A stretch of 64,000 nt of DNA from Chrysomallon squamiferum (lineage: Eukaryota > Animalia > Mollusca): positions 20,646,001 through 20,710,000 of the forward strand of contig CM022673.1 of assembly GCA_012295275.1 (NCBI GenBank), read 5' to 3'. A program made the position numbers and the translations under genes. The notes below the pieces were generated by a model. That model did not search any database. It saw nothing but the letters and a program-made list of their open reading frames with translations, and was not told where the DNA came from. Of this stretch, positions 1 to 64,000 are shown piece by piece (within the stretch, counting starts at the first letter, position 1; each line of letters starts with the position of its first letter).

Positions 1-64
1 ATTTATGTCTTCATAAATGTGAAGTGTTATGAGATGTGAAAGAATTTGTGCATTTCAATAGGGG

Positions 65-103
<39 letters not shown>

Positions 104-385
104 ATGGATTTTTTTTAACTATTATTATATTTGTTTGTTTGTTTATAAATATATACATGAGTGAAAAAACAAAAATAAAAATCCTCTCTGGACTATATTA
201 TTCATCACTGTGTTTATGATACAGTGTTTATGAAGTTATTATTTCAAGTTTGAACTGTAAAAAATAAACAAAAACCCCAGTATATTACCATTTGAAATTC
301 TAATGTTCGTTACAATAAACACATTGATTAAATGTTATTTTATATATGTATAAGTTGGTTTGTAATAAATGTAGGAAATACTCAC

Positions 386-3300
386 AAATGAAGCAATGGA
401 ATGCTGGGGAAAGTACACTGACTGAGTATACCAACACCAAGGTCCCCTGAAAAAAAAAAAATTATTTTATAATACATCTAAAAAAAATAATTATTCTCAT
501 TTGGTAGTAACTCTGTCTTGAGAAATATCATTATAATGTTAGTTTAAAAAATCTACTACTGTCGTTCAGTATAAACAATTCTTACTGAACATTTATTACC
601 AGTTCCAACAGAGTTCCAATTTATGTTTTATGTTCAAACGTACCTTGAATATATCTTTCATACATAGAATATGAAGCCATGTTTTTTCTAAACTTTAATA
701 ATCATTTCTAGTAGCACTGAATTTCTTTTAGTTTTTTCATTTTTTGTTTTGTTTGGGTTTTACTGCTGTTTCTTTCATCTCTTTCTCTTTTTTTTTTTTT
801 ATTGTTTTATTATTATTGTTGTTGTTGTTGTTGTATATTTGTTATGTTGTACAATTAGGTGTGGAATTAAGCGGTTAGTCAGAACACTGGTTAGGAACTT
901 AGACTGCATGCAACGTCATGCTGCTGCCTACACAAAGTTAATTAAATCCCCATTAAACCTTATTCTTTAAAATACTCTAATTAACTAACACTAATTTTAT
1001 TAACATCATTTACTGTGATCCCAAGGTTACTCTTTATTGGTTATAAGTATTTTTCATATGTAACAATGTTGAAAATATCTCTACATTTAGCAAACAAAAC
1101 AAAACAAAAACAAAAAAAAAAAGAAGAAGAAAATAAAAAGAAGAAATTTTAAACATCTAGAAATAGTTTGACATGATGATGATTAGCTGCCTCAAAATCT
1201 GCAGTCTTATGAGTATTTATAGAGATATTTTCTCTCTCAGAAATCTGGGATGCATTGTCCCTGAAGTATGAGGCACTGAGTATCCAGTGCTAATGAAATG
1301 ACTTGTATATACAGATGTCATATCTGTTTAACAAATTAACAAAGAATTAAAAAAAAAGTGTTTAAATAAATTATTTATAGACAAGAGATAGTTGATAAAA
1401 CTTTTTCAATTTTAACTTTTTCTTAATTTTCACTTCTTTTATTTTGTTTTTTTACCATCAATATTGTTGCTTTTGTTTGTGTGTTTTTTTGTTTGGTTTG
1501 TTTTCTAAAGAATATTTTAATTATAAAGCTATTGTAGTCACTGTGAACTTTGTTGATTACCATGTTATAATGTGTGTGTGTGTGTTTGTGTGTATAATCA
1601 CACACGCACACACTAAATTTTTCTTTACATCTATAAGTATGTAATTAATTCCAATAAATATGTTTGAAGAGAAACTACAGAAGAATTTTCATTATTTTTT
1701 GGTACATAGTAAATTAATTTCCAACAGTACCTTGTTTCTTCTATTTTTTTTTTTTTTTTTAAGGTATGGTGATAATAATAAAAAACATAATAATAACAAA
1801 TGACAAAGATTCAATGTATATATATATACCAAAGCAAATAAAACTCTTGTGAGGTTTTATGATTACTGGATTCTGATAAATAATTATTAAATTTAGAAAC
1901 TTACCATTTCCATCTGAACAAGTCACATAATTTCAGTTACATTTTCCATCTAAATTGAAACACTTTTCAAAAGACCGTGTTGTAGCTACCACAACATTTT
2001 ATGAAGTTTATAGGAGAAAAAGATTTTAAACAAAATTATTAATATTTCTAACAAGACGATATTCTGTATAAAAACTTATATCAAAAACAATCCTGCATTT
2101 CAAACATTTTCCTTGTCTGCACTACCATGGCTGTATTCATCCCATTTGGCATATGTATGCTTGTTAAGAAGATTACTGTACAAAATGGCTGTGATATATT
2201 AAAGATAATCTGTGCTAATACAGCATAATCCTGACTTACTCTATACATGTATGTTCATGAGAACTGAAACATGTTCAGCAGAGTAACAGAATTGCCAAAT
2301 ATGACTAAGGTATTTTAAGGCCAGATATTGTTTTTGTTCAAATAAGGAACATGGAATTAAAATAATATTAATGTTATTTCTTGAAAACAAAATAATAATT
2401 TTAAGTTAATATCTAAGAATAATAATTATTAATGATGCTCCTCTCTCCAGAATCTAGATTATACAAAATTACATTAATTATATTTAATGTTTCAAATAAT
2501 CTCCTAAATTTTGTGATATATAAAGTAAGTCTGCCTGTGTTATTTGATAAAGTAAAATCTTTGCAAATAACAAAGTATCAGAATCCTTGAGAATGACTTG
2601 TGTTTTGTTTTATGATTCATTTTACACATATAAAAGATAAAAATATTCCTGAGTGATTTATTTAGCATCGATATATTAGGCATACCATAAACATCACTTT
2701 AATCAAAATAATATACATGCACATGCATGTATATACAAATATAGTGTTGTGTGTGTGTGTGATAGAGAGTTTAAAATTTTAAACTGTGGTTCTTGATGAA
2801 ATTGAAATTTCAGTATCTTTTTCAGAAATAACAGAACAAATCAACTGATGTTGTTCACGGAACATTTAGTCATGTGCAACCCTTTAGCACTAGCCAAAAT
2901 ATATTTTACACAGTTGCACTATCTTTATCTTAGTTAATGGCTTCTGCTTTCACCATAAACAACAGCAGACAGGAGAAGTGATTCTCCAGTACAGGTTTTC
3001 TATCAATTTTTCCATGTCAATTATTATCAGCAGCTATTCCTAGCATGGACAGTTGCCAAGCTTTCTTTGCTGTTTTTTCAGAAGTTATTTTCATCAAGGC
3101 AGGAATGTTTCATCCCCCTCATGGTTTTTAAAACCAGTGTATCTCTGGTGCCACTAAATATATGCATTTACTTGGAGACTGGTAAAGGAGAAAATAAAAA
3201 CAAAGTTTAAAAGCTTGCAGAGTCCAATCTGATAATTATCTTTCAACAAGGGAGCTTTGGGGGTTCTGGCAAAGTAGAAAGCTTTATCTCACTATTCTGA

Positions 3301-5088
3301 TTTTTAAATCTTGATAAGAAAATTAGCTGTGAATAATATGGAGCTTTTAATTCTAAAATTATCTTTTTCTGTCTTATTTTATTTTTATGGGGTTGGAACT
3401 AAAGTTCACAGTAGTTTTTAAGGAACATTCAAAGACAGTATTTAGATAGATTTATTTGACCACATAATGTGCCATTTTGTTCACCTTTCTTAATATATAT
3501 ATGTGTGTCATACATTTCAATTTTGTGTGAAACAAAATCACATGCTCAAATGCCACTTATTGAAAAATGGTTTGAAGGTTTGTTCCAAACCACTATCTTT
3601 GTTTTTCAGTTCTAACTTTACTTATTTTTCATGTACAAGAAAATGCCAATCTGCATTGATGAACAAAAAACAAGGTTTGAGTCTGTATGTATTTTTCCAT
3701 GTCTCACCTGTAGTAATTAAAAAGCAGTGACCAATAAATACAGTGGTCAGGAAGCACTTACTACTAAGTAGCTCAAAGTGCATAATGTGGCATGAACAGC
3801 AGCACTAAGTGCCAGATTGTGATTAACCAAGAGTGACAAAAACTTCAACCTTTTCCATTAGCAGGAAAGAAAAATATGGTTTTGGTAGCTACTACTTAAA
3901 AAAATAAAAAATAAAATTTTATTATGAATAAATAAATATCAGCAAGTCTTTGTGAGGTCTTATTCTCTTCTTGTTTTTAATTGACTCTCTTTCTGAAGAA
4001 ATACAAACATGTCACCAGCATTTATAACTTAGAATTTCAGTTTTTTTTCGCTTTTTATTAAACTGAAAACAGTTTTACAAAAGCTAAATATTTTGCACCT
4101 AATTAGAGTTTAGAAATTCAGATTTTTTAAAAATAACTAAATATAGTTCAGAGACTACTTAAAATTACTAAAAACATAATAATAATAAAAAAAATTAAAA
4201 ATTTATATAATTGGCTTGGCCCTCCTGACATCCCCTTTGTTAAATATTATTTATGAAAAAAATTGTTTTAGAAAATGATAATAACAGGGGCAAAAAAAAA
4301 ATAAAAAATAAAAAATTGTTTATAATAATAAATAATTTAAAAAAATTTAAAAAATTAAAAAATAATAATAATAATAATCAAATTTAAAAAAATAATAAAA
4401 TAAAAATATTAAAAAATAAACAAATTAGCTAATACTGAAAAGAAAATCTGTAATGGCCAAAAAATGAACATCTATGGAAAATTATAAAAAAAATGTAACA
4501 AATACAAAGCTAATGAAAATGTTAAAAATAAATTAATTACAGAATGCAACAGAAAGATACTTCAATTTAAAACAAAAGTTTTATTGCTTACTGTTACAGA
4601 AATGTTAATGATATATTAAAGTTAAGTATTTTTTATTTAAAAGTAATACAATTAATCCAAAGAGTTTAGAAAAGAGATTTTTAATACACAGGTACATAAT
4701 ACACAGTTGATGGTTATGGGATTATTGTTAAAGCCTGCTGATCTTTAAAACGTTTGTAAAACTAATCCATATTTATTATGCAAGAATTTAACACAGCGGG
4801 GACGTAAGCGGATTTTGCCCTTTTTGGCTCTAGCACAGCGCTTGTGGAATGGGTGCAATGACGTCATAGATATCACAGAGTGACCGGCGATCGGCATAAT
4901 ATCCAGTAATAAGTAATTGCTAATGCTCGCAAATGGGCACGTAAAACATGAATGAATATAAAAAGTGTATTAAAAAAAATAATAATGTGTGTATATCAAA
5001 ACGTTAATTCATTGAGTATATTGATATAACATAAGAGAGAAACTTACCAGATGTGTAGGCGAAATGTTCCAACAACAAGATGCAACTT
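386..5088 (-). other. Probable 5' part of an unidentified spliced gene running off the left edge (candidate exons 5048-5088, 1905-1913, 644-687, 386-446)
   Basis: Minus-strand AG/GT-bounded blocks: tttctctcgcag|...|gtaagt (5088-5048), tgttcag|ATGGAAATG|gtaagt (1913-1905), tttag|...|gtacgt (687-644, contains aaaaaacATGG at 680) and ttttttttttcag|...|gtgagt (446-386). The last two join in frame as MASYSMYERYIQGDLGVGILSQCTFPSIPLLH. A CpG-rich patch lies upstream (~4790-6100) and the body is CpG-poor. Protein not recognised, and other frames are also open. Confidence 0.4.
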
Positions 5089-5225
5089 CTGCGAGAGAAA
5101 AAGACAGTTATAATAAACCAAAGAATTAAAGAGTGGGAGTTACCTTTTAGGACTTTTCTGGGGCGAATTACAGACCCACGTGAACGAATAAGAATATTCG
5201 ATTGGTTCTTGGAAACGTCAGTCAA
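4795..5225. promoter_or_regulatory. CpG-rich promoter-like region with CRE (TGACGTCA 4859-4866), CCACGTG E-box and ATTGG/CCAAT box
   Basis: Motifs read directly; local CpG enrichment in otherwise CpG-depleted DNA; surrounds the candidate first exons of the left-edge minus-strand gene. Confidence 0.4.
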
Positions 5226-6338
5226 ATATTCTTTGATGGGGTAAAAAAAAACGAAGAAAAGAGGATTTAATATTTCTAAGTTCTATGTATATACGTGTAA
5301 AACAGTTTTATTTTATTTACTATACTTAATGGTAAAAAGAAGCGAAAAAGTTTATGTTTCAAAACAAGCAAATTGGTTTTAAATTCTGCAAAACTGTAAT
5401 GCAGTCCATACCTTATTTATTATTATTCCCGAGTAGTCGAGGTTCAAATATGGTAATGAAAACTTAGACTTCTGTGATTGCCAAATACCGCCTTGCGTTC
5501 ATCGCTATCGAACATTAGTCAGTCTTGAACCCTCTAACAGCCTATTGTGTTCTATATTACTTTTGATGCATTGTATCTAATTTTGTAACGATATTCCGTG
5601 CAATTTTAACGGAGCGACGTTTTTATTCTTATATGTAACTTCGCATATAACTTTCAGAAAGAAATGTGTTAATTACGAAAAACAACAACATAATAATAAT
5701 AATAATAAATTTTAAATAAAATAATAAAAAAATAATTTAAAAAATAATAATAAAATAAATAAATACCCCCTACTTTTCAATACTCAAATATGAAGTATTT
5801 TGTGCGTGCGCACACGCTGTGTATTTATTATATTTAAATGTACGTATGTCTATGTGTGTGTATTAAATAACATTTTTATGTGCATACGCAGTTGTTTAAA
5901 ACTGGTCTATTTACTTATTTATTAGTTTTCTGCCAATTACTAAGCACATTTACTGTGAATTTACATTAAAAACGCGGATTTGTGTTAGAGTTTAATATTA
6001 TATTATTAATCAGAAGGTACATTTGGGACGTTAAATCATTGTGCCGTCACACACACACACACGTTCCTCCCAAGAGCTGCAATAATTCAGTGAGAAACAT
6101 TTTGCCATATATTGCAAAGTGATTAAATCGGTAAACTGATATTACTATGCATATACATTAAAAGAAATTGTTCAGAAACCTAGCTGAAATAAAAACATTC
6201 AGTTTTAACGAGGAAGTTAAACAAGTGATCATCTGATAATAAACATTTCATATCTGTATAATAACGGTTGTTAGATGTAAAAAAAAATATTTTTCTCCCC
6301 CCCCCATAAATAATAAATAAATAAATAAACTTTACATC

Positions 6339-6640
6339 ATGCACCAGAACGACAATGCTAGATCTGGCGGCGCCCAGGTGGTAAAGGTTTTTCTAGGGCA
6401 GCTGAACATCGATATGTTGCAGTGGCCTGCAGTGTCACCCAGTGTTGCACCAACAGAGCACGTCTGTGATGAGATGCAATGTCGTTTAGGTGCGCTGCCT
6501 AACCAAACCAGCCGCTGAAATTGTCAGCACTGGCTCAGATCTGGATGAACATTCACCAGGCATTCTTAAACATTTTGGTAGGTTATCTGGGACGACAGTT
6601 CCAGGCACTTATCGATGCATAAAGTGATTATGTGCGCGAT
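6339..6640 (+). mobile_element. Degenerate Tc1-family DDE transposase fragment (C-terminal part)
   Basis: Translates as MHQNDNARSGGAQVVKVFLGQLNIDMLQWPAVSPSVAPTEHVCDEMQCRL...*, then after a frameshift SALAQIWMNIHQAFLNILVGYLGRQFQALIDA*. This matches the Tc1 pattern FQxDNAxxH...WPxxSPDLxPIEHVW...IW..I......LV.SM..R..A.I.A. Stops and frameshift mark it as a fossil. Confidence 0.8.
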
Positions 6641-9161
6641 ACCTGTTTTTCATCCCCAAAAATAAGTGAAATGACGAGTTTTAAATTTAATTAAAGTTTT
6701 GCAGAATTCCATATTAAACAATACTATCTGAATTTCTTATGCCTTGAAATTACGGTTTTATCAACATGATAATCATATACAGTTGCTGTTTTCCCACTAG
6801 TGTATCATCATTTATAACAAAGAATAAAAAAAAAAAAAAAAAACAAAAAAAAAACCTGCAACAAAACATATCCGTTTCACAGAAGTCATTGCATACTTGT
6901 AGATGTAATTTTTGGACAGTGGTAGAAGCTTTAGAGCCCTCTATGTGCAACATCCTGAGGAAATTGTCAATATATCGTAAAACTATTTCTTTGTTGTTAT
7001 ACTTCATTTTTAAGAAAGGATGGTTAAAATAATAAAAAAAAAAAATAAATAAATAAAATAAAATAATCCACCCTTCAAAACAAAATTCCAGATAGAACAT
7101 ATATCTTGAAAGTATACTTATTTCTACTTATTACAAATGGTACATGTTAAATTATTGTTTTTAGTTTATAGGTACATTATATGAGAAATAGTTTTACAAA
7201 TTAAACACAGGGTTTTTAAATTATATTAAAAAAGCAAAGGAAGAAATGTAAATAATTAGAATAAAAAAGCTTTGCTGGTTCTTGGACACTATTTACTTTT
7301 AAATTAGTCATTTAACATCTAACAGTGATTGGTTTGCTTTGAAAACAAGTTCCTGAAAATTATTTGTAATACGAAAGAATAAAAGTTGATTCAACTTACA
7401 ATATCGTCACAGAGAATTATTTTTTACATTATTATTACTATTATTATTATTATTATCATTATTAAATGTAAACAGATTATTAAAGGCTCATAATATGATG
7501 GAACAGTTAACCTGAATTTGTATAGGGAAACATCTTTGTAATTATTAAATTATTTTGATGTATTTTTAGTTGTTACGATTTAGATAATACTTTATTGGTG
7601 CATTTAAATTAAACCAAATAAACAAAACAGAAAAATAATAAACTATATATTAAATGATTTCTGTTTTCTTTTATTTTTGTTTTCCTGTAAATAATTAAAA
7701 ACACATTCTTCAAAAATTATTTATTTTGTTGGCATCCAAAAAAAAATATGTAAAAAACAACAAACAAATTAACTGAAATATCATCCATATCATAATTTAT
7801 ACTTTAAAAAATAATAACTAATAAATAATTAACTTTAAAAAAAAAGAAAAAAGAAAGTTAGATAATTAGGAGCTGATCCACATCAGAAGTCATTAAATAT
7901 CTGTACGTCATGTCAGCTGTAATACAATGATTCTTCATGTTGGTGAGATAATTTTAAGATTAAAATATACGTTACAATAAGAAAAATTATCCTAAATATA
8001 TATTTTTTGATACTTCAAAAAAACTGTTTTATTTATGTAGTTGGCGTTTTCATTTGCTAATAAGATACATTTCTATAAGAAAGGAAAATTTGTAACAATG
8101 CACAAAAAAGAAAAAGAAAAGAATACTCAAAGTTTATTAATTCTTGGATTTCAACATTTGCTGTATGAAACAATGGAAAATCATGATCTTGCTGCTTCTC
8201 TACATTGTTAATTGGTTGATATACTTTATTGTTAGCAAAGATTACTCCAAAAATAAAATGCTGTAGTATACAATATATTATATAACTGAAAGACGCTTCT
8301 CTTGATTTTTTTTCTTTTTAAGAAAAAGAAAATAATAAAGTACATAATTTTTAAATTAGATCTGTCCTCAATATAATAAATATGTACAACTAATAATAAC
8401 TGTAAACAAACACACACAAAGAGAAAGAAAAAGGTTTTATTTTGATTGCATTATTTATTTGTTATGAAAATATACTTCATAAAATTCAAAATACTGTTAT
8501 TTATATTAAATACTGACAAATATTTCACTAAAATTAAATTTCACTATATTGCACAAAAATAGAAAAGTCACTAAATTCCATAAAACTTGAAATACACATT
8601 TCATTATTTCTTTCTTGAGACGATACGCACAAATTTTCTTCAAAATGCTAATAAGTCTGTCAAACTATACTAACAATTTAATAAGACTCTGATGAAAAGC
8701 ACATTTTTAATTTTCTTATCTGACACTGGTAAAAACATTTCTTAATCAAATGCCAGATTCAGTTCTGCAATTATGGTATCAGTGACTGAGGGAACCTGCC
8801 CTACTACTTTGTTTTTTCATGTCTAGCTCACTATTTAAGAAGTTTCATATGCCTGCATTTTTACACACAGTGTTTCATTTGATATTCAGAAAATAATATC
8901 AATATTAATATTAACATAACCGATAATGAAATGCAGGTTTGTAGTAAACATTATCTGAAGACTGGTTGTATATAAACTGCTAAATAAATATTTCAAACAG
9001 GCTTATAAAATAGGCATTAAAAATATATAAATATTGTATTTTTTAGTGGTTCTTCTTAAAAAGGTAAATGTTACCAACTCTGGATCAAAATAGTAGTCCA
9101 GAGTATTGTTTAATTTCTTCACTATTGTCTGTATTGTATACTGATACAGCAGAAAGTTGAA

Positions 9162-12100
9162 TTACTTGTCATACATTTCCAAAAAGCTCTTACAACATCT
9201 GTAACATTGTTCATAAACTTTTTCAAAGCCATCTATAGTCCCAGCCTGAAATTTTAAAAAGAGGACAAGATAATAATAATAAAACAACAAAAACAAATTA
9301 ATTAATAAGGAGAAAATGTAAATAAAAAACAACAAAAACAAATTAATTAATAAGGAGAAAATGTAAATAAAAAACAAGATAAAATCTAAATAAAATCTGC
9401 TACAAAATTGAAAATGCACTAAATAAAATCGTCTTCTTTTCCTATTTCATTTCTTCATTTATAAACATTAAGAAATTCTTCAACTTAATTCATAACTATG
9501 TGAATGCAAATGTTACCGATGTAATGTACTAACTGTTTATAAGAAATGATAATTTGAGCCTAGCAAAATAAAAAACAACTGATATAACCAAAGTATCATT
9601 TTAGTACACATAAAAAAGAATTAATTGATCATTAGTAATGCATGGAACAGCAGTTTTTACCTCTATTACAGAATCATATGTGTCATTTAATAATAATCAT
9701 TATTATAAATTTTATCTATTCACTGACTTCTGGAGTAAATATAATCATATCTAAATACAAATATGCAGTTATTCAACTACTATTAATCTGTCTTTCTCAC
9801 AAAATCATCCCCAAAACACACACAAACAGACAGACGAAATTGTAAGCAACATAACAGGAAAAATTTACTTACGAAGTAGGGATCGACTATAACTAATTCT
9901 TTCTGTGGATCAAATTCTCCTAATAACTTTATCTTTGCTTTGAATGGTGATTTTGGCTTAAAATCTTCAATGTCACTGGAAAAATAAAACTGACACAAAT
10001 AAACTCAAACAGAAAAGCAAGCATTATTATAGTAAACTATCTTGAAGAAACAAAAAACCCCACAATAACAACCATAACCTTTTATGCAATTAACCAGATT
10101 TTTATTACTATTTATTTCCAAAAGAATACATCACTGTCATAAGTCTGTGTTTTATGATAATTACTTGAGTCTATGACAAGAGAGAGAAAAAACCCAAGAG
10201 AATGTGTTCAAGCCACAATTTCAAAATATGAAGATGAAATTAAAATAAACTGAAGCATAAAGGACAGTGAATGTGCTGTGTTGCCTGGAAATGAACTAAA
10301 ATCTACATAATGTGATATAAATATGTAGCTAAAATACATTTTTCTTATTTTAAAGTTATAATTTGTATATAATTGTTGTTTTACTGTATAAAATGCAAAT
10401 AGATTATTAAACATTCACAACATGTAATAATTAATTGATTGAAATATGTTTACATTAAATACTAGTGTATTAAAGTATGAAAGCTTCATTTGTTTTCACT
10501 AACTTTAACTTGTGTTTGTTCTATACATGTGAATGTCACTTTTCCCTCGGAAATGCAAACTAATCTTGTAATAATCATTTATACATGGATGATAGAAAAT
10601 ATTATCCTTACATTTTCCTCTTTCATACTCATTACAAAACTGTTCTGGCACAAAAAAAAAGAAGAAAAAAGAAGGAAAATGAAGCCATCGTTATATTTCA
10701 CCAGATTGTTTATTATTTTCAAACTTTATTATTAGGAAACATTGTTCTTATCATATAAAAATTCATCTTTTAGTTTATAAAATGTATTTAGGCTATTTGT
10801 TATACAATACTACTGCTACATAACAGATAGTAGTTAACTCAGGGCTTCATACCCTTTGTAAATTCTAAGTACTTCCAGATTGTAAATTTAATTTTTGTTC
10901 CAGCTCCCTTCTTTGATTATAACTCGAATTTCTTTGTCATGCACAATTATACCTCAAATTCTGTTGGTCCATACCAAAAATATATTCAAATTTGTCAAAA
11001 TCATCTGTCTTGATCTGAAATACCCAAATGTATGCATCATTATTTAATTTAAAAAATTCTAAAGATAATGACTAATATAAATAGTGAAGAAGAAGAGGAA
11101 GAAGAAAACTAAATTTTGAAAACAAAACTAACAGCTAATAATAGTCACCATCATACAAATATCTATTCTTTAAACCTGCAACAAACAATTATTACTATGA
11201 AAGATAACAGGATTAAACTGTGTATTTAAATTAAAATCAAAATTAAAAAAGAAAAGAAATACCCTAAAACATAAGGATCTTGGATATATATTCTGTAATA
11301 ATCATTTAAGAAGTAAGTAATAAGAATGTAAACAAATAAAATATACAAGAAGCTAACTGAACCAACCTGTCTACCAGTGTGTTTATAACTTTTTATGCCA
11401 TTTTTTCTAAGTATCTTCATTGTTAATTCATGTGGAGGACTACCAATAAACCAGTCACCAATGCCAGCACTGTCAATATGCCACTGAAAAAAAGGTTTTA
11501 AACACTGTGTGTGGGTGTGTATATTTAAAACTATTATTATGAAAGGAAACACAAAAAACTATGTATAACCAAAAGTTCTTTTTAAAACTTAAAAAAAATA
11601 AAATAATAATATAATAATAATAATAATAGAACATAAACAACAATAAATATAATTTTAAATACTTAAACAATAGTTATTTTGAAAATATTTACCAATCATT
11701 CAAAAATAGTTAAGACAGTATACACATTTTACATATAACTGAAAGACGCTTCTCTTAATGAATCATGCATTTCACTGAAGGGAAATAACTCTCTACACTG
11801 TTTTCAAATTAAAGAAAGAAAATAATAATTAAAAAAAGAAAACATACATAACCTATTGTGAAATATTTTTTAAAATTTGTATTAGGTCAAAAGTGCATTT
11901 AATAAATGACAAATTTAATGTTTTTCAACTAATGGGAAATAGATGTATGGGGAGTCTAGGGAAGTCAATGCTGTGATACCTCACGGTACATACTAATAGC
12001 CCATAATTAATTCTTCAACTGAGAATCAATAATTTTCACATTTTCTGCTATCAAATTGTAAATGCTACATCATATTGGTCTATGATAATGTACTGTAACC

Positions 12101-13445
12101 AGTTTTGTGCGTAATGAATATTTTATAGATAAATCGCAAGAATCAAGATGTCTATTCCAATTTTAGAGTTGATACATACTGCAATAACATGAAATAGACC
12201 ATTTTTTAATAAAAGTTGAAATGAACATAGATAAAAGATAGATATATATAGCAAATGAAAATAAAATAAATAAAGTATACATTATACCTGATCAGCTTCA
12301 CCTTTTTGTACAACTAAGTGGTGCATAATTCCTTCTGCCATTGTTGAACGACATATATTACCTTTAAAAAATTAAAAATAAAATTTAAAAATGTAGTTTA
12401 TTTCAAGTGGATTCACCAGACTTGCAGTTACTCTTTTACTCTCAATACTTATTTCTGAGATAACAGTAAAGAAGCTTTTTGCTTGTGTAATAAATCAGAA
12501 AATAGTGTATGTTGATTAATTTTATTTACCAGACTTGCATGGACAATATTTAAAATATAAGTATATACTGTTTATAAGAAATGATAACTTGTGCCAATTA
12601 AACTAAAAACAATGGCACATATGTACAATGTTAAATAAGGAGGTAGAAGGTATCATGCAGTTTAAACAGTCAGCTGAGTTTTTACTAAATATTTTTGTAA
12701 GACTGCTGTTTTGCTACTAGTGCAGCTAAAAAATGGTCATATAAAACTATTGATGACTGCATGACAGTAGAACCTAGAAGAGCATTTAAAGCAGCTGGAT
12801 CCATCTGGTAGCAAAGGGGGTGGACCAAACTCCTTTAAAGACAAATGGCACTATCCAAATATTCCTTTTAAACTAAATTTTAATATTTTTATATATATTT
12901 TTAAAAATTAAGAATGTATGAAAATATATATATATATAAAACAATGTAATTATAAAGTACATATGATACATTTCGATTATTTCTTCTTACTGCCAAATAT
13001 AGTTATATTAATATTTACTTTATTATATCTTTCTTGCTTTTTAAATAAATAAATAATGAAAAATAAATTTGTAAATAAAATCGAAGTTATTTTTTACTAT
13101 TATTATAAAGAATTAGATGTATTTATATATAACAGGGATAAAACAAAAGAAGCATTAATACATTATTTATACAGTAATTTACTAATTATTATTAACTTAT
13201 GACAACTTATGTTATCTGTAAATTCAGAAACTGATCAAAATAAAAATGAAATATGGTGTGAGACTTTTCAAGTTAAAGTTCTTAAACATATGCTATTAAT
13301 ATTTGACTCATTGACACCAAAAAATAATGAACTGGAAACTGAATGACATTAATATTAAATTGTTTGTTTCATTTTATTTGTAAGAAAATTTAACACTACC
13401 TAGACAAAAAAACAAAACCGATTTCGTTTTGCCGGGATCAGCCAT
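9162..13445 (-). CDS. ACP1: Low-molecular-weight phosphotyrosine protein phosphatase (LMW-PTP), 161 aa; exons 13445-13400, 12361-12288, 11483-11367, 11014-10953, 9975-9873, 9245-9162
   Basis: Spliced product MADPGKTKSVLFFCLGNICRSTMAEGIMHHLVVQKGEADQWHIDSAGIGDWFIGSPPHELTMKILRKNGIKSYKHTGRQIKTDDFDKFEYIFGMDQQNLSDIEDFKPKSPFKAKIKLLGEFDPQKELVIVDPYFAGTIDGFEKVYEQCYRCCKSFLEMYDK. Contains the P-loop CLGNICRS, DSAG, MDxxN and DPY motifs. All introns GT-AG and phases consistent (46+74+117+62+103+84=486 nt). Confidence 0.95.
9281..9377. repeat. Direct tandem duplication of a 45-bp unit in ACP1 intron 5
   Basis: aaaacaacaaaaacaaattaattaataaggagaaaatgtaaataa occurs twice in tandem plus a partial third start. 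Confidence 0.85.
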
Positions 13446-14424
13446 TTTTATTCCCAGAATTCCGTTCCAGAAACTTTGAGATTGACTGGTTTGCAGGCCT
13501 AACTTGCACCTGCAATGTAAAATAAATATTAAAGGCGCTTCAAAACAAATATTAGTCGGTTCACCTAATCCAATATAATGGCATCTTGAAAGACGGAACT
13601 AACAAAAGATGTCTTGTTTATCATTTTTTATGACTGGATACCATTCAATTGCCTAAATTGTCCCCAGTATTGAATGGTTTGGATCGTACTAAGTAATTTA
13701 ACGTATTCAATGATATTGGTGTAATAACTAACATATTATGCGGTTTGGAAGATAATTCGCTTTCAATGGCATGCTAACTCAGTAAGTTACTGAGTTAATC
13801 ATTAATGTTACAGTTCTACTACTCAGACTACTTTTTATTAGTGTTAGTTGTTAAAATACTTGGACATTCATCATATTGTAAACAATATTTTAAAAATTTT
13901 GATAGTTAACAGGAACATCAAGTCAACTATTACTGTTTTGTAGTGACAGTAGCATAATATATGCACTGTTATTGTTAAGTGCTCTCAGTCTCAAAAGGTA
14001 AATACCTAAATCGTTTAAAGTTTAAAGTTAAATTTAGATTACTGTCATTCAGTGCAGATCCAAGAATGATAACGAAAGAGTCTACTGTCCAGGTAAAGCA
14101 TTGTGAATGTTATCCATGTTCAGTTGTTGAGAGTTACATTTCAGTTTGACATTTCAGTGTTAAATAAACACTTGCAATGGAGCAGTGAAATTTGTTAAAT
14201 GAGAATTCTTTGCTTTGTGTTTAAATGAACTAATGTCAAATCTCTGAATTTAGCTCTTTTTCTGTCTGTCAGTTAATTAACTGAAATTGATTAAAGTTAA
14301 TGACATTTCCTATTTGGAATTACAAATAAGTAGTTATTCACATATATTTTTATTTTAGATCATTTAATTGGTGGATGAAAAGATGAGTTTATTTCATGTC
14401 ATCCTCTTCACATATTTAAAGTGA
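13446..14424. promoter_or_regulatory. Shared head-to-head promoter region of ACP1 and LIX1L
   Basis: Divergent start codons ~980 bp apart; CpG-containing patch ~13420-13760; TTCCCAGAAT (ZNF143/Staf-like core) at 13451-13460; acceptor ttattttag at ~14358 upstream of the LIX1L ATG implies a non-coding first exon (candidate donors near 13998 and 14092). Confidence 0.55.
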
Positions 14425-20409
<5,985 letters not shown>

Positions 20410-22677
20410 TGAAGACATTAATTGCTTAACTGAGAAAGAATTAAAACATAGCTTCATATAAACTAAAGTGGTTGAAGAGAAAAAACATATTTTCATTTAA
20501 TTTGGCCATCTGAAACAGCTGCACACTGCACTCTTTGGTTAACCCAAGTGACAGTATAACTTTATTAAAACGTTTGTTTGATGAAAAGAAGTCAATGGCT
20601 GTATCACTTGTTTTAGAATGTGAAAGTATAAGACTGTTGAAGATTCACTTGTTTAAGTATTAAATCACAGTGAATGATTCATCATAAAAACTTATTTTCA
20701 GACAGAGAGATTCTGATATTTATTACTAAGCAAATATTTACACACAAAATTATCAATATTAATTAACAAGAAATATTTAATATGTGTTGCTTTTTTACAG
20801 AGTTTGTAGTGTTTTAAAATGATTAAGCACTGAGGAGATAGAGCACATTCACACTGAAAGTAAACCAAATCTTGATCATGTCATTAATACTATGCATTGT
20901 CAGCGATAATCTGTCAGAATCATCAAATGTGTGTAAATACAACTTGGTACTTAAAGTCAGAAAAAAAAAAAAAAATGTGTTAATTGCTCACTGTGACTGA
21001 CGAAAGACTAGGCTAGACCTATTAATAGTATTATTTGAAAGCAAAGATAAGAAAATTAAAAATATATGTTATGGAATATTCAATGCAGCAACATTTATTT
21101 AATTTTATTATTTTTTTTATAACAATTGTATTTAATAAACAGCTAGTGTAGACATAATGATTCAGTGAAGAAATTTTAAAAAAAACAGAGTTAAATTGTG
21201 CATATTAATATTATTTTAATATATATATGTAAACTAATTAAAAAGGCTTATTTGGCTTAGGTATCTATCTTGTTTGTTACCAGCAAATCAAAGATGCCAA
21301 GTTGAATTTCTTTGATAATAGGGTATTAAGAAATATGGGTAAAATGTTTTTTCGGTTTTGTTTTTCTTTGTTATTTTTTGTAGCAAAACATTTTTATTTT
21401 ATTTTAAGAATTATTGTTTGTAATGGATATTCCTTGCTTTTTAGAAAGAGTAGATGATAAAAAGCTTTACTTTTAGGCTTGTAAAAAATCTGTTATGTCT
21501 GCAACAAAAGAGGCAACTCAGTTCCAAATACAAAATGAAAATAATGAAATTATTTGACAGAGCTTTTTATGTGTAAAATTGTTATATTATTACTTGCATT
21601 TAGTAATATTGAAAAATAAATGAATTAATTAATTAACAAACAAACAAACAAACAAATAATAATAAAAAACAAAATTATTATATTATTATTGTATTTATAT
21701 AACACCTTTGCCATACTAAGTAAGCTTTACAATTTAAACTAATAAACTAAAATATAAAATAACTTGGACATAAACATATTAAAATAAATGTAAACATCAT
21801 GATGAATATGTTGAAACAGTGGTAAACATAAATGTCACATTTTAAAATTGAAAAACTATAAACATTCAAGAATCGTAACTTAATGTTGTTTATTATCTTG
21901 TAATAATAATTTTTCTTTTCTCCTCTTTTATTTTTAAGATTATTTATTTAATAGACGATAATTTGGTGCACTGTGAATTAATAAAAATAAACAGTTCAGC
22001 ATTTTAAAATGTATGCTGGACTATTTTTTTTTTAAATTAGATGAAAATGTAATGAATATAGAATTCAGCAGTTTCAAAATGAAATTAATATTCTATTTTT
22101 GGGGTCTAAAAGAAATGTGCAGATGTACATGAAAAGCATGTACAGAATTAACATTTTGATGTAAATAAAATAGAGTATTCATGAATAAATATATATTTAT
22201 TTAAAATATATTAACATTATATAAATAACACAATGTTATCTATACAGTTCCTTTCTAGCTCACCTGTACATAAAAAGAATTTCTATTTTGTTTTTTAAGT
22301 GCAATTAATTTCTGTAGCGGCTTTTATAAATGTGATTCTTACTTTTTCTTATTTTATCAGTTTTATATTTATGATTTGATGGCTGTGCTGTTATAAATGA
22401 ACACTTTTAAGTCATTGCTTTTTGTCAGCTTTTAAGAATAGATTTAATATTGTTTTTCAGTTTGATCATATATGTCAGAATTTTATAAGGCATAATGTGT
22501 CTTCTACATCTTTTATTCTTCTTTTTTCTTTCTATCTTTGTTTTTTTTATCACTGTCTCAAATTTTTCTAGTTTATCTGTAAGAAATAATTTCATTGGAT
22601 GTTGAGTGATATAATACCCAGGCCATTGGTGGTTGTTAATACTGTTTTCTTTTCTTGCATGCAGAAAAAAAATTGCA

Positions 22678-22678
<1 letters not shown>

Positions 22679-22723
<45 letters not shown>
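22679..22723. repeat. (CA)n microsatellite
   Basis: Perfect AC dinucleotide run. Confidence 0.95.
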
Positions 22724-22724
<1 letters not shown>

Positions 22725-24240
22725 TCATATATGCACACAAGCATGTATAAATGAATATAAAATTATTTAAGCAGAATAGATTGAATAAGTTTTTCATTTC
22801 AAATTATCAACAAATTAAGTTTTAAAAAATTATCTTCTAAATTAATCATCTTTTTCAAATTACTTAAAGCTTCAAAAACAACCAAGAAATGGAAATATAG
22901 CAAGATGTTTTTTTTTTTTTTTTAAATTTACTATGAATAAATGTTTCCTTAAATGGGACAATAATTTAAAACATTATCAGTAGACATTTTAAAAGTTTTT
23001 TCATGACATATTACAAATTTTAAAACTAATACTATAATATTGTAACTTTATATTTCATACATTTTTTCTTCTATGAAAGTTGCCTTTGTATATTTGTTGC
23101 TTTTTCTGCACAGGAAATAACCTTTTATATTTTCTATGAACATCTCCCTATTGTAATTTTATATATATGTATATATATAATCCCTAGACATTTTCCTACA
23201 AATATTGCCTTTTATATCTTTTTGTCTTCCTTTCACAGTGTTTCACTGAAACCATTTGTGTTCTTTTTATAAGCAGAGATAATATATCTTCATTTATTAC
23301 CTCATGCAAAAATCTCTTGTTTGAAAGCAGACATTTATGTAGTATTTATGCATGATTAGTTTAAATTTAGTGTCTCAGATATTTTCAAGTTACTTGTTTG
23401 AGATTATAGCTTATTAAACAAATATTGTGTTAATTGTTGCTTGTAATCTAGATCATGTATTCTACTTCATGTAGATTCAGAACAAAATAGTATATTAAGC
23501 ATAATATATATCTTGCTGTTAGAAGGCTACAGAATTTCATTAAAAATATATATATATATATATATAAAAAACTTGCATCATTTTCTTGTGTTGGAGTTTT
23601 TTTTTTTAATTTGTTGCACACACACACACACAGACAGGTTTTTTTCATTTTCATTTTCTGAAGAAAGAATTTAATATTAATGATAAAATAATTTTTATGT
23701 TACATGTTGATGTGACTGTATGTGTATGTTATATGTTGTTTTATAAAAAACACAGAGGGACAAGTAATTTAAGTATTAATTAAAACGCGAACCCTTAGTA
23801 ATTTTGTCTATTGTACAAGTACAGTCCCTTGAAAAACCTTCCAAAAACACTGTTTTCAAAGAATGGGTAGCACAGTAAAGTAATAATAATAATAATATAA
23901 TAAAAAAAAATAAAAAAAAAAATATATATATATGTAATAATAAACGCAAGTAAAAAAAAAAAATTGCAAACCAAATACAATTCATTTTAAGTTAAATTCA
24001 AATTTTGGTAATGAAAAACACCTTATTTTTTTTTTCATTTCTGTTTTATTTTATTTTATTTTATATTATTTATATTTTTAATTAACAATATTTGTTAATT
24101 TCTTTAACAGGAGATAAAAGATCATGGTAAATATTTAAAGACTCGGTCTTTACTGGTGTTTTGGTGATTTATATATTATAAAATATTCTGGAATAATGGG
24201 TTATTCCCCTTCATCCATTTTGCATCTTTTGCAAGTGAAA

Positions 24241-24260
24241 TACGGAAGTGCCACGTGTAG
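24241..24260 (+). promoter_or_regulatory. SCFD1 proximal promoter: ETS/GABP (CGGAAGTG) next to an E-box (CACGTG)
   Basis: tacggaagtgccacgtgtag lies ~30-45 nt upstream of aaaaATGG, a typical housekeeping-promoter motif pair. Confidence 0.5.
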
Positions 24261-24285
24261 GTGTCACCACTGAAATGAAACAAAA

Positions 24286-26181
24286 ATGGCAGCGACTCTC
24301 AGAGAAAAACAGACAGCTGCTTTGCATCGCATGTTAAACTTCAATCAGCTTCCAACAAAACATTCATCTTCAGAACCACAATGGAAAGTTCTCGTCTACG
24401 ACAGGTTTGGCCAAGACATCATATCACCGCTTTTGACGGTGAAAGATTTACGCGACATAGGAGTAACTCTTCACTTGAATTTACATTCGGATCGAGACCC
24501 GATACCAGATGTACCGGCCATTTATTTCATTATGCCAACTGAAGAGAATATCCAGAGAATATGTCGAGATTTAAATAATCAGCTGTACGAATCATATTAT
24601 TTTAATTTCATATCTGCTGTATCGAGACAGAAACTAGAAGATATTGCAAGTGCCGCTATTCAGAGCAACAGTGTCGCTCAAGTATCGAAAATATTCGACC
24701 AGTATCTTAACTTCATATCACTCGAAGATGATCTGTTTATTCTTAGACACCAAGACAAAGATTCAATGTCTTATTACAGTATAAACCGTGGTGATGTTAA
24801 AGACAGTGAAATAGAACAAACAATGGATACGATTGTTGATAGTTTGTTTTCGGTGTTTGTTACACTCGGTGTTGTACCCATTATACGATGCCCTCGTGGA
24901 AATGCTGCAGAAATGATAGCAGAAAAATTGGACAAAAAACTTAGAGAAAATATCAGAGATGCCAGGAATAGTTTATTCGCAGCTGAAAGTGTTCCAGGAC
25001 AATTCAGTTTTCAGCGCCCACTTTTGGTGCTTCTTGATCGAAATATTGACCTAGCAACTATGCTGCACCATACTTGGACATACCAGGCATTAGCACATGA
25101 TGTTCTCAATCTAAAATTGAACAGAGTGGAGATAGAAGAAATATCAGAAGTAAGATCACAAGCAGGTTCACCAAGACCAGTGAAGAAGAAAAAGGTTTAT
25201 GACTTGAGCATAAATGATAAATTTTGGCAGACTCACAAAGGCAATCCTTTCCCAACAGTTGCTGAAGCTGTGCAGAAGGAATTAGATATTTATAGGACCC
25301 AGGAAGACGAAGTCAAGAAGCTCAAAGCAGCAATGGGTTTGGAAGGAGAAGATGATTCTGCTATCAGCATGCTGTCAGACAACACAGCAAAATTAACATC
25401 TGCTGTCAGTTCACTTCCTGAGTTGCTGGAGAAGAAACGCCTAATTGACATGCATACAAATATTGCCACAGCACTTCTAGACCACATCAAGAGCAGAAAA
25501 CTTGACATTTATTTTGAATCAGAGGAGAAAATGATGAGTAAAGCTCTTCTGGACAAGTCTTTAATGGATCTGATTTCTGATCCAGAAGCTGGAACTCCTG
25601 AAGATAAGGTACGATTATTCATCATTGCTCTCCTCTGTGGTCCACATATGTCTGAAGCTGAAATAGATCAATACTGTGTAGCTCTACAAGGAGCTAATTG
25701 TGATATCTCATCCATACAGTACATTCGACGATGGAAGGCTTATGCCAAAATGACTGCTGCTCCAAATCAGTATGGTGGTGGTGGCATTAGCACCATGAGT
25801 ATGTTTTCTACTCTGGTTTCGAAAGGATCTCAGTTTGTGATGGAAGGTGTGAAAAATCTTTCCGTAAAGCAGCACAGTCTTCCAACAACTCGTATTGTGG
25901 ATGCTCTGATGGAAATGAAGACAAATCAAGATATAGATGATTATAGATATTTTGATCCTAAACTTCTTCGTGCTGATAGTTCATCTGTGCCAAGAAACAG
26001 GAACCCTTACCAGGATGCTTTTGTTTTTCTGGTGGGCGGTGGTAACTACATTGAATACCAGAATCTTATGGACTATTCCAAACACAAGTCTGTTCCAAAG
26101 CGGATTGTTTATGGCTGCACTAATTTGATGAATATGTCAGATTTTCTGAAACAACTTTCTCACCTTGGTAATGAAATATGA
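24286..26181 (+). CDS. SCFD1: Sec1 family domain-containing protein 1 (Sly1 homolog, SM protein for ER-Golgi SNARE fusion), 631 aa, single exon
   Basis: Uninterrupted ORF with REKQTAALHRMLNFN...WKVLVYDRFGQDIISPLL...GVTLHLNLHSDRDPIPDVPAIYF...FQRPLLVLLDRNIDLATMLHHTWTYQALAHD...LPELLEKKRLIDMHTNIATALL...VGGGNYIEYQNL, recognisably Sly1/SCFD1. Confidence 0.97.
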   Translation: MAATLREKQTAALHRMLNFNQLPTKHSSSEPQWKVLVYDRFGQDIISPLLTVKDLRDIGVTLHLNLHSDRDPIPDVPAIYFIMPTEENIQRICRDLNNQLYESYYFNFISAVSRQKLEDIASAAIQSNSVAQVSKIFDQYLNFISLEDDLFILRHQDKDSMSYYSINRGDVKDSEIEQTMDTIVDSLFSVFVTLGVVPIIRCPRGNAAEMIAEKLDKKLRENIRDARNSLFAAESVPGQFSFQRPLLVLLDRNIDLATMLHHTWTYQALAHDVLNLKLNRVEIEEISEVRSQAGSPRPVKKKKVYDLSINDKFWQTHKGNPFPTVAEAVQKELDIYRTQEDEVKKLKAAMGLEGEDDSAISMLSDNTAKLTSAVSSLPELLEKKRLIDMHTNIATALLDHIKSRKLDIYFESEEKMMSKALLDKSLMDLISDPEAGTPEDKVRLFIIALLCGPHMSEAEIDQYCVALQGANCDISSIQYIRRWKAYAKMTAAPNQYGGGGISTMSMFSTLVSKGSQFVMEGVKNLSVKQHSLPTTRIVDALMEMKTNQDIDDYRYFDPKLLRADSSSVPRNRNPYQDAFVFLVGGGNYIEYQNLMDYSKHKSVPKRIVYGCTNLMNMSDFLKQLSHLGNEI

Positions 26182-29100
26182 AAAAAGAAATAGTTTGTTT
26201 ATTAAAACCTGTTACACTTCTTAGGATTCAAACTTTGGTAAACCTGAGCAGGAAAAGACATAAACATAAATAATTATATATATATAAAAAATAGTTTTTG
26301 CTCAAAACATTTCATCAATTCTAGTATAGAAAATAACCACTGTGGGTAGGGGTAATTGTGTTTTTTCTTAATTAAATTTTGTTAACTATATTTATTACAA
26401 ATACTTCAAAACCTATGTACTAGGTCTTCAGTGGTACCATTTTATAAATGAAAAAACACATTTGTTCTTTCATCTTTGTAATCATATATAAAATATTTTA
26501 ATACTTTTTAAGATAAAACTCTTTAGGACACGGCAAACTATTTCAGTTCTTTATAAAATATTTTAATATAAATATATCTGTTTGGTGTATGTTGCTTGTA
26601 TTTCAAGATGCTTGGTTATAAAAATATTAAAATTCAGAGAACTGGAAATTTTACACATGTATATATTGTATAGTTATTTTCTTTAAACATGTTGTAAACT
26701 GTTAGTAAATTATTTTGAGCCAGCATCGTCATGTGATAATATTATAATAAAACTAATACTAAATCACATTTCTTTGTTTTTGTCTTCTATGAAACAAACT
26801 AGGACTGTCAAATTATTTCATCAACTGGGTAACTGTTAATGACAGATATTTATATAATCATGAGAATTTTTATAAAAGAGCAAATGCCTTTCTTATCTTC
26901 TTGTTTTTCTTTTTTAGATAAATAAAACAGAGTTTTTGAAGTGGTGACTTTTCTAAAAAACAGTGATAACTTTGGATTTTTTTAATGGGTTCTGGTTTAA
27001 CAAAAGCAGTCATATAATTTATCCTTTTTCAGATTACAGTTTTTTTTAAATTTTTTTATTTTTTTTAATTTTTAGATAAGTTGAACATAAGTTTAGTGAA
27101 TTTTATTTTTTGTTTTATAATCTTTTTTCAAATCTAGTCTATTTTTGCAGTAAAAATAATTTATGAAAAAATAAGACCAAACTTATACACCTTTTTTTGA
27201 CTTTGTATGAATAATCTTAAAACAATATATTTTTCACTGGAAATGCTTTTAAAAAAAAAAGTGATATCTTTTGATTTTTTAATGGGTAAGATTATTATAA
27301 ATGAAATAAAGCTGTTATCTGAGTATTATTTTAAATGAATTTTCTAAATGAGGGATTGATTCAAAATTAGAAGTCTAAATTTTCAAATTATTTGAAAGTT
27401 AATAGTGAACTTTGTTATCTGGACATTTTTGGCAAATAATTATGAGATTTGTGCTTAATGGGTTTTAGTATTTGATGAATGTTAAGAACAATTTGGTATT
27501 GGGATGATTTTTTTTCTCTTATTGTTATTTATTCTTAACACTAGCAGCAATAATTGTTTTTATGCACATTCACACAAACAGGAAAATATTTGTATGGCAC
27601 TAACTGAAGAATGAAACATCCCAGCTTGAGACCCATCAGCTGACCACGACCAGGCTCAACTGGACCTCTTCATTAATATACATTTTACACATCTTTTAAC
27701 ACCAGAACTGGCTTCTAAACTAACAGTGGACAGACAGTTCAGTGCCAGTGACAATCACACTGAATGTGACATGGTCCCATGGATGTCCAGTTGTTTCATT
27801 TTAAATTCAAAACTCGAGCTCTGACAACTCTTACTTATAGTCATACTCATAGGCTTAAAAGGTTAGCAAATCTAAATAAGGTGATAAAGTACATTCCTTC
27901 TGTAACAAAGTACTTATAAAGACACTGTGTTATTAACAAATAATTGTGAATATGAAGTGTTCTTTATCAAACGTAGAATCCAGATGTTCTAATTATTTAA
28001 CATTTGATTTCATTTTTGAACTGGTGGCAGATGCAAACTTGTAATACAAATACAAACTTGTAATTTTATGATGTGTTTAAACAAATTAATTAATTTTCAT
28101 GCTGAGTATTATAAACTGATCCATGAAACAGCCTTCTTAATATAAATGAAGGTCACAGGTATAATAACACAGAATCTGATAGGTTACATAAACTCTATGA
28201 AATGAGTCCAAAATATGTTGATTTTTTTTGTAGATGGCACCCATCCAAGGCTTTTTGGAAAAAGACCATGTACAAAGTCCTTGAGTCTTAATTCCTGGCA
28301 CTGGCTTTTCCAACATAGTAAGATCATCCAGCCAAGCCTTGCTGATCTTATGGGTAGAAGCCAATGCCAGGGGGTGTATGTGTATATATGTTAAATGCTT
28401 TCCAGTTAATATAAAGGTTTTAAACAATCATTTAGGTTGTTCCTGCAAATGGCATAACAGTACACTTGACCCTGCTTAATTTCTAATTCAGTTTAATAAA
28501 TTAAGAAAGAAGAACAAGATGATATACAAGCAGGAGCTTAAAATAAAACCCAAAGACATCAAACCAAGTAAACAAATAAATAAAAACATTTTTTTAAATT
28601 CCAGTATCTCAGGCAGTAAAAAGGCATCTATTCCCCTTGTCCATTACCACCTCTAGCAAACAAATCAATGAAACAAATACATAAATAACAGAGATACATT
28701 CAGCTTAATCATCTATTAGCCTAATAGCGATTATTTTGAAGATTAATTCAGTGTAAACCCGTTACATCCTTCTTAACTAGAGTTTATGGATCAAAGATCA
28801 AGGATTAACTACTTGGAGGCCTTTTGTGTTGCTATTATAATAATAGTTTTATTTATATAAATTATTATTTCTTTCTTTATTCTTACTTTTTTCGATTTCT
28901 TATCAAACACAAAAAAATATTTGTTACACGAACTAAATAATAAGCATGAATGTACACACTCATATATATATAAAGACTGAAAACTACAGTATCGATTTTT
29001 GAATGAATTGTGGAATTGATATGGCGTGCATATTTTTACCACCGAAATAAATAAATTATACAACTCCGTATTTTCCATACCACTGTCAAACACTGAAACA

Positions 29101-29845
29101 GCCTGTTATTATTGTTTACCATATTTGATCATTTGTTGAAATACAGCAAGAACATCACCAGAATAACCAGCAGCAATATTTTTAGTTGAATCTTCATACA
29201 CCTTTAATTTTAATCCAAGAAAAGTTATAAAAGAAATCCATTAGCGTGCAAAGGTCTGTAGTAGACCCCAAAGACTCAAGTTTAAGGCCGAGCACTGAGA
29301 CATATTATTAGAAAGGAAGATATTTTGAATATGTAAATACAGATGAACATAAAATAAACACTTTATTCGATTTACATATAAATCAAACAAATTTATTAAA
29401 TTCTTTTCTCTGACTGAATACCCCCCAATTTGGATGCCCGGGGCCACCGCCCCTTCGGCTCCCCTCCCCATCTGGTGAAATCGTACTGGAGTATAGATTA
29501 ATATATTAATTTTAGGAAATATATTTTTATCGCCGTGTACTGTAGTTCAATATTATTGATTTAATAATTAGCGTGTAAGCCAGGAAACTGAGAAGGCTTT
29601 CATTTACATGTGACCAATTAACCTTATACGTGACAAGAACCGTTTTAAAAAATCAAACATTGGCTCTGGATAGAATTAGAAAAATCATTTTGACGTTCTT
29701 TCAAGCTTTCGAGTTTCTATTTGTTAATACGCATATTTCTTTCTGTTTATATGATTGTGTTTGTTTGCATCGTGCACGTGCACGTGCATGTGTTTGCATT
29801 CGTGTATGTGCATGCGTGGGCGTACATGCTTAATATGTGTGTTTG

Positions 29846-29882
<37 letters not shown>

Positions 29883-30125
29883 TCATATATTTTTTTTATA
29901 AATCTCAAAACTCTAAATTAAGTACTTTTTGAATGTACCATAGCTCATAAACCACATAATATTACAGAAACAAAAAGCGAATTTACGACAATATATATAG
30001 CAAACACACCAAGGTATAATTAAATAAATCTGTTGTGACTATTTCTCTTTTGAAATCTTTTTTAAATGAAATATATATTTATATACGTCGGCAGGTACGA
30101 GTGTATTGTCAATGGCAAAGCCTCG

Positions 30126-30246
30126 ATTGGTCGGGTATAAATAGGTTACGATATCTGTGTTTGGTTGCTACAAAGACCGTATGCTTGGTTGCACTGGCTA
30201 GAATAACGCCTATTTAACGAGACAGACTTGTTTTTTGAGTGCTAAG
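30126..30246 (+). promoter_or_regulatory. Candidate promoter (ATTGG 30126-30130, TATAAATA 30136-30143) and non-coding first exon ending at strong donor AAG|gtaagt (30246)
   Basis: CCAAT box, TATA box and consensus donor in plausible order; two TAGCAAC RFX-like half-sites follow at ~30393-30421. No downstream exon assigned. Confidence 0.35.
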
Positions 30247-30845
30247 GTAAGTAATTCTTACTTATTATTACCCAATTTTATATCACAGATTGAGCAAGTT
30301 ATTAAAAGAGTTTCATAATTATACGTAAATAAATTAACATTTTATGTCACTTTAGTTAATCCCTTTGCGGTTTAATTAGCTTTCTTTGTACTTAGCAACG
30401 GGTCGCCTTTGCCTTAGCAACGTCTTGTATGTCGTTAGTACCTTTTAAAAGTTATAAGAAAATAATAATATTAAGTCTAATGGAATTTATAAATAATTTT
30501 CAGATATAATAAACAGTTAATAAAAAATATTTATATATATATTTTAAAAATAATCACGAAACAGGTACAATCATTTTAATTCATAACATTGTGTAACTAT
30601 ACTGTATATATTAGCCAGTAAAAGTGTAATTTGGTAAACTTCACATAACAAAATCGTGATCGTTAAGATTTTAGTGTTGATGTAGAAATGTAGATATAAT
30701 TATATACATAACAGATTTTTAAAAAACTAAAATAATTAAACTTATTTTTTTAAAGACCTTTATGCATAACCTGTCTTGCTTGACGAAAGCAGAAATATAA
30801 TATTTCAGTTATGATGCAAACCCTATAACATAAAAATGCATTGCA

Positions 30846-30885
<40 letters not shown>

Positions 30886-33800
30886 CTTATACTCAAAGTA
30901 CTTTTTTTTTTCACTGCTAAAATTGACTCAGCAGGTTTCTGTTTTTTCTTCCTTCTTTTTCATAGTCACGCACAAACACACACACACATTCAGAATTAAA
31001 TATCAAAAAGAAATTTTTGTTATAAACCAGTGTAACATGATCTTTTGACTTTTTTATAGGTTACTGTATATAAATAAATTCAATAGTTATTTACTAATAT
31101 ATGGATAATATTGCGAAGCATAAATGTGCTAAAACTACATATTACAATATACATTTATGAATCTGTGAAAGTAATATTCTTCTTCTTAATTCTTTTTTCA
31201 TATATAATCCTAAACATGACACCCCATAAACATGAAGACATAATGAAATCTATTATATAACGAAATGAGAAAGGGTGATATAATATTCCCATATAAATTA
31301 TTTCTCTGTTTTTTTTATGCACATGAATCATGACAAGTGAATAATGTCATGATGTTCATAGGTATCTGTCAGTGTGTGCTGATCTTTTCATTTCAAACGT
31401 GTGTCGTACCTGACACTCGGGTTTATTAATGCAGCCAAAAAAGACAAATACAAGTATACATTTCTGGCTGTAAGGGATCTCTTTCGTACTGTATACAAAT
31501 TTATAGTTTCTTTTTTCTTAAAATTTATGCCAGTGCACCTATAAACATATTTACTGTTGACTACTTTTAACGATCAGGAGAAATGTTTCTTTTATTACCT
31601 TTTGGTAATAATATACGGGTTAAAACGAAAATTTGACCTGCGTAGGACACGGAGGGGTATTGATACTACCACCCACAGCCCTGAAACCAGCTATCTGTCA
31701 TCTAACCTACAGCTCACTCCATTGTAAATCCTGGAAGAGTCACCCAGTCGATTTATTTATTACACACAGTACTACATAATATATGTTAATGAACTGTGCT
31801 TAATTAACATCAAAGACCGACGAACGTGGTAACTAACACGTTTTGTTAACACAGATTCTCTTTAAATTAAGCTATTGCATAAGATGAACTACAAAGCAAA
31901 CCATGTAATCTGTAAATGTCATGACATCTACTTGACCTTATAAAATCCTTAATTTCTGTGGTCTATATACAAACCTTAAGAATTTTATTTTTGTCATTAT
32001 GATGTCATTCAAATCGGATTTTCCATTACAAAGCCCATGCATTTTCCACCATTATATAGTCTTTGAATTCTTGTCCTTTGGAATATCCCCTTTAAAATAA
32101 TATTCTCTTCATTTTGTCATTTAATTACTATTTTCCCCATTACAGATTTCTTTACTGATAAAGTTCTTAAATTATCGTTTTATCCTTATAAAGTCTTTAA
32201 AATCTTTTCTCTTACAAAGTTGTTTTCCTTGATAAAGTCTTTAATAATCTGACGTCTTCCACAGGCCTTAAATTCCTTCCCAGCATTTGCCAGTATTTTC
32301 TTCTTTTTTCCACCCCATTTTTAAAATGTTTTTGTAATTACAATATAAAACACCATAAACAAAGAACCAAGAACATAAAGTTTTTAAAAAAAGAAGTAAC
32401 GCATTGTAAATATTCCACAACAGTTCAGTACTGCTTTTTATGGCAATATTTAAACATAATAAAACTACAAATTAACGTACACTCAGCCTTTTGGACACCA
32501 GTGTAAACTAGGTACATACAGATTATATTCAAGGTTATATTGACTTTAGAAACTGAAAACTGTTTACTTACTCGTAGCTTTATTCGGTGTGCAGCGACAG
32601 CGCTTAGGTAGGGTGTCTGGGGTGAGGTAGAAATGACAATTGAAAAACAAATTAAGCATTTATATAGCAACAACATTAACTGTATAACCGTAATATTAAT
32701 GTACTACTACAGACACGTCACTGTTTGGTTTTATATTATTATTATTATTATTGTTATTAAGTGATGCATGTTAGTTAAACAGACCACTATGCCGCTGGTA
32801 AGCTTTCTGTTATAGGCTGTTTGGATATTATACATTTTCCCATTAGCAACAAACGATCTTTTGTATGAAGCTTCCCACAGACAAGAGAGCACATACCAAA
32901 AGTGTTTGGTTTGAATCATAAGAGATGCCGGAAGGAGAAGGAAGGATTTTTCACCGTATCCTTAGAATAGGATTTATAGGATCAATAAATAGAACTTTAT
33001 GAACACTGAGTACTCGAAAACTACGTTGATGGTTTAGATCTTAAAAGACAATTTTGAAAATAGTTTTCATTTGAGAAAATAACAACTTTATTTTTGCTAT
33101 TTCAGAACAGTATTATGTATGAATTTTTCAAGGTGAAAACAAAAAGGAGTAAAAATAATGAGAAACAAGAGTTAATTTCATTTAGTTTTTGTGTTATTTA
33201 GATTTACAGGATAAAAGAAATAACTGGTTATTGTTTTACAATATCAACTTTATCATGTTGTGAATACATCTATGCAGAGTCTCCTTGCATTTCGACATTG
33301 TGACGTCGCTGATTAAAGATTAATACACTGTCCAGTTATATATACATATGTTTGTACATATGGTTTAGGTTGACGTATTCATCACTACTTATTAAAATAT
33401 AGAACCGTCTCTTTTTATTTTGTTTTATCTGATATTAGTCTGTGCATTTGGATCGATAGGCAATGTCATTACGGCGGACTCACAGCTACTCGAACCATTG
33501 ACAGAATGTATTGTTGTGCGGTTATTCACAAGTAGTGTGTACACAGCCGCTTTCTATTAGCCAGGCTTTTCTGCCAAATAAGATTAAGAATGTTCTGCTG
33601 TACAACTCACCCGTTACGTCATTAGTCCCGGCGCGTTTTGTACATATACTCAGCAACATAAGTTAAGCCAGAATGGCCTTTACTTGCCGAAGGTTAGGTT
33701 GTCGGCCTCCTTGCAGGTCGATCCTTTGGTTTAGAAGTTAGCCTCTCGGTGATGGCTTCTGTTCCAGAGATAAGAGAAAGGTTTCATTATAACGCAGTGA

Positions 33801-34059
33801 TCAAATAACATTTAGCTAAGTGACTAAGTGTCTAAGTAAGTGAGGAAGACTGGTCTAGATCAGATGGACACTTGATGAGTCGTGTGATAAATCATATTGG
33901 TCTATACCAGCCAGTTACCCCACGATTGCTTTTATTTCTCTCCAGCCCACGGGTGGGTATTTTGAAAGATTTACTGAATCTACAAATATAAGAGAGGAAT
34001 GTGGAGTTGCGGGTTTCCTTCTTACCTGTAAATAAAAACAAACTGAAATACAATTCTTT

Positions 34060-34090
<31 letters not shown>

Positions 34091-34954
34091 TATTATTATT
34101 ATTATTATTATTTATTTATTTTTTATTATTGTTTTTTTTAATATATATATACTGTAAATATCAACATTTTTTTTTTTTTTTTTTTGTTGTTGTTGTTATG
34201 ACGACAGTATTGATTTACATTCTTCTAGAAAATATAAATCTTTTGTAAAAACAATAACCAAATATTTCAGTGTATTTTAATTAATTAATGTATTTTTTAT
34301 TTTTAAGAGTTCCCCTTGCTAAATTATGTCGCGGTCACCCATACATTAACGTAATAAACCGTGCACTGGTATACGTCTCGAGTCTTATCAACACGACAAA
34401 ACTCGGTGATTAGAAGCGTAAATGAACGGGTCACCGGTTTACTTTGTCAGCTTATTGTGCTTCCCAGACAACACCGCCACAGAGATTTCGGGTAATTTGT
34501 TACGTATTACCTGTCTCGCAGTTGTTGACGCGTATATTATATCAAACAAGACTTGAAAAGTACTACAAAGCCGTGTAATAGCAGCTGGCCAAGCGATACG
34601 ACAAACGTTTTGTTAAAATATAGATATTTCTTCATGATACACTTCTACGCGAAGAATATCAAGTGCTGTTTAACGAAAGATTATGCGACTGATCTCCATG
34701 TTTCACGAACGTTTATGCAGCTGATCTCAGTCTTTCATGAAAATGTATGCGGTTGATCTACGTAATTCTAAAAAAAAAAAAAAAAAAAATTGAAAAATAA
34801 ATTACGGTTTGGATATGCATTTACGCTGCCTATCACCGTCTTTCACAAAAATTTGATACCGTGCTCGGCTGATAGCCTTCTTACATAAAGCGTTATGTGA
34901 CATTCATCTGTGTATTTTTAAATTTTACCATCATCACCAACTGAGAAAATAAAG

Positions 34955-34959
<5 letters not shown>

Positions 34960-35049
<90 letters not shown>
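34960..35049. repeat. Compound (CT)n(CA)n microsatellite
   Basis: Read directly. Confidence 0.95.
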
Positions 35050-35051
<2 letters not shown>

Positions 35052-35601
35052 AAACACAGACACACAAAATACTATTTAATTATACAAATCTTTATAATAA
35101 TTGAAATATTATCGTTTGTTCAAATGCTACTAATATATAATCGTCTTTGCCTAATTCTTTTATTAAAAATGGGCCAGCTCCAGTAAAAATTAAAAAATAC
35201 ACTACAATTAACGTACACAGGTGGCTTGTGAAATCTTGTTTTAACAACTCTAAGACAAAAATTACAGTCTTTAAGTCTGTCTCACACGAACTTAGTATCA
35301 TAAAACGGCTGTATCCTAGAGTCTACATTGTTTGCGTATTAGGCATTATAAAGTACACTAAATGTCAAACATATTTATCTAGTTGAGACCTGTGTTTGTA
35401 TTCCTGTTTTACAAAAAGAAAAGGTAGACATGTATAAACAGTTGAAATTAGAAAGACGAGTGAATGACTGAATAAAGAAGGAAAACTGAGTGAATAAAAA
35501 TCAGTACATTGTATTCACTGCTGCTAGATGTTAGTTAGGAAAGTAGGTACGGAAATAGATGAAGGCTAACATGTTCTGATGGTTATTATTGTTATTACTG
35601 G

Positions 35602-35632
<31 letters not shown>

Positions 35633-37616
35633 ATATATATGTATGAACTGTTTTGAAAACATTAAAATCACTATAGTAATCCAAATAATTAACGACTGTT
35701 TATTAAATATATTGTCAAACAGCAGTTGCTATCAGATCTTATAATCTTGATATGTGATGCCAGTTAAACTAAAGTATTTTTTTCCTTAACAAGAAAAAAA
35801 ACAAAACAAAAAAAAAAAAAAAAAAAAGAGAATAAAAAGAAAAAGAAAAAAGAAACAAACGACCTAATAAAATGAAATAAATAAAAGACTAATGATCTTT
35901 TCAAATTACTTCATTTTTTACATTTATTCATCTTTTAAAATTATTATATTTTTCTATTTAAGGTAATCATTATAAATAGGTCTCATAAAGAGATAGTCAG
36001 ATGCCCTCAGACGTATGTAAATACAATGATCTTGAAATGAATACTCAGTGAGAAAACAACCATTAGTCATGTCTTGTCTACACGTTATCTTTAACATGTC
36101 AACGTAAACAATATTTTCACGTAGCTATATATTATAAACCAGTTATATATTACTGGTTCATTGCCCTTCGCTGTTGCGCTAACGGTATCTGTCACTGAAC
36201 AGTCATTACAGAATTAAAATCTTATATTAATAAGTGTAGTAGTAATAACAATACCTGAAATCCTTGGATTAAATATTTGGTTGATGCGTTTAACGTTTCA
36301 AATACGATAGCAGAGCATATCCAATGTGGTCACTTAATACGTGAGCCAAATATATATATATGAGTGTGTGTGTGGTTCTTGGCCGTTTGGCAAGCTTGAT
36401 TATTTTTAGTTCTGTACAAATATTCCTTTTAATTTTTTATCCTCCGTTACAGAATTTTTCTCGCGTTAGCCCCAGGAGTATGTCTACCACTGCTTGAAAT
36501 CCTCTGAAGTAAAGAATAAGAAAACTGCCTTACTTTGACGGTAGCCGTTTAGATGATTAAATATGTCAAATAAATTATAAATAAGGAAGCTCGCAGAGAT
36601 CTGTTATCTACAAATCATTTTGATTTAGCTTTGGCTACCTCTCATCAAGTCTTTTTTTGATATAGGGTAATGTTACAGACGAACTGCTCGATCAACAGCA
36701 AGAAGTAAAAACCAACAAATGAACAAACAAAGCAACAAATATGTTTTTTCTTGTTGGAAATTCACTTAAATCTTGCTATTGTAGGTATCATATTGTTTTG
36801 TTTTTACTTTAAAATACCACTGTTCTTTCCACATATTTTAAAACATGTGAAACTTTGAAAATAAACTTGCTCTGCAGTGATACATTCTCTGGATGTGTCT
36901 GTGTATTTCGATATGTGTTTATTAATGATACAATATTAGGTGTATGCTGTGTGCATTCGTCAAGGTGATGCTATGGTATTTGTACGTGTATTCGTATATG
37001 TTTGTATTTCTGGGAACGATGTCCGTAAACGGGGACGTAAGACTACAGCATCAACCACATCACGAAACTGACGCCACCGCCTTTTGCAGATTAAGATTTC
37101 TCCTGGTCTGCGAATTAGTGAAACGCTATAACACTGATTTATTCTGGGTAATCAGTATGTGCAGCCTTGACTGAACTCGTTGAGATTACTGGGAATAACA
37201 TAATATTGTTCACTTATTGCCGGAATCCCAGTGCACAAATACAAACCCACCCACTAATTTATGAGATTATACTGAATATCCTTTTCAACCTGCAGCTGAA
37301 CTCCATTTTCCATGTATCAACAATGATTATACAATTATACATACACATGTTAATGCATAAACACAACTGGAATTCAGCAAATATATATAAACAATACAAA
37401 TACATAAAAAACATGAAGCTATTCAATTATGATTTTCATCGATTAATGTTTTCTCCAGGGTATTACTATAGTTAAGTTAGAATAAGAACGAATTCTTGAT
37501 CACCAAAAAAAAAAAAAAAAAAAAAGAAGAAGAAATATATATATTTTGTGTATGGCAGTTTGAATTTGTAGTTCACACATTAAAAGCTGAAACAACTCCT
37601 GAAACGAGAGGTTGTA

Positions 37617-37620
<4 letters not shown>

Positions 37621-37707
<87 letters not shown>
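37621..37707. repeat. (GA)n microsatellite
   Basis: Read directly; source of the spurious ERERER and SLSLSL ORFs. Confidence 0.95.
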
Positions 37708-37713
<6 letters not shown>

Positions 37714-38438
37714 AAACGTTGACCACATTATTGTAGAATGTTTTTCTCATCCTATTTTCTTTTTCACTTCTTTTTTTAAAGAAAACAACAACAAAAACAA
37801 AAATAAACAAATAGACAAAACAAAAGAAAACAAAAGTACAGTAAATAAATAAATAAATAAATAATAAAAACGTAAGAAACGGTTGTTATATAATTATTTC
37901 AATAAATGGTTTTTGGTATTTGTTTTTGTAATATAACCTCCTAGGCTAACATATAAAACACAAACTGAACTATATAAATAAATATATTTGATTAATATTC
38001 GGATGCAGAAAACTGAAACAGAAAATGTGTGACATACATACTATACTGTAAATGGAATTAAAACAAATAACGTGGTAACATCTGAAATCACGGGCTCAAG
38101 AGGGTAGAAAATAAATAACATACTCTTCGTGACAGCTATATTAATCATTCATAAATATTATCGCCCCCGTCTCTATCGCTATGCTGGTTGCTGGGGAGAG
38201 TCATGAGCCTTTGCTTGCCTTAATCAAAAGTGATAGAAACCAAAAAGGTCGCCTGATGCTACTTTAGTCTTAAATCCTTAATGAGGTTGCGAAATAATCC
38301 TATTCTTGTAAAATCCAAACAAAAGTAGAGATTACGTTTTTCTTGTTGATTGAACTAATAATGTATGGAATCTATGTAATAACTTAATCTACTTTTTTTT
38401 TCTTACTTTTATTTTTAAAACTCTTGTGTAGCATTTCG

Positions 38439-38486
38439 CCGGAACTGGAAGTGACAGTGCGAGCACGTGACCTGTTGCTTGGATAC
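38439..38486 (+). promoter_or_regulatory. Tektin promoter: ETS sites (CCGGAA, GGAAGTG), E-box CACGTG and RFX X-box-like GTTGCTTGGATAC (38474-38486)
   Basis: Motifs ~120-165 nt upstream of the ATG; X-boxes are the established RFX elements of ciliary genes. Confidence 0.55.
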
Positions 38487-38603
38487 GGTTGTCGGGGCAT
38501 ACTGGTATAGCAGACGACATCACTATTTCGATTGAGTATAAATTGTCAACGTATTGACATCTGTTGTATGTTTACTTCTCTCTCAAGTTAAACAGAGGCA
38601 ACA

Positions 38604-48604
<10,001 letters not shown>

Positions 48605-50717
48605 GCGGTCATTTTTCTAAAAATTATTAACTGTTTTTTTTTTTATTTTTTTTTTTTTTTTATATTGTTTACTTTATTTTTTAATTTTGGAAATATCTTT
48701 ATCTTATTAATTGTTTTCATTGTTTCTTCTTTTTCAAACTGAACATTTGATTTCATTAACTTGTAACACTATTTAATAACCAGAATACGCGATGACGTAA
48801 ATAGTTTACTGTTATGCAGATATAGAAAATGGACAAGAAACAAACAACTGAATGACTGCATAACTTATATGAATATATATATCGTGAAGCTTATTTATCT
48901 TTTACTTTTTGCAATGATTGAAGTGTGATCTCTGTTAGACTATTCCAGAAAGCAAACAGACATGCTAGGTTTTCGTTTTGTAAAAATATCGTTGTAGTTA
49001 AGAAAAAGGTAAACAATGTTTTTGTTTTCGGATTTTAGTAGCACTATATTTATGACTGTGTGTGTGTGTGTGTGTGTGTTTTCTTATTAATAATAAATTC
49101 ATGAGAATATTAGAAATTTAATATTCACTATGATTTTTTTTTTTCTGATCTATTGCTCACAGGCGGTGTAATTATTTTAAAAGTCTGGCCCAGATGAGTG
49201 TAATTACTAGTTCTTGCCAATTATAACAGTCAGTATTACAATAATACGTTTTTCTTAGTGTTTTCTCCTGGTGCTGTGAGAGAGACTTTTCTATTTATCA
49301 TCATTTTTTTCTACTGTTGTTTATTAATCACACTGAATTTTTGTAAATTTAATTTTTTTTTTTTTTTTTTTTTTTTTTTGACACTTGATTGCTGTGATAT
49401 ATTTGTACAGTATTATTTGGAAGACATAGCTTTAACAATTTCGTATTATTTACTTATATTCTAAACGGTCCAAGATTCGTTTGATACTTAGCACTAAGGG
49501 ACAGAAACTGTCGTAGATGGATGCATGGCCCTTATTTTAAATTTATTTAATTAGTGCAAAACCTTATATTCCGATAAACAAGTTAGAGAATCATTTGTTT
49601 TCAGTCCAAAAATAAATGTTTTGCCTCCCGTACTGTCTAGAGGGGAAAGTCATATAGTTGCTAGGTATCAGCGAAAATACGAAAGATATTTAGAAACATC
49701 TTTGTAACATTTTCGATTTCTATTCTTATAGACACTTTTTGCAATACGCCGGAATCTTGTCAGACTTTTATATATCTTTATATATTTGGCTAGTATTAAC
49801 AAATTTTGTAGATTTTTATTGTACATTCCATTTTTTCATTTTTAACTATTTATCGGCGGTGTTTACCTTTATGTGTCACTGCTTGATAAACATGTACTTA
49901 TTTATTATATAGAAACACAAATCTAAATAATTATATATATATATATCTAAATATACACATAATTATAATATATATACTTTTTAATTTCCGGCGTGTATGC
50001 GCAAAATCTAATTTTACTTTAAAACCATATCAGTATTATTAGAATCTATTGTGTTAAGTAGATTTATTTATTTATTTATTATTATTATTATTATAATTTT
50101 TTTTTTTAGAGGAATGCATGTGGAACTTATTTTTGATTTTTGCTTGTGTTTTTTTTTTTTTTTTTTTTCAGAATGTAACTTGTACACAAACTTTTTCGTT
50201 AGTTCCAAATTTTCGTTAAGGATCTTTAAGAAATGAATCAGATTATTTACTCCAATCCAGTAAAATAATAAAAATTAATAATAATTATATTTAATTTGAA
50301 TGAAATATAAAAATTTAATTTCAAATTTTTATAATCAAATATTATATTCTTTTAATGGTCCACTGGCCTAATTTTCTAATTAATAAGGAAAGAAATAAGT
50401 AATATTAATAAAATGTAACATCAATTCTAAATGCTATAAAATGTATTGTAGTATTAAAAAGTCAAATTAAAAACAATTAAGAAATTGAAAATTAAGAAAT
50501 ATACACTTTAAGCTTGTTTTGTATATATGAGTGTGCGTTTTAATTTTGTTAATACAGGTTCCAGACTTACCATGCATTTATGCTTCTAGTGTAGTATTTC
50601 GCACAATAAATTTTTCGTTCACATTTTACTTGTTATTATTATTTCCCAGTTTTCATTATAACAAAGCATCATGTTTGTTGTAGATTTAAAAACAACAATA
50701 CGATAATAATAGTATTT

Positions 50718-50720
<3 letters not shown>

Positions 50721-50802
<82 letters not shown>

Positions 50803-50867
50803 GTCTCTTACTTTCTGTCTCTCTCTCTAGTCTCTTACTTTCTGTCTCTCTCTCTAGTCTCTTACTT

Positions 50868-50958
<91 letters not shown>
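50721..50958. repeat. (CT)n microsatellite with three embedded 27-bp units (tagtctcttactttctgtctctctctc)
   Basis: Read directly; gives the spurious LERETESKR x3 ORF. Confidence 0.9.
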
Positions 50959-50962
<4 letters not shown>

Positions 50963-51797
50963 GTCTGTCGCTATCTCTTCACATTCTCTCATTCTCTCAT
51001 ATTAACACCTTGATTTAAAATAGCTGACCTCATGGTACCACGATAATGCTAAATAGAAGTACAGAAGACATATTTATATAAAACTTTAAAAGTATTCTAT
51101 TTATTTATATATTTATTTTATTTTATTTATTTTTATTCATTCATTCATCCATTCTAAATTCAAAACAGATGATACAAAAGTTTATTCTTTTGACTTTTTA
51201 TTTATATATCTGATAAGTATTAAAAAGAGGCCCTAACTAGTAATATGCTGTTAGCTGTTACAAGCAATTATGTAACAGTATTTTTTCATATCTACTCATG
51301 AAGGTGACGGTTACACCTTTAAAAATAATCTGCAACATCAAATAGCGTTGTCTCTGAGCTTCTTTTTAATTCATTTTTGATCAAAAACTTTAAATGTTGC
51401 AGAGCTCACAAAAATGTCGTGGCTTTTTTCTTTTTTCTTTTTTCATAAAAGTATGGTTTTAATTTTTATCAGTCAGATTTATCAGTAATGTATATGTAAA
51501 AGTTGAAACTTTTCACTGAGATTAATAATTGCAAACTAATAGGTCAGATTTATAGTACTGAGCGTTTCAATCGCACAGTATTCCAGTTCATATCACGGTA
51601 TATCCGTGACGTAACTTTGTGACATTAATATTAGAGAGTGTGCGCACATAGCCGAAATAATAGTAAAGCACATTCAACAAAAACTATCTTTCGATAAAAT
51701 ATTTTCTGAATAATTATAATAAAAAGGTCATGTTAAAATTCCTTGTTGTTTACTGTTTGCTGTAAAGGTAATAATAATAATCGACAACAATCCCAGC

Positions 51798-51825
51798 TGA
51801 CGTCATTAACAATCTGATGACGTCA
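51798..51825. promoter_or_regulatory. Two perfect CRE palindromes TGACGTCA (51798-51805, 51818-51825) upstream of the half-tektin ATG
   Basis: Read directly; 20-bp start-to-start spacing; ~250 nt upstream of ATG 52071. Confidence 0.5.
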
Positions 51826-52665
51826 GGTGGAAACTTCTCTGCATGTAGTGTGTTATGGGGGATGCATGCTACGTATCCGCCATTGTTTCCTCTCCTGAAA
51901 GAATCTCCAGCAACATAAGTTCACAATACAATCGCAAGATCAACACATATCGGTTTCATCAGTTTGGGCAGTTTGTATATCGATAATCGTTCAGTCAGTA
52001 AATGAATTACAATAGACGTCGATAATAATAACGTTCTGAAAATTTACAGAAATTTCCCATTCCTTGCAAAATGAATCAGACTAGCAAGGAGACTGATCCT
52101 AATAAAAAATATGTTGTGTATCGCAGGAAAAAAAGTGTGACGTTTAATAACAACACAGGATTAAACAGCAGAGTACCAAGCAGCGAAAACGTTAACAGGT
52201 TCGTTTCTCTGAACAGAGTGATATCCTATTTGTTTGTCTATGGATGCATAGGATTTATGAAACATGCATGTTTATAAAATATAATAGCTGACAGATATTT
52301 TATAGTAGTGGACATGCACAGCCTGCTCGGAACATATATATGTACATAACTTAGCTTCACATTAACTCGAAAAACGTGACTGACTATCTGTGTTTGGGAG
52401 AGGATAAGTAATTAATTAATGTATACTAAGAATGCTTTAGGTATTTCCCTGTGGTAGATAAATATTTGTAAATACAGGTCCGACCACTTTCTTCTTCTTC
52501 GTCTTCTTAATAAATTATTTTTATAATAACAAAAACTTATTATTGTTGTTGTTGTTGTTGTTGATTAAAGATTTCAGACATCTGAGACGCCTAGGAAATT
52601 ATTTAATTATAAATGTAAAAAAAAAAAACTTCTGTTAAAATTAGAATATCTCTGAAGCTGTCTAT

Positions 52666-52702
<37 letters not shown>

Positions 52703-53768
52703 AGATACAGCAGCCCTTCATTGCAGGCCATGAAAAGTGAATCCACGAATCATCTACATGTTCCGAAAATAAAAAAATTATCGAAGCGAAACAGCTATAC
52801 AGCTAACGACAGAAAATTATCTGTTGAATCCGTCGAAAGCAGGTGCTTTTTTATTTGACATACATCAGTATGCTATTTAGTCTCTACAACAGTTATTTAC
52901 TTATCGGTTAATAGATTTGAAACAAGTCATAACAGAACGCTCGTCTGACCTGCGATGGTTCCGTGGTTCCAACCTTTTCAATTAGTCATTGCAGCTTTTT
53001 CTTGTAGCCGTCATTACTCTGACCTCTTTATTAAAATATTACTTTTGAAACAACAATTAGAAACATTTTCATTACTATTTTTGTCTTGTACATACTCAGA
53101 TACAGTATTACTTCGCTGAAAGCTGAACTTACAAATGTACCTACTATATCGGGACGATCCAACGTATCACGGAAGAATCACAGCAAGCAATCAGAAACTG
53201 ATATCAGACCGGTGAAGGAAACTCTGGAAACCAGGTGAGTCTTATCTAACACAGGGTTTTTGCACTGCAGTGTCTCTAATATCTATAATAACCATTAAAA
53301 GTGATGATTTATTTTAAAGTTTCTACTCAAAAAATGTTAAAAGCTATTTTTCATTCAGGATATTTTCTTTCTTTCTTTCTTTCTATTTCTGTTTTTCTTC
53401 TTTCCATTCTTTCTTCTTTTCTTCTTTGTCTTTCATCTTTCGCAGAAAGAATAAAGAAATCTCAGTGGATGAGACGCCGTTTGAAACAAAACACAGTGTT
53501 GAAGATGAAGATTCTCAGGGAAGTTTGCATCACCAGACATTGTGTTCTGGAAGACATGCCGTGGAAACACTGGATGACATGTAAATTGGCTTAAATTTCT
53601 TTTTACTGACAGTACACTGTTACACATTTTAGGTGTGAACCCATTGTTAAGAAAGGAATTTAATCATTATTGTTGACATAATTTTATAGTATTCAGTGAT
53701 TTAAAGTATATTAAATAAATAACAATAATAAATAGAAAATGCCACGTAACACCAATTTCTTATATATA

Positions 53769-53770
<2 letters not shown>

Positions 53771-53852
<82 letters not shown>
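53771..53852. repeat. (CT)n microsatellite
   Basis: Read directly. Confidence 0.95.
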
Positions 53853-53857
<5 letters not shown>

Positions 53858-55026
53858 TTACAAATACATCAGTCTTTTATATAAAAGGTTAGATTTATTT
53901 ATTATAAGTTCAGAGTATGTATATAATAGCCATTGTTCGTAAAATTATGAATTGATTTATAATAGAAAAAATAGAAAATACAGAATGAATTAAAATTAAT
54001 TGTGACAGTTAGATGATAAACTATAAGTTAAAGAATATATTTGTATTTAAAGGATGATAGAAAATGAAATAACATTAAAAAAAAAAAAAAAAAAAAACAA
54101 AAAACAAACAGTATAAAGTTGAAATTATCGTTGTAAAATGTGATATGAAATATTGCATAATCTTTAATAGTCAAACAGAATTAATATAATATTTATTAAA
54201 TATTATTTCTGTATCACTAGTTATCAAAATCAGAATAATCGTCGGCGTCTATATAGTTTCAGAACGCGCCATGTTCCAATGGTCGATGAAGAAACAAATT
54301 TAAAAGGTGATGGAGAAATAAACTCTGAAGATTTCAACACGTACGTTTTTCAGTAGTCGTGTCAGATAGTCTGCATATTGTGTGTACTATAACAGACAGT
54401 GCATGTTGATGCCTGTAAACAGATTATTTTAATGTTGTAAAATATTTATTTATTTATTTATTTATTTAAATATTTATTCATTAAATACAGTTTTCTTTAT
54501 TTTTTCTCTTTTTTTTAAATTATTTTTATTTTTATTATTATTTTTTTTTTTCTTGAGAAACGGACTTCCACTGCTGAACTGATTATTAAATATTGGTATT
54601 CATTTATTATGCTACTTTTTAAGAAATAATTAATTCTTGACTCCAGTTTTTTAATGTTTATTTTCTTTCAGGGACGCAGACCCGGGTCCGCTGTGTGCTG
54701 ACACCAGCCACACTGTCAACATGTCCACGATACTCAGAGAAGCCTCGCAACATCTCCGCGAGGAGATCGAGAGCTGCCTCAGGTCGTGCTTCGCCGAGAT
54801 GCTGCACAACTTTAACGTCGTCAACAACGCCTTCGATATGAGAATCAGAGAGACAGTTGATGCCCGCAACAAAATGGAGTTCCACTTTAAAAAGGTAAGT
54901 ACATTTACAGGTTGTCAGTGTTAGGATAAACAATTTGATTCTACAGAATTACAAACTGCTGATATTCTAAATGCCTAAACCTCAGTCGACAATAAAAGAA
55001 ACTATGTATAAATATATATATATATT

Positions 55027-55340
55027 TACGAACCTTTTGTAATATGACAGCACCTTCCTAAGAATTTGAAGAACTGATATATGATTGTATGGACCTGTTA
55101 TATAGTAATATATAATATATATTTAGCGCTTACAAATAAATAATTGTGATAATAAGTATTACTAAAAATATATATATATAAACAGTAATAAGCGGGCAAT
55201 AACAGACAAGCATTTATTCAATAAATTTTAGGTATTATATTATATATTAATAAAGGATAACTAACCCCACAGGTCCATACAGTCATAAGTCAGCTCTTCG
55301 AAATCTTTGGAAGGTGTTGTCGTGTTACCAAAGTTTCATA
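55027..55340. mobile_element. Foldback/MITE-like element with 72-bp imperfect inverted repeats (55027-55098 / 55269-55340)
   Basis: Left arm tacgaaccttttgtaatatgacagcaccttcctaagaatttgaagaactgatatatgattgtatggacctgt aligns without gaps to the reverse complement of the right arm (59/72 identical by manual count). Both outer ends are TA and the spacer is AT-rich and non-coding. Confidence 0.7.
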
Positions 55341-56370
55341 TGAAGAATTAAAAACAATTACATTGAGGTACATGTATGTAAAAATGGTTATTAGTTCGTA
55401 CTTTCTTTTAAAGACTAAGTCATAACTTTCTTTTATGTCGATTATTAAATTTACTTTAAAAAAAGAAAAAAAAAATCATTTCACCTTTCTCTACCAGATT
55501 GTACAAGAGATCTTCGACATGGAGATGAATATTCAGAGTTTAAATGAAGCAATTCAAACCACCGAACAGCGAATGAAGAAACTAAGACGTGCCTGGAGGA
55601 AAGGTGTAGTAACAACAACGTGAACGTCTCTCACAGTGACGTGAATGATTTGTAAGATTTTTGTCTTATTGTTTTTATCAAGTAAATAGTTTAACATCAT
55701 CCTTGTATCTTCGTTGAATGTGATCTTATTTAGAAATCATTTTATTAACTGTTGCAGGCATAATATAAATTTTTAGTGCAAAATCAGCTACTGCTATAGC
55801 TGCTGCTGATGCTGCTAATGATGATGACAATGATCTGATGTTACCACTGGGGCTACTATCATCACGATATTTCTATCTGTTTTTTTATGACTTTTAACTG
55901 TTGAAAATGAAATGGGTTCAGATTAAACTTTCAGTAATGTTTTCATTATTATTTTTAATACGCACAGCTGGACGGAAACAAGATGGCAGTGTAGTAATTC
56001 CTGCTATCCTGATTTAATTATATTTATATGTATATATATATATATATATAGTCATTCTGTTTTTCTTTATTCTCAGTTTGCATTCTGAGCTGAACGAATT
56101 GCGCCAGTCACTTACAATTCTGAAAGAAAAACTGAAGAGTTCGGAACTCAGTCTGGACAGACTTCAAAATATCAGAAGTAAACTGGAGAAAGATATCGCC
56201 ATTAAGAATACCAGCATCAAGATCGACTTGCAGACATGTATGGGCATGCGTCAAAAGTTCCCCATGGAAATCAGAATTGGGTCAGAAATAAAAATACTGG
56301 ATGATAGTAATCAGAATAATTACATACGTATAATGTAAATAATTGAAATGCGGATTGATTATGTTTTTAG

Positions 56371-56484
56371 TTATGTAGAAATTATGTTCTTAATTATAAG
56401 AAATTATGTTCTTAATTATGTAGAAATTATGTTCTTAATTATGTAGAAATTATGTTCTTAATTATGTGGAAATTATGTTTTTGA
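56371..56484. repeat. Minisatellite, ~23-bp unit (ttatgtagaaattatgttcttaa) x5, in the 3' UTR of the half-tektin
   Basis: Five consecutive near-identical units read directly. Confidence 0.9.
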
Positions 56485-57762
56485 TTATTTCACTTAGATA
56501 CGAAAACGCAGTGCAATAACAGTTTTATTTGGTTATTAGTTTAGTTATGTTGTTGACATTTGATATAAGCAATTAAAATCAGTAATGTATACATAATACG
56601 TAATATTATTAAATGGAAGTCAATAATAATGCTAAAATAATAATTACGAGGTTTATAATCATTGTACAGAATAATGTACTATAATGCTGAAATATTTATT
56701 AGTTTGGTTTTTGTTAAATATAACTAAAAGAAAATTTAAATTATCAATGAATTATAATTGTCAAATATTTATTATTTTTCCTTTTGTTAAATATAACAAT
56801 AAAGTAAATTTAAATTACTGTAGAAGTAGAAATATTAATTTATTGTTGTCTTCTTCATTTTATTTTAATTTGAAAAAGAATCAAACAAAAACAAAATTAT
56901 GCTCTTGCTGATTAAATTAAATTGTAATTTAGCAATAACTAGTTTGTAGTTATTATTTTTATTTTTTGTTGCGATCTGACTTTATTATTGTTTTGCAAGC
57001 TGTGGTTTAGGGCGGACCTTGATTGTGAACTGTGTCAAGGGATATTTTAGTAATCAAAGCACTACTTGGATGGATGACGTTATAAATAGTTTATGAAGAT
57101 TTTTTCCAAGGGCTATTCTTGGTCAAGTAGGCCTGTTTGAATAGCAGTTACTTTCTTTTTACTCAACATGTAAGATCACCTTCTTTCTTTCCTTCATCTA
57201 GATCATCTTCGTATTATTATTATTTCATAAAAATCTCAACAAAGACTTTACTTGGCGCCACATTTAATTATTTTTAACGATTACTTTCGGTTTTATTCGA
57301 AGAAAAGAGTTGTTTCCCTTTGAACGTTTTTTTTTTAGTGAAAAAAAAAAGAATAAAAAAGTAACCATATTTTCATGGAAAGAGAAACTTGAGCATAAAC
57401 GAAGGCTCATCCGTCGTTATATTTGGTGCATTAAATCATCAACATTTTGCAGGAATAACTCGAAAACATCACAGAATACAGCTCTGTAAATATTATCGCT
57501 AACGATGTTTTCACGGCAGGGAGAATACAAAAAGTTATAAAGATGAAGGATATATTATAGTGCAGCTGACAACCAAGATCACGCAACGATCATTTCAAAA
57601 CTACTCGCTATACAATACCTGGTACCAAGATATTTATCAATCTTTATTTTTTAATTTCACTTCATGTTTTCTCAACCTGCAAGTTTATTATAGTTAATTA
57701 TTCCACTTTTCTATAATAATAATTTTAAAAATTAAAAAATAAAAAATAAAAATAAACTAAAC

Positions 57763-57766
<4 letters not shown>

Positions 57767-57819
<53 letters not shown>

Positions 57820-57870
57820 ATGAAATAAAATAAAATAAAATAAAATAAAATAAAATAAAATAAAATAAAA
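57767..57870. repeat. (AAAT)n/(AAAAT)n microsatellite
   Basis: Read directly. Confidence 0.9.
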
Positions 57871-58349
57871 ATGATTATTTTTGAAAATAATAAAATAATA
57901 AAGAATAATAAAGAAAAAATAAAAAGAATAACAAAAAGTAAAAACTGGATTTACCCATCTAAAACATGTGAACTGTTCTTTGATTATAGGACAACCACAG
58001 GACTGTATTTATTTCTGGAACATGCTCGTCCTGATAATCCTTTTATTTATTGCAAGATTGTCTTGGTTTCCTTCTGTGCTCTGAAAATCATTATTTTTTG
58101 TCTGTCAGGATGTTTGGGATGTTTTTTAATTATTTATTTACAGAATAGATTAAATCTTCGAAAGAAAAAAGAAAGTGTTTATTTGAAATAACCTACTGTA
58201 TCTAGCATGTTGTAGATTATTATAGATTTCAAGGAAAAGAAGACTTTAAATAGGGAAATACACTGTATAATTATATTTATACTCCAAACAAATATAATAA
58301 ATAGATAATAATGTAAAATTCTTGCAAAGGTAGAAACAGTAATTAATTA

Positions 58350-58396
<47 letters not shown>

Positions 58397-61123
58397 AGAC
58401 AGAAATAAAAACCAATCAAGAAAAAAATCTCAAAACAAAATACCCCCAAAAATAAAGAAACACCAAAACAACCAGAACATGTAAAACTGAAAAATTAGTT
58501 TATAATATAACAAAAAAATATTATAAAAAAAAAAAAAAAAAAAAGAAGCAAATAACAACAACAAAAAAATCAATTGAAAATGAGCAAAAAAATGATTTTC
58601 GATTATTTATTCAAAAAAAAAAAATGTATGTACATATATAACTGCACATACCTATGTGGGTGTGGTCGTGTGTTTGTGTGTTTTTGTATGCAGGTCTCGA
58701 TTTTTTTGTGTTTGCAAACACATCATAACTATGTGTATATAAAGATAACTTTAGCGGAAAGTAAAAACACCTTAAGCCTACTTTGATTTGTCATTTATAA
58801 GTCTTGTTCTCTCCACACTTTAATATCAAACAACGCTTCTGTAGATAACTGAGAGTAAACTGTGACTGTTTATCTCGCTAGCTGAACACCACCGCCGAGA
58901 TGTCGCGACCGGACTCTAATCATATTTGATCTGCCTTATTATTGCGAGGAAGAAAGCGGCGGAAATTGAAGCAGAGCGTCAATAAAGCCACAAGCTTCGC
59001 CTCCCACCTTTCTTAATCCCATCTGAGTGTCTCTTTTGGATGAGAGATCAAACGCGGGGATCGGAGCCGTCGAAAATCAATCAGACGGTTGCTTCCTGGG
59101 ACAGCGGCAACGTTGTTGTGTAGAACGACGTTGTAGTTGTATGAGTTAAGGTGGAGGAGGCAGGTTACTGTCTTAAGGTGAACGAGAAAGTTTTCTCAGT
59201 GTAACATGGTAGGTAAAATTGTGTAAAAAAATAAAAATAATAATTAAAAATAAAATATAATAATAATAATTAAAAAATAAAATAAAATAATAATAATTAA
59301 AAAATAAAATAAAATAATAATAAAGAAGAAATGACGAAACATACACAGTTTAAAACTCCGTGCTGATATAACTGAAAATCATGAACAATACACTCACTTC
59401 AAAGTATTTAAGAAAAAAAAAAATGAAAAAAGAGGCCAACAAGCAAACAACGTACTACTCTACTACTACTACTTCTACAACGAATCTTTCAGTATTGCTA
59501 CTACCACTAAAAATGTTACTGCTATTATTAGTACCACTACGACTATTACTACTACTACTACTACTTCACAAATGCTGCTGCTTCTATTATTTATACGATT
59601 ACTATTAAAACAAACAGTACTAGTGCTACTAAAACTACAACTGCTACTGTTATTACTAGACTATAAACTATAAACTACAACACCTTCGCAACTACTGCTG
59701 CTTCTACTATTTCTACTAGTGTTATTGCTATTATTTTCACGATTGCTGTTGTTACAATACTACTACTATTACTGCTGCTACTACTGTTACATTTTCTATG
59801 TTTTTTTTTGTTTGTTTTTTTAATTGGTTTTTGCTGTTGCATTAACAACAACAACTATAATAATACTGGTAATAGTAGTTGTAGTTGTTGTAGTAGTGAT
59901 TAAAGTAGCTTTACAAGCAGCAGCAGTTGTAGTATAATTAAGAGTGTAGAAATAGTAAGGGTGTTGAAAGTGGCTGGAGTAATTCTAACAGCACGGAACA
60001 ATCAGCAGTCAGTTTAACAATGGAGACAACATTAGCTGATACATTTATCTAAACTCGAGACTAAAAAACTCATTTGTTTTCTTCACTTACGTTATCCGAT
60101 TTCGCTAATTCATAACACCAGGAAACAGCAAAACACAAAATCAATAAAATTATTGAATTGTCATTTTTAACTTCAATTCGTACTGGAAAAAATCGCTTGT
60201 TCGTGTAAAACAAAAAAAAAAAAAAATAATAATAATAATACATTTTTTTTTAGAAATAAGGAAAAAAGGAAAAGGATCCATGTTTAAATAATGTTCTGGG
60301 CGGTGAAATTGCTTTTTGGAAGACAGAAAGAGGAAACTGAAATTATTATTATTATCATTATTAATATTACTGTTATTATTATTATTATTAACATTATTAT
60401 TATTGTTATTATTATTATAATTAATAATATTAAAATTATAAAATGAAAAATATATTTAATCTGTTATATTTGTTTTCTTTAGATCAACCAGGTTTTAATC
60501 AATGGATGTTAAATTATGGTATATTATGGTACATTTATGTATTAACCTATGACTGATACTTAAAAATACAACACAATTTATATACAGGTTCATTCATTCA
60601 TGGCTTTAATTCAAAACTTTTCTCTACTCTGTTTTATTAATTTTATTTCTCAGCCAATTTTTATTTAATGGTGCGTAGGATCCTAAAATGAAATTTCTCA
60701 TGGACAGCGAACTGAACAAAAACACAGAGGAGTTTTAAAAACACGTCACTAACTGTTACTGTGGTATGAGCCCCAAGTCATGTGATAACTGAACTGATAC
60801 GTAACGATCTCCGATTCTCGTACCAGTCTTTTTCTCGCTCCAAGAAGAAAATCAGTCTACTGTTGTAAAAGATTCCGAAACGATCAAATGTTAACTTGCA
60901 GTTGGTTTTTGATCGACTTATTGGTTTAGCTTTTAATGAAGTTTTTAGTTAAACTCAGTTCTCTGAGGAATAAAACAAAGAGATATGTTTAAAAACGTAT
61001 CTAAACTTAGCAACAGTTTAAACATTTTAAATGAAACTAGAAAGTTAATAAAAAAAATTTAAGAAACAGAAATAAAAATAGAAAAGAAATTAATGATAAT
61101 AATAATAATAATAAAAATAAAAG

Positions 61124-61164
<41 letters not shown>

Positions 61165-61257
61165 TTAACCAATAATATTAATTAAAGTATTCAGTCCTCA
61201 CATCGGAAACAAAGTAAATTAATAAATGATAATGATAATGATGATGATGATGATGAA

Positions 61258-61290
<33 letters not shown>

Positions 61291-62354
61291 CATAGAAAAA
61301 AAAAAAAAAAACAACAAAAAAACACACCCAAAAACCCCAACATTTTTCTGAAACTAATGAACGACTTACATAAATTAAAATAAAAGTGACAGAATCAGCT
61401 GATGTGGAATAGACAAATAGTGTAAAACCAAACTTGACACTCCCACTGACAAACTGTCCATTACGTCCTGCAGTACTCACACAACATTCACAAATAACTG
61501 CTCAGTGGGCGGCAAGCTTGAGAGAAAAACAACGTGTCTGAACGCTGTGTTAATTCACTTACATACGTACCATTGTCTAACACCCGACAGAGTCGCCTTA
61601 CTGCGTGTCGTGAACAGTCGTCTTTGAACCTACACAGATATAAATAATAAAACACGTTTCAAAATGACTCACTCATTCACTAACACACAAATACTGATAC
61701 CGTATCTGTAAGTATGACGTTAATTCGTTAGTCATTAATTTTATTTCTATTGTCATTTTTAAAAACTAGTGTTAATTTGTCAAGAATACTTTTTTGTGTG
61801 AATCATTATTTAATAACATCCCATAATTAAAAAGAAGTAAAACAGATTCTGTTTATGTATAATTATTTTAATATAAAAACCATGTGAAGGGCAGTGTAAA
61901 AATTAAATAATAATAAATAAATAAATAAATAAATAAATTAAAAGAATGCTACACACAATTAAAACGAGTGTATGAAATAGTTTCTGACATTTTTTCTAAC
62001 GTTAATTATTCACAAACTACAAAATATTAGTTTTAACGCGATACCAAACTGTTAATTCAAACTTTGTAACCTGTTTAAAACTGTTTCTTCGGTTTATCAA
62101 CTTTATGGGATAAACTGGTTTAATCAGCTTCATGAAAGTAGAAAAATTACGAAGGATTATAAAAATCTCCCTCTTGTCAAAACTGATCAAAATTATCACA
62201 GCTGCTTCTTAATACTCATGATATATACATAATAACAGTCTAAACATATTCTGCATTCTTCTAAGTTACGTTTTGTTTCTTATTTCATTAATTAATAACG
62301 AAATCTAATAACAAAAGATTGATGTTTAAAATTAACTCCGTAGTGCCATACTCT

Positions 62355-62482
62355 GGTAGTTATGACGTCATTGCCTGCAGGCACACACCGGTTTTCTCCA
62401 CTTCCTTCTGACGTGATGAGAAGACGAAAATGGCCGATTTCAGTCAGCTGACGTTACGACTTCATAATGTTTCATGCGATAA
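62355..62482 (+). promoter_or_regulatory. Promoter-like CpG patch (TGACGTCA 62363-62370, CACTTCCT, TGACGT, AAAATGGC) with a possible first coding exon 62430-62482 (MADFSQLTLRLHNVSCD)
   Basis: Cluster of CRE, ETS and YY1-like motifs and a good ATG context; the donor AA|gtaaaa is weak and no protein is recognised. Confidence 0.25.
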
Positions 62483-63010
62483 GTAAAATGTTTTCTAACC
62501 GACCTACTGACATATGTTATCACCACTAAGACCTCCGCTCAAGGAATAAAAGCGCATTTAAAGAAAGTATATTTGATAACCTCCCCCCAGTCAGTTCAGT
62601 ACCGACCCTTGCTGAGAAGAGAATTCTAGAAAAGGTTTATTTCAGTTACTGATACGTATTGGACATTAGCCGTTTCCGTAACCGCAGCCTCTGTTATTTT
62701 ATCTCTTATTGATTTTGAATTATTTCGGTTTACTGCATAGATATGATTTACTGAATATTAATAACACAAGGCGGTTATAGAATTATACACACCCACAGAC
62801 AAATAAGGAAAATTACATTTATGTTAAATAAATTCATTGTAAGCTGAATAAAACATGTTTACTTATATATTATAATATGCTAACTTTTTTTGTTGATATC
62901 TGTGCATAAAATATTATTTTAATTAATTATGATAACGACGATGATGATGTTGAACATCATCATCATCATTATTAGTAATTATTATTATATTATTATTATT
63001 ATTATTATTA

Positions 63011-63071
<61 letters not shown>

Positions 63072-63474
63072 AGTCATTGACATGTAGTGCAATCTTTTAT
63101 TGCTCTTAACATATAAACAAATTTAAATGTTTGAGCTGTGTTTGAAAATCTTTTTAAAACGCAGTTACACAGAAAACGTGACCCACATTTTAAAAAATTA
63201 ATTTTCACAAATATCTGTCACCATAGTGATAAATATTTCCTTGATGGAACCGGAACAAATTTTTTACGATAGACGGGCAATGTATATAATAGCATTGACA
63301 CCCATTAAACAGTAAATAACCAGGACTTCCTGGCATGCATTTGTCATCAAAGAAAAGGCAGAAACTTACAAGATAAAATTCTTGGTTAATTGCTGGTCTC
63401 AACGATTATGAATAAAAGCTATCGGCGAAAAAAACAAACAAGCAATATTGTCTTTGTTGGATATTTTTATTATC

Positions 63475-63476
63475 AC

Positions 63477-63543
<67 letters not shown>

Positions 63544-63545
63544 TA

Positions 63546-63587
<42 letters not shown>

Positions 63588-63590
63588 AAA
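63475..63590. repeat. Compound (TAT)n/(GT)n/(AT)n microsatellite
   Basis: Read directly. Confidence 0.9.
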
Positions 63591-64000
63591 TGTGTATAGA
63601 TAGATAGGTGGATACTTATACATAAACACTCGTGTAGATTATATAAATTGAAAAATAAAATGAACAGAAAAAAAACCCAGTACAAATAAATAAACAGACT
63701 AAAATGTATTTACATCCAGATTTAATGAAATCAGCGAAAAATAAAGACAACAGTAGTCATCTGAGTTGATCTCAGAAAAGCCCACTCAGTTACTAAAACA
63801 AAAACTGTGTGGTAAACGGAAAAAGAATGAAATGTAATAAAAAAAAAAAAAAACAACATGACTGTTATACATTTGAAAGTAACTGAACAAAAAGTCAACT
63901 CTCATTTGATTAGTATAATTTAAAACTATTTACTTTTTACATGCAAACCCACGCATATTGCAATAATGTAATATATTAAGACTTTAATAGTAAGTAATGT

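What the first reader, a model, noticed from the sequence alone, without database searches (positions are those of the whole stretch)
52071..56338. Chimeric 'half-tektin': C-terminal tektin half fused to a new low-complexity N-terminus
Seen: 3.5 kb after the tektin stop, paralogues of exons 9-11 keep the same intron positions and phases, and the preceding exon ends caacac|gtacgtt exactly like tektin exon 8. The N-terminal tektin coiled coil (exons 4-7) is absent. In its place are ~200 aa of Ser/Thr/Lys/Glu-rich sequence (basic first, acidic later) across five exons that join in one open frame. Inference: partial tandem duplication plus N-terminal remodelling made a new protein that could cap, decorate or interfere with tektin filaments, typical of fast-evolving sperm proteins. 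Together with the exon 5a/5b switch, the locus looks like a small system for diversifying tektins.
Basis: partly seen in the sequence, partly recalled or inferred. Interest (0 to 1): 0.8.

Follow-up and report, generated by a model that had tools for sequence, protein, structure and literature searches.

The report
Expressed half-tektin lacking its filament clamp
Next to a normal tektin (cilia and sperm-tail filament) gene lies a spliced partial copy that keeps the two rear helices but has lost the loop that locks tektins end to end; its front end likely grew from repeated copies of one tektin exon, and it would probably act as a non-polymerising filler in the tektin bundle.

Summary
The gene is real. 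Exons F-H (54672-56338) copy the last three exons of the neighbouring tektin-3/5-like gene, with the same phases and 97/196 identical residues. The window has a one-base frameshift in exon G. Contigs of 2 of 3 RNA runs laid, and of one intron-bearing run, carry the extra base, and the RNA contigs splice E-F-G-H. dN/dS is about 0.23. The N-terminus is not foreign and not low-complexity. Exons A-E all end in phase 2 like tektin exon 7, and A-D together match exon 7 in DNA (z 6.4, 0 of 2000 shuffles; 11 control exons z<=1.4). The match is firm for B, moderate for A, indirect for C and D, unproven for E, and absent at protein-family level. Family-invariant residues survive in the helices (16 of 17) but not at the 2A tip/L2 clamp loop (3 of 11). 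Best reading: a partial duplicate with internal exon amplification, likely a clamp-less tektin-bundle filler. Not shown: the A-D junctions, tissue, protein, orthologues.

The parts
51712..52070 (+). putative 5' region; the start is the inferred 5' end of the longer RNA contig if the UTR is unspliced
   Evidence: 973 nt lie upstream of exon F in the X1 contig against 614 nt for A-E; in-frame stops precede the ATG; 7 upstream ATGs make a spliced UTR possible.
52071..52198 (+). exon A, first coding exon, phase 0-2; its ATG aligns with the first Met of tektin exon 7, and AA stands where exon 7 has its acceptor AG
   Evidence: DNA match to exon 7: 6 of 10000 shuffles, 31 of 3000 with ends trimmed. 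Junction not seen in RNA.
52705..52842 (+). exon B, 138 nt, phase 2-2, decayed copy of tektin exon 7
   Evidence: 0 of 10000 shuffles, 0 of 3000 trimmed, best non-self match of 482 peaks in the window. Junction not seen in RNA.
53100..53234 (+). exon C, 135 nt, phase 2-2, likely exon-7 copy
   Evidence: matches B (z about 3) and the 3' end of D (17/30, p about 0.001); alone against exon 7 not significant
53446..53580 (+). exon D, 135 nt, phase 2-2, acidic, likely exon-7 copy
   Evidence: 380 of 10000 shuffles, 230 of 3000 trimmed; 3' end matches C and exon 7
54263..54340 (+). exon E, phase 2-2; acceptor uncertain (54221, 54257 and 54263 are all in frame)
   Evidence: its last 30 nt are the loose end before F in both RNA contigs; shares donor context with exon 7 but has no significant alignment to it
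54672..54894 (+). exon F: end of L12 and N-terminal part of helix 2A
   Evidence: Pfam Tektin 206-269, E 2.8e-11; covered and spliced in RNA; predicted helix at residues 11-73
55498..55651 (+). exon G: end of helix 2A, decayed L2 loop, start of 2B
55578..55580 (+). one base missing in the window (frameshift); present in X1, X2 and X5
   Evidence: table 4
56077..56338 (+). exon H: helix 2B, new tail and stop
   Evidence: Pfam Tektin 323-383, E 2.8e-14; its first 30 nt are the loose end behind G in both RNA contigs
56339..56535 (+). 3' UTR, extent inferred from the X1 contig length; an ATTAAA follows at 56572
38604..48604 (+). parent tektin-3/5-like gene, 469 aa, 10 coding exons
   Evidence: open model; 56% identical over 404 aa to Haliotis asinina tektin-3-like
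46797..46940 (+). parent exon 7 (144 nt, phase 2-2): second half of helix 1B plus the L12 linker; inferred source of the N-terminal exons
42866..43799 (+). alternative 86-nt exons 4a (42866-42951) and 4b (43714-43799) of the parent
   Evidence: both open and phase 1-0; 52/86 nt and 16/28 aa identical; RNA use not tested

Best explanation
A partial tandem copy of the neighbouring tektin gene is spliced and in frame across its last four exons in RNA from two runs, keeps helices 2A and 2B and has lost the conserved L2 loop; it likely forms a separate 417-residue protein whose front end probably arose by repeated copying of tektin exon 7, and it would most likely dock onto tektin bundles by helix packing without extending a filament. 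Shown: homology and phases of F-H, splicing E-F-G-H, the extra base in three samples, low dN/dS, fast change on this branch, selective loss of invariant residues at the 2A tip and L2. Inferred: (1) the duplication covered exons 7-10; (2) the first Met of exon 7 became the start; (3) the symmetric phase 2-2 exon was multiplied and decayed into a disordered, basic-then-acidic tail; (4) exons A-D are on the same mRNA; (5) with both clamp loops (L12 and L2) gone, the 2A/2B hairpin fills gaps or bridges in the bundle, as the non-filament Tektin-5 copies of mammalian sperm do, with the tail as tether or spacer.
For: Splice joint 54894-55498 (GT..AG), with loose ends equal to the end of E and the start of H, in X1 (1810 nt contig) and X2 (1543 nt); extra base in X1, X2 and X5. 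Pairwise dN 0.39, dS 1.70, ratio 0.23, bootstrap upper bound 0.39. Unique changes: parent 10 against copy 42, and 7 against 45, with two outgroups. Sister to the neighbour in the tree (83/79), branches 0.98 against 0.09; grouping with the Haliotis clade is rejected, p-AU 0.0009. Exon-7 origin: joint z 6.4, 0 of 2000, 11 other exons z<=1.43, stable under 4 other scorings; z 4.8, 0 of 3000 with ends trimmed; identity by codon position 88/174, 102/178, 71/177; 40 Sec1 pieces as null, max z 2.0. The same stretch alone differs between two equal-length Haliotis asinina isoforms (23 differences, all in aa 262-308). Invariant residues kept: 16 of 17 in helix bodies, 3 of 11 at 2A tip/L2, 1 of 2 at 2A start; the parent keeps 28 of 30 (p 0.0004). 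Literature: L12 clamps L2 of the next monomer (PMC8595878); in non-filament Tektin-5 copies L12 and L2 are disordered and the front of 1A is unresolved (10.1101/2022.09.29.510157).
Against: X3 showed no cover. Both RNA holders are one study and contigs only, tissue unknown. A protein profile of the exon-7 stretch from 11 tektins finds nothing in A-E (179-440 of 500 shuffles score as high). C and D together are not significant with trimmed ends (262 of 3000), and E shows nothing. dS is near saturation (141 of 2000 bootstrap replicates saturated), and since change is one-sided the ratio on this branch is probably nearer 0.4. Four of 7 variable codons change the amino acid. The region borders for the 16/17 against 3/11 contrast were partly set after seeing the data; L2 alone gives 0 of 4 against 20 of 26, p 0.008. 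Sisterhood with the neighbour is not forced (p-AU 0.17). No orthologue was found. There is no protein or localisation evidence.
Confidence: 0.5

Rival explanations
1. It caps or poisons tektin filaments: its 2A/2B hairpin accepts the 1A overhang of a full tektin but offers no 1A to continue the chain.
For: The two-helix C-terminal end that receives the neighbour's single N-terminal helix (PMC10842264) is kept: 28/54 in the 2A C-half and 35/63 in 2B.
Against: The L2 loop that secures this joint is lost (2/10 identical; 0 of 4 invariants). The N-half of 2A is also conserved (23/36), which a pure cap does not need.
Confidence: 0.15
2. It is a relaxed or decaying duplicate that is still transcribed but does little now, and the window's frameshift is a real null allele.
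For: The window copy is frameshifted. The branch is about ten times longer than the parent's. Four of 7 variable codons are non-synonymous. The N-terminal exons keep no family signal.
Against: Introns share no similarity (0 of 7 pairs) and dS is about 1.7, yet the frame is open in three other samples. Helix invariants are kept 16 of 17. A one-base loss in an A-run is a typical assembly error (general knowledge).
Confidence: 0.15
3. The downstream exons are an alternative 3' cassette of the tektin gene itself, spliced onto tektin exon 6.
For: Tektin exons 1-6 join E-F or B-E-F without a stop. The parent already has alternative twin exons, and a Haliotis tektin varies only in the exon-7 stretch between isoforms. 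The lengths could fit (656 nt for exons 1-6).
Against: X1 and X2 hold 0.31 and 0.30 of the words of 47200-56400, while the half-gene exons give at most 0.14, so the tektin 3' end is probably expressed too. Graph contigs should then break at the fork within 108-516 nt of F, but they run 841-973 nt (inference about assembler behaviour). Exon A has an ATG where the acceptor stood, with in-frame stops upstream.
Confidence: 0.1
4. The half unit polymerises on its own with an 8-nm step, its free 2A N-half slotting into the 2A/2B hairpin of the next copy.
For: The tektin halves are homologous (internal matches). Both the single-helix part (23/36) and the hairpin (28/54, 35/63) are conserved, and exon F is predicted as one long helix.
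Against: The linkers reported to stabilise head-to-tail contacts (PMC8595878) are lost. All tektins in that study repeat at 16 nm.
Confidence: 0.1

Closest known systems
Spiralian tektin-3/5 (Pfam PF03148; closest named relative here Haliotis asinina tektin-3-like, XP_067673209.1)
   Same: Helices 2A and 2B, the LExDxxxKxxxxxIDxxxC motif of 2B (motif from PMC6357514), exon structure; tektin-3/5 is the most often duplicated tektin in spiralians.
   Different: No helix 1A or 1B, L2 nonapeptide lost, about 205 residues of decayed exon-7 copies in front; the duplicates described in the sections read are full-length.
Non-filament Tektin-5 copies in mammalian sperm doublets (bovine TEKT5-D to G; mouse broken and bent bundles)
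   Same: Used without the L12/L2 clamp; L12, L2 and the front of 1A are disordered or unresolved; partial copies fill broken bundles.
   Different: Those are conformers of a full-length protein; here the loss is fixed in the gene. Localisation is untested.
Partial duplication with internal amplification (type case: notothenioid AFGP from trypsinogen; PMC3449122)
   Same: An incomplete copy of one parent gene lengthened by repeated copying of a piece of that parent.
   Different: The amplified unit is a whole symmetric exon of about 140 nt that has decayed, not a 9-bp unit; half of the parent fold is kept.
Drosophila Sdic (PMC3449122)
   Same: A tandem incomplete duplicate of a microtubule-related gene, keeping the latter half with a refashioned front.
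   Different: Sdic is a true chimera of two genes and testis-specific; here there is one source gene and the tissue is unknown.

Membership tests
Tektin (PF03148) | Pfam Tektin match above the gathering score | tested here: met
   F 43.2 bits and H 53.1 bits against cut-off 34.3
Tektin (PF03148) | Complete rod of about 380 aa with helices 1A, 1B, 2A, 2B | tested here: not met
   only profile positions 206-383; no remnant of exons 1-6; helix map
Tektin (PF03148) | Conserved nonapeptide / LxxRxxRxxxE/DLxxD motif between 2A and 2B | tested here: not met
   L2 2/10 identical to the parent; R422, E426, C428 and D430 (P0052 numbering) all changed
Tektin (PF03148) | LExDxxxKxxxxxIDxxxC motif at the end of helix 2B | tested here: met
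   present in exon H
Tektin (PF03148) | Forms 16-nm head-to-tail filaments in the axoneme | not testable with these tools
   needs biochemistry or cryo-EM
Tektin-3/5 class | Groups with tektin-3/5 sequences | tested here: inconclusive
   best PDB hits tektin-3 for F and tektin-4/3 for H; in a starred clade with the neighbour and flatworm sequences named tektin 5 / tektin-3; A or B subclass not resolved
Partial duplicate with internal amplification | Only part of one parent ORF copied | tested here: met
Partial duplicate with internal amplification | Extra coding sequence derives from repeats of a parent segment | tested here: met
   met for B and A; indirect for C and D; not shown for E; no protein-profile signal
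Partial duplicate with internal amplification | Ancestral and derived copy fixed with an outgroup genome | tested here: inconclusive
   only distant protein outgroups; no genome of a close relative held
Chimeric duplicate (two or more donor sequences) | Unique exons come from a second donor locus | tested here: not met
   the only donor found is the parent's exon 7; the rest of the genome could not be searched
Duplicated pseudogene | Fixed disabling change | tested here: not met
   the frameshift is absent in 3 of 3 samples that cover it

The most novel reading that the evidence does not exclude
A natural, selected half-rod tektin: evolution has hard-wired in one gene the clamp-less, non-polymerising state that mammalian Tektin-5 reaches only by changing shape, or has built an 8-nm tektin unit, and has made its disordered tail by serially copying the exon that used to encode the clamp.
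Probability: 0.35. Interest if true: 0.7.

Novelty: new variant of a known kind. Interest (0 to 1): 0.5.

Why it matters
Tektin helix lengths and the 16-nm repeat are described as conserved throughout evolution (PMC8595878). The main family survey treated short sequences as partial (PMC6357514), so true half-tektins could have been overlooked. An expressed, constrained half-rod that lost just the clamp loop is a ready natural test of which surfaces tektins need for bundling as opposed to polymerising. It is also a traceable case of a folded-domain exon turning into a disordered tail by serial duplication. The value is limited for now: one species, no tissue, no protein evidence.

Tried and rejected
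Orthologue searches found nothing: exon B, longer proteins; exon H, longer and near length; exon H against 50% representatives gave 92 ordinary tektin hits, best identity 52%; metagenome contigs 0 of 368 candidates; ESM Atlas had no usable hit for exon B. These collections hold few animal genomes, so this is weak evidence. No whole genome is held. A family protein HMM of the exon-7 stretch gave no signal in A-E. Origin of A-D from other tektin exons was rejected (z<=1.43), as was in-place decay of a full-length copy: exon lengths and phases do not fit exons 1-6 and no remnant is found. Paralogous introns show no similarity. FoldIndex calls the N-terminus disordered (-0.12) but also scores the parent's coiled coil negative (-0.07), so it is weak. 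Two TGACGTCA sites (51798, 51818) and a TGTTTAC (51747) are consensus matches only. The complex predictor was not available, so head-to-tail pairing of half units was not modelled. Scan look-ups by place and by sequence were empty. Paper searches listed no half-tektin or tektin exon-duplication paper; the supplements of PMC6357514, which may list short gastropod sequences, were not read.
Full report
Setting. The window is AT-rich animal DNA (GC 24-37%); no whole genome is held. A 10-exon gene at 38604-48604 gives an open 469-aa tektin with either of two 86-nt fourth exons. Its closest named relative among my hits is Haliotis asinina tektin-3-like, 56% over 404 aa. I infer a spiralian, probably a mollusc; the species was not determined.

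Observation. Three downstream exons (F 54672-54894, G 55498-55651, H 56077-56338) match tektin exons 8-10 in phase and length, at 136/223, 91/155 and 154/232 nt. Read with X at the break, the protein is 417 aa and aligns without gaps to tektin 266-461 at 97/196. Pfam Tektin covers profile positions 206-383 only; none of the 5 N-terminal exons hits any family. No trace of tektin exons 1-6 lies downstream (best E 3.1). In the window, G lacks one base, so the model stops at codon 321.

Expression and the frameshift. Five runs hold the region, four on record as RNA, from 2 studies. I laid 4 of the 5 on 54620-55770 only. X1 (1810-nt contig, depth 50) and X2 (1543 nt, depth 10) cover F and G, skip the 603-nt GT..AG intron, and have loose ends identical to the last 30 nt of E and the first 30 nt of H. 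X3 had no cover. X1, X2 and the intron-bearing X5 each carry one extra base at 55578-55580, so the frame is open in 3 of 3 covering samples. The window has an assembly error or a null allele; X5 may be the window's own source and so not independent. Upstream of F the contigs run 973 and 841 nt, against 614 nt for A-E from the ATG, which fits A-E plus a UTR. Junctions A to E were not observed, and tissue is not given.

Selection. Against the parent, F-H show dN 0.39, dS 1.70 and ratio 0.23; the bootstrap upper bound is 0.39, and 141 of 2000 replicates were saturated. A copy neutral from birth beside a frozen parent would give about 0.5 (inference). Change is one-sided: 42 against 10 and 45 against 7 unique residues, branches 0.98 against 0.09, so the ratio on the copy's branch is probably near 0.4. 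The copy is sister to its neighbour at 83/79. Joining it to the Haliotis clade is rejected (p-AU 0.0009), but excluding it from a neighbour+P0012 pair is not (0.17). The tree used 16 of the 103 fetched proteins, mostly long ones covering the C-half. Introns share no similarity (0 of 7 pairs). The 8 coding differences among samples touch 7 codons, 3 silent and 4 not.

Origin of the N-terminus. A-E end in phase 2, and B-E are symmetric (138, 135, 135, 78 nt), like tektin exon 7 (144 nt, phase 2-2). Against exon 7, codon shuffles reached the observed DNA score in 6 (A), 0 (B), 1154 (C), 380 (D) and 8322 (E) of 10000. A-D jointly gave z 6.4, 0 of 2000, while 11 other exons gave z of at most 1.43, and 4 other scorings agreed. 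B is exon 7's best match among 482 peaks in the window; A, D, C and E rank 13, 29, 75 and 358. With ends trimmed, B holds (0 of 3000), A weakens (31), C and D are not significant alone or together (262 of 3000), and the joint test stays at 0 of 3000. Identity is highest at second codon positions (88/174, 102/178, 71/177), and 40 Sec1 pieces gave z of at most 2.0. C links to B, and D to C at the 3' end. The alignment puts the B-D splice sites on exon 7's, and A's ATG on exon 7's first Met. Against this, a protein profile of the same stretch from 11 tektins finds nothing in A-E: the signal survives only in DNA against the neighbour. The tail is not low-complexity (entropy 3.93 against 3.95-4.00) and runs basic to acidic; disorder is likely but weakly tested. 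Two Haliotis isoforms differ only in this stretch, which suggests the exon has been duplicated elsewhere too.

What is kept and lost. A model of Haliotis P0052, transferred by the ungapped alignment, places in the parent: 1A 70-177, 1B 188-246, L12 247-270, 2A 271-378, L2 379-388, 2B 389-451. Exon 7 is thus late 1B plus L12. The copy keeps 2A (3/18 in the first residues, then 23/36 and 28/54) and 2B (35/63), but L2 only 2/10. Exon F alone is predicted helical from residue 11 to 73. Of 30 invariant or nearly invariant C-half positions from 17 tektins, the parent keeps 28; the copy keeps 16 of 17 in helix bodies, 3 of 11 at the 2A tip/L2, and 1 of 2 at the 2A start. Fisher p is 0.0004 with borders partly set afterwards; L2 alone gives 0.008.

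How it likely works. In solved filaments, monomers stack every 16 nm through helical overhangs, and L12 clamps L2 of the next monomer (PMC8595878, passages and section 17). In bovine sperm, Tektin-5 copies that do not form filaments have disordered L12 and L2 and an unresolved front of 1A (10.1101/2022.09.29.510157, passages). Mouse broken bundles include partial copies (PMC10842264, passages; variant conformers also in 10.1101/2023.05.30.542832, passages). The copy has lost these same parts while keeping the helices. I therefore infer a clamp-less hairpin that packs into the tektin bundle as filler or bridge, with a charged tail as tether (overall 0.5). Rivals are a cap or poison (0.15), a decaying duplicate (0.15), an alternative 3' cassette of the parent (0.1; in frame, but contigs should break at the fork if the parent's 3' end is co-expressed) and an 8-nm self-polymer (0.1). 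The complex predictor was not available, so binding is unmodelled.

Comparison with what is known. It works like a tektin C-half but fails two defining tektin features, the full rod and the L2 motif. By origin it fits partial duplication with internal amplification rather than chimerism (PMC3449122, passages). Tektin-3/5 duplications are common in spiralians, and the survey assumed short sequences were partial (PMC6357514, abstract and sections 6, 14, 22; supplements not read). PMC9803972 (passages) did not bear on it. Nine paper searches listed no half-tektin. Six orthologue searches were empty of orthologues. The scan has no note on this DNA; a word search gave five other partial duplicates, one with repeated new exons (e1-9997176, unchecked).

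Verdict. A real, spliced and probably functional derived gene, a new variant of a known kind. Interest 0.5.

Noticed in passing
window 24287-26181 (+): Intronless Sec1-family ORF of about 630 aa (Pfam Sec1 E 1e-135; sequence). It looks like SCFD1/Sly1, whose animal genes I recall as multi-exon, so it may be a retrogene.
   Followed up: partly
window 42866-42951 and 43714-43799 (+): Twin 86-nt tektin exons, both in frame, 762 nt apart, 52/86 nt identical; likely mutually exclusive. Unnamed P0086 is closer to 4a (17 against 14 of 28), Haliotis to 4b (16 against 13).
   Followed up: partly
P0052 and P0099, aa 262-308: Two equal-length Haliotis asinina tektin-3-like isoforms differ only in the stretch matching exon 7, which suggests a duplicated alternative exon 7 in another tektin-3/5 gene. 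The gene structure was not seen.
   Followed up: partly
window 19987-20409 (+): Exon of a LIX1 (limb expression 1) family gene, E 1.6e-72.
   Followed up: no
window 11226-11558 (-): Exon of a low-molecular-weight phosphotyrosine phosphatase gene, E 6e-06.
   Followed up: no
window 51747-51825: A TGTTTAC and two TGACGTCA palindromes 20 nt apart (2 of 5 in the window) upstream of exon A; an X-box-like site at 38474 and TGTTTAC at 38569 upstream of the tektin ATG (motif names recalled).
   Followed up: no
window 55534, 55578-55580, 55592: The window differs from all three covering samples at three places within 60 nt of exon G: either a divergent haplotype or locally poor consensus.
   Followed up: partly
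window 56358-56488: 23-nt tandem repeat, 5.7 copies, in the inferred 3' UTR of the half-tektin.
   Followed up: no
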